DNA of 64,000 nucleotides from Thermodesulfobacteriota bacterium. Its GTDB lineage: Bacteria > Desulfobacterota > Desulfobacteria > Desulfobacterales > JACKCP01. Below the pieces are notes generated by a model. That model made no database searches. It was not told the origin of the DNA and saw nothing but the letters and a program-made list of their open reading frames with translations. The position numbers and the translations under genes were made by a program. The stretch lies in NCBI GenBank assembly GCA_051744925.1, contig JBNJDM010000001.1, forward strand, positions 980 through 64,979. Direction: 5' to 3'. This document shows, one piece after another, positions 1 through 64,000 of this stretch; the stretch's first letter is position 1; each line of letters starts with the position of its first letter.

Positions 1-1
1 T

Positions 2-640
2 GAAAACAAAGGATCTGTTTGCGTTCTTTCAGGTCCCAGTTTTGCAAAGGAGCTTGGAGAGCTTAAACCTACTGTTGTAACTGTTGCATCAGCTGATATG
101 GATACAGCTTCATATGTTCAGAAAATTTTTGCATCATCATATTTCAGGGTTTACACAAGTGATGATGTTTTAGGAGTAGAAGCAGGAGGCGCAGTAAAAA
201 ATGTGATTGCAATTGCCTCCGGCGTTGTAGACGGAATGAATCTTGGTCTTAATGCAAGAGCTGCTCTTATTACAAGAGGTCTTGTTGAAATAAGAAGGCT
301 TGGTGTGGCTCTTGGAGCTAATCCTCACACATTTTCAGGGCTTTCAGGTGCAGGCGATCTTATATTAACATGCACAGGAAGTCTCAGCAGAAATCATACT
401 GTAGGTGTAAAGCTTGGAGAAGGCAAAAAGCTTGATGATATTTTAAAAGAGATGAGAATGGTTGCTGAGGGAATAAAAACAGCAAAGTCTGTTTATTATC
501 TTGGCAAAAAACTTGGAATAGAGCTTCCTATATGTGAAGAGATTTATGAAGTTTTATACAACGGAGAAAAGCCTGAAAGATCTGTTCACAGGCTTATGAC
601 AAGACGTCTTAAACATGAAATAGATAATGATCTTGAATGA
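2..640 (+). CDS. gpsA: NAD(P)H-dependent glycerol-3-phosphate dehydrogenase, C-terminal part (5' end outside window)
   Basis: The frame is open from the window edge. Translation ENKGSVCVLSGPSFAKELGE...GVEAGGAVKNVIAIASG...ALITRGLVEIRRLG...GDLILTCTGSLSRN matches the GpsA C-terminal half. The track ORF 98..640 is only the part after an internal Met. Confidence 0.9.
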   Translation, partial: ENKGSVCVLSGPSFAKELGELKPTVVTVASADMDTASYVQKIFASSYFRVYTSDDVLGVEAGGAVKNVIAIASGVVDGMNLGLNARAALITRGLVEIRRLGVALGANPHTFSGLSGAGDLILTCTGSLSRNHTVGVKLGEGKKLDDILKEMRMVAEGIKTAKSVYYLGKKLGIELPICEEIYEVLYNGEKPERSVHRLMTRRLKHEIDNDLE

Positions 641-691
641 TTGTACGGACAAAATTTGTTCAGCAACTCCTTAAATAAAAAAACAATATGT

Positions 692-1435
692 ATGGCCAGT
701 ACAGAAAAAAATGACAATTCAGGTCACAGAGAAAGGCTCAGGAAAAAATTTATGGAATCCGGTTTCTCCGGTTTCCATGATTATGAAATTCTTGAGACTC
801 TGTTAACACTTGGAACCCCTCGTAAAGACTGCAAAAACACGGCAAAAGAACTTCTTGGAAAATTTAAAACACTTCACAGAGTATTTGAAGCTCAGCCTGA
901 AGAATTGAAATCTGTAAAAGGAATAGGCGAGAAAAATCTATTTTCCCTTCTTATTGTTAAATCTGCTGCAGAAATTTTTCTTAAAAAAAAGATAATTGAT
1001 AAGGATATTGTCTCCTGTTCAGAAGATGTTTTTAATTATCTTTTTTATTCAATGAGGGAAAAGGATGTAGAATTTTTTAAAGTTCTTTTTCTTGATTCCA
1101 AAAACAGAGTTTCTGATATTGAAAATATTCATGAAGGAAGTATTTCTTCCAGTGCTGTATATCCAAGGGAAGTAATCAAAACAGCAATAAATAAAAGAGC
1201 ATCAGCTCTAATATTTGCACATAATCATCCCTCCGGATCTGTAGAGCCTTCAGTTGCTGATAAAGCAGTAACAAGAAGGCTTGTTCATGCCTGTCTTAAT
1301 ATTGATATAACTGTGCATGAACATCTGATTATAGGAGATAATAAATACTTCAGCTTTGCTGATCAGGGTTATATAAGAAAATTCAGAGATGAGTTTTTCG
1401 AGCTGGAAAAGGAGATTCTGAATGGAAGACAATAA
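692..1435 (+). CDS. radC: RadC-family JAMM-motif protein (UPF0758)
   Basis: Contains HRERLRKKF, a helix-hairpin-helix-like VKGIGEKN and the JAMM signature ALIFAHNHPSGSVEPSVADKAVT. ATG 692 is preferred over the TTG at 641 offered by the track; the start is uncertain. Confidence 0.85.
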   Translation: MASTEKNDNSGHRERLRKKFMESGFSGFHDYEILETLLTLGTPRKDCKNTAKELLGKFKTLHRVFEAQPEELKSVKGIGEKNLFSLLIVKSAAEIFLKKKIIDKDIVSCSEDVFNYLFYSMREKDVEFFKVLFLDSKNRVSDIENIHEGSISSSAVYPREVIKTAINKRASALIFAHNHPSGSVEPSVADKAVTRRLVHACLNIDITVHEHLIIGDNKYFSFADQGYIRKFRDEFFELEKEILNGRQ

Positions 1436-1688
1436 GCCGGATTGTTTTGGAGATATAGATTCTGTTTTTCCAATGACAGAAAAAGGTTACAGAGAATCAC
1501 CTGAAAACTGTATAAAAAACTGCAGCATAAAAAGAGAGTGTATTATAAAAGCTCTGGAATCAGACAAAGGTATAGAAAAAAAATCTGAGATGATAGATGA
1601 TGCTTATGAAGCAGGAAATATAAATTTTTTTGCAAGATGGGCAAAAAAGAAATCTCTGGAAAACAGAAAAAAACAGAAAAAAGACTGA
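1422..1688 (+). CDS. hypothetical small protein with four Cys and a Lys-rich tail
   Basis: 88-aa ORF that overlaps the radC 3' end by 14 nt and ends 23 nt before the pgk start. No family recognised. Cys residues lie at CFGD...ENCIKNCSIKREC. Confidence 0.45.
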   Translation: MEDNKPDCFGDIDSVFPMTEKGYRESPENCIKNCSIKRECIIKALESDKGIEKKSEMIDDAYEAGNINFFARWAKKKSLENRKKQKKD

Positions 1689-1710
1689 ATATATTTACCG
1701 GGAGAAAAAA

Positions 1711-2889
1711 ATGAAATTTATTGAAGATATCGACATAAAAGGAAAAAAAGTTTTTATAAGAGTAGATTTTAATGTTCCGATGAAAAACGCTGAGGTATCA
1801 GATGATACAAGAATAAAAGCAGGAATTGAAACAATAGAATACGCTCTTGCAAATAATGCTGTTGTTGTTCTTGCTTCCCATCTTGGAAGGCCCAAATCTG
1901 CACAAGATACCCAGTTTTCTATGAAACCTGTTTCCCAAAGACTGTCAGAGTTACTGAAAAAAGACGTAAAAACAGCTCCTGACTGTATAGGCTCTGATGT
2001 TGAAAATATTATAAATTCGGCATCTCCGGGTGATATAATTATGCTTGAAAATTTAAGATTTTATAAAGAGGAAAAAGAGGATAATCCTGAGTTTGCAGAA
2101 AAACTTGCAGGTTTATGTGATGTTTATGTAAATAATGCATTTGCGGTATGTCACAGGAAAAATGCTTCTGTATCAAAAATTACAGAGTTTTCAAAGGTTG
2201 TATGTGCAGGTCATTTGTTAAAAAGTGAACTTGAAACATATAATAATGCTGTAAATAATCCAAAGCGGCCCCTTGCAGCAGTTATCGGAGGAGCAAAAGT
2301 ATCAAGCAAGCTCAGTGCCTTAAAAAATATTATGAATAAGGTTGACTCTGTTTTTATAGGCGGTGCTATGGCAAACACTTTTTTTGCAGCAAAAGGTTAT
2401 TCAATCGGAGATTCCCTGCATGAAAAAGATATGATTAATGCTGCAAAAGAACTTATAAAAACTGCTGAAGAAAATAATGTTAAGCTTTTTCTTCCTGTTG
2501 ACGGAATAATTGCTGAAAAGTGTGATGAAAGTGCAAAATCACAAGTTTCAGGCGTTGAAAATGTTCCTCATGGTTTTCAGATCCTTGATATAGGGCCTGA
2601 AACTGAAAAGTGTTTTAAAAAAGAGCTGGAAAACGCCGCAACAATAGTATGGAATGGCCCTATGGGGGTTTTTGAGCTGGATAAATTTTCACACGGTACT
2701 TTTTCCATGGCTGAAAATATTGCTTCTTCAGATGCTTATACAATAATAGGCGGAGGAGACACAGATGCAGCGGTTCATAAAGCAGGGTATGCAGAAAGAA
2801 TCGATTATATTTCCACAGGAGGCGGTGCCTTTCTGACTCTTATGGAGGGAAAGCCTCTGGCAGCAGTACAGGCTCTGGAATCTGTATAG
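1711..2889 (+). CDS. pgk: phosphoglycerate kinase
   Basis: MKFIEDIDIKGKKVFIRVDFNVPM...ASHLGRPK...WNGPMGVFE...GGGDT is canonical Pgk. ATG 1711 is preceded by GGGAG; the track start at 1630 adds a non-homologous Lys-rich extension. Confidence 0.95.
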   Translation: MKFIEDIDIKGKKVFIRVDFNVPMKNAEVSDDTRIKAGIETIEYALANNAVVVLASHLGRPKSAQDTQFSMKPVSQRLSELLKKDVKTAPDCIGSDVENIINSASPGDIIMLENLRFYKEEKEDNPEFAEKLAGLCDVYVNNAFAVCHRKNASVSKITEFSKVVCAGHLLKSELETYNNAVNNPKRPLAAVIGGAKVSSKLSALKNIMNKVDSVFIGGAMANTFFAAKGYSIGDSLHEKDMINAAKELIKTAEENNVKLFLPVDGIIAEKCDESAKSQVSGVENVPHGFQILDIGPETEKCFKKELENAATIVWNGPMGVFELDKFSHGTFSMAENIASSDAYTIIGGGDTDAAVHKAGYAERIDYISTGGGAFLTLMEGKPLAAVQALESV

Positions 2890-3006
2890 TGGTTGATACC
2901 TGTCACTTTAGGCGTTAAGTCCTAAACGGTTTTGCTATAGTTTTACAAATATAATAAATACAGGTGAGTAAATGAATCAAGCTATAATTTATGTCTACAG
3001 GCGACA

Positions 3007-3690
3007 ATGAAGAATATACCATTTTTTAAAATATTTTTTTTGGTTTTGTTTATCCTTTTATCAATCTGTATTTTTCTGTTCAGGGAATATATCCCCTATT
3101 TTGAAATTTTTACAGACAAAGAACTGTTAAAGCTTAAAGTCCAATCATTCGGGCTTTTAGGCCCTTTTTTTTATATTTTCGTCCAGATGCTTCAGGTTAT
3201 AATAGCTCCTGTACCCGGTGAAGTTACCGGTCTTGTAGGAGGGTATCTTTTTGGAGCATATAAAGGTTTTGCTTTTTCAACTATAGCTTTGACAGCGGGT
3301 TCTGTTTTAAACTTTTTTGTAGGAAGGTTTGTAGGTAAGGAAGCTGTTAAGAGAATTATTCCCTCAGATTATTACTTTAAATTTGATAAGTTTTTTAAAG
3401 AAGAGGGCAGAATTTTTATTCTGGCTCTTTTTTTGTTTCCTGGTTTTCCCAAAGATTTTTTTTGTCTTTTTCTCGGTGTAACTAATCTTGATTTAAAGAC
3501 TTTTTTTCTTTTTGCTTTTTTGGGGAGAATGCCCGGAACTTTGCTTTTAAGCATTCAGGGAGAGTTCCTTTATCAGGGTGATTATATCTTAACTTTAGTG
3601 CTGGCATCTGTAGTAGGAGTTATATCATGTTTACTTATTTACTACCGTAAGCAGATCTATTTAATGTTCAAAAATAATGAAAAACAGTAA
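3007..3690 (+). CDS. TVP38/TMEM64 (DedA/SNARE-associated superfamily) membrane protein
   Basis: Polytopic hydrophobic 227-aa ORF with the family-typical segments QVIIAPVPGEVTGLVGGYLFG and FPGFPKDFFCLFLGVT. Confidence 0.8.
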   Translation: MKNIPFFKIFFLVLFILLSICIFLFREYIPYFEIFTDKELLKLKVQSFGLLGPFFYIFVQMLQVIIAPVPGEVTGLVGGYLFGAYKGFAFSTIALTAGSVLNFFVGRFVGKEAVKRIIPSDYYFKFDKFFKEEGRIFILALFLFPGFPKDFFCLFLGVTNLDLKTFFLFAFLGRMPGTLLLSIQGEFLYQGDYILTLVLASVVGVISCLLIYYRKQIYLMFKNNEKQ

Positions 3691-3805
3691 GAAAAATGAG
3701 AAAACAGGATATTGTTTGTTTTTAGTAAGTTGACCTTAAAGCTAAATTAGTGTTACATATTAATACTAAATAAAAATAATTTTTATATAAAGGGTATAAA
3801 TAAAC

Positions 3806-4873
3806 GTGGCAGGAAGATTATGGCATAAAAGAGAAAATTTAAGTCTGGCTAACAGATTAAGGCGTACTTATTACGAGCTTATGCGTGATGATCTCGACCA
3901 GTTTATCCTGCAGTACGGCCTTGTTGATTCATACTTTCAGTTCAAGGCAAATGATGTACCATACCCCTTTGTAGAAAGAAGAGAGTTGAAACCCAAGGCA
4001 AGAATACCTACTCTTGAGTATGAGTATCAGAATGCTTTTCTTGTAATTTTTATTGAAGATACAATCCCTGTTTCCCATAAAAAATATATACGTTTCTTTG
4101 ACGACAATAAAGCAACAAAGAAAAATTTTTTAAAGGCAGAGTCTTTGTCTTTAAAGCAGGATTTTGACAGAAGCCAGAAATATCTCGATTCCAGATATTT
4201 CTGGGATCTTATAAAAGATCTTCTTCCTGTTGATTACGCTCTTTTGATTCAGAGGGATCCCTCTACCAAACTAACTGACAGGTACGGACTTACACATTTC
4301 CATGTAAGAATCGACTGGCCCATAGCAGAAGCGGCTGAAGAGCTTGCCTTATCCCTTAGATATATTTCTAAAAATCTTTACGAAAAAGGTGATAAAACAG
4401 CTGAAGATCTTCAGAAAAAATTTTTTGAATACTATGGACAGCCTGTTATGTCTGGCGGAAGAAGGACTGCTGCAATAGTTGCTGCTCAGTATATGAAAAG
4501 ACTTTCATGTCTTTCAACGGTTTATGCAGGCAGCAGTGAAAGCAGGGCTGTAATAAGAATTTCTGAAAAAGGACCTGTAAAATCTGTTCTTGCAAAACTC
4601 AGTGAAAAAGAGGTCCAGCAGATAGCAAATGAAAATTCAATGACTGTTTCAGTTTTTAAAGAAAATTATGTAGTTAATAAAGAAGGCAGGCAATATGTTG
4701 TAATATTTACTGTTGCATATGAACATACAGACCACGCAAAGGAAGCAAAACAAGGTAAGCTAAGAGAACTCAATCCCGACCTTTACTGGCTGACCATAGC
4801 TTCTGAACAAATACTTCCAAAACCTTTTACATGGAAATTTCCCCCCCTGAAAGTCAGCAGAATTTATACGTAG
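3806..4873 (+). CDS. hypothetical protein, no recognisable domain
   Basis: 355-aa ORF with a GTG start and AAGGG upstream. It is soluble, with composition like its neighbours. Its 3' end overlaps the convergent GNAT gene by 20 nt. Confidence 0.6.
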   Translation: MAGRLWHKRENLSLANRLRRTYYELMRDDLDQFILQYGLVDSYFQFKANDVPYPFVERRELKPKARIPTLEYEYQNAFLVIFIEDTIPVSHKKYIRFFDDNKATKKNFLKAESLSLKQDFDRSQKYLDSRYFWDLIKDLLPVDYALLIQRDPSTKLTDRYGLTHFHVRIDWPIAEAAEELALSLRYISKNLYEKGDKTAEDLQKKFFEYYGQPVMSGGRRTAAIVAAQYMKRLSCLSTVYAGSSESRAVIRISEKGPVKSVLAKLSEKEVQQIANENSMTVSVFKENYVVNKEGRQYVVIFTVAYEHTDHAKEAKQGKLRELNPDLYWLTIASEQILPKPFTWKFPPLKVSRIYT

Positions 4874-5342
4874 CCTCAGGATCGTTTGATATATTATTCA
4901 TCATTGCTGTTTCATCACAGTCAGGAAATTTTACACAATGTATGCAGTCTGCCCAGATTTTTAAAGGCAGCTCTGATCTGTCTATTATGTCAAATCCGAA
5001 CTTTTTAAAGAAATCAGGCTGATAAGTAAGTGTAAATACATGGGTCATTCCGTATTCTTCTGCTTCTTCCATCATTCTTGTAACAAGGATTGTTCCGATT
5101 CTTTTTCCCTGAAAATTATGGTGAACTGCAAGTGATCTTATTTCTGCAAGACTTTCCCAGCAGAACTGAAGTGCACAACAGCCTATAATTTCTCCTGTAT
5201 CATCATCTTCAAAAACCCAGAAGTCTCTTAAGTGATCATAAAGTTGACTAAGAGGTCTTCCTATCATCTGATGCTGACCGGCAAAATGATTTATAAGTTT
5301 ATGAATAGTTTTTACGTCTTTTAAAGTAGCATGTCTTAGCAT
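4854..5342 (-). CDS. GNAT family N-acetyltransferase (short ArgA-like type)
   Basis: Acetyl-CoA binding motif RSLAVHHNFQGKRIGTILV and a C-terminal Cys pair WADCIHCVKFPDCDE, as seen in short amino-acid N-acetyltransferases. Confidence 0.85.
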   Translation of the reverse strand: MLRHATLKDVKTIHKLINHFAGQHQMIGRPLSQLYDHLRDFWVFEDDDTGEIIGCCALQFCWESLAEIRSLAVHHNFQGKRIGTILVTRMMEEAEEYGMTHVFTLTYQPDFFKKFGFDIIDRSELPLKIWADCIHCVKFPDCDETAMMNNISNDPEATYKFC

Positions 5343-5456
5343 AATTGAAACTTTTTAGTAGATTTAGTATAAATGAGCAAGTAAAAAATATCCCAAACTC
5401 TGAGCGAGAACAATCTTTGCATTGCGCTTTGATAAGTTAAAAATAAATTTTTTAAT

Positions 5457-7424
5457 TTAATGGCTTAATTTTTCTTTTATGAACATTCCTTTTACCCATT
5501 TTTGATCATCAGAGGTTATAAATTCCCCTGAATCCGGGTGAAATTTTTTAAAAATCATACCTTCAGGAACCGGAAAATATTCAGGATATTTCTGGTCTTT
5601 AATAATTTTTTCCATTATATCTTTCCAGATCGGAAGAGCGGCTCTTGCCCCTGTTTCAGGATAACCAAGAGATGTGTTGTCATCACAGCCGACCCATACT
5701 CCGACGGCAACAGAAGGAGAAAATCCAATAAAAAGGGCGTCTCTGAAATTATCTGTGGTGCCTGTTTTTCCGGCCAGGGGATGACTGTTTATCTGTCCTG
5801 ATCTGCCTGTTCCCTCAGTCATGACAGCTCTTAACATATCAGAAAGTACAGCAGCTTCTTTTTCAGGGTAAACTCTTTCTTTTGCAAAATTAGTTTTTTC
5901 ATATATTACTGAATTATCCCTGATTATATCTTCAATAAATGAAGGTTCTTTAAAAATTCCTTTGCCCGGAAAGACTGAAAAAGCATTTGTAAGTTCAAGA
6001 AGAGTTGTTTCGTAAGTTCCAAGAGCAAGGGACAGGGTGTTGCCGGTACGAGAGGAGATTCCGAATTTTTTTATCATTTTGGAAAGTTCTTCAGGATCTA
6101 ATTTTTCAAGCAGTCTTACAGCAGGGATGTTTTTAGAATCAGCAAGCGCTTTTCTCATGGTAACTTCACCTGAGTAGGTTTTGGAAAAGTTTTCAGGCCT
6201 CCACGGTTTCTGTCCTTTTACACTGAAGATGGAAGGGGCATCTCTTAAAGCAAAGTTTTGCGAATATCCGTTTTTTAGTGCAAGAGCATAAACAAAAGGT
6301 TTAAACGCTGATCCGGGCTGTCTTTTGGCCATGACAGCACGATTGAATTTTGACTCTGGGAAGTTTCTGCCGCCTGTCATTGCAAGGACTTTTCTGGTTT
6401 TTACATCAAGGACAATTACTGCACATTCAGGTTTAGCATCAATATTTTTAGCTTTCATTCTTTTTTCAAGGACAGGCATGTTTTTTTCAACAGCTTCTTC
6501 TACATATGACTGTATTTTGGAATTAAGAGATGTGTTTATAGTCAGGCCTGATTTATATAAAAGGTCATAGCCTATTTCTTTTTCAAGCTTTTTCTTTATG
6601 TAATTAACATACCATATATAATCATCATTGTTTTTCTTTTCAGATTCAAGTGAAAGGCCGGCTTTTTTCGCCTTGGTATACTCAGTTTCAGAAATTGTTC
6701 CGGTCGAAACCATATTAAAAAGAACCTGGTTTCTTCTTTGTTTTGCAGCATCAGGATTGTTCAGCGGAGAAAGATAGCTTGGAGCTTTGGGCATTCCTGC
6801 TATAAGAGCAGCCTCATGAATATCTAGTTCAGAAGCAGATTTATTAAAGTATGTTTTTGCTGCAGATTCAGCTCCGTAAGCTCCGCTTCCGAAATAAACC
6901 TGATTAAGATAAAGCCCGAGAATCTCTTTTTTTGTGTATCTTCTTTCAATTTGAAATGCCAGAAGCATTTCTATAAGTTTTCTTTTGATTTTTTTTTCAG
7001 GAGACAGAAAAAGGGTTTTTGCAAGCTGCTGAGTAATTGTACTTGCACCCTCAACAAAGGACATAGCTATTATGTCTTTTACAAGAGCTCTTGCTATTCC
7101 TTTTGGTGACAATCCTGAATGATTGTAAAAACTTCTGTCTTCAGTAACTATAAGGGCATTTACAAGATCTTTTGAAAAATGATCTGTGTTATGGCTTATT
7201 CTTTTTTCATAATAAAGTTCTTTTATAAGTTTATTGTCTGAAGAAAATATACGGGTAATAAGAGGCGGTTTGTAGGTTTCAAGTCTTGTAATTTCATTTA
7301 GATCCGGAAGTGCAAAAGTATAATAACCTATGCCCGTGCCTAGTCCTGCTGCAGATATTATAAATAAAAAAATAACAGAGAATTTTTTTAATAATTTAGA
7401 TTTACCCAATTTATTTATCATCAA
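5457..7424 (-). CDS. mrcA: bifunctional class A penicillin-binding protein (glycosyltransferase/transpeptidase), PBP1A-like
   Basis: N-terminal membrane anchor; GT51 motifs EDRSFYNHSG, GASTITQQLAK and RKLIEMLLAFQIE; transpeptidase motifs SAFKP and KTGTT. Confidence 0.9.
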   Translation of the reverse strand: MMINKLGKSKLLKKFSVIFLFIISAAGLGTGIGYYTFALPDLNEITRLETYKPPLITRIFSSDNKLIKELYYEKRISHNTDHFSKDLVNALIVTEDRSFYNHSGLSPKGIARALVKDIIAMSFVEGASTITQQLAKTLFLSPEKKIKRKLIEMLLAFQIERRYTKKEILGLYLNQVYFGSGAYGAESAAKTYFNKSASELDIHEAALIAGMPKAPSYLSPLNNPDAAKQRRNQVLFNMVSTGTISETEYTKAKKAGLSLESEKKNNDDYIWYVNYIKKKLEKEIGYDLLYKSGLTINTSLNSKIQSYVEEAVEKNMPVLEKRMKAKNIDAKPECAVIVLDVKTRKVLAMTGGRNFPESKFNRAVMAKRQPGSAFKPFVYALALKNGYSQNFALRDAPSIFSVKGQKPWRPENFSKTYSGEVTMRKALADSKNIPAVRLLEKLDPEELSKMIKKFGISSRTGNTLSLALGTYETTLLELTNAFSVFPGKGIFKEPSFIEDIIRDNSVIYEKTNFAKERVYPEKEAAVLSDMLRAVMTEGTGRSGQINSHPLAGKTGTTDNFRDALFIGFSPSVAVGVWVGCDDNTSLGYPETGARAALPIWKDIMEKIIKDQKYPEYFPVPEGMIFKKFHPDSGEFITSDDQKWVKGMFIKEKLSH

Positions 7425-7518
7425 TTTTTAAAACTGTCCTTTAGGGGTATTTTCAGCCAATCATTAAATATCGGAATAATGATCCTTTTGTAAAGACAGT
7501 TTCTGTTTTTAATCAATT

Positions 7519-9174
7519 TTAATTTTTTAACAACTCATCCAGAGCCTGTTTAAGATCTTCATCTTTGAAAGGCTTATTTATAACTTTGTTTATTCCTGAT
7601 TCTTTTATTGTATTCGAATCAAATCTTTGCTTGCTTGACTGACCTATAAAATCACTTTGTGTTGTTATCATAATTATTGGAAGTTTGGATGAATCGTAAA
7701 GCTTTCTTGCTTTTTGAGTTACTTCAATTCCATTGATATCAGGCATGTTAAGATCTGTAATAAGAAGGTCAGGTTTTTCACTTTCAAGAGCTTCAAGAGC
7801 TTTTGCAGGAAATTCAAAAACAACAGGAAGGTATCCCATCTGATGAAGTTTCTGCTTGTAAATTCTCAGCATCATTTTTGAATCGTCTACAGCATATATT
7901 GTAAAAAGTTTTTTGTCAGTTTTCAGTTCTGCTGAAGCCATAATTTTTTCTACAATTTCATCTTCTCCCATTGAAGCCAGAAGATTTGTATAATGCTCCC
8001 TTGTGTCGGGATGTGCATTTTTTGCAAGATGCATTACAGCAAGATTGGAAAAACTTTTTTCCTTAATAAGCTGCTCAAATGTTCTGTCTGCTCCTGAATC
8101 GATTATTGTTCCGACAATATCTTTTGAGGATTTATCCATACCTGAAATCATATTTTTTATTCCTGCTGCAAGAATGGGGGAAAGGTTTTTATCAACAGCT
8201 CTTGCAGCTGCCATTCTAACCTGCTTTTCAGGATCTTCAAGGCCTGCAGCAAGGCTTATTGCCGCTTTTTCTGACGGAAGTTTTTCCAAAGCTTCATATG
8301 CTGCAAATCTGATGTTGGCATTGTCAGGATTTTGGGAAATAAGTTTTGAAACAGCTTTTATTGCACTTTTATCTCCTATGCTTCCAAGAACATTAAGAGT
8401 CATAATAATGGAATCATCATCTTCACATTTGAGGTTCTCAATTACGCCAGGAACAGCCTTTTCGCCTATCTCCACAAGCTTGTCTATAGCTCTGTTTCTT
8501 ATTGCTGTTGAATGGGAGTTCAAAAACTGCATAAGTTTATTTAGAGCATATTGATCCTGAACTTCAGACAGCTTGTCTACAATCAGAAGGTCAGCTTCTG
8601 TTTCTCCTGTAACCGCCTCTCCCAAAAGATTGATTGCAGCAGGTCCACCTACGTAAGAAAGAGCATTTACAGCCTCTTTCTTGAGTCCTGTGTGACCAAA
8701 ATATAAAAAATCGGCAATTTTTCGTATTGTTGAAGTAGACCCTATATTTGCAAGAGCTCTTATAGCAGCTGTTAAGATTCCTACATTTGTTTCATTAACA
8801 AGTATGTCATTTAAAGCTGGCACAGCTTCAGAAATCTGAAGTTCTCCTGCTACTTTAATAAGAATCGATTTATTTTTAACTTCGGGATCTTTTATATAAT
8901 CATTTATAAGTTCGTTGTGATTAAAAAACTTATCAATGAGAAGAGCGTGGATTCTCTTTTGTACAACAGCTTCATTTATTTCAAATTTAAGAAGATGTAC
9001 CAATGATGGATAAGCTATATTATCTTCGGCTTTATTTATTTCATACAAAACCTTGACCTTGCTTTTTTCTTCAAGTTCGGGGAAAAACTGAATAAGGGCC
9101 TTGGTTTTTACAATATCATTTTCTTTAATGCAGAATTTCAGCTCATTAATGAACTCTTCTGTTTTTACAGTCAT
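7519..9174 (-). CDS. HEAT-repeat protein with C-terminal CheY-like receiver domain
   Basis: About 420 aa of HEAT/PBS-lyase-like repeats (repeated A..AL..IG, e.g. IRALANIGSTSTI, VNALSYVGGPAAI, LNVLGSIGDKSAI). These are followed by REC motifs IYAVDDSK, DLLITDLNMPDINGIE, IIMITTQ and NKPF. It is the last gene of the che operon. Confidence 0.8.
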   Translation of the reverse strand: MTVKTEEFINELKFCIKENDIVKTKALIQFFPELEEKSKVKVLYEINKAEDNIAYPSLVHLLKFEINEAVVQKRIHALLIDKFFNHNELINDYIKDPEVKNKSILIKVAGELQISEAVPALNDILVNETNVGILTAAIRALANIGSTSTIRKIADFLYFGHTGLKKEAVNALSYVGGPAAINLLGEAVTGETEADLLIVDKLSEVQDQYALNKLMQFLNSHSTAIRNRAIDKLVEIGEKAVPGVIENLKCEDDDSIIMTLNVLGSIGDKSAIKAVSKLISQNPDNANIRFAAYEALEKLPSEKAAISLAAGLEDPEKQVRMAAARAVDKNLSPILAAGIKNMISGMDKSSKDIVGTIIDSGADRTFEQLIKEKSFSNLAVMHLAKNAHPDTREHYTNLLASMGEDEIVEKIMASAELKTDKKLFTIYAVDDSKMMLRIYKQKLHQMGYLPVVFEFPAKALEALESEKPDLLITDLNMPDINGIEVTQKARKLYDSSKLPIIMITTQSDFIGQSSKQRFDSNTIKESGINKVINKPFKDEDLKQALDELLKN

Positions 9175-9192
9175 ATTTTCCTCGTTTTGTTA

Positions 9193-10038
9193 TTAATTTT
9201 GACCTTTGAACTGGTAAAAAGTCGAGTTTAAATATCTCTGGGGTTGAAAAAGCTGGGTATCATTGCTTAAAGATTCTGTGGAGCCGATTATAAGGCTACC
9301 TTCTTTGTCCAGTGAATTTGCAATTGTCTGGTAAAGTTTCTTTCTGTCAGGCGGGTTGAAGTATATAGCTACATTTCTGCAGAAAACAATGTCGAACTTG
9401 CCCGGCGAATTAAAAGGCTTTAAAAGGTTTACTTTTTTAAATGAAACCATTGACCTTATTTCGTCCTTTATTCTCCAGTCTTCACCCTGTTTTACAAAAA
9501 ATTTTCTGAGACGCTCAGGAGTAAGACCTCTTGCAACTTCAAATTTATTGTACAGCCCGTAACTTGCTTTTGCAATTGCTGCATCAGAGATATCTGTTCC
9601 TGTAAGTTTTATATTGAATTGTTTATTATTAAGGCCGAGTTCATTCAAAATCATAGCAACACTGTATATTTCCTGACCAGTAGAACTTGCTGCACTCCAG
9701 ATTCTTATATTTACAGGATATCCTGGTCTTTGGGAAGATCTTAAATCTATCAGATCAGGAATAATTTTAAATTTGAGAAGTTCAAAAGGGTTTTTATCTC
9801 TGAAAAAGTAGGTTTCATTTGTAGAGATTGCATCTATTATCTCTTTTTCTATTTTTTTTTGAGGATCTTTTACAGCAGCATTGTAGAGATCTTTAAATGA
9901 AGAACATTTGTATTGCTTTAAAAGAGGCCTCAGCCTTGTTTCTATAAGATATTCTTTCCCTGCTTCAAGAGCAATACCTGAAATGGAGAGTATATATTTT
10001 GAAAGAAGGGTAAATTCATCAGTAGTTATTTTAATCAT
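9193..10038 (-). CDS. cheR: chemotaxis protein methyltransferase
   Basis: NETYFFRD, the SAM-binding IRIWSAASSTGQEIYS, and DIVFCRNVAIYF. Confidence 0.9.
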   Translation of the reverse strand: MIKITTDEFTLLSKYILSISGIALEAGKEYLIETRLRPLLKQYKCSSFKDLYNAAVKDPQKKIEKEIIDAISTNETYFFRDKNPFELLKFKIIPDLIDLRSSQRPGYPVNIRIWSAASSTGQEIYSVAMILNELGLNNKQFNIKLTGTDISDAAIAKASYGLYNKFEVARGLTPERLRKFFVKQGEDWRIKDEIRSMVSFKKVNLLKPFNSPGKFDIVFCRNVAIYFNPPDRKKLYQTIANSLDKEGSLIIGSTESLSNDTQLFQPQRYLNSTFYQFKGQN

Positions 10039-10044
10039 AATTTA

Positions 10045-11163
10045 TCACCGCTGCCTTGCAGGATTTTTAACTGTTTTAACAATTTCATCTGCAATTTTTT
10101 CAAGGGGGCATATAATGTCGGCTATATTACTGTCTACAGCTGCCTTTGGCATACCGTAAACAGTACAGGTCTCTTCACTCTGTGCTATTATTGTTGAATT
10201 TTTTTTATGCATTTCAACAAGGCCCTTATAACCGTCTGAGCCCATACCTGTCATTATAACTCCTGTTGCCCTTCCTACATAATAATCTGATACTGACCTG
10301 AAAAGATAGTCTGCTGAGGGTCTGCAGCTGTTCTCCGGAGGATCATCTGTTATTTTGATCAGTCGTCTCTGCCCGTCATTGGAGGCTGAAATCTTCATCT
10401 GTTTTCCTCCCGGTGCTATGTAAATCTTGTTTGGAAGGATTGTTTCTCCGTTGATGGCTTCGGATACTTCAAGCTTTGATTTGGAGTTAAGGCTTTTTGC
10501 AAGAGATGCGGTAAATACAGGCGGCATATGCTGAACTACAAGAACAGGTACGCCCAGATCTGCCGGGAGCAGAGGAATCATTTTAGAAAGAGCATTGGGC
10601 CCTCCGGTTGATATGCCTATTGCAATTATTTCAGATTTTGATTTTAAAGAAAAAGATTTTGAAACCTGTACAGGTTTTTTATCAGGTGTTTTTACTCCGG
10701 TTTTGTTCTCAGGAACCCGGGCCTGTTTTGATTTAAAAAGTCTTTTTTGTTTTTTTCTGTGCAGAAAAGTTTCAATTATCGGAACAAGATCTGCCTTGAC
10801 CTTTTCTGTGTTTTCTTTCATAGAACCGCCTTCCTGTGGCTTTTCTATGAAATCGAAGGCTCCAAGTTCAAGAGCTCTTATGGTAATCTGGCTCCCTTTT
10901 CCGGTAAGAGTGCTCACCATAAGAACCTGAATATCAATATTGTTTTTGTTTATTTCTTCTAAAACTTCAAGCCCGTTCATAACAGGCATTTCTACATCAA
11001 GAGTAATAAGATCCGGTTCAAGAGATTTGATCTTGCTTAAGGCTACTTTGCCTGAATTGGCCGAGCCGACAACTTCAACCCCTGGTATTTCTTTAAATAT
11101 ATCACTTAAAATTTTTCTGTAAAAAATTGTATCGTCAACAACAAGAACCTTTATTTTATCCAC
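10045..11163 (-). CDS. cheB: protein-glutamate methylesterase/glutaminase with receiver domain
   Basis: N-terminal REC (VLVVDD, LITLDVEMPVMNG) and C-terminal methylesterase (IAIGISTGGPNAL, VVQHMPPVFT, GMGSDG). Confidence 0.9.
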   Translation of the reverse strand: MDKIKVLVVDDTIFYRKILSDIFKEIPGVEVVGSANSGKVALSKIKSLEPDLITLDVEMPVMNGLEVLEEINKNNIDIQVLMVSTLTGKGSQITIRALELGAFDFIEKPQEGGSMKENTEKVKADLVPIIETFLHRKKQKRLFKSKQARVPENKTGVKTPDKKPVQVSKSFSLKSKSEIIAIGISTGGPNALSKMIPLLPADLGVPVLVVQHMPPVFTASLAKSLNSKSKLEVSEAINGETILPNKIYIAPGGKQMKISASNDGQRRLIKITDDPPENSCRPSADYLFRSVSDYYVGRATGVIMTGMGSDGYKGLVEMHKKNSTIIAQSEETCTVYGMPKAAVDSNIADIICPLEKIADEIVKTVKNPARQR

Positions 11164-11176
11164 TGTAATATCCTGT

Positions 11177-11620
11177 TTAATCTGTTGTAAGAACTTTATC
11201 TATATCCAGGATGCCGATAAGGGATTTTTCAGTTTTTACAATATTTTCAAAATACCCCCCCTGAATGCCCCCGAGGTTGGCGGGCGGTGAATCAAGTTCG
11301 CTTTTTTTTGCAACAATTACATCGCTTATTTTATCAACCAGAAGCCCGATTTGTTCATCATAAAAATTAACAATTATGTTTCTGTTGTTCTTATGTTTTT
11401 TTACAGGAGAAAGTCCAAGTTTTTTACCAAGATCTAGTATTGTTACAATTCTTCCCCTGAGGTTCAAAACCCCTTTCACAAAATCTTCTGACTGGGGAAT
11501 AGTTGTAAAATCGAACTGTTTATTTATTTCCTGAATATTTAAAATATCTATTCCGCACAGAGCTTCTCCTACATAAAAAGTTGCAAGCTCAAGATATTCA
11601 CTTTCTTTATGTTTACTCAT
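11177..11620 (-). CDS. cheW: chemotaxis coupling protein
   Basis: 147-aa CheW-like domain: FYVGEALCGIDILNIQEI, GVLNLRGRIVTILDLGKKLG, GLLVDKISDV. Confidence 0.9.
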   Translation of the reverse strand: MSKHKESEYLELATFYVGEALCGIDILNIQEINKQFDFTTIPQSEDFVKGVLNLRGRIVTILDLGKKLGLSPVKKHKNNRNIIVNFYDEQIGLLVDKISDVIVAKKSELDSPPANLGGIQGGYFENIVKTEKSLIGILDIDKVLTTD

Positions 11621-11633
11621 ATTTTATACCTCA

Positions 11634-14600
11634 TTATTGATTAAGATAGTTTTTTATAGTTATGAGAAGCTGTTCTCTGTCAAGCTTTATCTGATAATCA
11701 TCTATTCCAGCAGATTTACCTTTTTCTATATCTCCCTCGCCTGCCAGAGAAGTAAGTGCAACAACAGGTTTATCTGAAAATCTGTTGTCATTTTTGATTT
11801 TTGTAGTAAGTTGAAAGCCGTCCATATTAGGCATTTCAAGATCTGTAAGTATGAGGTTGAAATCGTTTTCTTCGGAATTTATTATATTCCATGCAACTTC
11901 ACCGTCTTCTGCTATTGTAACATCATATCCGTCTTCTTCGAGAAATCCTTTGACCTGGTTTCTGAAAAATGAAGAGTCTTCGGCAAAAAGTATTTTTATA
12001 TTCCCTGATTCACCGGTCTCAGGGTCAATATTTACAATATGTTCTTTTTCCGTGTACCATTCAGGGTGAAGTGTTTTAAAAAATTCATAAACATCAACCA
12101 TTAGAGTTGTCATATTATTAATTATAAGAGAACCCATGATTCCGGGCTGTTTAAGAGTTTCTTCATCAACTGAAAGCACAACATCAACAGCGTCAACAGG
12201 AGGGCTGACCATGAGCCCGACTTCTCTTCCTGTGAGCTGGAAAACTATAACCTCAATTTTTTCGTGTTCCGGAAGAGGCTGAACATTAGCTACTTCCCCA
12301 AGTTCATGCAGAGGCAAAGATCCGCCTCTGTACTGCACAACTCTCTGTCCCCCGGCAACTTCAATTTCTGTTGCCTTTATTCTTTCTATTCTCTGAACAA
12401 GATTAAGAGGTACTGCAAGCTGTTCATTTTCTCCGTTTCTAAAGAGGAGGAGTGATGCATGGTCTTTTAATCTGTCAGAAGATGTGTCCATTTTCTCTTT
12501 TTCTTCAGCAATCTTTTTAGAAGAAGATGCAGTAGAAAGCTGGCTCATTTCTGCAATTGATGCAACGTCAAGAATAAGAGCTACTTTGCCGTCACCCATA
12601 ATTGTTGCACCTGCATATCCTTTACAGTTTTTAACGTGTTTTCCAAGGGGTTTTACAACAATTTCTTCAGAGTCCATAAGTTCGTCGACTATGAGTCCGT
12701 ACCTGAATGTTCCTGCTGATACTACAGCAATATTGATTGCGCTGGCTGCATGATAACGCCTGTCAGATTCATTTCTTTCGCTTATTTCTTCTTCACTCAA
12801 GTCATCGTTCTGATTGGGGTTGAACAGATCCTTTGATCTTCTGTCTGCTACATTAGACCTTCTGTCTTGTTTTATTTCTCCTGTTTCAGGATCTTTATAT
12901 GTTTGTTCAATACCAAGAACATCAGAAAGCTTTATCAGGGGAAGAAGCATTCCTCTAAGTCTTACAACAGCAGCGTCTCCGACTTTTTCAATTTTTTCTT
13001 TTATGTCTCCTGCAGGTATTCTGAGAAGTTCATCAAGGTTGACCTGAGGTATTGCGTATTTTTCATGACCGGCTGAGATTATCTGACTTGGTATGATTGC
13101 AAGAGTAAGAGGGAGCTTGATTTTAAGAGAAGTTCCTCTTCCTACTTTGGAATCGATATCTATTATACCGCCGAGTTTTTCAAGGTTGCTTTTTACAACA
13201 TCCATGCCAACGCCTCTTCCTGAAACGTCAGTGACTTCCTCGGCTGTTGAAAACCCGGGTGCAAATATAAGGTTAGCTTTGTCTTTATCAGATAAAAGAT
13301 TGGCATCCTGCTCTGTAATAACCCCTTTTTTTATTGCAGCTGCTGATATTTTATCCGGGTCTATCCCTCCGCCGTCATCTTCAATTTCTATGTTGACCTG
13401 GCCTGCTTCATGATAGGCTTTAAGATTTATAGTACCCTGTCTTGGCTTGCCGGCCCTTTCTCTTGTATCAGGAGATTCGATTCCATGATCTACAGAGTTT
13501 CTTACAAGATGTGTAAGCGGATCATTAATTGATTCAATTATTGTTTTGTCAAGTTCAACATGTTTACCTTCGAGTTCCAGAACTATTTCTTTTCCAAGGG
13601 TTTGGGAAAGATCTCGTACAACTCTTGAAAACTTGTTAAATACATTGGAAATAGGCTGCATTCTTGTCTGCATAATAGCTTCCTGCAGCTCGGATGTAAT
13701 CATATCTATTCTCTGACTTGCAGATTCAATATTGTGGTGGTTGGAAGATGTAAGACCCTGAATAAGCTGGTTTCTGCTTAATACAAGCTCTCCTGCAAGA
13801 TTCATAAGGCTGTCAAGAAGGTTAACATTTACCCTTAACGAGCTAATTGTTTTTTTGGATGCATCATCTTGAGTATCTTGCTGATCAATGCCTGGGTCGC
13901 TGTTTGACTTTTCAGTTGAACTTTGCTGGTTTTGAGAAGCACTTTTGGAGGGTGTCTCAGAAACATCCGCAGGTTTTTTAGCAGAGGCCTGGGGCTGGGA
14001 GGATTTTTTAGCTGGTTGTTCAGCAGCAGGCTGTTCAGGTTTTTTCTCAGGCATTGCTGGCTCAGAAGCCTTTAAATTTTCAGTATCTGTATTTTTTTCT
14101 TCATGAGAATTCATCTGTTTTTCATCATCAGCCTGTGTCTCTTCTTCTGGTTCCGGGAGTTTTTCATCACTTATGTTAAAAACATATTCTGCATCAAGAT
14201 CAACAAGTATTGGAGCCATATCAGGCTCAATAATTGAGGCAAATAAAATAACAAAAGGTATTCTGTTTGGTATATCGTCTTCAAGTGTGCCTACATAGGA
14301 AATATCAACTTTGCAATCGAGAATTATTCCGCTTTTTAGAAGTGAATTTATAACTTCAAGCGGATTTTTATCTTTCTTTTGGATATCATGAATCAGATCA
14401 TATTCCAGAATATAAATAAATTTACCCTGTTTTTTTGCATGCTCAATGTCATATCTGTTCGATTTCAGAGCCGTAGCACTCATAGGATGCTTGATTTCGC
14501 ATACGTCTTCGATTGCTTGTTTTTCAGCATCAGGAAGAGTGTCGTTTGTTATATTCTTAAGGTCTGTGACGTATTCGTCAATATTTTGGTCATTGCTTGT

Positions 14601-14924
14601 TTCAATATTTGAGATAAGCTCCTGGAGTCTGTCGAAACTTTTTAAAAGAACGCTTATGGTTTCAGATGAAGGCATAAGCTCTTTATCTCTTATAAGACCG
14701 AGGATATTTTCCAGGTTGTGGGAAAGCTCTTTTATAACATCAAGTCCCATAAAGCCTGCTCCGCCCTTTACAGAGTGAGCTGCTCTGAAAACATTGTTGA
14801 CAAGTTCTTCGTCAATTTCTTCTCCCTGTTCCTCCAGGGCCAGCAAATCTGTTTCGATATCAGCCAGGTGTTCCAGCGATTCTTCAACATACATTTGCAA
14901 GGTTTCGTCGTCTTCAAAAAACAT
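11634..14924 (-). CDS. cheA: hybrid chemotaxis histidine kinase: Hpt, dimerisation, HATPase, P5, second CheW-like domain, receiver
   Basis: The Hpt phosphorylation site is FRAAHSVKGGAGFMG. The kinase core carries HLVRNSVDHGIE, DDGGGID and GRGVGMDVV. Two CheW-like modules are followed by a C-terminal REC (ILFAEDS, LILTDLEMPNMDG). Total length 1096 aa. Confidence 0.9.
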   Translation of the reverse strand: MFFEDDETLQMYVEESLEHLADIETDLLALEEQGEEIDEELVNNVFRAAHSVKGGAGFMGLDVIKELSHNLENILGLIRDKELMPSSETISVLLKSFDRLQELISNIETSNDQNIDEYVTDLKNITNDTLPDAEKQAIEDVCEIKHPMSATALKSNRYDIEHAKKQGKFIYILEYDLIHDIQKKDKNPLEVINSLLKSGIILDCKVDISYVGTLEDDIPNRIPFVILFASIIEPDMAPILVDLDAEYVFNISDEKLPEPEEETQADDEKQMNSHEEKNTDTENLKASEPAMPEKKPEQPAAEQPAKKSSQPQASAKKPADVSETPSKSASQNQQSSTEKSNSDPGIDQQDTQDDASKKTISSLRVNVNLLDSLMNLAGELVLSRNQLIQGLTSSNHHNIESASQRIDMITSELQEAIMQTRMQPISNVFNKFSRVVRDLSQTLGKEIVLELEGKHVELDKTIIESINDPLTHLVRNSVDHGIESPDTRERAGKPRQGTINLKAYHEAGQVNIEIEDDGGGIDPDKISAAAIKKGVITEQDANLLSDKDKANLIFAPGFSTAEEVTDVSGRGVGMDVVKSNLEKLGGIIDIDSKVGRGTSLKIKLPLTLAIIPSQIISAGHEKYAIPQVNLDELLRIPAGDIKEKIEKVGDAAVVRLRGMLLPLIKLSDVLGIEQTYKDPETGEIKQDRRSNVADRRSKDLFNPNQNDDLSEEEISERNESDRRYHAASAINIAVVSAGTFRYGLIVDELMDSEEIVVKPLGKHVKNCKGYAGATIMGDGKVALILDVASIAEMSQLSTASSSKKIAEEKEKMDTSSDRLKDHASLLLFRNGENEQLAVPLNLVQRIERIKATEIEVAGGQRVVQYRGGSLPLHELGEVANVQPLPEHEKIEVIVFQLTGREVGLMVSPPVDAVDVVLSVDEETLKQPGIMGSLIINNMTTLMVDVYEFFKTLHPEWYTEKEHIVNIDPETGESGNIKILFAEDSSFFRNQVKGFLEEDGYDVTIAEDGEVAWNIINSEENDFNLILTDLEMPNMDGFQLTTKIKNDNRFSDKPVVALTSLAGEGDIEKGKSAGIDDYQIKLDREQLLITIKNYLNQ

Positions 14925-15247
14925 TGGAGATCCTCCTAGTTAAATTTGTATTTTTTAAAACAGGGAAAAAGAAAAGTATATAGTTCAAATATCAGAGTCT
15001 TTTTGTAAAAAAAAATAAGGTTAAAAGCAGACCGGAATGTCATTTTTATATCCAATAATATTTTATTATATAATAATTTTCATTAATTTTATATGTTTTA
15101 TCAGATCTTTTCAAGAACTAAACCCCAATCTTATAAGCTTTATATTAAAACCTTCGAATTACTTAGTTTGTTTTTAGTTAAGTTCTGCTTATACATGGGG
15201 GTTTAGTGGTTTTTATCAGGTGTTTACCTTTTATATAAAAGAACTTT

Positions 15248-16465
15248 CTATTCTTTAAAAACCATATCACCGGCTGTAAATGAGTTTTTGCCTATATCGA
15301 TTTTCAGTACAGTGTTTGGCCGGGCTGTTTCAACCCGGTTATTTTTTTCATCAAATATAGAGTTTATTCGGAAATGTTCAGCAGGTTTTCCCGGAGAAAG
15401 GATCCTTATAAAATCATCTGTTCTGAATCTGTTTTTTACGTTTACAATAATGCTGCCATCAATAATATCAGTAATGTTTCCAAGAAAGTTATGTACATTG
15501 TCAGGTTTTATGTTTTCGGTATTGGCTGCAGTAGAATCAGGATCATTTAAATAAAAACCTGTGCAATATCTTCTGTTCGAGACTTTTGAAAGGAGTTCGG
15601 TCCATAAGGGGTCAGGGGAAAAATCCTGGTTTTCAAAGTAAGAATCTATTGCTTCTCTGTATACTTTTACAACTGCTCCAAGGTAAAAAAGACCTTTCAT
15701 TCTGCCTTCAATTTTTAAAGAATCGACGCCTGATTCAATAAGTTTGTCAATATGGGAAATCATGCAAAGATCTTTTGAATTAAATATGTAGGTTCCTTTT
15801 TCATCTTCAGAAACAGGGTAGTACTCATCCGGTCTCAGTTCTTCCTGCACAGAGTATTTCCATCTGCAGGGATGGGAGCACTCTCCGTGGTTTGCTGATC
15901 TTCCCGACATAAAACTGCTTAAAAGGCATCTGCCCGAATATGAAATGCACATTGCTCCGTGAACAAATACTTCTAGCTCAGAATCTGTATTTTTTCTTAT
16001 TTCGGATATTTCTTCGACTGTAAGTTCTCTTGCAAGATTTACTCTGGTAACACCGAATTGTCTGAAGAAATTAATAGTTCCTGAGTTTGTTGTGTTAGCC
16101 TGTGTGCTTAAGTGAATATCAATGTCCGGGGCATATTCAGCTGCAAGACTTAAAACTCCGGGATCTGCAATAATAAGAGCATCAGGTTTTACCTCGGTGT
16201 TTAAAAAAGAAAAGTAGGAGGCTATTTCGTTTAATTCATTTTCTCTTGGGAAAATATTTGCTGTTATATATGTTTTAACTTTTTGTTTTTTTGCAAAGTT
16301 AACAGCTTCTTTTAGTTCGTTGTTGGTAAAATTTGTGGCAAAATTTCTTAGAGAGAATTGTTTACCTGCCATATAAACGGCATCTGCGCCGAAGTGAACA
16401 GCTGTTTTTAATTTTTCAAAGCTGCCTGCAGGAGCAAGGAGTTCAGGTTTTTTTTGTTTCTTCAA
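15248..16465 (-). CDS. peptidase U32 family protein
   Basis: MKKQKKPELLAPAGSFEKLKTAVHFGADAVY...FVHGAMCISYSGRCLLS...GECSHPCRW is typical of the U32 (YhbU/TrhP-like) family. Confidence 0.85.
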   Translation of the reverse strand: MKKQKKPELLAPAGSFEKLKTAVHFGADAVYMAGKQFSLRNFATNFTNNELKEAVNFAKKQKVKTYITANIFPRENELNEIASYFSFLNTEVKPDALIIADPGVLSLAAEYAPDIDIHLSTQANTTNSGTINFFRQFGVTRVNLARELTVEEISEIRKNTDSELEVFVHGAMCISYSGRCLLSSFMSGRSANHGECSHPCRWKYSVQEELRPDEYYPVSEDEKGTYIFNSKDLCMISHIDKLIESGVDSLKIEGRMKGLFYLGAVVKVYREAIDSYFENQDFSPDPLWTELLSKVSNRRYCTGFYLNDPDSTAANTENIKPDNVHNFLGNITDIIDGSIIVNVKNRFRTDDFIRILSPGKPAEHFRINSIFDEKNNRVETARPNTVLKIDIGKNSFTAGDMVFKE

Positions 16466-16568
16466 TTAGTTAACTCTTTTAAAAATAAATTCTTTGGCTG
16501 ATTTTTTGATTAAGCCATGAAGTGATAATGATATTCCAGGCATAAATTTGACTGTACATTGTAAAATC

Positions 16569-16643
16569 TGGTACCCCCGGCAGGGATCGAACCTGCGCTC
16601 AAGGATTAGGAATCCTATGCTCTATCCACTGAGCTACGGGGGC
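16569..16643 (-). tRNA. tRNA-Arg (anticodon CCT)
   Basis: The reverse complement GCCCCCGTAGCTCAGTGGATAGAGCATAGGATTCCTAATCCTTGAGCGCAGGTTCGATCCCTGCCGGGGGTACCA folds as a cloverleaf. The anticodon loop is TTCCTAA, and the 3' CCA is encoded. Confidence 0.85.
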
Positions 16644-16661
16644 TTAAATCTTTAGGGTAGA

Positions 16662-16709
16662 TAATAAAAAAGTTTGGTTCAGTCAATGAAAATATTGAGT
16701 GAACCAAAC
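16662..16709 (-). terminator. rho-independent terminator downstream of the LysM transglycosylase gene
   Basis: Perfect 10-bp stem GTTTGGTTCA/TGAACCAAAC (16672-16681 / 16700-16709). On the minus strand it is followed by TTTTTTATTAT. Confidence 0.65.
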
Positions 16710-16826
16710 ATGCTTTTGTTTTTGCAGAAAATTTTTCTGTCAGAAGCATCTCGCAGAAAAAATATATTTGGCAGTATTTGTCCGGAGCAGCTAATATTTT
16801 AACTGTTGCTTTATGCTGAATCTTTT

Positions 16827-18644
16827 TTATTCAACATAAACTTTCTGCCCCGGAAAAATAGTAGTTGATTTGTTTATATCATTTATACTTAAGAATCTGC
16901 TTAAACTCATTTTATGTTTTGATGCAATTTTAAAAGGGCTGTCTCCGGGTTTTACATGATAAGTTGCAAAAGATGAAGAGCTGCTTCCTGTTCTTATTTT
17001 GAGCTTCTGGCCTACTGAAAGTAGGTCAGAGTGAATGTTGTTCAGATTTTTAAGACTTTTTGTGGTTGTATTAAACCTTTTTGCCACAGACCACAGGGAA
17101 TCTCCCTGTTTAACTGTATAATATGTTGTCCCGGTTCTTGATTTGGAGACTTTGTTTCTTGAGACGTTTTTTTCTGCAAAGTATTTTTTACTTGGTATTT
17201 TTAGCATCTGACCCGGCATTATATAACCGTTTTTGGAAATCCGGTTAGTGCCCATAATAGATTTTACAGAAGTTCCGTGCTGTTGGGCAATGCCTGAAAG
17301 TGTTTCACCTCGTCTGACCTTGTGCATAGCATAAGATTTTTGTATCTTTTTTGAAGGAAGGTTTTTAATGCCTGCCAAAAGAGCTTCTTTTTTTCCTTTT
17401 GGAATTCTTACGTTGTAACCTTCGGGAGGAACAATGTTGTATCTGAATGCAGGGTTAAGATCCTGAAGTTTTTTCAGGTCTGTATTTATCAGTGAAGCTA
17501 TATCTTTTAAATGCACCGACTTTTCAATAAAAATTTTGTCATAGGTGTATTCCTGGTAAGGTTTTATATCTTTGAAACCGTATTCTTCAAGATTTTTAAC
17601 AATGTGCAGGGTTGCTATGAATTTGGGCACATACCTTGCTGTTTCATAAGGAAGTTGGAGGTAAAGATCCCAGAAATTGTCAAGGTATTTCAGATTCTGT
17701 TTTCTTATGGTTCTTAAAACCCGGCCTTCACCGCAGTTGTAAGCTGCAAGCACTGTAGACCAGTCACCGAAAATAGAGTGAAGTTCCTTAAGGTATGCAA
17801 TTGCTGCATCAGTTGCTGCTTCCGGATCAAGTCTTTCATCAATATATATATTTCTTTTTAAACCGAACTTGTATCCTGTGGACGGGATAAACTGCCATAG
17901 CCCTAGAGCTCTGGCATGTGATAAAGCTTTTTCCTTAAATCCGCTTTCAATCAACGGAAGCCATGCAAGCTCCTCAGGAAGTTCTGCCTCTCTGAATTTT
18001 TCGAGGATCATCGGCATATATTTTCCTGATCTTTTGTAGGAATATATAAAATATCTTCTTCCGTTTCCTGTAAGCCTTTTGATTTCCTTTTCAACGTGCT
18101 GGTTCATTGTAAGAGGGATTTCATCTGAATTGCCAACAGTTCCGTTGGAGCGTGTTGAATATATTTCAAGAATTCTTTTTGCAATTGTGTATCTCAGGTC
18201 GTCGCGCTGCTGGCTTATAATACTGTCGTTTGAAGCCGGCATTTCAGATATAATTCTGTATGCCTGGTCAAGAGCTTTTAGTGCATTTTCAGGCTCCTGC
18301 TGTTCACGAAACTTTTGAGATGCGTCGCAGAAGTCAAGAGCCTGTTCAATGGAGTTGGCGTGAAACTCATCTGACTGGGGATTGTCTGTTTCAACAGCCG
18401 GCATCTCTTCGGGTGAAACTTCTTCATTATTATTTAAAGAAGGTTGGTTTATTATATCGGTATCAGTTGACTCAGTGGAATCTGTATCGATGATATTGGA
18501 ATTAACAACATCTTTTTTGTCCTGGGTCTTAAGAGCATTTTCCGTTTCATTTTTTTTTGAAGAAGAAAAAAAATTACCTGTGCCTTTTGTTGAGCAGGAA
18601 ATCATTAGTAATAATGCTGTGATACATACAATTATTTTTTTCAT
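16827..18644 (-). CDS. mltD: lytic transglycosylase lipoprotein with three C-terminal LysM domains (MltD-like)
   Basis: Lipobox LLMISCS; SLT catalytic region LPLIESGFKEKALSHARALGLWQFIPSTG...AAYNCGEGRV; three LysM repeats (YAMHKVRRGETLSGIA, YTVKQGDSLWSVA, YHVKPGDSPFKIA). Confidence 0.85.
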   Translation of the reverse strand: MKKIIVCITALLLMISCSTKGTGNFFSSSKKNETENALKTQDKKDVVNSNIIDTDSTESTDTDIINQPSLNNNEEVSPEEMPAVETDNPQSDEFHANSIEQALDFCDASQKFREQQEPENALKALDQAYRIISEMPASNDSIISQQRDDLRYTIAKRILEIYSTRSNGTVGNSDEIPLTMNQHVEKEIKRLTGNGRRYFIYSYKRSGKYMPMILEKFREAELPEELAWLPLIESGFKEKALSHARALGLWQFIPSTGYKFGLKRNIYIDERLDPEAATDAAIAYLKELHSIFGDWSTVLAAYNCGEGRVLRTIRKQNLKYLDNFWDLYLQLPYETARYVPKFIATLHIVKNLEEYGFKDIKPYQEYTYDKIFIEKSVHLKDIASLINTDLKKLQDLNPAFRYNIVPPEGYNVRIPKGKKEALLAGIKNLPSKKIQKSYAMHKVRRGETLSGIAQQHGTSVKSIMGTNRISKNGYIMPGQMLKIPSKKYFAEKNVSRNKVSKSRTGTTYYTVKQGDSLWSVAKRFNTTTKSLKNLNNIHSDLLSVGQKLKIRTGSSSSSFATYHVKPGDSPFKIASKHKMSLSRFLSINDINKSTTIFPGQKVYVE

Positions 18645-18770
18645 AAATTCAGGGACTTTTTGTTAAAATTAAGATTTAATAAATTTTAAAATTCAAATGC
18701 TTTATGAAAATAAAGTAAATGGCTCCCAATTGTCAAGATTTAAAGGGTTTTTTAATAAAAAAATAAATAT

Positions 18771-18799
18771 TTGATTAAAAAATACTTGATTTCTAAATT
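18771..18799 (+). promoter_or_regulatory. candidate sigma70-type promoter for the tRNA-tuf transcription unit
   Basis: TTGATT (18771-18776), a 17-nt spacer, then TAAATT (18794-18799), about 38 nt upstream of the first tRNA. Pattern match only. Confidence 0.3.
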
Positions 18800-18836
18800 G
18801 AGATGGTGTTAAAAGGAGAAGTTCTTTTTGGAGCAT

Positions 18837-18912
18837 GCCAACGTAGCTCAGCTGGCAGAGCTGCTGATTTGTAATCAGCCGGTCGGGGGTTCGAGTCCCT
18901 CCGTTGGCTCCA
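18837..18912 (+). tRNA. tRNA-Thr (anticodon TGT)
   Basis: 76-nt cloverleaf GCCAACG...CGTTGGCTCCA with anticodon loop TTTGTAA and T-loop GGTTCGAGTCC. Confidence 0.85.
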
Positions 18913-18929
18913 TTAAAATATTGTTTTGA

Positions 18930-19005
18930 GCGGGAGTAGCTCAGCTGGCAGAGCGTCAGCCTTCCAAGCTGAATGTCGCGAGTTCGAACCTCGTCTCCCG
19001 CTCCA
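18930..19005 (+). tRNA. tRNA-Gly (anticodon TCC)
   Basis: 76-nt cloverleaf GCGGGAG...CTCCCGCTCCA with anticodon loop CTTCCAA and T-loop AGTTCGAACCT. Confidence 0.85.
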
Positions 19006-19022
19006 TTTTTATTGGTAATCAG

Positions 19023-19099
19023 GCCCATGTAGCTCAGCTGGCAGAGCGTTTCCTTGGTAAGGAAGAGGTTCGCCGGTTCGAATCCGGCCATGGGCTCCA
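19023..19099 (+). tRNA. tRNA-Thr (anticodon GGT)
   Basis: Acceptor GCCCATG/CATGGGC, anticodon loop TTGGTAA, T-arm GCCGGTTCGAATCCGGC. By hand folding the variable region is one nt longer than usual, so the ends are +/-1. Confidence 0.8.
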
Positions 19100-19148
19100 G
19101 TTAATTTATTATGAAATTTTTTGAAAAGGGTTTAGGAGGGTTAAATAG

Positions 19149-20342
19149 ATGGCTAAACAAAAATTCGAACGTACTAAGCCTCATGTTAACGTTGGAACAA
19201 TTGGTCACATCGACCATGGTAAAACAACTCTAACAGCAGCTATAACAAAAAACTGCTCCCTTAAAGGTTGGGGTGAGAGCATTGATTTTGAAAATATTGA
19301 TAAGGCTCCGGAAGAAAGAGAAAGGGGTATTACAATAGCAACAGCACATGTTGAATATGAATCAGAAAAACGTCACTACGCACATGTTGATTGTCCTGGT
19401 CATGCTGACTATATTAAAAACATGATTACAGGTGCTGCGCAGATGGACGGTTCCATTCTTGTTGTTAGTGCAGATGACGGTCCAATGCCACAGACTCGCG
19501 AGCATATTCTTCTTGCACGTCAGGTTGGTGTTCCTAAGATCGTTGTTTTTCTAAACAAGTGTGATATGGTTGATGATGAAGAGCTTATTGAGCTTGTTGA
19601 AATGGAACTTCAGGAACTTCTTGAAGCTTATGATTTTGATCCGGATGAAACACCAATAGTAAGAGGTAGTGCACTTAAGGCTCTTGAAGCAGACGATGCA
19701 GACTCTGAGGATGTTAACTGCATATGGGAGCTTCTTAAAGCTCTTGATGATACAATTCCCGAACCTGAGCGTCTTGTAGACATGGATTTTCTTATGCCTG
19801 TTGAAGATGTTTTCTCAATTTCAGGTCGTGGTACAGTTGTTACCGGCAGGGTTGAAAGAGGAAAGATCAAGCCTGGTGAAGAAATTGAAATTGTTGGCAT
19901 AAAAGATACTATAAAGACTGTATGTACTGGCGTGGAAATGTTTAGAAAAATTCTGGACGAAGGTCTTGCAGGCGATAACGTAGGGCTTCTTCTTCGTGGT
20001 ACAAAAAGAGATGATGTTGAGCGTGGACAGGTTTGTGCAAAGCCAAAGTCAATTACTCCCCATACAAAATTTATGGCTGAAGTGTATATTCTTAATAAAG
20101 AAGAAGGCGGAAGACATACCCCGTTTTTTACAGGCTACAGACCCCAGTTCTTCTTTAGAACCACAGATGTTACAGGTATATTGAATCTTCCTGAAGGCGT
20201 CGAGATGGTAATGCCTGGTGATAATGTTACAATCAGTGCTGAACTGATAGCTCCTATCGCAATGGAAAAAGAGCTTAGATTCGCTGTAAGAGAAGGCGGA
20301 AGAACAGTTGGAGCTGGTGTTGTAGCGGATATTATTGAGTAG
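19149..20342 (+). CDS. tuf: translation elongation factor Tu
   Basis: [33 protein letters not shown]...DCPGHADY...NKCD; full-length canonical EF-Tu. Confidence 0.97.
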
Positions 20343-20362
20343 TCTTACAAAGGGGGTGTCCG

Positions 20363-20512
20363 GTGAGAGTAAATATTACATTAGCATGCACAGAATGTAA
20401 GCAGAGAAATTACACAAATACCAAGAACAAACGGACAACTCCAGATAAACTAGAGTTTCGTAAGTTTTGCAAGTTTTGCGGTAAACACACACCGCATAAA
20501 GAAACTAAATAG
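20363..20512 (+). CDS. rpmG: 50S ribosomal protein L33
   Basis: Not in the ORF track (49 aa). GTG start after GGGGG. Hand translation [49 protein letters not shown] is the L33 zinc-ribbon pattern in the conserved position after tuf. Confidence 0.85.
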
Positions 20513-20546
20513 AAGCTAAGCTGTCTTTTAAAGGCAGCTTTAATGC

Positions 20547-20622
20547 AGGCCAGTAGCTCCAACGGCAGAGCAACGGACTCCAAATCCGAAGGCTGGGGGT
20601 TCGAATCCCTCCTGGCCTGCCA
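20547..20622 (+). tRNA. tRNA-Trp (anticodon CCA)
   Basis: AGGCCAGTAGCTCCAACGGCAGAGCAACGGACTCCAAATCCGAAGGCTGGGGGTTCGAATCCCTCCTGGCCTGCCA, with anticodon loop CTCCAAA. It sits in the conserved position between rpmG and secE. Confidence 0.85.
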
Positions 20623-20655
20623 TTTTTTTTGTTTATATGGAGTAGGTGTATATAT

Positions 20656-20994
20656 ATGGGGCGGTTGCATCAAAAAAAATCTGATCAGGAAAAAAGAGAG
20701 AAGAAAAAAAAACTTCAGGAAGAAAAATCTGAACTGACAGAAAAAAATAAAAAAGCTCCGGTGCAGACTAAGAAAAAAGAAAAAACCGGTGTAAAAAAAG
20801 ATAATTTTTTTCATAAATCTGTAGAATTTGTAAAAGAGGCCAGAGGTGAGCTTAAGAGAGTGGTTTGGCCGGGACGTAAACAGACCGTAGCATCAACAGT
20901 CATGGTTATTGTTTTTGTAATGATCATAGCATCATTCCTTGGCCTGGCGGATTTCATTTTTTCCGGTCTGATGTCGCTGATCCTCCGGTCATAA
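20656..20994 (+). CDS. secE: preprotein translocase subunit SecE with Lys-rich N-terminal extension
   Basis: The C-terminal core FVKEARGELKRVVWPGRKQTVASTVMVIVFVMIIASFLGLADFIF is canonical SecE. ATG 20656 (after GGAGTAGG) is preferred to the TTG at 20629. Confidence 0.8.
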   Translation: MGRLHQKKSDQEKREKKKKLQEEKSELTEKNKKAPVQTKKKEKTGVKKDNFFHKSVEFVKEARGELKRVVWPGRKQTVASTVMVIVFVMIIASFLGLADFIFSGLMSLILRS

Positions 20995-21009
20995 AAGTAG
21001 GGGGTAATA

Positions 21010-21543
21010 TTGTCGGCCTTTCAGTGGTTTATAGTACATGTATACTCAGGTTATGAAAACCGGGTTAAAGTAACTTTGGAAGAAAAAATATCTGCATCGC
21101 CTTTAAAAGATTATTTTAAAGAGATTGTTGTTCCTACAGAGACTGTAGTTGAGCTTGTTAAAGGCAAGAAAAAAGAATCATCCAGAAAATTTTATCCTGG
21201 ATATATACTTATTAATATGAAGCTCACTGATGCAACCTGGCACCTTGTCAGCAGTGCATCTAAGGTTACGGGTTTTCTGGGCAGCAGAAATAAGCCGACT
21301 CCTTTGAGTGAAAAGGAAGTCGAGTCAATTCTCCAGAGAGTGGAGGAAGGTAAAGAAAAGCCTCTTCCAAAATACTACTTTGAATCTGGTGATGAAGTCA
21401 GAGTTGTTGACGGTCCCTTTACAAATTTTAACGGAACAGTTGAAGAAGTTAATCCTGAAAAGGGTAAGATAAAAGTTTTTGTAAGTATTTTCGGCCGTTC
21501 TACACCAGTTGAGCTCGATTTTGTTCAGGTAAAAAAATTGTGA
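21010..21543 (+). CDS. nusG: transcription termination/antitermination factor NusG
   Basis: [15 protein letters not shown] at the N terminus and the KOW motif [21 protein letters not shown]; TTG start. Confidence 0.93.
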
Positions 21544-21569
21544 TATTTTAAATATTTGGGAGTTTTGTG

Positions 21570-21995
21570 ATGGCAAAGAAAGTAATGGCGCAAATTAAGC
21601 TGCAGGTTCAGGCGGGGAAAGCAAATCCATCCCCTCCGATAGGTCCTGCACTTGGTCAGCATGGCGTAAATATAATGGATTTTTGTAAGGCATTTAATGC
21701 CAGAACTCAAGACGATGCCGGAATGATTATACCTGTTGTAATAACAGTTTATCAGGACAGGACATTTACCTTTATTACAAAAACTCCTCCTGCAGCTGTT
21801 CTTTTAAGAAAAGCCCTTAAAATAGATAAAGGTTCGTCTGAGCCTAATAAAACTAAGGTTGGTAAAATTAAGCGTTCCCAGCTTGAAGAAATAGCTCAGC
21901 TTAAAATGCAGGATTTGAATGCTCATGATATCAATGCAGCTGTAAAAATTATTTCAGGCACGGCAAGGAGCATGGGTATAGAAGTTGTAAAATAA
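21570..21995 (+). CDS. rplK: 50S ribosomal protein L11
   Basis: [43 protein letters not shown]. Confidence 0.95.
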
Positions 21996-22014
21996 AATTT
22001 GAGGGAATGGGAAA

Positions 22015-22722
22015 ATGCCTAAGCGCGGAAAAAAATACTTGGAATCAGTTGAAAAAATTGATCCGGAAAAAATATATTCGTTAGATGAAGGGTTAAAGCT
22101 TGCTCTTGAGACTTCATATGCTAATTTTGACGAAACAGTAGATGTTGCAGTCAAGCTTGGTGTAGATCCAAGACACGCTGACCAAATGGTTAGAGGTTCA
22201 GTTGTTCTTCCCAACGGTACTGGAAAAGAAGTAAGTGTTCTTGTTTTTGCCAGAGGCGATAAAGCCAAAGAAGCAGAAGATGCAGGAGCCGATTTTGTAG
22301 GTGCTGAAGAACTAGCTGATAAAATTCAGGGCGGATGGCTCGATTTTGATAAAGCAATTGCAACTCCTGATATGATGGCTGTTGTTGGTAAGCTTGGTAA
22401 GGTTCTTGGCCCCAGAGGTTTGATGCCGAACCCGAAAAGCGGAACAGTAACAATGGATGTAGGTAAAGCAGTTGATGAAATGAAGGCTGGTAAAATTGAG
22501 TTCAGGGTTGAAAAAGCAGGTATAATTCATGCTGCTGTTGGTAAAAAATCTTTTGGCCAGGATAAGCTTGTTGAAAATATCAAGTCTTTTCTGGATACAA
22601 TTCAAAAGCTTAAACCGGCATCAAGCAAAGGGACTTATTTTAAAAGTTTTGCTTTATCAACAACCATGGGGCCCGGAGTTAAAGTAGATACTGCAGATAT
22701 AAAAGAAGTATTAAAATTATAA
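22015..22722 (+). CDS. rplA: 50S ribosomal protein L1
   Basis: [10 protein letters not shown]...[32 protein letters not shown]. Confidence 0.95.
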
Positions 22723-22729
22723 AAAAATT

Positions 22730-22850
22730 ACTGTCAAAGACAGTAGGTACACATTAATTTGTGTATAAACGGCTATGCCGGCCTACCGAGGCGGTTGGAA
22801 TTGTTTTGGTTTCGGCTGGCACCTCTGTTGTTATTTTTTAAGAAAGGAGG
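22730..22850 (+). promoter_or_regulatory. rplJ 5' leader, candidate L10/L12 autoregulatory RNA
   Basis: The 139-nt spacer is unusually GC-rich for this genome. It has hairpins CTGTC-AAA-GACAG and TACACA-TTAATT-TGTGTA plus a GC-rich segment GCCGGCCTACCGAGGCGG...GGTTTCGGCTGGC. The functional call rests on the conserved position only. Confidence 0.3.
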
Positions 22851-22861
22851 TGTAGAAGAAG

Positions 22862-23383
22862 ATGAATAGAACGCAAAAAGCTAATGTAGCTAAAGAACTT
22901 CATGATTGTCTTGGGTCTTCAAGTATTGCAATACTTGCTGACTATAAAGGCGTTGATGTTGAAGGAATGAATTTACTCAGAAAAGAGCTGAAAGATTCAG
23001 ATGCCAGGCTTCAGGTTGTAAAAAATACTTTATTGAGAAGAGCTTCTGAAGGTACTCATGCCGCAGAACTTGCAGATTATTTTACCGGTCCTAATTCTAT
23101 TACTACCACAGAAACAGACCCTGTTTCGCCTGCAAAAATTCTTACTAAGTTTGCTGAGAAATACAACAAGTTTGAACTTAAGGCAGCAGTGCTGGACGGC
23201 AAAATTCTAAGTGCTGAAGAGATTACTGCTCTGTCCAAACTGCCGTCCAGAGATATTCTGCTTAGTCAGTTCCTTTCAGTGCTCAATGCTGTCCCAACAG
23301 GCCTTGTAACTGTACTTAGCGGAGTTCAGAGAGATTTTGTCAACGTTGTTAATGCAATAAAAGACAAAAAAGAAAATGAATAA
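22862..23383 (+). CDS. rplJ: 50S ribosomal protein L10
   Basis: MNRTQKANVAKELHDCL...ILADYKGVDVEGMNLLRKEL... Confidence 0.95.
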   Translation: MNRTQKANVAKELHDCLGSSSIAILADYKGVDVEGMNLLRKELKDSDARLQVVKNTLLRRASEGTHAAELADYFTGPNSITTTETDPVSPAKILTKFAEKYNKFELKAAVLDGKILSAEEITALSKLPSRDILLSQFLSVLNAVPTGLVTVLSGVQRDFVNVVNAIKDKKENE

Positions 23384-23421
23384 TTTTATATATAAATCAA
23401 ATATTTAGGAGTTTATAGAAA

Positions 23422-23805
23422 ATGGCTGAAATTACAAAAGAAGATGTAATTGAATTTCTTTCTAATCTTACAGTGCTTGAACTTTCAGAGCTTGTAAAAG
23501 AACTTGAAGAAAAATTTGGTGTTTCTGCGGCTGCTCCGGTTGCTGCAATGCCTGCTGGAATGCCTGCAGAAGGCGGCGAAGCTGCTGAAGAAAAAACAGA
23601 GTTTGACGTTGTTCTCAAGTCAGCCGGCGACAAGAAAATCAATGTTATTAAAGAAGTAAGAAAGATAACAGGTCTCGGACTTAAAGAAGCAAAAGCTCTT
23701 GTAGAAGAAGTACCGAAGCCGGTTAAAGAAGGTATTGCAAAAGAAGATGCTGAAAAAATCAAGGAAGAACTTGAAGCAGCAGGTGCAGAAATAGAACTTA
23801 AGTAG
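23422..23805 (+). CDS. rplL: 50S ribosomal protein L7/L12
   Basis: [20 protein letters not shown]...[24 protein letters not shown]... Confidence 0.95.
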
Positions 23806-23824
23806 TTCACAAAGTAAAATTTTT

Positions 23825-23867
23825 TTACGGAACCTGTCCTGTTTTAAGGAAGGTTCCGTAATTTATT
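23825..23867 (+). terminator. hairpin attenuator/terminator between rplL and rpoB
   Basis: TTACGGAACCT...AGGTTCCGTAA inverted repeat (11-bp arms) followed by TTTATT, at the classical rplL-rpoB attenuator position. Confidence 0.6.
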
Positions 23868-23952
23868 ACTGCAGTTTGAAATATTGATCACATTTCAAAG
23901 AAGTACGAAAAATTCTGTATTTTATTAAATACTAAATCCATATGGAGTAGCC

Positions 23953-28053
<4,101 letters not shown>

Positions 28054-28065
28054 GGAGGGTATAAA

Positions 28066-31000
28066 GTGGATTCAATATATGATTTTTTTGCAAAACCCAC
28101 TGATCCCAAAAGCTATGAGGGAGTTCAGGTATCACTTGCCTCCCCTGAAGCGATCAGGGAATGGTCCCATGGCGAGATAACAAAGCCTGAGACAATAAAT
28201 TACAGAACATTCAAACCTGAAAGAGACGGTCTTTTCTGCGCAAAAATATTCGGGCCGACCAAGGATTATGAATGTAACTGCGGAAAATATAAAAGAATGA
28301 AGCACCGCGGAGTAATATGTGAAAAATGCGGTGTTGAGGTGATTCAGTCCAAGGTAAGAAGAGACAGAATGGCTCATATAGAGCTTATTACATCTGTTTC
28401 CCATATATGGTTCCTCAAGAGTCTTCCAAGTAAAATTGGAAACCTTCTTGATCTGACTTTGAAAAACCTTGAAAAAGTACTCTATTTTGACTGCTATATA
28501 GTTCTTGATCCAAAAGATACCGGTCTCAAGAAAATGCAGCTTCTTTCAGATGAAAAATATCATGAAGCTCTTGAACTTTACGGTTATGGATCATTTGAAG
28601 CAGGAATAGGTGCTGAATCTATTAAAAAACTTCTCTCAGAGCTTAATCTTGAAGAGATATATTCAGATCTTAAGGAAGAGATAAAACAGACTAATTCTGT
28701 GGCAAAAAAACAGAAAATTGCCAAAAGAATGAAGATTGTTGATGCCTTCAGAAGGTCAGGAATCAATCCTGAGTGGATGGTAATGGAAGTTGTTCCGATA
28801 CTTCCGCCTGACTTACGACCACTTGTTCCTCTTGAGGGCGGAAGGTTTGCAACTTCAGATTTAAATGATCTTTACAGAAGGGTAATAAACAGGAACAACA
28901 GACTTAAGCGTCTTGTTGAACTGAATGCCCCTGATATAATAGTAAGAAATGAAAAAAGGATGCTGCAGGAATCTGTTGATGTTCTTTTTGACAACGGCAG
29001 ACACGGAAGGGTTGTTACAGGTTCAAACAAAAGACCTCTAAAATCGCTTTCTGATACACTTAAAGGTAAGCAGGGCCGTTTCAGGCAGAACCTTCTTGGT
29101 AAGCGTGTCGACTATTCAGGACGTTCTGTTATAGTTGCAGGTCCCGGTCTGAGACTACATCAGTGTGGTATTCCTAAAAAAATGGCTCTGGAACTTTTTA
29201 AGCCTTTTATTTATCACCACCTGGAGCAAAAAGGGATTGTCTCAACAGTAAAAAGCGCCAAGAAAATGGTCGAAAAAGAGACACCTGAAGTATGGGATAC
29301 TCTTGAAGAGGTTGTAAATGAATATCCGGTAATGCTTAACAGAGCGCCTACTCTCCACAGGATGGGTATTCAGGCTTTTGAGCCTGTACTTATAGAAGGT
29401 AAAGCTATAAGGCTCCACCCCCTTGTTTGTACTGCTTTTAACGCAGATTTTGACGGTGACCAGATGGCGGTTCATCTGCCTCTTTCCATAGAGTCTCATA
29501 TTGAAGCAAGAGTGCTTATGCTTTCGAGCAATAACATTCTTTCTCCGGCAAACGGTTCGCCTATTATTGTTCCGACTCAGGATATAGTCCTTGGTCTTTA
29601 CTATCTGACCATGGAGATAAAGGGTGACAAAGGTGAAGGAACTGTATTTTCTTCCGTTGATGAAGTTCGTGTAGCATATGATTCCGGTAATATTGGTATG
29701 CATGCCGGTGTTACCGTAAGAATGAGGGACGGAAAAAAATATAAAACAACTGTAGGTAAGGTTATGCTTTGGGAAGTAATTCCCGAAGATGCAGTTCTTA
29801 CAATGAAACATATTAAGGTTTCTTCAGATAAAGAAGCAGAAGAGATTGTTAAGTTGGTTGAGTCAGGCAGCTCAACTTTTGATAAAGCTGCATCTAAATA
29901 TTCAGTGAGCAGCGCAAGTGAAACAGATCATCTCCTTGGTAAGCTTTCATCAAGAGAGTTTAAAAATCAGTTTTCACTTAAGTACGGAGATCTGACTGAA
30001 CTGTTTAAAAAGGACTCAGGTGATACAGCCGGACCTTATTTTGACGGTAAATTTTATCATATATTCGATATTCAGGAAAGAGAAGACGGAGTTCCTTTTG
30101 ATATCGTAAATCAGCAGATGAATAAAAAGAATGTAAAAGATCTCATCGATTATACATACAGATACACAGGAACCAAGAATACAGTTCTGCTTGCTGACCG
30201 TCTTAAGGATCTCGGTTATGAAATGGGTACCATAGGTGGTCTTTCCATTTCAATTAATGATATGATTATTCCAGAAGATAAATGGGATATTATTCACAGC
30301 TCCGAAGATAAGGTAAACGAGATTAACAGGCAGTATACTGAAGGTCTTATAACCCAGGGTGAAAAGTACAATAAAGTTGTGGATATCTGGGCAAAAACCA
30401 CAGATGATATTGCAGAGGCTATGATGAGTTATATGAACAAGCCTCCTGTAATTGAAAGTGGTGAAGATTTCAAAGATCCTATGGTCGGACGAATGAATGC
30501 TATATATATGATGGCAGACTCAGGTGCCAGGGGTAGTAAGGATCAGATGAGACAGCTTGCCGGTATGAGGGGTCTTATGGCCAAGCCTTCCGGTGAAATT
30601 ATTGAAACTCCTATTACTGCCAACTTCCGTGAAGGTCTTTCAGTTCTTCAGTATTTTACTTCAACTCACGGTGCCAGAAAAGGCCTTGCTGATACTGCTC
30701 TTAAAACTGCAAACTCAGGATATCTTACAAGGCGTCTTGCAGATGTTGCCCAGGATTGTATGGTTACAGAAGATGACTGCGGAACAAGGCTCGGTATTGA
30801 AATTGAGCCGCTAACCGAAAGTGGTGAAGTGATTCAGGATCTTGGCGAAAGAATTCTTGGAAGGGTGGCATCTGAAGATATACTCGATCCTGTGACAGAC
30901 AATGTTGTAATTAAAGCAGGCGATGAAATTAACGAAAAAGATGTAGCTGCAATAGACGACGCAGGTATTAAGAAATTAAGGATCAGATCTGTTCTTACAT

Positions 31001-32457
31001 GCCAGGCTGAAGACGGTGTCTGTGCTTCTTGTTACGGAAGAGACCTTGCTCTTGGTAAAAAAGTAGAGGTTGGTGAAGCCGTAGGTATTCTTTCCGCTCA
31101 GTCAATAGGGGAGCCGGGTACCCAGCTTACAATGAGAACTTTTCATATAGGCGGTACTGCAAGTCAGAAAGTTGAGCAGGCAGATATCAAAGCCAAGGCT
31201 GAAGGTACTATAAAGTTTGAGGGAATAAATTACGTTACCAATGCCGAAGGTCAGAGCGTTGTAATGAACAGAAGGGGCGGAGAATTTATTATTGTAGGAG
31301 AAAGCGGAAGAGAGCTCGAAAGAAACCGGGTAATCTATGGCGCGACACTACATGTTAATGACGGACAGAAAGTTAAAGGCGGAGATACTCTTGCTGTATG
31401 GGATCCGTTCACCACCCCTATTATTACAGAAGTTTCCGGTGTTGTAAAATTTGAAGATATAGTATCCGGTAAAACAGTTGCAGAACAGATTGACCCGGTA
31501 ACAGGAAAAGCAAGCCGAACAGTTGCTGATCATAAAACAACGGAATTCAGACCGAGAATTACTTTGAAAGATTCCAATGGAAAAGGAGTAAGACTTCCCG
31601 ACGGAAGTGACTACGCAAGATATTCACTTCCTGTTGGAGCTGTTCTTATGGCTGAGGAAGGTGATGAGGTTTTTGCAGGTGATGTTATTGCAAAACTTCC
31701 AAGAGCAACTACCAAAACCAAGGATATTACAGGTGGTCTGCCAAGAGTTGCTGAATTGTTTGAAATCAGAAAACCGAAGGAAACAGCAATTTTATCCGAA
31801 ATTGACGGTTATATAACTGTTTCAAGAGGAACAAAAGGCAAGCATAAAGTTATTGTTACTCCTGTAGATGTCGGAGAAAAGAAAGAGTATCTTATAACAA
31901 GGAGCAAGCAGCTCAATGTTTATGAGGGCGATTATGTAAGAGCTGGAGAAGCTCTCTGCGGAGGAGATATTAATCCCCAGGATATTTTGAATATCAAGGG
32001 AGAGATAGAACTTGCGAAGTATCTTCTAAATGAGGTTCAGGAGGTATACAGACTTCAGGGTGTTAAGATAAATGATAAGCATATAGAAGTTATTGTGCGT
32101 CAGATGATGAGAATGGTTAAAGTTGTAGATCCTGGTGATACAGATTTTATTGTGGAAGAGCAGATAGAAAGAAAAACTTTTGAACATGCCAATGCACAGG
32201 CTGTAGCAAGAGGTGAAATGCCGGCTCAGGGTGACCCGCTGATTCTTGGAATAACAAAAGCATCACTTTCAACAGACAGTTTCATATCTGCTGCATCTTT
32301 TCAGGAAACAACCAGGGTACTTACAGAAGCAAGTATCGCAGGAAAGGTTGACAGTCTAAAAGGTCTTAAGGAAAACGTAATTATGGGTCGACTGATTCCT
32401 GCGGGTACAGGAAAGAAAATGTACTGGGAAACAGATGTAGAAGCGGTTGAAGAATAA
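28066..32457 (+). CDS. rpoC: DNA-directed RNA polymerase subunit beta-prime, with lineage-specific insertion
   Basis: GTG start after GGAGG. Contains a zinc-finger [23 protein letters not shown], the catalytic [12 protein letters not shown], the bridge-helix and trigger-loop regions, and an SI3-like insert. 1463 aa. Confidence 0.97.
29791..30087 (+). other. parvulin (PpiC-type rotamase)-like domain inserted in-frame in rpoC
   Basis: About 99 codons lie between ...[13 protein letters not shown] and [14 protein letters not shown], segments that are contiguous in E. coli beta-prime. The inserted sequence is [61 protein letters not shown]...[19 protein letters not shown]. It follows the parvulin pattern H-I-x-V ... 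F-x-x-x-A-x-K-x-S ... L-G ... F ... G-x-x-x-x-x-F-Y-H-I-x-x-I. Confidence 0.6.
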
Positions 32458-32550
32458 AATAAAAAGGCTTTCTGAACGTCAGCTGCTTTAATTTAATTTG
32501 TTCTCAGCCGGAATTATTTTTATAAGTTGTTCTAAATATTTAAATAAAAC

Positions 32551-32579
32551 TTGACCCTTTGAAGCTGTTAATTTATATA
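32551..32579 (+). promoter_or_regulatory. candidate sigma70-type promoter of the rpsL operon
   Basis: TTGACC (32551-32556), a 17-nt spacer, then TATATA (32574-32579), 42 nt upstream of the rpsL ATG. Pattern match only. Confidence 0.4.
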
Positions 32580-32621
32580 TAAATGATTTTGTCAAGATTA
32601 GGTAAAGGAGGAAAGTGATAG

Positions 32622-32993
32622 ATGCCAACTATTAACCAGTTAATACGTAAGGGTAGGAAGCGGACTGCTCAGAAAAACAGCACTCCTGCTTTGAAAGGCG
32701 GCCCCCAGAAAAGGGGAGTTTGCACCCGCGTCTTTACGTCTACCCCGAAAAAGCCGAACTCGGCGCTGAGAAAAGTCGCCAGGGTAAGGCTTACAACAGG
32801 TATTGAGGTTACAGCCTATATTCCTGGTATAGGGCATAACCTTCAGGAGCATTCTGTTGTACTTGTGAGGGGAGGTCGTGTAAAAGACCTTCCGGGTGTC
32901 AGGTATCACATTGTTAGAGGTGCTCTTGATACATTAGGTGTAGAGGATCGTAAACAGGGTAGGTCCAAGTATGGTACAAAAAGGCCTAAATAA
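32622..32993 (+). CDS. rpsL: 30S ribosomal protein S12
   Basis: [13 protein letters not shown]...[17 protein letters not shown]... Confidence 0.97.
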
Positions 32994-33031
32994 ATTTTAA
33001 GAGTAAAATTTTTAAGGAAAAGAGATTTATA

Positions 33032-33502
33032 ATGCCGAGAAGAAGAGAAATTCCGAAACGCAAAGTTAAACCAGATTCAAGGTATAATAACGAACTTGTT
33101 TCCAGGTTTATAAACAAAATTATGCTGGACGGGAAAAAAAGTGTTGCAGAAAGAGTTGTTTATTCGGCGTTGGATCTTGTGGGAGAAAAAACAGGTGAAC
33201 CTGCTATAGAAGTATTTCAGCGGGCCATGGACAATGTAAGACCTTTTGTTGAGGTTAAGTCACGTCGTGTAGGCGGGTCCACATATCAGGTTCCAACCGA
33301 GATAAGACCACCCAGGCAGACAGCATTGGCCATGAGATGGTTAATTAATTTTTCAAAATCAAGATCTGAACAAGGTATGCCTAAAAAGCTGGCTGCAGAA
33401 TTTGTTGATGCAGCAAACAGCAGAGGCTCATCTGTTAAGAAAAGAGAAGATACCCACAGAATGGCTGAAGCAAACAAGGCTTTTGCTCATTATCGCTGGT
33501 AG
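33032..33502 (+). CDS. rpsG: 30S ribosomal protein S7
   Basis: [40 protein letters not shown]... Confidence 0.97.
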
Positions 33503-33558
33503 GGTGTTGTGAGATTGTTAATGCCGGTAAGCTAATCGGAAAAGCGAGAGATTAAATT

Positions 33559-33864
33559 ATGGAAACCAAGATTAGAATAAGGTTGCGGGCTTATGATCAC
33601 AAGCTGTTGGATCAGTCGGCTCTGGACATTGTAGACACCGCCAGAAAAACTGGAGCACAGGTTGTCGGACCGATTCCACTGCCAACTAAACTGAACAAGT
33701 TTTGTGTTTTAAGATCTCCCCATGTGAATAAAAAATCACGGGAGCAATTTGAAATCAGAACCCACAAAAGGCTGTTGGATATTCTTGAGCCGACGCAGCA
33801 GACAGTAGATGCTTTGATGAAGCTTGATCTGTCTCCTGGCGTAGATGTGGAAATTAAACTTTAG
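33559..33864 (+). CDS. rpsJ: 30S ribosomal protein S10
   Basis: [39 protein letters not shown]... Confidence 0.97.
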
Positions 33865-33881
33865 GTCGGGGATTTTAAGTT

Positions 33882-34499
33882 ATGTGTAAAGGATTGATCG
33901 GTAAAAAACTTGGGATGACAAAAGTTTATACCCCCGAGGGAATTCAGGTTCCGGTCACTGTTGTAGAGGCAGGGCCCTGTGTTGTAACCCAGGTTAAGAC
34001 AAACGAGACTGACAATTACAATGCGCTTCAGCTTGCCTTTGATGAAAAGACCAAAAATGTGACTAAGCCTTTAAAAGGACATTTTGAAAAAAGCGGCGGA
34101 AAATATTTTTATAAGATTAATGAATTCCCTGCAGAAAATGTAGCAGAATATGAAGCCGGCCAGGAAATAGGACTCGATATTTTTTCAAAAGGTGAAAAAG
34201 TTTCTGTGTCAGGTAAGTCAAAAGGTAAAGGCTTTACAGGTACTGTAAAAAGATACGGTTTTTCACGCGGACCTGTTACTCACGGTTCAAGAAATGTGAG
34301 AAAGACCGGCTCAATTGGTTGCAGTGCAGATCCAGCAAGGGTTATTAAAGGTAAGAAGATGCCTGGTCAGCACGGAAATAAAAGGGTAACAGTTAATAAA
34401 CTTCAGATTATTGATATTATTCCCGAGGAAAACATTATCCTCATTAAGGGAGCAGTTCCGGGTCACAAAAACGGATATGTAGAGATCAGAAAATCGTAG
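33882..34499 (+). CDS. rplC: 50S ribosomal protein L3
   Basis: GLIGKKLGMTKVYTPEGIQVPVTVVEAGPCVV...GKGFTGTVKRYGF. Confidence 0.96.
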   Translation: MCKGLIGKKLGMTKVYTPEGIQVPVTVVEAGPCVVTQVKTNETDNYNALQLAFDEKTKNVTKPLKGHFEKSGGKYFYKINEFPAENVAEYEAGQEIGLDIFSKGEKVSVSGKSKGKGFTGTVKRYGFSRGPVTHGSRNVRKTGSIGCSADPARVIKGKKMPGQHGNKRVTVNKLQIIDIIPEENIILIKGAVPGHKNGYVEIRKS

Positions 34500-34542
34500 T
34501 TATAAGCTGTGAACGCATTGTAAAGGAAGAAATGAGGAAAAA

Positions 34543-35163
34543 ATGGCAGCTTTTGAAGTTTTAAACCAAAAAGGCGAAAAAGTATCCGATATCGAGCTAG
34601 AAGACGGTGTTTTTGACCTGAGTGTCAAAAAAGATATTCTTAATACCGTAGTTCGTATGCAGCTTTCTGCAAAAAGAGCGGGTACAGCGTCGACCAAAGG
34701 CAGATCCGAAATTAAAGGAAGCACTGCCAAAATGTTCAGGCAGAAAGGTACCGGCCGCGCAAGACGTGGTGATATCAAAGCTCCTCTGTTAAGAGGCGGC
34801 GGAGTTGTTTTCGGCCCAAAGCCGAGATCATATGAAATAAAGGTACCCAAGAAAGTAAGAAAAACAGCCAAAAAAATGGCTTTAAGTGCAAAGAACCAGA
34901 GCAGCACATTAAAAGTGTTGAACAAAATTGAGCTTGAAGAGATTAAAACAAAAGATTTTGTTGAGATATTAAACGCTCTGAACGTTAAAAATGCACTTTT
35001 TATTGTAGACGATATTGATGACAAAGTAATGCTTTCGGCCAGAAACGTTCCATCAGTAAAAGTTCTTCATATGGACGGGCTGAATGTTTATGATGTACTG
35101 AAGTATGAGCACGTTATTTTACTTGAGTCGTCAGCTAAAGCAATTGAAGGGAGGCTCGCATAA
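34543..35163 (+). CDS. rplD: 50S ribosomal protein L4
   Basis: ...[51 protein letters not shown]... Confidence 0.96.
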
Positions 35164-35453
35164 TGAGAACCTCTTATGATATTATTATTGGACCGGTAAA
35201 TACCGAGAAGTCGAATCTTCAAAACGAAGTAAATAATCAGGTTACTTTTGAAGTGGACCCCCGTGCAAACAGAATTGAGATTAAAAAAGCTGTTGAAGAG
35301 ATTTTTAAGGTAAAAGTTGAAAAAGTCAGAACAGCTGTTGTTAAAGGCAAAAAGAAGCGCCGCGGTCTCATTATCGGCCAGAGGAAAAACTGGAAAAAAG
35401 CTATTGTGAATTTGGGCCACGGGGATAAAATCGAATTTTTTGAAGGTGTGTAG
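35163..35453 (+). CDS. rplW: 50S ribosomal protein L23
   Basis: The ATG overlaps the rplD stop (TAATG). Translation ...[31 protein letters not shown]... Confidence 0.95.
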
Positions 35454-35461
35454 AGGTATAA

Positions 35462-36289
35462 ATGGCTATAAAAAAAGTAAAACCGACGTCTCCTGGACGA
35501 AGAGGGCAGGAATACAGCACCTTTGAAGAGGTTACTAAAAAGGAGCCCGAAAGAAGTCTTGTTACATCGCTTAAGAGTAAAGCCGGAAGAAATTCCAACG
35601 GCAGAATAACTGCGAAGCACAGAGGCGGAGGTCATAAAAGACTTTACAGGAAAATAGATTTTAAGAGAGATAAGCTTGGAATTCCTGCAAAGGTAGCTTC
35701 AATTGAGTATGATCCTAACAGAACTTCAAGAATCGCTCTTTTGAACTATGCAGACGGAGAAAAAAGATATATTCTTGCTCCACAGGCACTTAAAGTAGGT
35801 GATATTGTTGAATCAGGTGATAATGTAGATATTAAGCCGGGCAATACCCTTCCTCTTAAGAATATTCCTTTGGGTACGCATTTGCATAATATTGAACTCC
35901 GTAAAGGACAGGGTGGACAGCTTGTGAGAAGTGCAGGCGTTTATGCCCAGCTTCTTGCTAAAGAGGATAAGTATGCTCTGATCAAAATGCCGTCCGGTGA
36001 AGTAAGAATGATTCTCCAGACCTGCAGGGCCACAGTTGGCCATGTAGGTAATAAAGATCATCTTAATATTGAAGCCGGCAAGGCGGGACGCAGCAGATGG
36101 AAAGGCCGTCGTCCAAGAGTCAGGGGTGTGGCAATGAACCCGGTCGATCATCCGATGGGCGGTGGTGAAGGCCGTTCTTCCGGAGGAAGGCATCCGTGCA
36201 GTCCTTGGGGTAAACCCAGCAAGGGTTACAGAACCAGGAAGAATAAGTCGACTGATCGTTATATTGTAAAGAGAAGAACAAGAAATTAA
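35462..36289 (+). CDS. rplB: 50S ribosomal protein L2
   Basis: [15 protein letters not shown]...[11 protein letters not shown]...[21 protein letters not shown]. Confidence 0.97.
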
Positions 36290-36302
36290 GGGGTAGAAGG
36301 TT

Positions 36303-36581
36303 ATGCCACGCTCATTAAAAAAAGGTCCGTTTATTGAAGCCAGTCTTTTTGATAAGATACTGGCGGCTCAGGAGAGCCAGAGTAAAAAAGTTATAAAGAC
36401 CTGGTCGAGAAGGTCAACTATACTTCCGGAAATGGTTGGATTGACCATTGCTGTCCATAACGGAAAGAAATTTGTGCCGGTTTTTATTACTGAGAACATG
36501 GTCGGGCATAAATTAGGCGAGTTTTCGCCTACCCGGACATATTATGGTCATGCGGCAGATAGAAAAGCAAAGGCTAAGTAA
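36303..36581 (+). CDS. rpsS: 30S ribosomal protein S19
   Basis: [11 protein letters not shown]...[28 protein letters not shown]. Confidence 0.97.
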
Positions 36582-36604
36582 TAAGGAAAAAGGGTGGCGA
36601 GAAT

Positions 36605-36940
36605 ATGGAAGTAAGAGCAATAGGAAGATATAAAAGAATATCACCTCAAAAGGTGCGTCTTGTTTTAGGGCGGGTAAAGGGTAAGCCTATAGAGCCCGGC
36701 CTGAATAATTTGAGTTTTATGCCGCAGAAAGCGGCCGGAATACTGGAAAAGATTGTCCGTTCAGCTGTTGCTAATGCAGAAGAAAAAGGACTGGATGTTG
36801 ATGATCTTTATATAAAAAATATTTACGTTGATCAGGGCCCTATGCTGAAAAGATTTCGTCCCAGAGCCAGAGGTCGTGCAACGAGAATTCTGAAAAGAAC
36901 CAGCCATATAACTGTGATATTATCAGAAAAGGCGGCATAA
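36605..36940 (+). CDS. rplV: 50S ribosomal protein L22
   Basis: [20 protein letters not shown]...[25 protein letters not shown]. Confidence 0.96.
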
Positions 36941-36952
36941 GGAGGGTAAGGT

Positions 36953-37615
36953 TTGGGTCAGAAAGTTAATCCTACAAGCTTGCGTCTTGGAATTGTCAAA
37001 ACATGGGATTCCAGATGGTTTGCAGAAAAAAAAGATTACAGCCAGCGTCTTCAGGAAGATTTTAAGTTGAGAAAATTCCTCAAAAAAAGACTGTATCACG
37101 CTGGTATTTCTAAAATAGAGATTGAAAGGTCCTCAAAAAGGATCAAAATTAGAATTTTTACTTCCCGTCCCGGAATTGTTATAGGGAAAAAAGGTGCTGA
37201 AATAGGTCAGATTAAGAATGAAGTTGCAAAGCAGATATCAAAACAGGAAGTTGTTATTGATATTCAGGAAGTTAGAAAACCTGAACTTGATGCTCAGCTT
37301 ATTTCAGAAAACGTTGCAGCGCAGCTTGAAAAAAGAGTTGCTTTCAGAAGAGCTATGAAAAGAAGTGTCAGCAGTGCAATGAGACTTGGCGCCGGTGGTG
37401 TTAAGATTATATGCGCAGGACGTCTGGGCGGCGCTGAAATGGCAAGAACTGAGTGGTATAAAGAGGGGAGAATTCCTCTTCATACATTAAGAGCCGATAT
37501 AGACTATGGATTTACACAGGCTGAAACCACATACGGAATAATCGGCATTAAAGTATTTCTTTTCAAAGGCGAAGTTCTGCAGAAAGAAAAAAACCTTGCG
37601 GAAGCGGAAAAATAG
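36953..37615 (+). CDS. rpsC: 30S ribosomal protein S3
   Basis: TTG start after GGAGGG. Translation [23 protein letters not shown]...[31 protein letters not shown]. Confidence 0.96.
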
Positions 37616-37630
37616 GAGTTATTTTTAGCC

Positions 37631-38047
37631 ATGCTTAGTCCAAAGAGATTTAAATTCAGAAAGCAGCACAGAGGCCGTACAAGAGGCCAGGCTCTTAGAG
37701 GTTCTTCACTGAGCTTCGGAGAGTTCGGTCTTCAGGCTGTAGAGCCCGGATATATATCATCCAGGCAGATAGAAGCTGCAAGGATAGCAATAAACCGCTA
37801 TATTAAAAGAGGCGGTAAAATGTGGATAAGAATTTTCCCTGATAAACCGATTACAAAAAAACCTGCAGAGGTTAGGATGGGTAAGGGAAAAGGACCAAAC
37901 GAAGGTTGGGTAGCAAGAATCAAGCCCGGAAGAGTGATGTATGAACTTGAAGGGGTTGATAAGAATCAGGCAATGGAAGCTTTCAGGCTTGCATCGCACA
38001 AGCTGCCGATCAAAACCAGGTTTGTAGAAAGAGGCGATTGGTCATGA
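37631..38047 (+). CDS. rplP: 50S ribosomal protein L16
   Basis: [19 protein letters not shown]...[25 protein letters not shown]. Confidence 0.97.
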
Positions 38048-38238
38048 TAAGTGCTAGCAAATTAAGAGAAAAAAGTGTAGAAGAACTCGAGCAGCAGGTA
38101 AATGAACTGAAGCAGGAATTTTTTAATCTTCGTTTTCAGCACCGTACAGGTCAGCTTGAAAATACAGCTGAAATACCGAAGACTAAAAAAAATATTGCCA
38201 GAGTTATGACTGTACTGAATGAACAAAAAAACAAGTAG
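38044..38238 (+). CDS. rpmC: 50S ribosomal protein L29
   Basis: The ATG overlaps the rplP stop (ATGA). Translation [41 protein letters not shown]. The track start at 38038 is a TTG two codons upstream. Confidence 0.93.
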
Positions 38239-38247
38239 AGTGAAGCC

Positions 38248-38505
38248 ATGAGTGAAAGAGGAATGAAAAGACAACTGTCGGGTTACGTCGTCTCTGATAA
38301 AATGGATAAATCTGTTACAGTTAAAGTTGAAAGACTGGTAAAGCATCCATTGTATAAGAAGTACATCAGACGCCATAAAAAATATATGGCTCATGACGAG
38401 CGCAATGAATGCCAGATTGGAGACCGTGTTCAGATTCTGGAAGCACGCCCTTTGAGCAAAAATAAAAGATGGCGTGTCAGCAGAGTTATGGAAAAGGCTG
38501 TATAA
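38248..38505 (+). CDS. rpsQ: 30S ribosomal protein S17
   Basis: ...[40 protein letters not shown]... Confidence 0.96.
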
Positions 38506-38533
38506 TTTTTGTCAATCATAAAGGGTACCAACA

Positions 38534-38902
38534 ATGATTCAGCAGGAAACGCGTCTGGCCGTAGCCGATAATTCTGGAGCAAAAGAAGTTCTTTGCGTTA
38601 AGGTTCTCGGTGGATCCAGAAAAAGATACGCCAGAGTAGGCGATATAATTAAAGTTACAGTAAAAGAAGCTATACCGGGAGGTAAAGTCAAAAAAGGCGA
38701 CCTGGTTGATGCTGTAGTAGTAAGAACTAAAAAACAACTTCAGAGACCTGACGGCTCTAAAATCCGTTTTGATCAAAATGCAGCAGTTCTTATCAATCCG
38801 AACAAAGAGCCTGTTGGAACAAGGATTTTCGGTCCGATTGCAAGGGAACTCAGGGCTAAACGTTTTATGAGAATTATTTCGCTTGCACCTGAAGTGCTTT
38901 AA
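38534..38902 (+). CDS. rplN: 50S ribosomal protein L14
   Basis: [33 protein letters not shown]... Confidence 0.97.
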
Positions 38903-38920
38903 GAAAAAAGGAAAGTCCAA

Positions 38921-39247
38921 ATGCAGATTGTAAAAACAGGTCTGAAAAAAGATGACAAAATTAAAGTTATTGCCGGTAAAGACAACGGCAAGATAGGTAA
39001 AATACTTAAGGTTGACCGTAAGGAAAACCGGGTAGTTGTGGAGAACATAAATAAGGTGAAACGTCACGTCAAGCCGAGTATGCAGAACAGACAGGGCGGG
39101 ATCATCGATAAAGAAGCTCCTGTACATGCTTCAAATGTTATGCTCCTTTGTTCACAGTGCATGAAGCCGACAAGAATAAGCTTTAAAATGCTTGAAAACG
39201 GCGATAAAGTACGCATATGCAATAAGTGCAAGGAAGTTGTAAGTTAA
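38921..39247 (+). CDS. rplX: 50S ribosomal protein L24
   Basis: KOW motif LKKDDKIKVIAGKDNGKIGKILKV. The C-terminal part carries a CSQC...CNKC zinc-ribbon-like pair. Confidence 0.95.
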   Translation: MQIVKTGLKKDDKIKVIAGKDNGKIGKILKVDRKENRVVVENINKVKRHVKPSMQNRQGGIIDKEAPVHASNVMLLCSQCMKPTRISFKMLENGDKVRICNKCKEVVS

Positions 39248-39281
39248 GTAGTTTGTGCAGGGAGTGTCCCGGAGGATTTAG

Positions 39282-39821
39282 ATGGTTGATATGAGAGATT
39301 ATTATAAGACAGAAGTTGTGCCAAAGCTCACAGAAGCTTTCAATTACGAAAACGTAATGGAAGTTCCGAGGATTGAAAAAGTAGTTTTAAATATGGGTGT
39401 TGGTGACGCAATTTCGAACAACAAAGTTTTGGATTCAGCAGTCGATGAAATGACTCTGATTTCCGGTCAGAAACCTGTAGTAACAAAGGCCAGGAAATCT
39501 ATTGCAGCTTTCAAATTAAGACAGGGAATGCCCATCGGCTGTATGGTTACTTTAAGAAGAAAGAAAATGTATGATTTTCTTACCCGTCTTGTAAATGTAG
39601 CCCTTCCAAGGGTAAAAGATTTTAAAGGTATATCGGGTAAGTCTTTTGATGGTTACGGGAATTATACTCTCGGTATAAAAGAGCAGATGATTTTCCCGGA
39701 AATAGTTTATGATAAGGTTGATAAAATTAAGGGACTCAATATCTCTATAGTAACTACGGCAGGAACAGACAGTGAAGCTAAAGAACTTTTAAAACTGTTG
39801 GGTATGCCGTTTAGAAATTAA
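39282..39821 (+). CDS. rplE: 50S ribosomal protein L5
   Basis: ...[35 protein letters not shown]... The start could alternatively be the ATG at 39291. Confidence 0.95.
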
Positions 39822-39835
39822 TAAGGAGGAAAGTT

Positions 39836-40021
39836 TTGGCAAGAAAAGCTTTAATAGAAAAGGCAGCAAAAAAGCCAAAATATAAAGTTCGTGGATATAA
39901 CAGATGTCCTCTTTGCGGTCGCCCGAGAGCTTTTATGAGATATTTTGGTGTGTGCAGAATTTGTTTCAGAGATCTTGCTTCTAACGGCAAGTTGCCTGGT
40001 GTTACAAAGTCTAGCTGGTAA
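39836..40021 (+). CDS. rpsN: 30S ribosomal protein S14, short zinc-binding (type Z) form
   Basis: 61 aa with [22 protein letters not shown] (CxxC...CxxC); TTG start after AAGGAGG. Confidence 0.95.
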
Positions 40022-40049
40022 TTTATAATTTAAAGTACGGAGATATGAT

Positions 40050-40451
40050 ATGAGTGCAATCACAGATCCGATTGCAGATTTGCTTACAAGAATCAGAAAT
40101 GCTGGAAATGCGAAACTTGAAAGCGTTGATGTTCCAAATTCTAATGTAAAGACAAATTTAGTAAAGATTTTGGTCGAACAGGGCTATGTCAATGACTATA
40201 AAGTAATAGAAGATGGTAAACAGGGAATTCTTCGCATATATCTGAAGTTTGTTGAAGGCAGAAAACACGCAATTTTCGGTTTAGAGAGAGTAAGCAAGTC
40301 AAGCAGAAGAGTTTATACAAAAGCTACGGAAGTACCAAAAGTAAGAAACGGACTGGGTATTTCCATAGTATCGACATCAAAAGGTTTGATGGATGACAGA
40401 AAAGCCAGAGCTCAAAATGTTGGCGGAGAAATACTCTGCAATGTTTGGTAA
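40050..40451 (+). CDS. rpsH: 30S ribosomal protein S8
   Basis: ITDPIADLLTRIRNAGNAKLESVDVPNSNVK... Confidence 0.97.
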   Translation: MSAITDPIADLLTRIRNAGNAKLESVDVPNSNVKTNLVKILVEQGYVNDYKVIEDGKQGILRIYLKFVEGRKHAIFGLERVSKSSRRVYTKATEVPKVRNGLGISIVSTSKGLMDDRKARAQNVGGEILCNVW

Positions 40452-40465
40452 GAATAGGAGATAAT

Positions 40466-41002
40466 ATGTCACGTATAGGAAATAAACCTGTTAGCCTCCC
40501 GGGTAGTGTCAAGGCAGAGTATAAAGACAGTATTATTTTTATAGAAGGTGCCAAAGGAAAACTGGAGCAAAGTATTCATCCTGAAGTTGAACTCGATATT
40601 TCAGAGGATGTAATTAATGTAAAGTCGAAATCTCCGAAAAAAGAGATAAGGGCATTCCAGGGTATGACCCGCGCACTTATAGCCAATATGGTAACAGGTG
40701 TAAGCGAAGGTTTTCAAAAAGTACTTGAAATAAACGGTGTGGGTTACAGAGCAGAAATGAAGGGAAATGATCTGATTTTAAACCTTGGATATTCAAACCC
40801 TGTTGTATACCCTGTACCTGAAGGACTTACTGTCAGTATTGAAGGCAATAAAATTACTATTTCAGGCATTGATAAACAAAAAGTTGGTCAGGTTGCGGCT
40901 GAAATCAGAGAAAAAAGACCTCCTGAGCCATATAAGGGTAAAGGGGTTAAATATGCAGATGAGCATATTATAAGAAAAGCCGGAAAAGCTGCTAAGGCAT
41001 AA
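40466..41002 (+). CDS. rplF: 50S ribosomal protein L6
   Basis: MSRIGNKPVSLPGSVK... ATG 40466 follows AGGAG. The track start at 40445 overlaps the rpsH 3' end and adds 7 non-homologous residues. Confidence 0.95.
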   Translation: MSRIGNKPVSLPGSVKAEYKDSIIFIEGAKGKLEQSIHPEVELDISEDVINVKSKSPKKEIRAFQGMTRALIANMVTGVSEGFQKVLEINGVGYRAEMKGNDLILNLGYSNPVVYPVPEGLTVSIEGNKITISGIDKQKVGQVAAEIREKRPPEPYKGKGVKYADEHIIRKAGKAAKA

Positions 41003-41020
41003 ATGATATGAGGTGTTATA

Positions 41021-41389
41021 ATGGGTTTTAAAAGAGAACCTAAATATATTTCGAGATATAAAAGAAAAAAAAGAATAAGAAGAAAGATCAAAGGGACAAC
41101 TGAGTGTCCCAGACTTTCTGTTTTCAGAAGCGCCAGGCATATTTACGCCCAGGTAATAGATGATATCAAAGGCGAAACCCTGGTTTCAGCTTCAACAGTA
41201 GACAAAGATATTGCAGGTACTCAATTTGAAAATAAGGTTGATGCTGCCGTAAAAATCGGACGTGCTGTAGCTGAAAAAGCAAAAGGAAAAGGTATTGAAG
41301 CCGTGGTGTTCGACAGAAACGGATTTATCTATCACGGCAGAGTAAAGGCCTTGTCAGACAGTGCAAGAGAAGCAGGTCTTAATTTTTAA
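41021..41389 (+). CDS. rplR: 50S ribosomal protein L18
   Basis: ...[29 protein letters not shown]...[25 protein letters not shown]. Confidence 0.96.
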
Positions 41390-41407
41390 TGATCGTAGGA
41401 GGCTGTT

Positions 41408-41905
41408 TTGTATAAAAAAGAGACAGATGATAAACAACTTATAGATAAAGTTGTTCATATTAAAAGGGTTGCCAAAGTTGTAAAAGGTGGCCGCAGATTC
41501 AGTTTCGGCGCTCTTGTGGTCGTCGGAGACGGACAGGGTAAAGTAGGCTTCGGTACAGGCAAGGCCGGAGAAGTTCCTGAAGCGATAAGAAAGGCTGTGG
41601 AACAGGCTAAAAGAAACATGGTTACAGTTTATCTTACACACGGAACAATACCTTATACAACAAACGGAAGATTTGGTGCAGGAAAAGTTCTTTTAAAACC
41701 TGCAGCTCCGGGTACAGGTGTTATTGCCGGTGGTGCGGTACGTTCTGTACTTGAAGCGGTCGGAGTTACAGATATCCTCACAAAGTGCATTGGTACAAAC
41801 AATCCGAATAACGTTGTAAGAGCAACAATAGAAGGGCTTGTAAACCTTGAAAGTCCGGATGAAGTTGCAAAGCGCCGCGGAATTGATGTCAATGAACTTA
41901 AATAA
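41408..41905 (+). CDS. rpsE: 30S ribosomal protein S5
   Basis: TTG start after GGAGG. Translation ...[49 protein letters not shown]. Confidence 0.96.
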
Positions 41906-41947
41906 CATATAAATGCTGGATCTTTTAAATGATCTGGAGGGTGTGAT

Positions 41948-42130
41948 ATGGCTGAAAAATTAAAGATAACCATGATACGAAGCTTGATTGGTAGTCCGGA
42001 AAAACACAGAAAAACTTTAAAAGCTATGGGCCTGACAAGAATAGGCAAAAAAGTTGAAATGGCGGATATCCCGGCTGCAAGAGGAATGATCCGCAAAGTT
42101 GAGCATATGGTCAAGGTTGAGGAGATTTAG
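41948..42130 (+). CDS. rpmD: 50S ribosomal protein L30
   Basis: [33 protein letters not shown]. Confidence 0.95.
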
Positions 42131-42135
42131 TATAT

Positions 42136-42582
42136 ATGAGACTGCATGAGCTTTCACCGGCTGAGGGAAGCCGTAAAAACAGAAAAAGAAAAGGACGCGG
42201 TCCCGGTTCAGGAAACGGAAAAACTGCAGGACGCGGAACCAAGGGTCAGAGAGCCCGCTCTGGAGGTAAGGTAAGAGTTGGATTTGAAGGCGGGCAGATG
42301 CCTCTTCAGAGAAGACTTCCCAAAAGAGGTTTTACAAATATTTTTAAAAAAGAATTTGCTGAACTAAATATCGAGGATCTTGCATCTTTTGAATCAAACA
42401 CCGAGATTGATGAAAAGTTTTTGCTTAGTAATGGTAAAATCAGCAGGCTTAAAAACGGAGTAAAGATACTTGGTCGTGGTGAAATCGATGTTCCTTTGAC
42501 ATTAAAAGTCAGCAAAGCAAGTAAAAGTGCAATCGAAAAAATTGAAGCGGCCGGCGGTCGTGTAGAGGTAATAACCAAATGA
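42136..42582 (+). CDS. rplO: 50S ribosomal protein L15
   Basis: [38 protein letters not shown]... Confidence 0.96.
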
Positions 42583-43916
42583 TAACTGGAAGCGGGTATC
42601 AAAACATATTTAAACAGGCGGAGCTGAAAAAAAGACTGCTGGTTACGGCGGCTCTGCTGCTGGTCTACAGGATAGGCGTGCATGTCCCTACTCCGGGAAT
42701 CGACAGGGAAGCACTTCTTGCATTGTTTGCATCTGCAGAAGGAACCCTTTTCTCGATGTTTGACATGTTTGCAGGTGGTGCTTTAAGTCAGCTCTCTGTT
42801 TTTGCTCTTGGTATCATGCCCTATATCAGTGCTGCAATTATATTTGAGCTTTTAAAAGTCTCTGTTCCTTATCTTCAGCAGCTGAAAAAAGAAGGTGAAC
42901 AGGGCAGGCGCAAGATGACCCAGTATACCAGATATGCTACTGTTGCGATAAGTCTTGTTCAGGGTATAGGAATCAGTATAGGTCTTGAAAGTATGACTGC
43001 TCCGGGTGGAGCTGCTGTAGTACTTGATCCCGGCTGGCCATTCCGGATAATGACAATGATTACGCTTACAGCCGGTACAATATTTATTATGTGGCTCGGT
43101 GAACAGATAACCGAACGTGGTATCGGCAACGGTATATCATTGATAATTTTTGCAGGTATAGTAGCGCGTCTTCCTGCAGCAATAACAAATACATTCAAAC
43201 TTGTTTCCAATGGCGAGATGAGTGTTTTCGGGCTTATAATCCTGGTAGCGCTTATGGTTGGTGTCATCGCATTTATTATATTTATGGAACAGGCTCAGAG
43301 AAGAATTCCGGTGCAGTACGCCAAAAGAGTCGTCGGAAGAAAAATGTTTGGCGGGCAGAGTTCGCATTTACCTCTGAAGATAAACAGTGCGGGTGTTATT
43401 CCGCCTATTTTTGCATCATCCCTTATGATGTTTCCGGCAACTATGGCCAATATTATCAATATTCCGGCCATGGAGACATTTTCCAATCTCCTTGCACCGG
43501 GCTCAATAATTTATAATCTTGTCTATGTAGCTTTTATAGTATTTTTCTGCTTTTTTTACACAGCAATTCAGTTTAATCCTGAAGAACTGTCTGAAAATCT
43601 TAAAAAGGGCGGAGGATATATTCCAGGTGTAAGACCGGGGGCGAAGACTACTGAATATATAGATAAAGTAATTACAAGACTTACATTCTCAGGTTCTATT
43701 TATATCTCTGCTGTCTGCGTACTACCGACAATTTTAATTTCCAAATACAATGTCCCGTTTTATTTTGGTGGGACAGCTCTTTTGATTGTCGTAGGTGTAG
43801 CCATTGATTTTGTAGGACAGGTTGAATCCCATCTGATAAACAGAAATTACCAGGGATTTTTAACCGATAATTCAGGAGACAATAAAAAGAAAAAATCTGG
43901 ACTAAGTATTAGATAA
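42579..43916 (+). CDS. secY: preprotein translocase subunit SecY
   Basis: The ATG overlaps the rplO stop. 10-TM pattern with [32 protein letters not shown] and [13 protein letters not shown]. Confidence 0.96.
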
Positions 43917-43969
43917 GTGTTATTTTTTCAAATTTGATTTCCTGTTGTGTATAATTGAAAGGAGTTGGT

Positions 43970-44191
43970 ATGGCAAAGGAAGAAGCCATAAAAGTTGAAG
44001 GTACGGTTACAGAAACCTTGCCCAATGCAGTTTTTCGTGTTGAACTTGAAAATGGTCATGAGATTATGGCTCACATTTCAGGTAAGATGCGTATGCATTT
44101 TATTAAAATTTTGCCAGGTGATCAGGTTACAGTAGAACTGTCCCCCTATGATCTTACCCGGGGAAGAATAGTATATAGAGCTAAAAAATAG
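43970..44191 (+). CDS. infA: translation initiation factor IF-1
   Basis: [51 protein letters not shown]. The ATG follows AGGAG; the track's TTG at 43955 is unlikely. Confidence 0.95.
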
Positions 44192-44210
44192 AATCCAGCA
44201 GAGGTTAATC

Positions 44211-44324
44211 ATGAAAGTCAGACCTTCAGTAAAGAAAATGTGCAGAAATTGTCGCGTTATAAAGCGAAAAGGTGTGGTAAGAGTTATTTGTTCAAACAAG
44301 CGTCATAAACAGAGGCAAGGTTAA
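44211..44324 (+). CDS. rpmJ: 50S ribosomal protein L36
   Basis: Not in the ORF track (37 aa). Hand translation [37 protein letters not shown]. Confidence 0.9.
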
Positions 44325-44335
44325 AGGAGGGTATT

Positions 44336-44704
<369 letters not shown>

Positions 44705-44728
44705 TTAATTTTTGAGGTAATAATAAAA

Positions 44729-45118
44729 ATGGCAAAAGTTAAGGTTAAAAAGAAAAAAAGAACCAGAAAGAATATATCGACCGGAGTAGCGCATATACTC
44801 TCTACATTTAATAATTCAATAGTGAGTATAACAGATACATCCGGAAACGTTATATGCTGGTCAACTTCAGGTGCTATGGGTTTTAAAGGCTCAAGAAAAA
44901 GTACTCCGTTTGCTTCTCAGATGGCAGCTGAAGATGCTGCTAAAAAAGCAGTCGATAATGGAATGAAAACTGTTGAGGTTTATGTTAAAGGCCCTGGCGC
45001 AGGACGTGAGTCAGCTGTAAGAGCGTTACAGTCTGCAGGTCTTAATGTAACTATGATAAGAGACGTTACTCCGGTTCCGCATAACGGATGCCGTCCGCCT
45101 AAGCGCAGAAGAGTATAA
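44729..45118 (+). CDS. rpsK: 30S ribosomal protein S11
   Basis: ...[44 protein letters not shown]... Confidence 0.96.
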
Positions 45119-45159
45119 TAGTTTTAAAATATGGAAATATTTAATTAAGGAGGAGAACC

Positions 45160-45786
45160 TTGTCTCGATACAGGGGAGCAGTCTGCAGGCATTGCAGACG
45201 TGAAAATATAAAATTGTTTCTTAAAGGCGATAGATGCTACACAGACAAGTGTGCATTTGAAAGACGTTCATATGCACCAGGTGAGCATGGTCAGAAAAGA
45301 GGGAAACTTTCTGATTACGGTATTCAGCTGAGAGAAAAGCAGAAAGTAAGAAGACTTTACGGCTTGTCTGAAAAACAGTTCAGGCTGACTTTTCACAAGT
45401 CATCAAGACTTCAGGGTGTTACAGGTGAAAATTTTCTATCTATTCTTGAGCGTCGTCTGGATAATGTTATTTACCGTTTCGGGTTTGCTGGTTCAAGAAA
45501 CCAGGCTCGTCAGTTTGTAAGACACAATCATTTTACAGTAAACGGTGTAAAAACAAATATTCCTTCATATGTTGTAAAGCCCGGAGATGTTATAGAACTG
45601 GTTGAAAAAAGCAGAAGTAACCAGTATATAAATGATTCTCTTACTGCTGTTGAAAGACGCGGTATATCTCAGTGGCTGGAGCTTGAGAAGGATAACTACA
45701 AAGGTATAGTTAAAAATACACCTGTAAGAGAAGATATTACATTGCCTATACAGGAAAATTTGATAGTTGAATTTTATTCAAGGTAG
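45160..45786 (+). CDS. rpsD: 30S ribosomal protein S4
   Basis: TTG start after AGGAG. Translation SRYRGAVCRHCRRENIKLFLKGDRCYTDKCAFERR... Confidence 0.96.
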   Translation: MSRYRGAVCRHCRRENIKLFLKGDRCYTDKCAFERRSYAPGEHGQKRGKLSDYGIQLREKQKVRRLYGLSEKQFRLTFHKSSRLQGVTGENFLSILERRLDNVIYRFGFAGSRNQARQFVRHNHFTVNGVKTNIPSYVVKPGDVIELVEKSRSNQYINDSLTAVERRGISQWLELEKDNYKGIVKNTPVREDITLPIQENLIVEFYSR

Positions 45787-45857
45787 TAATTTTTTTAATT
45801 CAGGGATAGTTTTTAGTTATAAAATAAACACCTTCCTAGCTTAAAGGGAGTAATTTA

Positions 45858-46892
45858 ATGTCATCAAATTCACATTTAGATGAAATTGTATATATTAACT
45901 GGAGAGATATGATTCAGCCTGAAAAAGTTCAGGTTGAAACAACCGAAACCCATGGTAAGTTTGTATTTGAACCTTTGGAAAAAGGTTATGCAACAACTAT
46001 AGGTAATTCCCTGAGGCGCATAATTCTATCCTCTATTTACGGATCAGGAATTGTAAGAGTATGGATAAAAGGTGTTTCGCACGAATATTCCACAATTCCG
46101 AATGTAATAGAAGACGTATCAGATATTATTCTGAACCTCAAAGAGGTCAGGGTAAAATCTTTTGATCTTGAGCCTCATGTTATTGAACTTAAAACAGATA
46201 CACCGGGCAAAGTTACAGCTGCTCAGATTGTGTCTGAAGATGACTCCGTCGAAGTTCTTAACCCGCAACAGCATATTGCAACATTAGCTGAAGGCGGCGA
46301 ACTGGATATGAAGATGGAAGTTCTGGTTGGCAAAGGATACGCTCTTGCAAGCCAGCAGAGTGATGAATCTCTGCTGGAAGATTCAATAGCTATAGATACG
46401 GTTTTCTCTCCGGTGAAAAAAGTCAGCTATGAGGCAGGAAATGCCAGAGTTGGCCAGAAAACAGATTATGATAAATTGACAATAGAAATCAGGACTGACG
46501 GCTGTGTAAAACCTGAGGACTGTCTTGCTTATGCAGCAAAGATCTTAAAAGAGCAGATGAATCCTTTTATTACATTTGATGAGCAGCTGGAACCGGATCC
46601 TGAACCGGACGGAACAGATGATGAAAAGCCGAAGTTTAATGAGAATTTATACAGGACTGTAGATGAACTGGAGCTGTCAGTCAGAAGTGCAAACTGTCTT
46701 AAGAATGCTAAGATACATAAGATTTATCAGCTTGTGCAGAAAACTGAAAGCGAAATGCTTAAGACTAAAAATTTCGGACGGAAATCTCTCAATGAAATTA
46801 AGGAAGTTCTCGGAGAGATGGGATTGTCCCTGGGGACTAAACTTGAAGGGTTTATGCCTCCCGAAGATGATGAAGAGGAAGGCAGCGAATAG
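45858..46892 (+). CDS. rpoA: DNA-directed RNA polymerase subunit alpha
   Basis: ...[27 protein letters not shown]-type N-terminal domain and a C-terminal-domain motif [17 protein letters not shown]; acidic C-terminal tail. Confidence 0.96.
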
Positions 46893-46901
46893 GAGTCGGA
46901 T

Positions 46902-47276
46902 ATGAGACATAAGGTATCAGGTGTTAAATTAAACAGAACATCGAGTCACCGAAAAGCGATGTTCAGAAATATGGTTACATCTCTTTTAAAGCACGGCCAG
47001 ATTAAGACGACAGTAGTTAAGGCTAAAGAGCTTAGAAGATGGGCAGACAGAATGATAACACTTGCAAAAAGAGGCGATCTTCATGCAAGAAGACAGGCTT
47101 TGGCTGTGATAAGAGAAAAAGATGTTGTTCATAAGCTGTTTGAAGAAGCTGAAGAAAAATTCGGCTCAAGAAACGGCGGTTACACAAGAATTGTAAAGCT
47201 TGGCAACAGAAAAAGCGACGGTGCACCAATGGCTGTTATTTCACTTTGTGAGCCTTTTGATGCTACAGAAAAATAA
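46902..47276 (+). CDS. rplQ: 50S ribosomal protein L17
   Basis: [37 protein letters not shown]... Confidence 0.96.
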
Positions 47277-47343
47277 GAATAATCTGAGTTTTTGAAATTA
47301 TAAAGCTTATTACAAAAGCTTGTCATGCAGTAAAGCCTTATTG

Positions 47344-47373
47344 AAGCCCGTAATTTTATTACGGGCTTTTTTA
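47344..47373 (+). terminator. rho-independent terminator of the alpha operon
   Basis: AAGCCCGTAAT-TTT-ATTACGGGCTT hairpin followed by TTTTATT. Confidence 0.8.
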
Positions 47374-47600
47374 TTCATATTGAAATTCTACCCTCACTTT
47401 TGAGTTAATAAAGAATTTAATTTAAAAAAAAGTCAAATCTGATATAATAACAGTACGTTTCTCTTTATATAATTTAAATCCAAAATTAAATTAGCAATCT
47501 AAACAAAATAAAACATATCCCTAATAATTCTCTAACAAACATTCTCTAAAAGATAGTTAAGTTTTAATTAAACAAAAATAACATTAAAGGAAGGTTTGAA

Positions 47601-48410
47601 ATGAAAAGAATTATTTCAGTTTTGGCAGTTTTATCAATACTGTTTATTTCAGTATCAGCATCTGCTGAAAAACTTGTAATCAAGGGTTCAACAACTGTTC
47701 TTCCCATAGCACAGAAAGCAGCCGAAGCGTTTATGAAAGATTATCCTGATATCGATGTAACTCTTTCAGGGGGAGGTTCGGGAAACGGAATAAAAGCACT
47801 TATTGATCAGACAGCTGACATAGGTAATGCTTCAAGATTTATAAAATTTAATGAAGTACAGTCATGCGTAAAAAATAATGTCTATCCTGTGCCACACAGA
47901 GTTGCTCTTGATGCAATAGTACCTGTTGTAAACAATAAAAATACAGTTAAGAATCTAAGTCTTTCCGATCTTGAAAAAATTTATCTTGGTAAAGCCAAAA
48001 ACTGGAAAGAATTCGGCGGACCGGATATGGAAATCGTTGTTGTATCAAGAGACAGCTCTTCAGGTACATACGGAGTATGGAGCAAAATAGTTCTCGGCAA
48101 AAAAAGAGTAACACCAAGAGCAAGTACAGTTCCGTCCAACGGCGCAATTGTTCAGGCTGTAGCGTCAACAAAAGGTGCAATAGGCTACATCGGACTAGGT
48201 TATATGAATGATGATATCAAACCTGTAGATGTTAATGGGGTAAAAGGTACTGAAGCGACGACAAAAACAGGTGAATTCCCGATTTCAAGAGCTCTTTTCA
48301 TGTTTACAAACGGATGGCCTGAAGGGAAAACTGCAAAGTTTATAAACTATGTACTTTCTGAAAAAGGTCAGTCACTTGTGAAAGAAGCAGGAAGTATTCC
48401 GGCTTACTAA
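47601..48410 (+). CDS. pstS: phosphate ABC transporter substrate-binding protein
   Basis: Signal peptide, then IKGSTTVLPIAQKAAEAFMK...LSGGGSGNGIKALI...SRDSSSGTY. Confidence 0.9.
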   Translation: MKRIISVLAVLSILFISVSASAEKLVIKGSTTVLPIAQKAAEAFMKDYPDIDVTLSGGGSGNGIKALIDQTADIGNASRFIKFNEVQSCVKNNVYPVPHRVALDAIVPVVNNKNTVKNLSLSDLEKIYLGKAKNWKEFGGPDMEIVVVSRDSSSGTYGVWSKIVLGKKRVTPRASTVPSNGAIVQAVASTKGAIGYIGLGYMNDDIKPVDVNGVKGTEATTKTGEFPISRALFMFTNGWPEGKTAKFINYVLSEKGQSLVKEAGSIPAY

Positions 48411-48436
48411 GTTAAAAAAAAATACTTACAAAGCTC

Positions 48437-48471
48437 AGTTCTCCGGACATTATTCCGGAGAACTTCTTTTT
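48437..48471 (+). terminator. intercistronic hairpin/attenuator between pstS and pstC
   Basis: 10-bp stem AGTTCTCCGG/CCGGAGAACT with an 8-nt loop, followed by TCTTTTT. Confidence 0.6.
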
Positions 48472-48492
48472 AGCTATTACAGAGAGCATAAG

Positions 48493-49377
48493 ATGACACG
48501 AGAAAGCAAAGAAAAAAAAATACGGCTGGCATTCCTCTGCACAGGTTTTTTCAGTATTTTTGTAATGACATTAATAGTTATTTTCCTTTTTGTTGAAGGT
48601 GCTCCTATTTTCAAAGAGGTAAGTGTTAAAGAGTTTATTTTCGGACAATACTGGTATCCGACATACGACCCTGCCGATTTTGGGATATTTCCTCTGATAA
48701 TGGGTTCAGTATTTGTAACTCTTTTTTCGGCCTGCTTATCTATACCGCTGGGGCTTATGACTGCAATCTATATTGCAGAGGTAGCACCTGCAAAAATCAG
48801 CGAAATAGTAAAGCCTGTTATAGAACTTCTTGCAAGCATACCTTCTGTTGTAATCGGCTTTTTCGGAATGGTTGTAGTTGCACCGTTTTTGCAAAGAGTA
48901 TTTGATATTCCAACAGGTCTTAATCTTTTCAATGCGAGTCTGATGCTTGCATTTATGTCTGTACCCACAATATGTTCAATATCCGAAGATTCCATAAGAT
49001 CTGTACCATCGTCGATGAGAGAGGCCTCGCTAAGTCTTGGTGCAACTCATCTTGAAACTATTTTAAGGGTTGTTATTCCTTCTTCTTTATCCGGAATAAG
49101 CACTGCTGTAATCTTAGGAATGTCCAGAGCCATGGGTGAAACAATGGTTGTTCTGATGGTCGCAGGCGGTGCAGCAATAGTTCCTGAATCTATATTTGAT
49201 CCGGCAAGACCAATGCCTGCTTCCATAGCTGCTGAAATGGGAGAAGCCGCTGTAGGAAGCGATCATTACCATGCATTGTTTGCAATTGGTTTTGTACTTT
49301 TTATATTTACATTTTTATTTAATATTTTTGCCGGTTGGATTTCCAACAGATTCAAGCAAAGAGAAACAGGTTTTTAA
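48493..49377 (+). CDS. pstC: phosphate ABC transporter permease PstC
   Basis: Polytopic permease with the EAA-like loop SVPSSMREASLSLGATHLETILRVVIP. Confidence 0.9.
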   Translation: MTRESKEKKIRLAFLCTGFFSIFVMTLIVIFLFVEGAPIFKEVSVKEFIFGQYWYPTYDPADFGIFPLIMGSVFVTLFSACLSIPLGLMTAIYIAEVAPAKISEIVKPVIELLASIPSVVIGFFGMVVVAPFLQRVFDIPTGLNLFNASLMLAFMSVPTICSISEDSIRSVPSSMREASLSLGATHLETILRVVIPSSLSGISTAVILGMSRAMGETMVVLMVAGGAAIVPESIFDPARPMPASIAAEMGEAAVGSDHYHALFAIGFVLFIFTFLFNIFAGWISNRFKQRETGF

Positions 49378-49427
49378 AATTGAAAATGAATATCAGAATA
49401 AATAAATCAGAAGCGGCGGAATAGAAA

Positions 49428-50330
49428 ATGGCAGAAAAAAATTGTAAAATCAATAATGAAGTATCCTGCAGAAGTCTGTTATTCAGAAGAATTACAGAAA
49501 AAATTGTTTTTATTTTATTAAGATTAAGCGCATTAATTTGTGCTGCAGCCTTATTAGTTCTTTTTTATTTTCTTGTTAAGCGGGGCTGGAGTGCTATTAC
49601 CTGGACTTTTCTTACCGAGGCTCCAAGAGAATCAATGACAGAAGGCGGTATTCTTCCGGGTATAATAGGAACTCTGGGCCTTAGTCTGGGTGCCATTATT
49701 GTTGCGTTGCCAATAGGAGTAATGACTTCTGTTTATCTCACAGAATATGCAAAAGACGGAAAAGTATTAAGAATAATAAGGCTTGGAATTAATAACCTTG
49801 CAGGAGTTCCTTCGGTAGTTTTCGGGCTGTTTGGTCTTGCAGTATTTTGTATTTATATGAATATGGGTGTAAGTCTTTTAGCAGGTGCATTAACCCTTTC
49901 CCTTATGAGCCTTCCAATAATTATCGGTTCTACTGAGGAAGCATTAAGGTCAGTGCCTGACAGCTACAGGTATGCAAGTCTCGGACTTGGTGCAACAAAA
50001 TGGCAGACTATAAAAAAAGTAATTCTGCCCACTGCGCTCCCTGGTATTTTAACAGGAGCTATTTTATCAGTAAGCAGGGTTGCAGGCGAGACCGCTCCTA
50101 TAATGTTTACTGGTGCTGTGTTTTTCTCTCCCAATCTTCCAACTTCGGTATTTGATGAAGTTATGGCTCTGCCCTATCATATATATGTTCTGGCTACTGC
50201 AGGAACAAATATAGAACAGACAAGACATTTACAGTACGGAACCGCACTTGTTCTTATTGTCCTTGTTTTTGCAATAAATTTGCTGGCTATAATAATAAGG
50301 TCAAAGCTCAGAAAAAGAATGAAATTATAA
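49428..50330 (+). CDS. pstA: phosphate ABC transporter permease PstA
   Basis: Polytopic permease with [27 protein letters not shown] and [13 protein letters not shown]. Confidence 0.9.
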
Positions 50331-50346
50331 ATTTAGTGGAGAATTA

Positions 50347-51108
50347 ATGGAATCAGATATGAAAATAAAGGTAAAAGATCTTAACTTTTATTATGGTGAC
50401 TTTAAGGCATTATCTTCAATAAGCCTCGATTTCAGAAGAAACCATGTAACAGCACTTATAGGACCTTCAGGCTGTGGGAAAAGTACCTTTTTAAGGTGTC
50501 TTAACAGGATGAATGATCTTGTTGATAAAACAAGGATTGAGGGTCAGATAATGCTGGATAAAGAAGATATTTACAATTCAGCACTGGATGTTGTCGAGCT
50601 CAGAAGAAAAGTAGGTATGGTATTTCAAAAACCTAATCCTTTTCCCAAAAGCATATATGAAAATGTAGCATACGGATTAAGAGTAAACGGTATAAAAGAT
50701 AAAAATTATATAGAATATCAGGTTGAAAAAAGCATAAAACAGGCTGCTTTATGGGATGAAGTAAAGGACAGGCTTAAAGATAATGCTCTTGGACTTTCCG
50801 GAGGGCAGCAGCAAAGACTTTGCATTGCAAGAGCACTTGCAGTGGAGCCCGAGGTGGTTCTTATGGATGAACCGGCTTCTGCTCTTGATCCTATAGCAAC
50901 TACAAAAATTGAAGAGCTTATACATGAACTTAAAACTGAGTATACAATAGTAATTGTTACACATAATATGCAGCAGGCTGCCAGAGTCTCAGATACCACA
51001 GCATTTTTTTACATGGGCGAGCTTATTGAGGCGGCTGATACAGATACAATATTTACAAACCCGGGGAACAAAAAGACCGAAGATTATATAACTGGTCGTT
51101 TCGGCTGA
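50347..51108 (+). CDS. pstB: phosphate ABC transporter ATP-binding protein
   Basis: Walker [10 protein letters not shown], signature [14 protein letters not shown], Walker B VVLMDEP; PstB-typical C-terminal end EDYITGRFG. Confidence 0.95.
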
Positions 51109-51122
51109 TTAAGGAGATTAAG

Positions 51123-51770
51123 ATGAGACTTCAAAAAGAGATTGATAATATTAAAAAAGAACTTCTCACTCTGGGAGCAATGGTGGAAAAGCGAGTGGAC
51201 AAAGTTACACACGCTTTATTTGAAAGAAATGAAGCAATAGCAAGAGAAGTTATAGCCTCGGATAATGAAATAGACATTAAAGAGGTGGAAATAGAAGAAG
51301 ACTGTCTCAAAATAATTGCTCTGCATCAGCCTGTAGCTGCAGATCTGAGGTTTCTTGTAAGCTGCATTAAAATCAATAATGAGCTTGAAAGAATCGGAGA
51401 CCAGACTGTCAATATAGGCCAGAGAGTTATTAAGCTTTGTTCATGGGGGAATCCTGAGCATATTTTCGATTACAGAATAATGGGAGAAAAGACAAAAGAG
51501 ATGCTTAAGCTGAGCCTGGATTGCTTTGTTAATCTTGATGATGAACTTGCATCAAGAATAAGAACTATGGATGATGAAGTAGATGAAATTAAATATGAAG
51601 CATATGATTATATAAAAAATGTTTTAAGAACTGCGGATTCACACATAGGCTATTTTATAAACATGTTTTTGATTTCAAGGCATATAGAAAGAATTGCAGA
51701 CCATACAACAAATATAGCAGAAGAAGTTATATATATGACCAGGGGAGAAATAGTAAGGCATAATTTATAA
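51123..51770 (+). CDS. phoU: phosphate signalling complex protein PhoU
   Basis: Two PhoU repeats, each with an E(R)IGD motif: NNELERIGDQTVNI and SRHIERIADHTTNI. Confidence 0.92.
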   Translation: MRLQKEIDNIKKELLTLGAMVEKRVDKVTHALFERNEAIAREVIASDNEIDIKEVEIEEDCLKIIALHQPVAADLRFLVSCIKINNELERIGDQTVNIGQRVIKLCSWGNPEHIFDYRIMGEKTKEMLKLSLDCFVNLDDELASRIRTMDDEVDEIKYEAYDYIKNVLRTADSHIGYFINMFLISRHIERIADHTTNIAEEVIYMTRGEIVRHNL

Positions 51771-51788
51771 TTTTTGGGGGTATCCTTA

Positions 51789-52493
51789 ATGAGCAACGGG
51801 CTTATTCTTGCAATAGACGACGAGGAAGACATTCTTGAGCTTGTCAAATATAATCTTGAAAGAGAAGGTTTTGAAGTGATTACGGCAGATACAGGTGAAA
51901 ACGGGTTAAGCATACTTAAAAAAAACAGGCCTGATCTTATACTCCTTGATCTTATGCTTCCCGGCATAGACGGATTTGATGTAGCAAAAAAAATAAGAGC
52001 TGATGATTCCTACAGGGATATTCCGGTTATAATGCTAACTGCAAAAGGAGAAGAGGCAGATGTGGTAACAGGTCTTGAACTGGGTGCAGACGATTATGTA
52101 TCAAAGCCTTTCAGTCCAAGAGTTCTTACTGCAAGGATCAAAACAGTTCTTAGAAGAAAAAAAAATGAAGAAAATAAAGACACTTCCAAAGATGAAATAA
52201 ATATAAAAAATTTAAAAATTCACAGCGGCAGGTATCAGGCAACAATAGAAAACAAAGAGCTTTCTTTGACCCACTCAGAGTTTCAGATACTAAGGTTTCT
52301 TGCTTCAAGACCGGGATGGGTTTTTACAAGGTCACAGATTGTCGACGCAGTTCACGGAGAAAGTTATCCTGTAACTGAAAGAAGCGTAGATGTTCAGATA
52401 GTAGGTCTCAGGAAAAAAATGGGTGATTACGGAATTTATATAGAAACAGTACGAGGTGTAGGATATAGATTCAAGGAAGAAAATTATGGTTAA
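51789..52493 (+). CDS. phoB: OmpR-family response regulator, PhoB-like
   Basis: REC (ILAIDDEEDI, LILLDLMLPGIDG, LTAKG, SKPF) plus a winged-helix domain (LTHSEFQILRFL...VDVQIVGLRKKM...IETVRGVGYRF). ATG 51789 is preferred to the TTG at 51774. Confidence 0.88.
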   Translation: MSNGLILAIDDEEDILELVKYNLEREGFEVITADTGENGLSILKKNRPDLILLDLMLPGIDGFDVAKKIRADDSYRDIPVIMLTAKGEEADVVTGLELGADDYVSKPFSPRVLTARIKTVLRRKKNEENKDTSKDEINIKNLKIHSGRYQATIENKELSLTHSEFQILRFLASRPGWVFTRSQIVDAVHGESYPVTERSVDVQIVGLRKKMGDYGIYIETVRGVGYRFKEENYG

Positions 52494-54273
52494 AATGAAA
52501 AAAAACAGGCTTTTCTGGGTGATATACCCTTCTTACTTAATTGTTATTTTTGTCTGTGTAGCGCTCGGGAGCATATATTCATTTACTTCATTAAAAAGTT
52601 TTTTTTATTCTCAGGTTGAAAATACTCTTTATGAAAAAACAGATCTTTTTGCTCCGTATTTAAAAAAAGAACTTGCAAACCAAGCCCCGGATTCAGCCAT
52701 AGATACAATGTGTGTTGATGCAGGAACAAGAGCAAATGTCAGATTCACTGTAACAGACAGCAGCGGGAAAGTTATTGGAGATACAGAAGAAGATCCCGGT
52801 GAAATGGAAAACCATAAAACAAGACCTGAAATAAGATCTGCATATTCCGGTAAGCCTGATTCGCAAATAAGATACAGTGAAACCCTTGAAGAATCTATGA
52901 TGTATGCAGCAGTTCCTGTTTATAAAGACGGTAGTATTACAGCAGTGTTAAGATCTGCAGTATCTGTCGATTTCATTAATAAACAGCTCTGGCTTACAAA
53001 CTGGGGAATTATTACAGGCGGTCTTTTAATTGCAGCTTTTGCAACCTTAATATCGTTTTTTTTCTCTTTAAAAATAAGCAGGCCTGTTACAGAAATTACG
53101 CAAGGAGCAAAAGATTTTGCAAGGGGACGTTTAGGTGCAAAATTGTACAGCCCCGATATCGAGGAGCTGGGAGAGCTTGCAGATACATTAAATAAGATGG
53201 CAGAAGAATTAAATCAACGACTGAAAACTGAATCAAGAAATAAAAATGAGCTTGAAACTGTTTTTTACAGTATGCAGGAAGGTGTACTTGCAATTGATAA
53301 TGATCAAAAGATCATGAGGCTTAATCAAAGTGCATTACGAATTCTTTCCATGGATATAAGAGATATTAAGAAAAAAAATGTATATGAACTTATAAGAGAC
53401 AGTGATTTATATAAATTTATAGATAAGTCTGTGAATTCAGACAAGCTTGTATCTTCTGATTTAAATTACGGATCTGAAAAGGAAAAGATTTTAAATGTAA
53501 GGAGCAGCCCACTTCAGGATGAAAATGACAAGAGAATAGGGACTCTTTTTGTTCTCCAGGATGTCACAAGGGTAAGGCATCTTGAAAATATGAGAAGCGA
53601 TTTTGTTGCAAATGTATCCCATGAATTGAAAACCCCCATGACAGCAATAAAGGGATTTGTTGAAACAATAAGAGAAGGCGGGAGTCTTGAACCTGATAAG
53701 CTTGATAGATTTCTTTCAATAATTGATAAAAATGTGGACAGGCTTATAAATATAATAAATGATCTTCTTGATCTTTCATGGATAGAAAAAAATGAAGATA
53801 CAGAGCTGATAAAGTTCAGAGAAGAAGATGTTTATAAGTTAACAGAGTCTGCAGTAAAAATTTGCGAACCTTTTTCAATAAAGAAAAATATTGAAATAGA
53901 AATTGATATGGATTCACATATTAAACTTAAGGCCAATAAAGTCCTTCTTGAAAATGCACTGACCAATCTCATTGACAATGCTGTAAAATACAGTAATGAG
54001 GGGAGCAGAGTCATTGTAACAGCAAAAGATGCAGAAAAATATGTTATGATTTCTGTGGCGGATAAAGGTATAGGAATCCCGGTATTTGAACAGCAAAGGG
54101 TTTTTGAAAGATTCTACAGGGTAGATAAGGGAAGAAGCCGGAAAATGGGCGGTACAGGCCTTGGTCTAGCTATTGTAAAGCATGTATTAAATATTCATAA
54201 GGGAACAATCGAAATAGAAAGCACTCCTGGATCAGGAAGCTGTTTTACTTTGAAGCTGCCTAAAAATCCTTGA
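52486..54273 (+). CDS. phoR: sensor histidine kinase, PhoR-like
   Basis: Two TM segments, HAMP, PAS, H-box FVANVSHELKTPMTAI, N-box LIDNAVKYS, and G-boxes DKGIGI and GGTGLGLAIVKH. The start overlaps the phoB 3' end. Confidence 0.88.
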   Translation: MVKMKKNRLFWVIYPSYLIVIFVCVALGSIYSFTSLKSFFYSQVENTLYEKTDLFAPYLKKELANQAPDSAIDTMCVDAGTRANVRFTVTDSSGKVIGDTEEDPGEMENHKTRPEIRSAYSGKPDSQIRYSETLEESMMYAAVPVYKDGSITAVLRSAVSVDFINKQLWLTNWGIITGGLLIAAFATLISFFFSLKISRPVTEITQGAKDFARGRLGAKLYSPDIEELGELADTLNKMAEELNQRLKTESRNKNELETVFYSMQEGVLAIDNDQKIMRLNQSALRILSMDIRDIKKKNVYELIRDSDLYKFIDKSVNSDKLVSSDLNYGSEKEKILNVRSSPLQDENDKRIGTLFVLQDVTRVRHLENMRSDFVANVSHELKTPMTAIKGFVETIREGGSLEPDKLDRFLSIIDKNVDRLINIINDLLDLSWIEKNEDTELIKFREEDVYKLTESAVKICEPFSIKKNIEIEIDMDSHIKLKANKVLLENALTNLIDNAVKYSNEGSRVIVTAKDAEKYVMISVADKGIGIPVFEQQRVFERFYRVDKGRSRKMGGTGLGLAIVKHVLNIHKGTIEIESTPGSGSCFTLKLPKNP

Positions 54274-54325
54274 ATTTAAAGATGCCGAGATTAATTTAAT
54301 AATTTTTAAAATCAAATAATCAGAT

Positions 54326-54369
54326 TAAGCTGCTGAGCATAAAATTTTTGTTCAGCAGCTTAATTTTTT
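54326..54369 (+). terminator. rho-independent terminator of the pst-pho operon
   Basis: TAAGCTGCTGAGC...GTTCAGCAGCTTA hairpin (one mismatch) followed by ATTTTTTAT. Confidence 0.75.
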
Positions 54370-54653
54370 ATGTAAGCTGTTTTGGCCTGTAAGAAAAAGC
54401 CGGAGTTTAAAAATACCTTTTTATTCTAAAAAAAATTAAACCTGGAAAATATTAAAAATTTCTTTTTAAAACCTGGAAAAATAGATTATCATCATTAAAT
54501 TCAGGATAGTTATTAATTAGCCGGAACCGATTTTTATGGCTTTATGATTTAAATTGAGCAATTATTAATCAGCTGAATTCAAGGGTTCAACATAAGTAAA
54601 GCATTGAGTTCAGAAAATATTTTGGAATCAGAATAATACTTCAGGAGAAAAAC

Positions 54654-55262
54654 TTGGATCTTGAGCAACTGAAAGCAAAGTTCAGGCATAAGCGCGAAGT
54701 TGAAGTCAAAGATATCAATATTGCAATAAAAGCAGTACCTTTTCTTGTAAAGGAAATAATAAAGCTTGAAGAGGATATTGAATCAAGAGACAAAACTATT
54801 GCAAGACTGAAAAAGAAGATAAAGCGTCAGCCGCCTTCAGTGCAGAAAGGCCAAAAGGATCAATTTGCATGGGTGCTTAAGGCGGATGAAGATTCAAATA
54901 CATTATTTATTCAGTTTACAGGGATCCCGAATAAAAGCGGTGCTAAAATATGCTCCAATGCGGTTATCAGCCTTACTGAAAATCTTGAAAGCGACTTTTC
55001 TGTAATAAGTGATCTTAGAAAACTTAAAACCGAGTATATAACTACAAGAATGCTTTTTTACTTCAGAAAAGTTCATTATCTTTTTTTAAGAATGCAGGTA
55101 AGGTTTATAATAAGAGTTGTATCTGAAGAACAAAAGGAGATTAAAGATTTTATAGATATTCCTGATGTGGGAAAAGATGAAAAAATGAAGATATTCAGTG
55201 TGACCTCAATAGAAGAGGGTAAAAATATTATTAAAAATATGGGTAAGCATCTGAGGAAATAA
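54654..55262 (+). CDS. hypothetical protein (N-terminal coiled-coil-like segment, C-terminal alpha/beta region)
   Basis: 202-aa ORF with a TTG start 6 nt after AGGAG. It ends 6 nt before bioB. No family recognised. Confidence 0.55.
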   Translation: MDLEQLKAKFRHKREVEVKDINIAIKAVPFLVKEIIKLEEDIESRDKTIARLKKKIKRQPPSVQKGQKDQFAWVLKADEDSNTLFIQFTGIPNKSGAKICSNAVISLTENLESDFSVISDLRKLKTEYITTRMLFYFRKVHYLFLRMQVRFIIRVVSEEQKEIKDFIDIPDVGKDEKMKIFSVTSIEEGKNIIKNMGKHLRK

Positions 55263-55268
55263 AAATTT

Positions 55269-56246
55269 ATGTTTTATAAATCGCCTGAAGCATTTATTCA
55301 GCAAATAGTAAGTACAAGACAAACAGATCCGGATACATTAAGAAAAATACTAAATCTTGAAAAAAAAAATCTTTTAAGTCTTTTATATATTACAGATAAA
55401 ATAAGGCAGCATTTTTTCGGTAACAAAATCGGTCTTTGCTCTATAATGAACGCAAAATCCGGAGGATGCAGTGAAGACTGTATTTTCTGCACCCAGTCAT
55501 CAGTCTCAAATGCTGATATTGAACATTATAATTTTAAATCTGCTGAAGATATTACATCTGCTGCAGAAAAGCTCTCTTTTCTACCTGTAAAAAGATTCGG
55601 GGTAGTTACAAGCGGAAGATCTCTTAAAGCAAAAGATATTGAAGAATTTAAAAAAGCCCTTGATAAAAACAGCAATAAACATCCTTCATTTTGTGCATCT
55701 CTGGGTATTTTAGATTATAAAGCCTTAAAAGAACTTAAAGACAATGGTCTAAAAAGATATCACCACAACCTTGAAACTTCTGAATCAATGTTTGGTAAAA
55801 TATGCACCACACACAGTTATCAAAAAAGAATTGATACAGTAAAAAATGCCAAAGCAGCAGGTCTTAAGGTATGTTCAGGCGGAATTTTCGGTCTTGGGGA
55901 AACAGATGATCAGATTGTGGAAATGGCTCTTGCTCTCAAAGATATTGATGCAGATTCTGTACCTGTAAATTTTCTTGTACCTGTTAAAGGTACACCTGCT
56001 GAAAACTTTAATTATCTTACTCCTTACAAATCACTTCTTATCATTGCAATGCTTAGAATTGCTCTTCCTGAAAAAGAGATAATTATATGCGGAGGCAGAA
56101 AAGAGAATTTAAAAGAACTTTATCCTTTTATTTTTTATGCCGGAGCCACCAATCTCATGACAGGGGATTATCTTACAACTTCAGGTGAAAATATTGAAGC
56201 TGATATAAGCTGGATAAAAGAGCTTGGTTTTGAAACTGATCATTAG
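55269..56246 (+). CDS. bioB: biotin synthase (radical SAM), anaerobe-type ligand pattern
   Basis: Radical-SAM CSEDCIFC, YHHNLETS, KVCSGGIFGLGET, SVPVNFLVPVKGTP and IICGGRKE. Colinear with E. coli BioB as recalled. Confidence 0.85.
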   Translation: MFYKSPEAFIQQIVSTRQTDPDTLRKILNLEKKNLLSLLYITDKIRQHFFGNKIGLCSIMNAKSGGCSEDCIFCTQSSVSNADIEHYNFKSAEDITSAAEKLSFLPVKRFGVVTSGRSLKAKDIEEFKKALDKNSNKHPSFCASLGILDYKALKELKDNGLKRYHHNLETSESMFGKICTTHSYQKRIDTVKNAKAAGLKVCSGGIFGLGETDDQIVEMALALKDIDADSVPVNFLVPVKGTPAENFNYLTPYKSLLIIAMLRIALPEKEIIICGGRKENLKELYPFIFYAGATNLMTGDYLTTSGENIEADISWIKELGFETDH

Positions 56247-56308
56247 TTAGTTGCTGAATGAAAACTGCCTTTTGTCCCGGTTCTTAAGTTAGAATCAAAA
56301 TTTAATCC
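56247..56308. repeat. intergenic repeat, copy A (partner at 61025-61088)
   Basis: By hand alignment, 49 of ~61 alignment columns are identical between TTAGTTGCTGAATGAAAACTGCCTTTTGTCCCGGTTCTTAAGTTAGAATCAAAATTTAATCC (A) and the corresponding stretch of copy B. Confidence 0.7.
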
Positions 56309-56552
56309 TCAAAATACTCCAGTATTCCTGCGGGTAGATTTTTCATCTGGCGTAACTGAACAAAAAAAATCTGGTTTTCGGCCAAATACTAGTTAATATT
56401 ATGTGAGTAAAAAAATATAATCTTTTTAGAGGTTGATTTTTTTTGAAAAATTGTAAAATTCCTATTATAAAATTAGTTAAATTTCTTTATTTTTTATTGC
56501 TAACCTGTTTCGGATTTATCAATTTTAAATTATTAAAGGAAAAATTTTTAAA

Positions 56553-56816
56553 ATGGATGATTTTAAGATTACCTTTACAGAAAATGAGAAGAATTTAATT
56601 TTAGAACATACTTACACTCCTGCTGAACTATCAGACAGATTAAAAGATGCAAAAATCAAAGGCAAATACCTTACAGTTTACTACAGCTATGATGAGCTTG
56701 ATGAACTTATAGGTTCTATTGCTTCCGAATTCAGCCATACTGAAGATGAAAAAATATCAAAAAGCCTTGATCAGCTCTATGAAAAGCTCGTGGATATACT
56801 TGACAGCGCATACTGA
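56553..56816 (+). CDS. hypothetical small acidic protein
   Basis: 87-aa ORF with AAAGGAAAA upstream. No family recognised. It is flanked by 300-470 nt AT-rich spacers. Confidence 0.5.
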   Translation: MDDFKITFTENEKNLILEHTYTPAELSDRLKDAKIKGKYLTVYYSYDELDELIGSIASEFSHTEDEKISKSLDQLYEKLVDILDSAY

Positions 56817-56859
56817 TTAACCGGATTATATTCAGTTAATAATTTTTATAATTATATCT

Positions 56860-57030
56860 CACAGGGGTTTGGAAAACAGGGGCTCAGGGGTACCATGAGA
56901 TTGTTTGCGTTGCATACGCCGCAAAGAATCACACCGTTTCAATTTGAGTCTTAGATTCCAGGAGAGTTAGTGAGAATTAAATACTTTCTGCGTTATTAAA
57001 TTAAGATTTTTGTTCCACTGTGCCCCTGTG
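56860..57030 (+). other. candidate structured RNA / regulatory element in a 468-nt spacer
   Basis: A closing helix forms from CACAGGGG..TGGAA (56860-56874) and TTCCA..CCCCTGTG (57013-57030). There is an internal hairpin with 11-bp arms and one mismatch, GATTGTTTGCG/CGCAAAGAATC (56899-56930), and three CAGGGG motifs at 56862, 56877 and 56885. Strand is not established. Confidence 0.3.
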
Positions 57031-57296
57031 TGGAAAAAAAATTATTCTGAATAAATACAAATTTTTTATATGCATGGAAAAAGTGTGGACAGGAAGTTAA
57101 CAGCATTTTTGCGCAGTATAACCCGGCCGGTATTTTATGTCGCATTTTTTAAAAACCTTTGAATTCCTTGCCAAAATCATTAAAGCCCTTAATGTTTTAA
57201 TATACAATAAAACTATTAATTTTATTTAAATAGTGACTGCAAGAAAAAGAAAATTTTTTGTTCAGGCACTATAAATAAAAAAACATGGAGGTTATT

Positions 57297-57500
57297 ATGA
57301 ATGTTGAACAAGGTGTTATGACTGCAGCAGGTATTTTTGTATTTTTAAGCGTACTTCTTGGCTGGTTTCACTCTCCGTACTGGTATATTTTTACAGGATT
57401 TATAGGTCTTAATCTTCTTCAGGCTGCTTTTACCAAATTCTGCCCTATGGCCATACTTTTAAAAAAGATGGGACTTAAGAGTGGCAATGTTTTTGATTAG
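57297..57500 (+). CDS. DUF2892 (YgaP-like) small membrane protein
   Basis: Two TM helices and the family-typical ending LLQAAFTKFCPMAILLKKMG. ATG 57297 lies 5 nt after GGAGG and is preferred to 57285. Confidence 0.7.
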   Translation: MNVEQGVMTAAGIFVFLSVLLGWFHSPYWYIFTGFIGLNLLQAAFTKFCPMAILLKKMGLKSGNVFD

Positions 57501-57589
57501 CAGTTTAATCCAAAGCCGGCATCTGAGAAATGATGCCGGTTTCAACAGCTTAATATAGAAAATATTCAATTCAGAATAAAAGGAGATTT

Positions 57590-58813
57590 ATGAATGATCA
57601 GGTAAGTCTTTCCGATACAATCGAACTCCCCTGCAGTGTGACAGTAAACAACAGATTTTTAAAATCTGCAATGAGTGAAATTCTGGGATCCCAGGATTAT
57701 AACCCGACAAAAGAACTTATTAATGTGTATTCAAGATGGGCAGACGGAGAAGCAGGAATTCTTGTTACCGGAAATGTAATGATAGATAAAAATGCACTTG
57801 GAGAACCGAGAAACGTTGTAATTTCAGGCGATGAAGATTTGGATCTTTTAAAAAAGTGGGCCGATGCAGGCAAAAAAAAGAATAATCATATTTTTGTTCA
57901 GCTGAATCATCCGGGAAAACAAAGTCCTAAGAGTCTGTCCCCTCAGCCTGTTTCTCCTTCTCCTATACCTCTTGGAAAAGGACTTGAGAAGTTTTTTGCT
58001 ACTCCAAGAGCCCTTGAGGAAGATGAGATCCATGATTTAATTGAGAAATTTGCATATGCAGCTGAAACTGTAAAAAAGGCTGGTTTTACAGGGGTGCAGA
58101 TTCATGCTGCACACGGATACCTTGTTAGTCAGTTTTTGTCTCCCCTCCATAATCAGCGCGAGGATAAGTGGGGAGGAAGCCTTGAAAACAGAATGAGGTT
58201 TCTTGTTGAAGTTTATGATGCAATCAGAAAAAGAACAGGAGACGATTTTCCTGTAAGTGTTAAGATTAATTCTGCAGATTTTAGAAACGGTGGTTTTTCA
58301 GAAGAAGAAGCCATGAAGGTTTTTAAAACACTTGATGAAAAGGGAATAGATTTAATAGAACTTTCAGGCGGAAGCTATGAGTCTCCTGTTATGACAGGCA
58401 AAAATATGAAATCTGAAAAAGAGGCATATTTTCTTGATATAGCTAACAGGGCAAAAAAGGAATTAAAAGCTCCTGTAGCTGTCACAGGCGGTTTTAGAAC
58501 ATCGGATGCAATGAAAGAGGCTGTAGCATCGCAAAAAACAGATTTTATAGGCCTTGCAAGACCTATAGCAGTAGACCCTGACCTTCCTTTGAAAGTATTA
58601 AGCGGGAAAGATTATAAAAGCAGTGTAAAACCATTGTCTACCGGTATAAAAGCTCTGGACAGAGTCGCAATGCTTGAAATTACCTGGTATGAATATCAGA
58701 TCGGCAGAATAGGTAAGGGCAAGGAGCCAAAGCCCTACGAAAATGTATGGATTTCAATGACAAAACTTTTTGCAAGGGACGGCTGGTTCAGATTTAAAAG
58801 AAGAAGGGCATAA
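57590..58813 (+). CDS. NADH:flavin oxidoreductase, Old Yellow Enzyme / 2,4-dienoyl-CoA reductase N-terminal-domain family
   Basis: ILVTGNVMID, FVQLNHPGKQ, GVQIHAAHGYLVSQFLSP, RMRFLVEVYDAIR and DFIGLARP are TIM-barrel OYE motifs. Confidence 0.85.
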   Translation: MNDQVSLSDTIELPCSVTVNNRFLKSAMSEILGSQDYNPTKELINVYSRWADGEAGILVTGNVMIDKNALGEPRNVVISGDEDLDLLKKWADAGKKKNNHIFVQLNHPGKQSPKSLSPQPVSPSPIPLGKGLEKFFATPRALEEDEIHDLIEKFAYAAETVKKAGFTGVQIHAAHGYLVSQFLSPLHNQREDKWGGSLENRMRFLVEVYDAIRKRTGDDFPVSVKINSADFRNGGFSEEEAMKVFKTLDEKGIDLIELSGGSYESPVMTGKNMKSEKEAYFLDIANRAKKELKAPVAVTGGFRTSDAMKEAVASQKTDFIGLARPIAVDPDLPLKVLSGKDYKSSVKPLSTGIKALDRVAMLEITWYEYQIGRIGKGKEPKPYENVWISMTKLFARDGWFRFKRRRA

Positions 58814-58820
58814 AATTAAG

Positions 58821-58853
58821 CGGTGCAAATAGTTTATAAAAGCTTTTGCGCCG
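58821..58853. terminator. possible bidirectional terminator hairpin between convergent genes
   Basis: CGGTGCAAA / TTTGCGCCG arms (9 bp including one G-U) with a 15-nt loop, between the reductase and NUDIX gene ends. Confidence 0.35.
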
Positions 58854-58854
58854 T

Positions 58855-59301
58855 TTATACTGGGTTGATTTTCTGTAAAGAGATTATTTTTTCAAGACTG
58901 GAATATTCTTTTAAAAGGTTTTCAAGAGGCAGAAAAAGATTTTTTGGAAGATCATCAAGATCAAACCATACCCATTCAAGACATTTTTCAGGTTCTTTTA
59001 ATGTAACCTCGCCTGAGTCATACTCTGAAATAATATATACAGTAATATAGTGGAGTTTTTCTTTAGTGAATATGTCATTGGTATATGGACCTTTGGAAAG
59101 GTTTTTGATTTTTATTCCTGTTTCTTCCAAAACCTCTCTTTTTGCACATTCAAACAACGATTCCCCGAATTCAAGATGACCGCCGGGAAATGACCAGGTC
59201 ATACTTCCGTGACTGTTTTTTCTTTTACCGAGAAGGACTTTGTTCCTGTTTAAGACCATTACGCCTACCCCTGCAAAAGGCCTGTTATCCGGCTTTTTCA
59301 T
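58855..59301 (-). CDS. NUDIX hydrolase
   Basis: Nudix box GGHLEFGESLFECAKREVLEETGI. Confidence 0.9.
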   Translation of the reverse strand: MKKPDNRPFAGVGVMVLNRNKVLLGKRKNSHGSMTWSFPGGHLEFGESLFECAKREVLEETGIKIKNLSKGPYTNDIFTKEKLHYITVYIISEYDSGEVTLKEPEKCLEWVWFDLDDLPKNLFLPLENLLKEYSSLEKIISLQKINPV

Positions 59302-59454
59302 TTTTGTATTCCAAAATTTTGTTTAACATATTTTTGCAGAAAATTTTGCTCAGACAGGTAATAGCAAAGTTTATTCAGTCTTAATAACACTTTGCTGCAG
59401 TTTTCTCAGTTGTTCCCACAACATAAGGAAAAAAGCAGCAATTGAGTTAAAATC

Positions 59455-60987
59455 TTATGTTTCGTACAGTTTTAAAATAGATTCAACAAGACCGTCTATA
59501 GTATATTCTTTTGCAGTTATATCAGGTGTTATACCTGTTTCTTCAGCAGTATCTCCTGTGATCGGACCTATTGATGCAGATCTCAGGTTGGGCAAAATAT
59601 CTGCAAACTGATCTTTGGAAAAAAGAGCCCTGAAGTTTTTTACAGTAGAGGAGCTTGTAAAAGTTACAAGATCTATTCTGTTGTTTATAAAATCATTGTA
59701 TATTTCTGAGCTGCTGTCTGATGCAGGTACAGTCTTATATGCTGTTACTTCATCAACAACTGCGCCCATTTTTCTGAGTTCTTCAGGAAGCACAGCTCTT
59801 GCTTCCATTGCCCTTGGAATAAGTATTTTCTTATCTTTAACATCAATATTTTCAAAAGCTTTAACAACAGATTCTGCTCTGTAGCTTTCAGGAAAAACAT
59901 CGGTTTTTATTCCGTATTCAGCAAGCTCGTCCCTTGTTGCAGGTCCTATTACAGAGGTTTTAAGATTCCCTATCGCCCTTGAATCAAATCCTTTTTCATG
60001 CAAAGCTTTAAAAAAATGTTTTACTCCGTTTACGCTTGTAAAAATAAGCCATGAATAATTTTTAAGATTCTCAACTGCATTGTAAAGAGGGGTTTTGTCG
60101 TCAGCTTCTTTAATTTTTATAGTCGGATATTCAATACACTCAGCTCCAAGAGATGAAAGCTTTTCAACAAGGGAGCTTGCCTGGGCTCTTGCCCTTGTAA
60201 TCATAATCCTTTTTCCAAGAAGCGGTCTTTTTGCTTCAAACCATTTAAGTTTTTCCCTGTAATTTACAACTTCTCCTACTACAATAATTGCAGGAGCCTT
60301 GAAGTTGGTTCTTTTAACTTTTTCAGATATATTTTCAAGGTTTCCTTCAAGTGTCTGCTGGGAAGATGTAGTACCCCATCTGACAAGGGCAACAGGAGTA
60401 TTTTTGTCTTTGCCGTTTTCAATAAGTTTTTTTGAAATATCAGGAAGGTTTTTTACGCCCATTAAAAAGACTATTGTTCCCATACCTTGAGCAAGACTTT
60501 TCCAGTCTATGGAAGAGTTTGTTTTTTCAGGGTCTTCATGGCCGGTTACAATAGCAAGTGTGGAATTTGCATTTCTGTGAGTAAGGGGTATTCCTGCATA
60601 GGCAGGAGCTGATATTGCCGATGTAACTCCTGGTACAATTTCAAATTCTATTCCATGTTCCTTTAAAACTTCAGCTTCTTCTCCGCCTCTTCCGAAAATA
60701 AAGGGATCTCCTCCTTTGAGCCTGCAAACAGTCTTTCCCTGTGAGCCGAGATCTGCAAGAAGAGAGTTTATGCCGTCCTGTGAAAGAGTATGGTCTCCGC
60801 CTTTTTTACCAACGTAAATTTTTTCTGTTGTTTCATCTGCATATCTGAGAAGAGTATTGGATGCAAGATAATCATATACAACCACATCACAGGTTTCTAT
60901 GCATCTTTTCCCTTTAAGTGTAAGGAGTTCCGGATCTCCGGGACCTGCGCCCACAAGATAGACAATCCCCTTTTTCTTTTTTTCCAT
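59455..60987 (-). CDS. cobA/hemD: bifunctional uroporphyrinogen-III C-methyltransferase / uroporphyrinogen-III synthase
   Basis: N-terminal SUMT (VYLVGAGPGDPELLTLKG, VCRLKGGDPFIFGRGGEE, VPGVTSA) followed by a C-terminal HemD-like half of about 250 aa. Confidence 0.88.
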   Translation of the reverse strand: MEKKKKGIVYLVGAGPGDPELLTLKGKRCIETCDVVVYDYLASNTLLRYADETTEKIYVGKKGGDHTLSQDGINSLLADLGSQGKTVCRLKGGDPFIFGRGGEEAEVLKEHGIEFEIVPGVTSAISAPAYAGIPLTHRNANSTLAIVTGHEDPEKTNSSIDWKSLAQGMGTIVFLMGVKNLPDISKKLIENGKDKNTPVALVRWGTTSSQQTLEGNLENISEKVKRTNFKAPAIIVVGEVVNYREKLKWFEAKRPLLGKRIMITRARAQASSLVEKLSSLGAECIEYPTIKIKEADDKTPLYNAVENLKNYSWLIFTSVNGVKHFFKALHEKGFDSRAIGNLKTSVIGPATRDELAEYGIKTDVFPESYRAESVVKAFENIDVKDKKILIPRAMEARAVLPEELRKMGAVVDEVTAYKTVPASDSSSEIYNDFINNRIDLVTFTSSSTVKNFRALFSKDQFADILPNLRSASIGPITGDTAEETGITPDITAKEYTIDGLVESILKLYET

Positions 60988-61024
60988 ATAAAAAACCTTT
61001 GTTAAGATATCTGTTTCAACTTAA

Positions 61025-61088
61025 GTTGTTGCTGAATTAAAACCGTTTTTTTGTCACAGTTCTAAATTGGAATCAAAATTTAAATTCC
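61025..61088. repeat. intergenic repeat, copy B (partner at 56247-56308)
   Basis: GTTGTTGCTGAATTAAAACCGTTTTTTTGTCACAGTTCTAAATTGGAATCAAAATTTAAATTCC. Its right end overlaps the stop codon of the zinc-ribbon gene. Confidence 0.7.
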
Positions 61089-61322
61089 GCATGAAGAACA
61101 GCTGCCTGCACTGCATCCACTGCATGCAGATCCTGCAGATGAACTAAGGGTTGGAGCTTCGCCCCCTCCTGTAGCCGCTCCTTTGCTTACAAAGCCGCAG
61201 GCCGACATAAGTCTTGATACTTCTGTTGAGGAACATTCCGGGCACTCAGGAGTCTCTCCTGACATAACAAGAGTTTCAAAGACTTTATCACATTTTTTGC
61301 ACTGATATTCGTAAATAGGCAT
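61080..61322 (-). CDS. FmdB-family zinc-ribbon protein (CxxC_CxxC_SSSS type)
   Basis: MPIYEYQCKKCDKVFE...ECPECSS followed by a Gly/Ser/Cys-rich tail SACSGCSAGSCSSCGI. Confidence 0.8.
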   Translation of the reverse strand: MPIYEYQCKKCDKVFETLVMSGETPECPECSSTEVSRLMSACGFVSKGAATGGGEAPTLSSSAGSACSGCSAGSCSSCGI

Positions 61323-61348
61323 ATTTATTTCTCCATGAATTTATATTT

Positions 61349-62578
61349 TTAAAAACTTTGAGCTTTTTTTAAATCTTTGCTGTCTTCATCAGGGACCAGA
61401 AGATTTAATCTTTCCTTAAATAATTTATTTTTTGGATCCATTTCCAGACTTTGTTCAATAAAAGTTTTTGCAATCTCTGTATTTTCACCTTTTATAAAAT
61501 ATATATACCCTATGGCAGAAAGAGCATAAGGATTTTCAGGCATAACTTTTAAAGATTTTTTATATGCTGTATAAGCTTTTTCAATATCTTTGTTCTTAAG
61601 GTAAATTTCACCAATATAGTTTAATACAGCAGCACTTTCAGGGTTTATTTCTTCTGCTTTTAAAAAGTATTCCAGAGCCTTGTCCCGGTTTTCCAGATCG
61701 TACTCAGTCTTGCCCAGATAAAAAGGGATTTCATAAAAGTCTTTGCATTTTTCAAATGCCTGAAGAAATATTTTTTTTGCTTTTTCAGGATCATTGTTTA
61801 AATAATTAATAAGACCTTTATTGTATAAAGGCATTATAAAATCACTGTCTGATTGGTTTTCAGCCATTTCAAAATATTGAAGCGATTTCTCAAAATCTTT
61901 TTTTACAGCAAAGCACACACCGAGGCTGTTTAGAATGTTTTCGTCTTTTTCATTGAGTAAAAGACCTTTTTCAAGCTCTTTTACTGCATTATCAATATCT
62001 TTTTTCTGAAAATATTCATCTGAGCTTATATTAAGACTTACAGAATCAAAAACTGCTAATTTTTTATTTTCAAGCATTGAAGCGTGAACCAGAGCTTTGA
62101 ATCCGTTTTGAATAATATCTGTGTGTGAATAATCAAGGCAGGGATAATAACTTATACCGCAGATCGCCTGATGTCCTGTTTCTGTTTCAAACTTGTCTAA
62201 AATATCCGAAGCTGTTTTTTGTGGATCATCTGATTCAGACGGACTCATAAGAATTCCGGGAGCTTTTTCATTTATAAAAAAGCATGGATTTTCTGTTTGT
62301 TTTCCTTTTGCATTAATCAATGAACAAAGTGTTTCAAAGAGATTTTCATAATCATTTTCTTTGTATGGTACAAGTGCGAATAATACAAGATTCAGTTCAG
62401 CATCTGAAGCATACCCTGCAAAAGGTGAAATGTCCGAGGCTGAAAACCAGGTAGTGTACTTTTTTCTCAGGTTATCAGCAAGAAGAGCCTCTGTGTAAAC
62501 AATGCTGTGGCGCTGCTGACTTTCCTTTTCATGGTACAGAAACTCAGGGATTTTTTCGGGACTGAAATGTTCTTCCAT
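61349..62578 (-). CDS. TPR-repeat protein with N-terminal degenerate GGDEF-like domain
   Basis: The C-terminal ~200 aa are TPR repeats (LGVCFAVKKDFEKSLQYFEMA, YNKGLINYLNNDPEKAKKIF, NYIGEIYLKNKDIEKAYTAYKKSL, ...). The N-terminal segment ICGISYYP...FKALVHASMLENKKLAVFD resembles the end of a GGDEF fold, but no GG(D/E)EF motif is present. Confidence 0.7.
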   Translation of the reverse strand: MEEHFSPEKIPEFLYHEKESQQRHSIVYTEALLADNLRKKYTTWFSASDISPFAGYASDAELNLVLFALVPYKENDYENLFETLCSLINAKGKQTENPCFFINEKAPGILMSPSESDDPQKTASDILDKFETETGHQAICGISYYPCLDYSHTDIIQNGFKALVHASMLENKKLAVFDSVSLNISSDEYFQKKDIDNAVKELEKGLLLNEKDENILNSLGVCFAVKKDFEKSLQYFEMAENQSDSDFIMPLYNKGLINYLNNDPEKAKKIFLQAFEKCKDFYEIPFYLGKTEYDLENRDKALEYFLKAEEINPESAAVLNYIGEIYLKNKDIEKAYTAYKKSLKVMPENPYALSAIGYIYFIKGENTEIAKTFIEQSLEMDPKNKLFKERLNLLVPDEDSKDLKKAQSF

Positions 62579-62579
62579 T

Positions 62580-64000
62580 TTAATTTAGCTCTTTTTTCAG
62601 GTTGTTAAATGCCTCTGCGATTAATTCTTCTTCATCTTCTGCTATTGTTCTCAAATCGATAAGGAATTTGTCATCCTCAATTCTTCCCATTACAGGAGGA
62701 TCATTTGATCTTAATTTTTTTTCAATAAATGAAGCTGATAAATCAGGTGACTGAACTGCAACACAAAATGTTGGAATATTTGTTTCTGGCAGTGAGCCTC
62801 CTCCAGCTCTTGAGCTGCTGCTTATAACAAAAGTTTTGAGTCGGGGTATACTGTATTCATCAATAAGCTTTTTTAAAGAATGCGCTTTTTGTTCAGTTGC
62901 TTTTACATTTGTTGAAAGCATTCTTAAAGTTGGAATTTTATTTAGTGCAGATTCAGGATCTCTGTAAAGCCTGAGGGTCATTTCAAGGGCAGCCAGAGTC
63001 ATTTTGTCTATTCTCAGAGCTCTTGTAAGAGGATTTTTTCTTATTTTTTCAATAAGTTCCTTTTTACCTGCTATTATCCCCGCCTGAGGTCCGCCAAGAA
63101 GCTTGTCCCCGCTGAATGTGACAATATCTGTTCCTGCCTTTACTGAGTCGATTACAGTAGGTTCCCCCGGAAGTCCGAATTTTGAGAAATCTATGAAAGT
63201 TCCGCTTCCAAGATCTTCCATAAGTATAACATTTTTTTCCTTTGCAAGCTTTGAAAGATCCTGAAGAGAGACACTGGAGGTAAAGCCTATAATATCAAAA
63301 TTGCTTGTATGTACTTTTAAAAACATTGCTGTCTGAGTTTCATCAAACCTATTTTCATAGTCTGCAAGATGGGTTCTGTTTGTGGTTCCGACTTCTTTAA
63401 GAACAGCCCCGCTTTTTTCCATAACATCAGGTATTCTGAAAGAGCCTCCAATTTCCACAAGTTCACCCCTTGAAACAATTACCTCTTTTTTATGGGCAAA
63501 AGTATCAAGGCAAAGCAAAACAGCTGCAGCATTGTTGTTTACAGCCATTGCGGCCTCGCAGCCTGTGGTTTCACATATCAGATCTTCAACAAGTGAATAT
63601 CTAAGGCCTCTTTTACCTGTTTCAAGGTTAAGTTCAAGATTGGAAAAACATGTTGATCTTTCATATACAAAATCTGCAGCTTCCTTTGCAAGAAGCGATC
63701 TCCCAAGATTTGTATGTACCACCACACCTGTACCGTTTATAACTCTTTGGAAATTAGGTTTATTGTCTTTTAAAATTTCTGAATAAAGATCTGTAACAAT
63801 CTTGTCCTGATCAATTTTTTCTGAAGAATCAAAAGATCCTGAAACTATACTTTGTCTTAGTTTGTCTGTTAACCTTCTTGCAGCTTTTGTGTAAACAGAT
63901 TCAGGAATATTTTTAAGAGAGTATTTTTCTTTAAGCTTAATAATCAGCTTGTCAATTCCTGGAATTTCTTTAAGTCTGTTTTTCTGGTTATCATTTATCT
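62580..64000 (-). CDS. selA: L-seryl-tRNA(Sec) selenium transferase (5' end beyond window)
   Basis: Contains VINGTGVVVHTNLGRS, VNNNAAAVLL, FSGDKLLGGPQAGII (PLP lysine) and RALRIDK. Hand translation shows the frame stays open upstream of the track's start (63725) to the window edge: ...LKEIPGIDKLIIKLKEKYSL...ILKDNKPNFQRVINGTG. Confidence 0.9.
   Translation of the reverse strand, partial: INDNQKNRLKEIPGIDKLIIKLKEKYSLKNIPESVYTKAARRLTDKLRQSIVSGSFDSSEKIDQDKIVTDLYSEILKDNKPNFQRVINGTGVVVHTNLGRSLLAKEAADFVYERSTCFSNLELNLETGKRGLRYSLVEDLICETTGCEAAMAVNNNAAAVLLCLDTFAHKKEVIVSRGELVEIGGSFRIPDVMEKSGAVLKEVGTTNRTHLADYENRFDETQTAMFLKVHTSNFDIIGFTSSVSLQDLSKLAKEKNVILMEDLGSGTFIDFSKFGLPGEPTVIDSVKAGTDIVTFSGDKLLGGPQAGIIAGKKELIEKIRKNPLTRALRIDKMTLAALEMTLRLYRDPESALNKIPTLRMLSTNVKATEQKAHSLKKLIDEYSIPRLKTFVISSSSRAGGGSLPETNIPTFCVAVQSPDLSASFIEKKLRSNDPPVMGRIEDDKFLIDLRTIAEDEEELIAEAFNNLKKELN

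Follow-up and report, generated by a model that had tools for sequence, protein, structure and literature searches.

What is a domain resembling a prolyl isomerase doing inside the catalytic subunit of a bacterial RNA polymerase? The question is raised by the rpoC gene of the window (the whole stretch of 64,000 nucleotides that was analysed), in which a block of about 99 residues is the sole break in colinearity with the β′ subunit of Escherichia coli. An earlier note had read this block, from the sequence alone, as a parvulin (PpiC-type) domain inserted in frame, and the protein sequence that it quoted is exact (translation of positions 29701–30180). The host gene codes for a bacterial β′ by its Pfam Rpb1 domains 1–5, found in order (E from 1e-80 to 2e-20), by the catalytic motif NADFDGD at aa 459–465, and by its operon context, with rpoB alongside at 23953–28053, secE-nusG-rplKAJL upstream and rpsL-rpsG downstream. 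An exact look-up of the protein, with either V or M as residue 1, returned no identical record. An antisense ORF at 29242–29811, which lacks any family match, was taken as spurious. The regions concerned are as follows.

28066–32457, + strand: rpoC, RNA polymerase β′, the host of the insert (1463 codons, GTG start).
29533–29790, + strand: β′ pore-1 domain, N-terminal part (Pfam Rpb1 domain 3), from the PF04983 match and the motif WE[IV]IP.
29791–30087, + strand: in-frame domain with the parvulin (PpiC-type) fold, aa 576–674, from Pfam Rotamase, AlphaFold2/Foldseek and homologous inserts.
30088–30444, + strand: pore-1 and funnel region of β′ resuming, colinear from aa 674 (E. coli 585, offset +89).
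31165–31725 (approximate), + strand: a separate SI3-like trigger-loop insert, common to E. coli-type β′.

Alignment with E. coli β′ (PDB 10ma_J and others) gives two colinear blocks, aa 4–574 corresponding to residues 4–585 and aa 674 onward to residues 585 onward, in agreement with the earlier description of a protein colinear with its E. coli counterpart except for some 99 extra residues. The PF04983 match is likewise broken into two stretches, the best of which covers aa 490–609; the WE[IV]IP motif upstream of the insert is kept in all 79 aligned sequences, and the bacteria-specific hairpin of pore-1 ends just before the insertion point. Among approximately 90 distinct solved β′ sequences none has anything at this site, and insert-free RpoC fragments run across it without interruption (YEVIPQDIPFEYIN in P0020, with a similar junction in P0024). 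Because the E. coli alignment is complemented by these fragments reading through the site, the boundaries of the insert are good to 1–2 residues. Its first strand begins at aa 577 and its last finishes at aa 673, close to the conserved β′ residues P573 and V676-P677-F678, so that the linkers amount to 1–3 residues according to the structural model and the alignment. In the scheme of Table 2 of PMC11515920, the site corresponds to the boundary between β′-bD4 and β′-uD3.

The block is distinct from the SI3-like insert, as had been proposed, both being present. The latter is bounded by MRTFHIGG (aa 1023–1030) and by a segment at aa 1223–1233, and its region is colinear with γ-proteobacterial β′. 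Between aa 1094 and 1297 there are weak Pfam matches (biotin-lipoyl, hybrid-barrel, M23) that overrun the C-terminal boundary of the SI3-like insert (aa ~1220). The secondary-channel rim helices of E. coli, which we take to be residues 649–704, would lie at about aa 738–793 in the window. With the offset of +89 and this numbering, the parvulin-like block is some 64 residues upstream of them, and not about 50 as first thought.

The resemblance of the insert to parvulins is well beyond chance. The excised segment scores 25.0 bits against Pfam PF00639 Rotamase (E = 3.9e-5), above the gathering score of 21.7, and matches the NCBIfam PrsA-type isomerase (E = 2.4e-5). The same Pfam family is matched by 39/39 members of the insert family (best E = 1e-12), and all 11 sequence matches of the insert in the PDB are parvulins. 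When 1.84e9 cluster representatives were searched exhaustively with phmmer, the insert matched free multi-parvulin proteins (E = 5.7e-9, 2.7e-5, and 2.9e-4). The profile of the family reaches PrsA with E = 1.1e-13, the values for PrsA, NmPin, and SurA ranging from 1e-13 to 1e-10. A 1534-aa repeat protein (P0003, E = 3.6e-7 against the insert) is something other than an RpoC and was set aside as spurious. Neither the insert by itself nor a 219-aa segment found a match in word-indexed protein searches, which reflects a limit of the index and not absence; the relatives missed in this way were recovered by the exhaustive search and, later, by a profile search. A genome scan with the window's own 8-mers also gave no match, and the scan pattern was taken from a trimmed 9-sequence alignment, one of 13 sequences being too diverse to yield any.

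Structure prediction leads to the same family. An AlphaFold2 model of the insert based on the single sequence had a pLDDT of 57.5 and weak parvulin matches, which was remedied by an alignment of 14 sequences (pLDDT 85.8, pTM 0.79). The resulting succession of elements, β-α-α-α-β-α-α-β-β, is the parvulin fold (a four-stranded antiparallel sheet, with its helices placed as in β-α3-β-α-β2) with one additional short helix after β2. In a Foldseek search of the PDB, the best 50 matches of this model are all parvulins (probability 1.00, TM 0.62–0.78), with PrsA, SurA, and PpiC among the best of them. The profile searches, the predicted fold, and the comparative data thus bear out the reading of the block as an in-frame domain of parvulin/PpiC type inside β′. 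Its residues of interest are the following.

29809–29811, + strand: His582, the first parvulin histidine (Pin1 His59), in strand β1 (KHIKV), from sequence and alignment.
29899–29940, + strand: degenerate active-site loop, with Ser615 (nt 29908–29910) at the Cys/Asp position, from the HMMER register against B. subtilis PrsA.
29950–29973, + strand: extra helix SREFKNQF specific to the family, with the motif E631-F632-x3-F636, between β2 and helix α4.
30058–30060, + strand: His665, the second parvulin histidine (Pin1 His157), in strand β4 (FYHIF), present in 79/79 family members.

The extra helix (residues 59–65 of the model) lies in a region that is 5–6 residues longer in the window insert than in PrsA or Pin1, PrsA showing a five-residue gap there against the family profile. 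Its motif is highly conserved, with E in 75/79 sequences and the two phenylalanines in 77/79 and 74/79. An equivalence of F632 and F636 with M130 and F134 of Pin1 was withdrawn, as the five-residue gap in the PrsA alignment makes the correspondence ambiguous.

Homologous inserts recur at this very codon position in 133 or more independent, species-level genomes and in many metagenome contigs. The best 80 of these genomes bear the name of Desulfobacterales, of a family belonging to it, or the generic one of Deltaproteobacteria; cultured carriers include Desulfosarcina widdelii PP31 (UniProt A0A5K7Z1W6) and Desulfatitalea alkaliphila. The earlier note's placing of the organism in Desulfobacterota agrees with this, as the insert was encountered only in genomes of Desulfobacterales type. 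The insert is 96 to 99 aa long, and all but one of the 79 aligned sequences have 98 or 99. Two carriers (L030 and L058) have a further insertion of ~50 aa adjoining it. In public records these proteins are called simply β′, which leaves the insert in effect unannotated, although automated Pfam matches for it exist. The divergence of the insert follows that of its flanks (Mantel r = 0.84; 0/999 permutations as high), and the insert is inherited vertically. It evolves under purifying selection, with dN/dS ~0.19 against 0.09 in the flanks, and about three times faster than these (dN 0.19 versus 0.067; identity 44% versus 76%). The window copy is divergent, being ~26% identical to other members of the family. 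An 88%-identical copy of it with an intact ORF exists in an independent metagenome, differing by 28 synonymous and 15 nonsynonymous codon changes. The mean net charge across the family is −7.6, with a range from −14 to 0.

These data bear on the least attractive explanation of the block, namely that it arose by chimeric assembly, that it is a selfish or mobile insertion such as an intein, or that its likeness to parvulins is a coincidence. Nothing was found in favour of it. The earlier note had allowed for a chimera of 297 nt, and this is refuted by the occurrence of the insert at one site in so many genomes. Against a chimeric or mobile origin there is also the G+C content, which equals that of the surrounding rpoC, and no direct or inverted repeats flanking the insert were found. 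Pfam gives no intein or other family, the NAPRTase match being below threshold (E = 0.093, 12.9 bits). The confinement of the insert to one order, in congruence with its flanks, is not what mobility would produce, and coincidence is contradicted by E-values down to 1e-13 and by the agreement of the fold. We regard this explanation as extremely improbable.

If the domain is a true parvulin by descent, does it still work as one? The canonical active-site motif of parvulins is yS-x-[C/D]-x-S-x3-GGDLG. In the insert family, the Cys/Asp column (Pin1 Cys113, Par14 Asp74, Asp in PrsA) is occupied by A in 30 sequences, S in 24, and G in 22, and by C or D in 0/79. In the window this position is Ser615 and GGDLG reads DHLLG, as the earlier note had seen, the family consensus being x-G-x-[ILV]-G; the window also departs from the family consensus at D617 (Ala) and G622 (His). 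The equivalents of Pin1 Thr152 and Ser154, which we take to be the Thr/Ser pair in the hydrogen-bond network of parvulins, are also lost. At the former (His−5) the window has Asp where Ala predominates in the family, and at the latter (His−3) it has Lys where the family varies (G/E/D/Q). Both parvulin histidines are present, as described before. The second is invariant, and the first is found in 69/79 sequences, with R, Q, or C in the remaining 10. Near the cleft, conservation extends to L/I624, E631, F632, F636, D/E617 (73/79), and S655.

The insert could be a working prolyl isomerase whose substrate would be an X-Pro bond in a transcription factor, an RNA polymerase element, or a nascent protein; it would then be the bacterial equivalent of Pin1/Ess1 with its action on the Pol II CTD. 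A genuine parvulin fold and homology would fit such a role, as would the histidines, the hydrophobic and aromatic residues kept in the cleft, the acidic D/E617 close to the lost catalytic position, and purifying selection. Yet the Cys/Asp column never holds either residue, the Thr/Ser positions are not conserved, the first histidine is missing from 10 members, and the window copy has neither D617 nor G622. In Pin1, replacement of Cys113 by Ala or Ser removes most of the activity. Moreover, linkers of 1–3 residues would give the domain no reach to mobile substrates, and parvulin domains that have the fold but not the activity are known: those of PpiD and SurA P1 are catalytically inactive and their role, if any, is in binding (PMC2956729). 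We therefore consider a working isomerase quite unlikely. Because the Cys/Asp and Thr/Ser residues are lost, the domain is strongly acidic, and the linkers are so short, the insert is most likely not an isomerase, and the doubts on catalytic competence raised earlier from the single sequence hold for the family. D/E617, two positions past the lost Cys/Asp, might conceivably take over its role and allow residual or altered catalysis. The conservation of the histidines and of the residues near the cleft may reflect the maintenance of the fold alone. A role in nucleic acid binding, as in Par14, was rejected for such an acidic domain.

A related reading retains the cleft. The built-in parvulin would keep a cleft for proline peptides, either catalytic through D/E617 or for binding only, and would read or switch X-Pro in a secondary-channel factor, in sigma/omega, or in a regulator specific to Desulfobacterales. 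If this were true, a bacterial RNA polymerase would have an integrated step of conformational control similar to that of Pin1/Ess1. It is a speculative scheme and we believe it improbable.

The insert might also do nothing. It could be a neutral structural passenger in a permissive surface loop, without any ligand or regulatory role, and kept because its removal or unfolding would destabilise β′. The domain is compact, with its two termini next to each other, it changes about three times faster than its flanks, and the window copy, so different from the others, has lost several of the residues conserved in the family. The site is in a bacteria-specific surface element, in the neighbourhood of β′-bD4/uD3, which is known to tolerate insertions and lies near the natural split of cyanobacterial β′ (PMC11515920, Table 2); this proximity to the split suggests structural tolerance, and L030 and L058 accept their further ~50 aa just there. 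Such neutrality is, however, difficult to reconcile with a length of 98–99 aa maintained throughout the order and with dN/dS far under 1. The family-specific E-F-x3-F, D617, and S655 exceed what a generic parvulin profile needs, and the consistent, strong negative charge suggests a surface property under selection. A passenger is thus unlikely, in our estimation, though less so than a working isomerase.

The reading that we favour, and consider reasonably probable, is that the ancestor of Desulfobacterales captured a parvulin domain once, that it was transmitted vertically ever since, and that it now forms a rigid module with a docking or steric role and no enzymatic one. The homology of the insert, its fold, position, and distribution, and the purifying selection on it are shown by the data; its mode of action is inferred. 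The capture would have taken place in frame in the pore-1 domain, between positions equivalent to E. coli ~584 and 585, and in a single event preceding the divergence of present-day Desulfobacterales. Pore-1 lines the secondary channel, and the insert would form a rigid module on its surface. By analogy with SI1 of β and with those parvulin domains of SurA and PpiD that lack activity, this module may dock a protein partner or act on it sterically. The earlier note left a choice between an integral isomerase, a chaperone, and a docking module; with the Cys/Asp and Thr/Ser residues lost throughout the family, a non-enzymatic module is favoured. The lobe insert SI1 of β is a contact surface for TraR (PMC6970531), which indicates that inserts in RNA polymerase can be surfaces for the docking of factors.

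A rotamase-family fold has been fixed in the catalytic subunit of RNA polymerase and probably kept through all the history of an ecologically important, sulfate-reducing order. Desulfobacterales include marine sulfate reducers, syntrophic partners of alkane-oxidising archaea, and symbionts of gutless worms. The 99-residue insert is also a clean molecular marker of the clade that carries it. It raises the questions of which partner might bind beside the secondary channel, of whether regulation of the Gre/DksA type is concerned, and of whether some isomerase activity is left over.

The nearest relatives of the insert, in sequence and in structure, are PrsA, the P1 and P2 domains of SurA, and PpiD (E = 1e-13 for PrsA and 5e-10 for SurA). 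In these proteins, too, the parvulin is an internal domain, inserted there in a chaperone scaffold, but they are secreted or periplasmic folding factors, whereas the host here is the cytoplasmic catalytic subunit of RNA polymerase. The insert further differs from them by its additional helix of 5–6 residues (E-F-x3-F) and by Ala/Ser/Gly at the Asp/Cys position. PpiC (Par10) of E. coli is similar in size (92 versus ~99 aa) and has the same fold and the same two histidines (1jns, E = 2e-8). It is a free enzyme with a catalytic Cys and an intact GGDLG, in contrast to the Ser (Ala/Ser/Gly in the family) and DHLLG of the insert.

The comparison with Pin1/Ess1 is more distant. Bacterial β′ has no CTD. 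Pin1/Ess1 likewise brings a parvulin-family domain into physical association with the largest subunit of a multisubunit polymerase (PMC7994582). It is, however, a separate, active enzyme specific for phospho-Ser/Thr-Pro, equipped with a WW domain and with a basic loop for phosphate binding, and its target is a repetitive tail, whereas the insert is covalently built in. In the insert the Pin1 loop is missing (between HIKV and the first helix there are just the two residues SS), as is the catalytic Cys. The family profile matches Pin1 weakly (E from 1e-4 to 2e-3, with profile positions 21–92 alone aligned), and Pfam finds no WW domain in RpoC, which is not of the Pin1/Ess1 type.

Inserts confined to particular lineages are known to tune how bacterial RNA polymerase pauses, binds factors, and responds to promoters. 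In the literature searched, to which two key catalogues of such inserts (Lane & Darst 2010; Iyer & Aravind 2012) do not belong, there is no description of a parvulin or rotamase in RpoC. In the survey of PMC11515920, the insertion types all have BEAN, HABAS (SBHM-like), or sLC folds, with no mention of parvulins, rotamases, or Desulfo- taxa. In contrast to the cases listed there, the present insert has the fold of an enzyme family (rotamase) and is located at the C-terminal edge of bD4, not in the "middle of bD4". Otherwise it resembles SI1 and SI2 of β, SI3 of β′, the non-conserved domain of Thermus β′, and the BEAN, HABAS, and sLC modules: like these, it is in frame, restricted to a clade, vertically inherited, and placed on the surface with the core undisturbed. 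The insert classes catalogued in the literature searched all consist of a few β-rich modules, and the parvulin of RpoC, being outside the catalogued folds (SBHM/HABAS, BBM2/BEAN, sLC), widens the range of domains recruited into RNA polymerase to the rotamase fold.

A parvulin-fold domain is fixed in the β′ subunit (RpoC) of RNA polymerase (RNAP), where it is conserved and under selection across an order of bacteria. In the window it forms a block of 99 residues (aa 576-674) within an open reading frame (ORF) of 1463 codons that starts with GTG, contains Pfam Rpb1 domains 1-5 in order, and has the catalytic NADFDGD motif at aa 459-465. The features concerned are:

28066-32457 (+): rpoC, coding for β′
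29791-30087 (+): parvulin insert, inside the rpoC ORF
~aa 1034-1220 of RpoC (+): SI3-like trigger-loop insertion, separate from the parvulin insert

Aligned with E. coli and the other solved β′ chains, the window's RpoC falls into exactly two colinear blocks (aa 4-574 with E. coli 4-585, and aa 674 onward with E. coli 585 onward), so that the ~99-residue block is the sole break in colinearity. The translation agrees letter for letter with the protein text of the earlier note, and the alignment likewise recovers the SI3-like insertion that the note had distinguished from this one. Any counterpart at the insertion site is absent from all ~90 distinct β′ sequences of the PDB. Two related metagenomic RpoC fragments lack the insert and cross the junction without interruption (e.g., ...YEVIPQDIPFEYIN...), and hence its boundaries are good to 1-2 residues.

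Gene order around rpoC is the usual one (tuf-tRNA-secE-nusG-rplKAJL-rpoB-rpoC-rpsL-rpsG). After rpsL and rpsG comes rpsJ directly, with no fusA or tuf between (32622-33864); the window's only tuf lies upstream (18837-20342 region), after a cluster of three tRNAs and before a fourth tRNA and secE-nusG. Further away, 11634-14924 (-) codes for a large CheA-like histidine kinase (1096 aa) with a C-terminal receiver domain; near it, 7519-9174 (-) codes for a response-regulator protein that has HEAT-like repeats. The insert has the base composition of the rest of rpoC, no repeats were found flanking it, and an antisense ORF overlapping its start (29242-29811) has no family match.

The homology of the insert to parvulins, and its parvulin fold, are established by profile matches, an AlphaFold2 model, and Foldseek matches. 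The excised 99 residues score 25.0 bits against Pfam Rotamase PF00639 (gathering score 21.7; E 3.9e-5) and E 2.4e-5 against the NCBIfam model of PrsA-type isomerases, and all 11 weak matches of a PDB sequence search are parvulins. An exhaustive phmmer search of 1.84 billion cluster representatives gave six matches: three free multi-parvulin proteins (E 5.7e-9, 2.7e-5, and 2.9e-4), two JGI metagenome RpoC fragments in which a homologous insert occupies the same position, and a repeat protein, set aside as spurious. A profile of 39 insert sequences, every one of which individually matches PF00639, finds the parvulin domain of B. subtilis PrsA (E 1.1e-13), followed by other PrsA proteins, NmPin, BB0108, SurA, and Par10; the 60 matches listed are all parvulins. 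The AlphaFold2 model, built from a 14-sequence alignment, is confident (pLDDT 85.8, pTM 0.79), with elements in the order β-α-α-α-β-α-α-β-β, and the 50 best PDB matches that Foldseek gives for it are parvulins without exception (probability 1.00, TM 0.62-0.78), including PpiC, PrsA, Pin1, SurA, BB0108, and NmPin. The earlier note, which had proposed a PpiC-type domain from the sequence alone, was therefore correct in its main interpretation as well as in its observation.

When each GTDB species was represented by one genome and scanned with a single degenerate pattern from the insert end, 133 genomes were found to encode a relative. Because the window's own motif does not fit this pattern, the true distribution exceeds this number. 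The best 80 of the 133 are labelled Desulfobacterales, Desulfobacteraceae, Desulfosarcinaceae, Desulfococcaceae, Desulfosalsimonadaceae, Desulfatitalea, Ca. Desulfatibia, Olavius Delta 3 symbiont, or generic δ-proteobacterium. Carriers include the cultured Desulfosarcina widdelii PP31 (complete genome) and Desulfatitalea alkaliphila, both Desulfosarcinaceae of the order Desulfobacterales. A profile search of a 5.8-billion-protein collection gave 20 RpoC fragments, and most of those spanning the site carry the insert, some on long contigs rich in frameshifts where the operon order is the same; the precomputed Pfam lines of several place PF00639 next to PF04983. In a word-indexed search, the RpoC matches from this clade (P0002, P0007-P0025) were all truncated or frameshifted, with at most 277 aa. 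Intact full-length proteins exist in the collection (e.g., D. widdelii WP_155303873.1, in a 92-member cluster), so that word-indexed searches with the insert alone or with a 219-aa segment, which gave no match, show a limit of the method, not biology.

Across 79 aligned sequences (the window and 78 loci), the insert has 98 or 99 residues in all but one. Its mean pairwise identity is 44% versus 76% for the flanks; for dN/dS, the medians over the 244 pairs free of saturation are 0.19 in the insert and 0.09 in the flanks. Insert and flank divergence are tightly correlated (Mantel r 0.84, reached by none of 999 permutations). Together these values are the signature of a domain acquired once, long ago, and inherited vertically since, with purifying selection acting on it less strongly than on the core of the polymerase. 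The window's own insert stands apart from the rest, being only ~26% identical to the others, against 64% for its flanks. This variant is not a one-off, since L084, an rpoC locus on an independent JGI metagenome contig, carries an 88%-identical copy in an intact ORF of 1467 codons, which differs synonymously at 28 codons and non-synonymously at 15. The assembly chimera that the earlier note had considered is refuted, and an artefact is exceedingly improbable. The low G+C of the window (37.6%) and its divergent RpoC suggest that the organism belongs to a branch of the insert-carrying group that is deep or evolves separately.

Two loci, from Desulfobacterales bacterium HSG16 and a Desulfococcaceae MAG, show 52 or 48 additional residues immediately upstream of the parvulin insert (locus coordinates):

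L030, ~2578-2733: extra segment upstream of the parvulin insert
L058, ~2590-2733: extra segment upstream of the parvulin insert

It resembles a tandemly duplicated β′-bD4 hairpin (...DL..R..VR....TTV..LL..) and marks another insertion, more recent than the parvulin one, into the same tolerant site.

Active-site residues were placed by HMMER alignment to PrsA and counted over the 79 sequences, at the positions of the catalytic network described for Pin1 and Par14. The second histidine (His157 equivalent) is invariant, and the first (Pin1 His59 equivalent) is present in 69/79, being otherwise R, Q, or C. The catalytic Cys/Asp position is occupied by Ala (30), Ser (24, as in the window's Ser615), or Gly (22), among others, and in no sequence by Cys or Asp, a residue that is present in every active parvulin known to us. 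The Thr152 equivalent is mostly Ala and the Ser154 equivalent is variable. Judged on these residues, the insert would fail as a catalytically competent parvulin. The evidence on function leans away from catalysis, and a working or altered isomerase is accordingly an unlikely reading of a family that keeps both histidines in most members but the Cys/Asp in none.

Conserved positions include G601, F605, S613, D/E617 (73/79), G622, G625, E631-F632-x3-F636, F647, S655, Y664, and F667. Several fall in motifs that the alignment with PrsA shows to be common to parvulins in general (G-x-dF, yS, G-x-[IL]-G, G-e-v-S); D/E617 and E631-F632-x3-F636 stand out as specific to the insert family. The latter motif lies in a 5-6-residue extension between β2 and helix α4 that is absent from PrsA and likewise from Pin1, and because of which no residues can be matched with confidence to M130 and F134 of the Pin1 proline pocket. 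The window and L084 share three losses (D617 to Ala, G622 to His, S655 to Ala) at positions nearly invariant in the other 78 sequences (window region 29899-29940 against the family consensus), a sign that constraint may have relaxed or shifted in this sub-lineage.

In the model, aa 577 opens the first strand and aa 673 closes the last, and conserved β′ residues stop at P573 and restart at V676-P677-F678. The linkers thus have 1-3 residues and the domain is unable to swing. The insert is uniformly acidic (mean net charge -7.6, range -14 to 0), which argues against nucleic-acid binding. It interrupts Pfam Rpb1 domain 3, which Pfam describes as pore 1, a domain that lines the secondary channel through which NTPs enter; ~64 residues downstream begins the stretch aligned with the E. 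coli rim helices. In the scheme of a 2024 survey of RNAP insertions (PMC11515920), the site is the C-terminal edge of the bacteria-specific β′-bD4, where universal domain uD3 resumes; within β′-bD4 the cyanobacterial β′ is naturally split (PMC11515920).

The insert is probably a rigid, acidic, non-enzymatic surface module: it would be no isomerase, given the absence of Cys/Asp throughout the family, and rigid, given that short linkers leave it without reach, and it would bind or sterically gate a protein partner on the pore-1 side of RNAP. Precedents are inactive parvulin domains in which the fold and a peptide-binding face persist, as in PpiD and SurA P1 (PMC2956729), and RNAP lineage inserts that serve as contact surfaces for factors, as β lobe-SI1 does with TraR (PMC6970531). 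That the insert is instead a structural passenger without ligand is a lesser possibility, if a more credible one than catalysis.

Carriers are publicly named 'DNA-directed RNA polymerase subunit beta-prime', with one D. widdelii record named 'hypothetical protein'. The main text and supplements of the 2024 survey (PMC11515920) mention no parvulin, rotamase, prolyl isomerase, or Desulfo- taxon, and the full-text literature searched, whose coverage excludes Lane & Darst 2010 and Iyer & Aravind 2012, holds no report of a parvulin-type domain in RpoC; either of these two works may list an unnamed insert at the same site. Within the parvulin superfamily, the insert is closest in sequence and fold to the PrsA/SurA/PpiC type and is not of the Pin1 type, as the phosphate loop of Pin1 is missing from it and its match to Pin1 reaches only E 1e-4 to 2e-3. 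It behaves like other lineage-specific insertions of RNAP but lies outside the fold classes catalogued for them (BEAN/BBM2, HABAS/SBHM, and sLC), which the 2024 survey defines. As a lineage-specific insertion whose fold has no earlier report among RNAP inserts in the literature searched, it is relevant to specialists in transcription and protein evolution.
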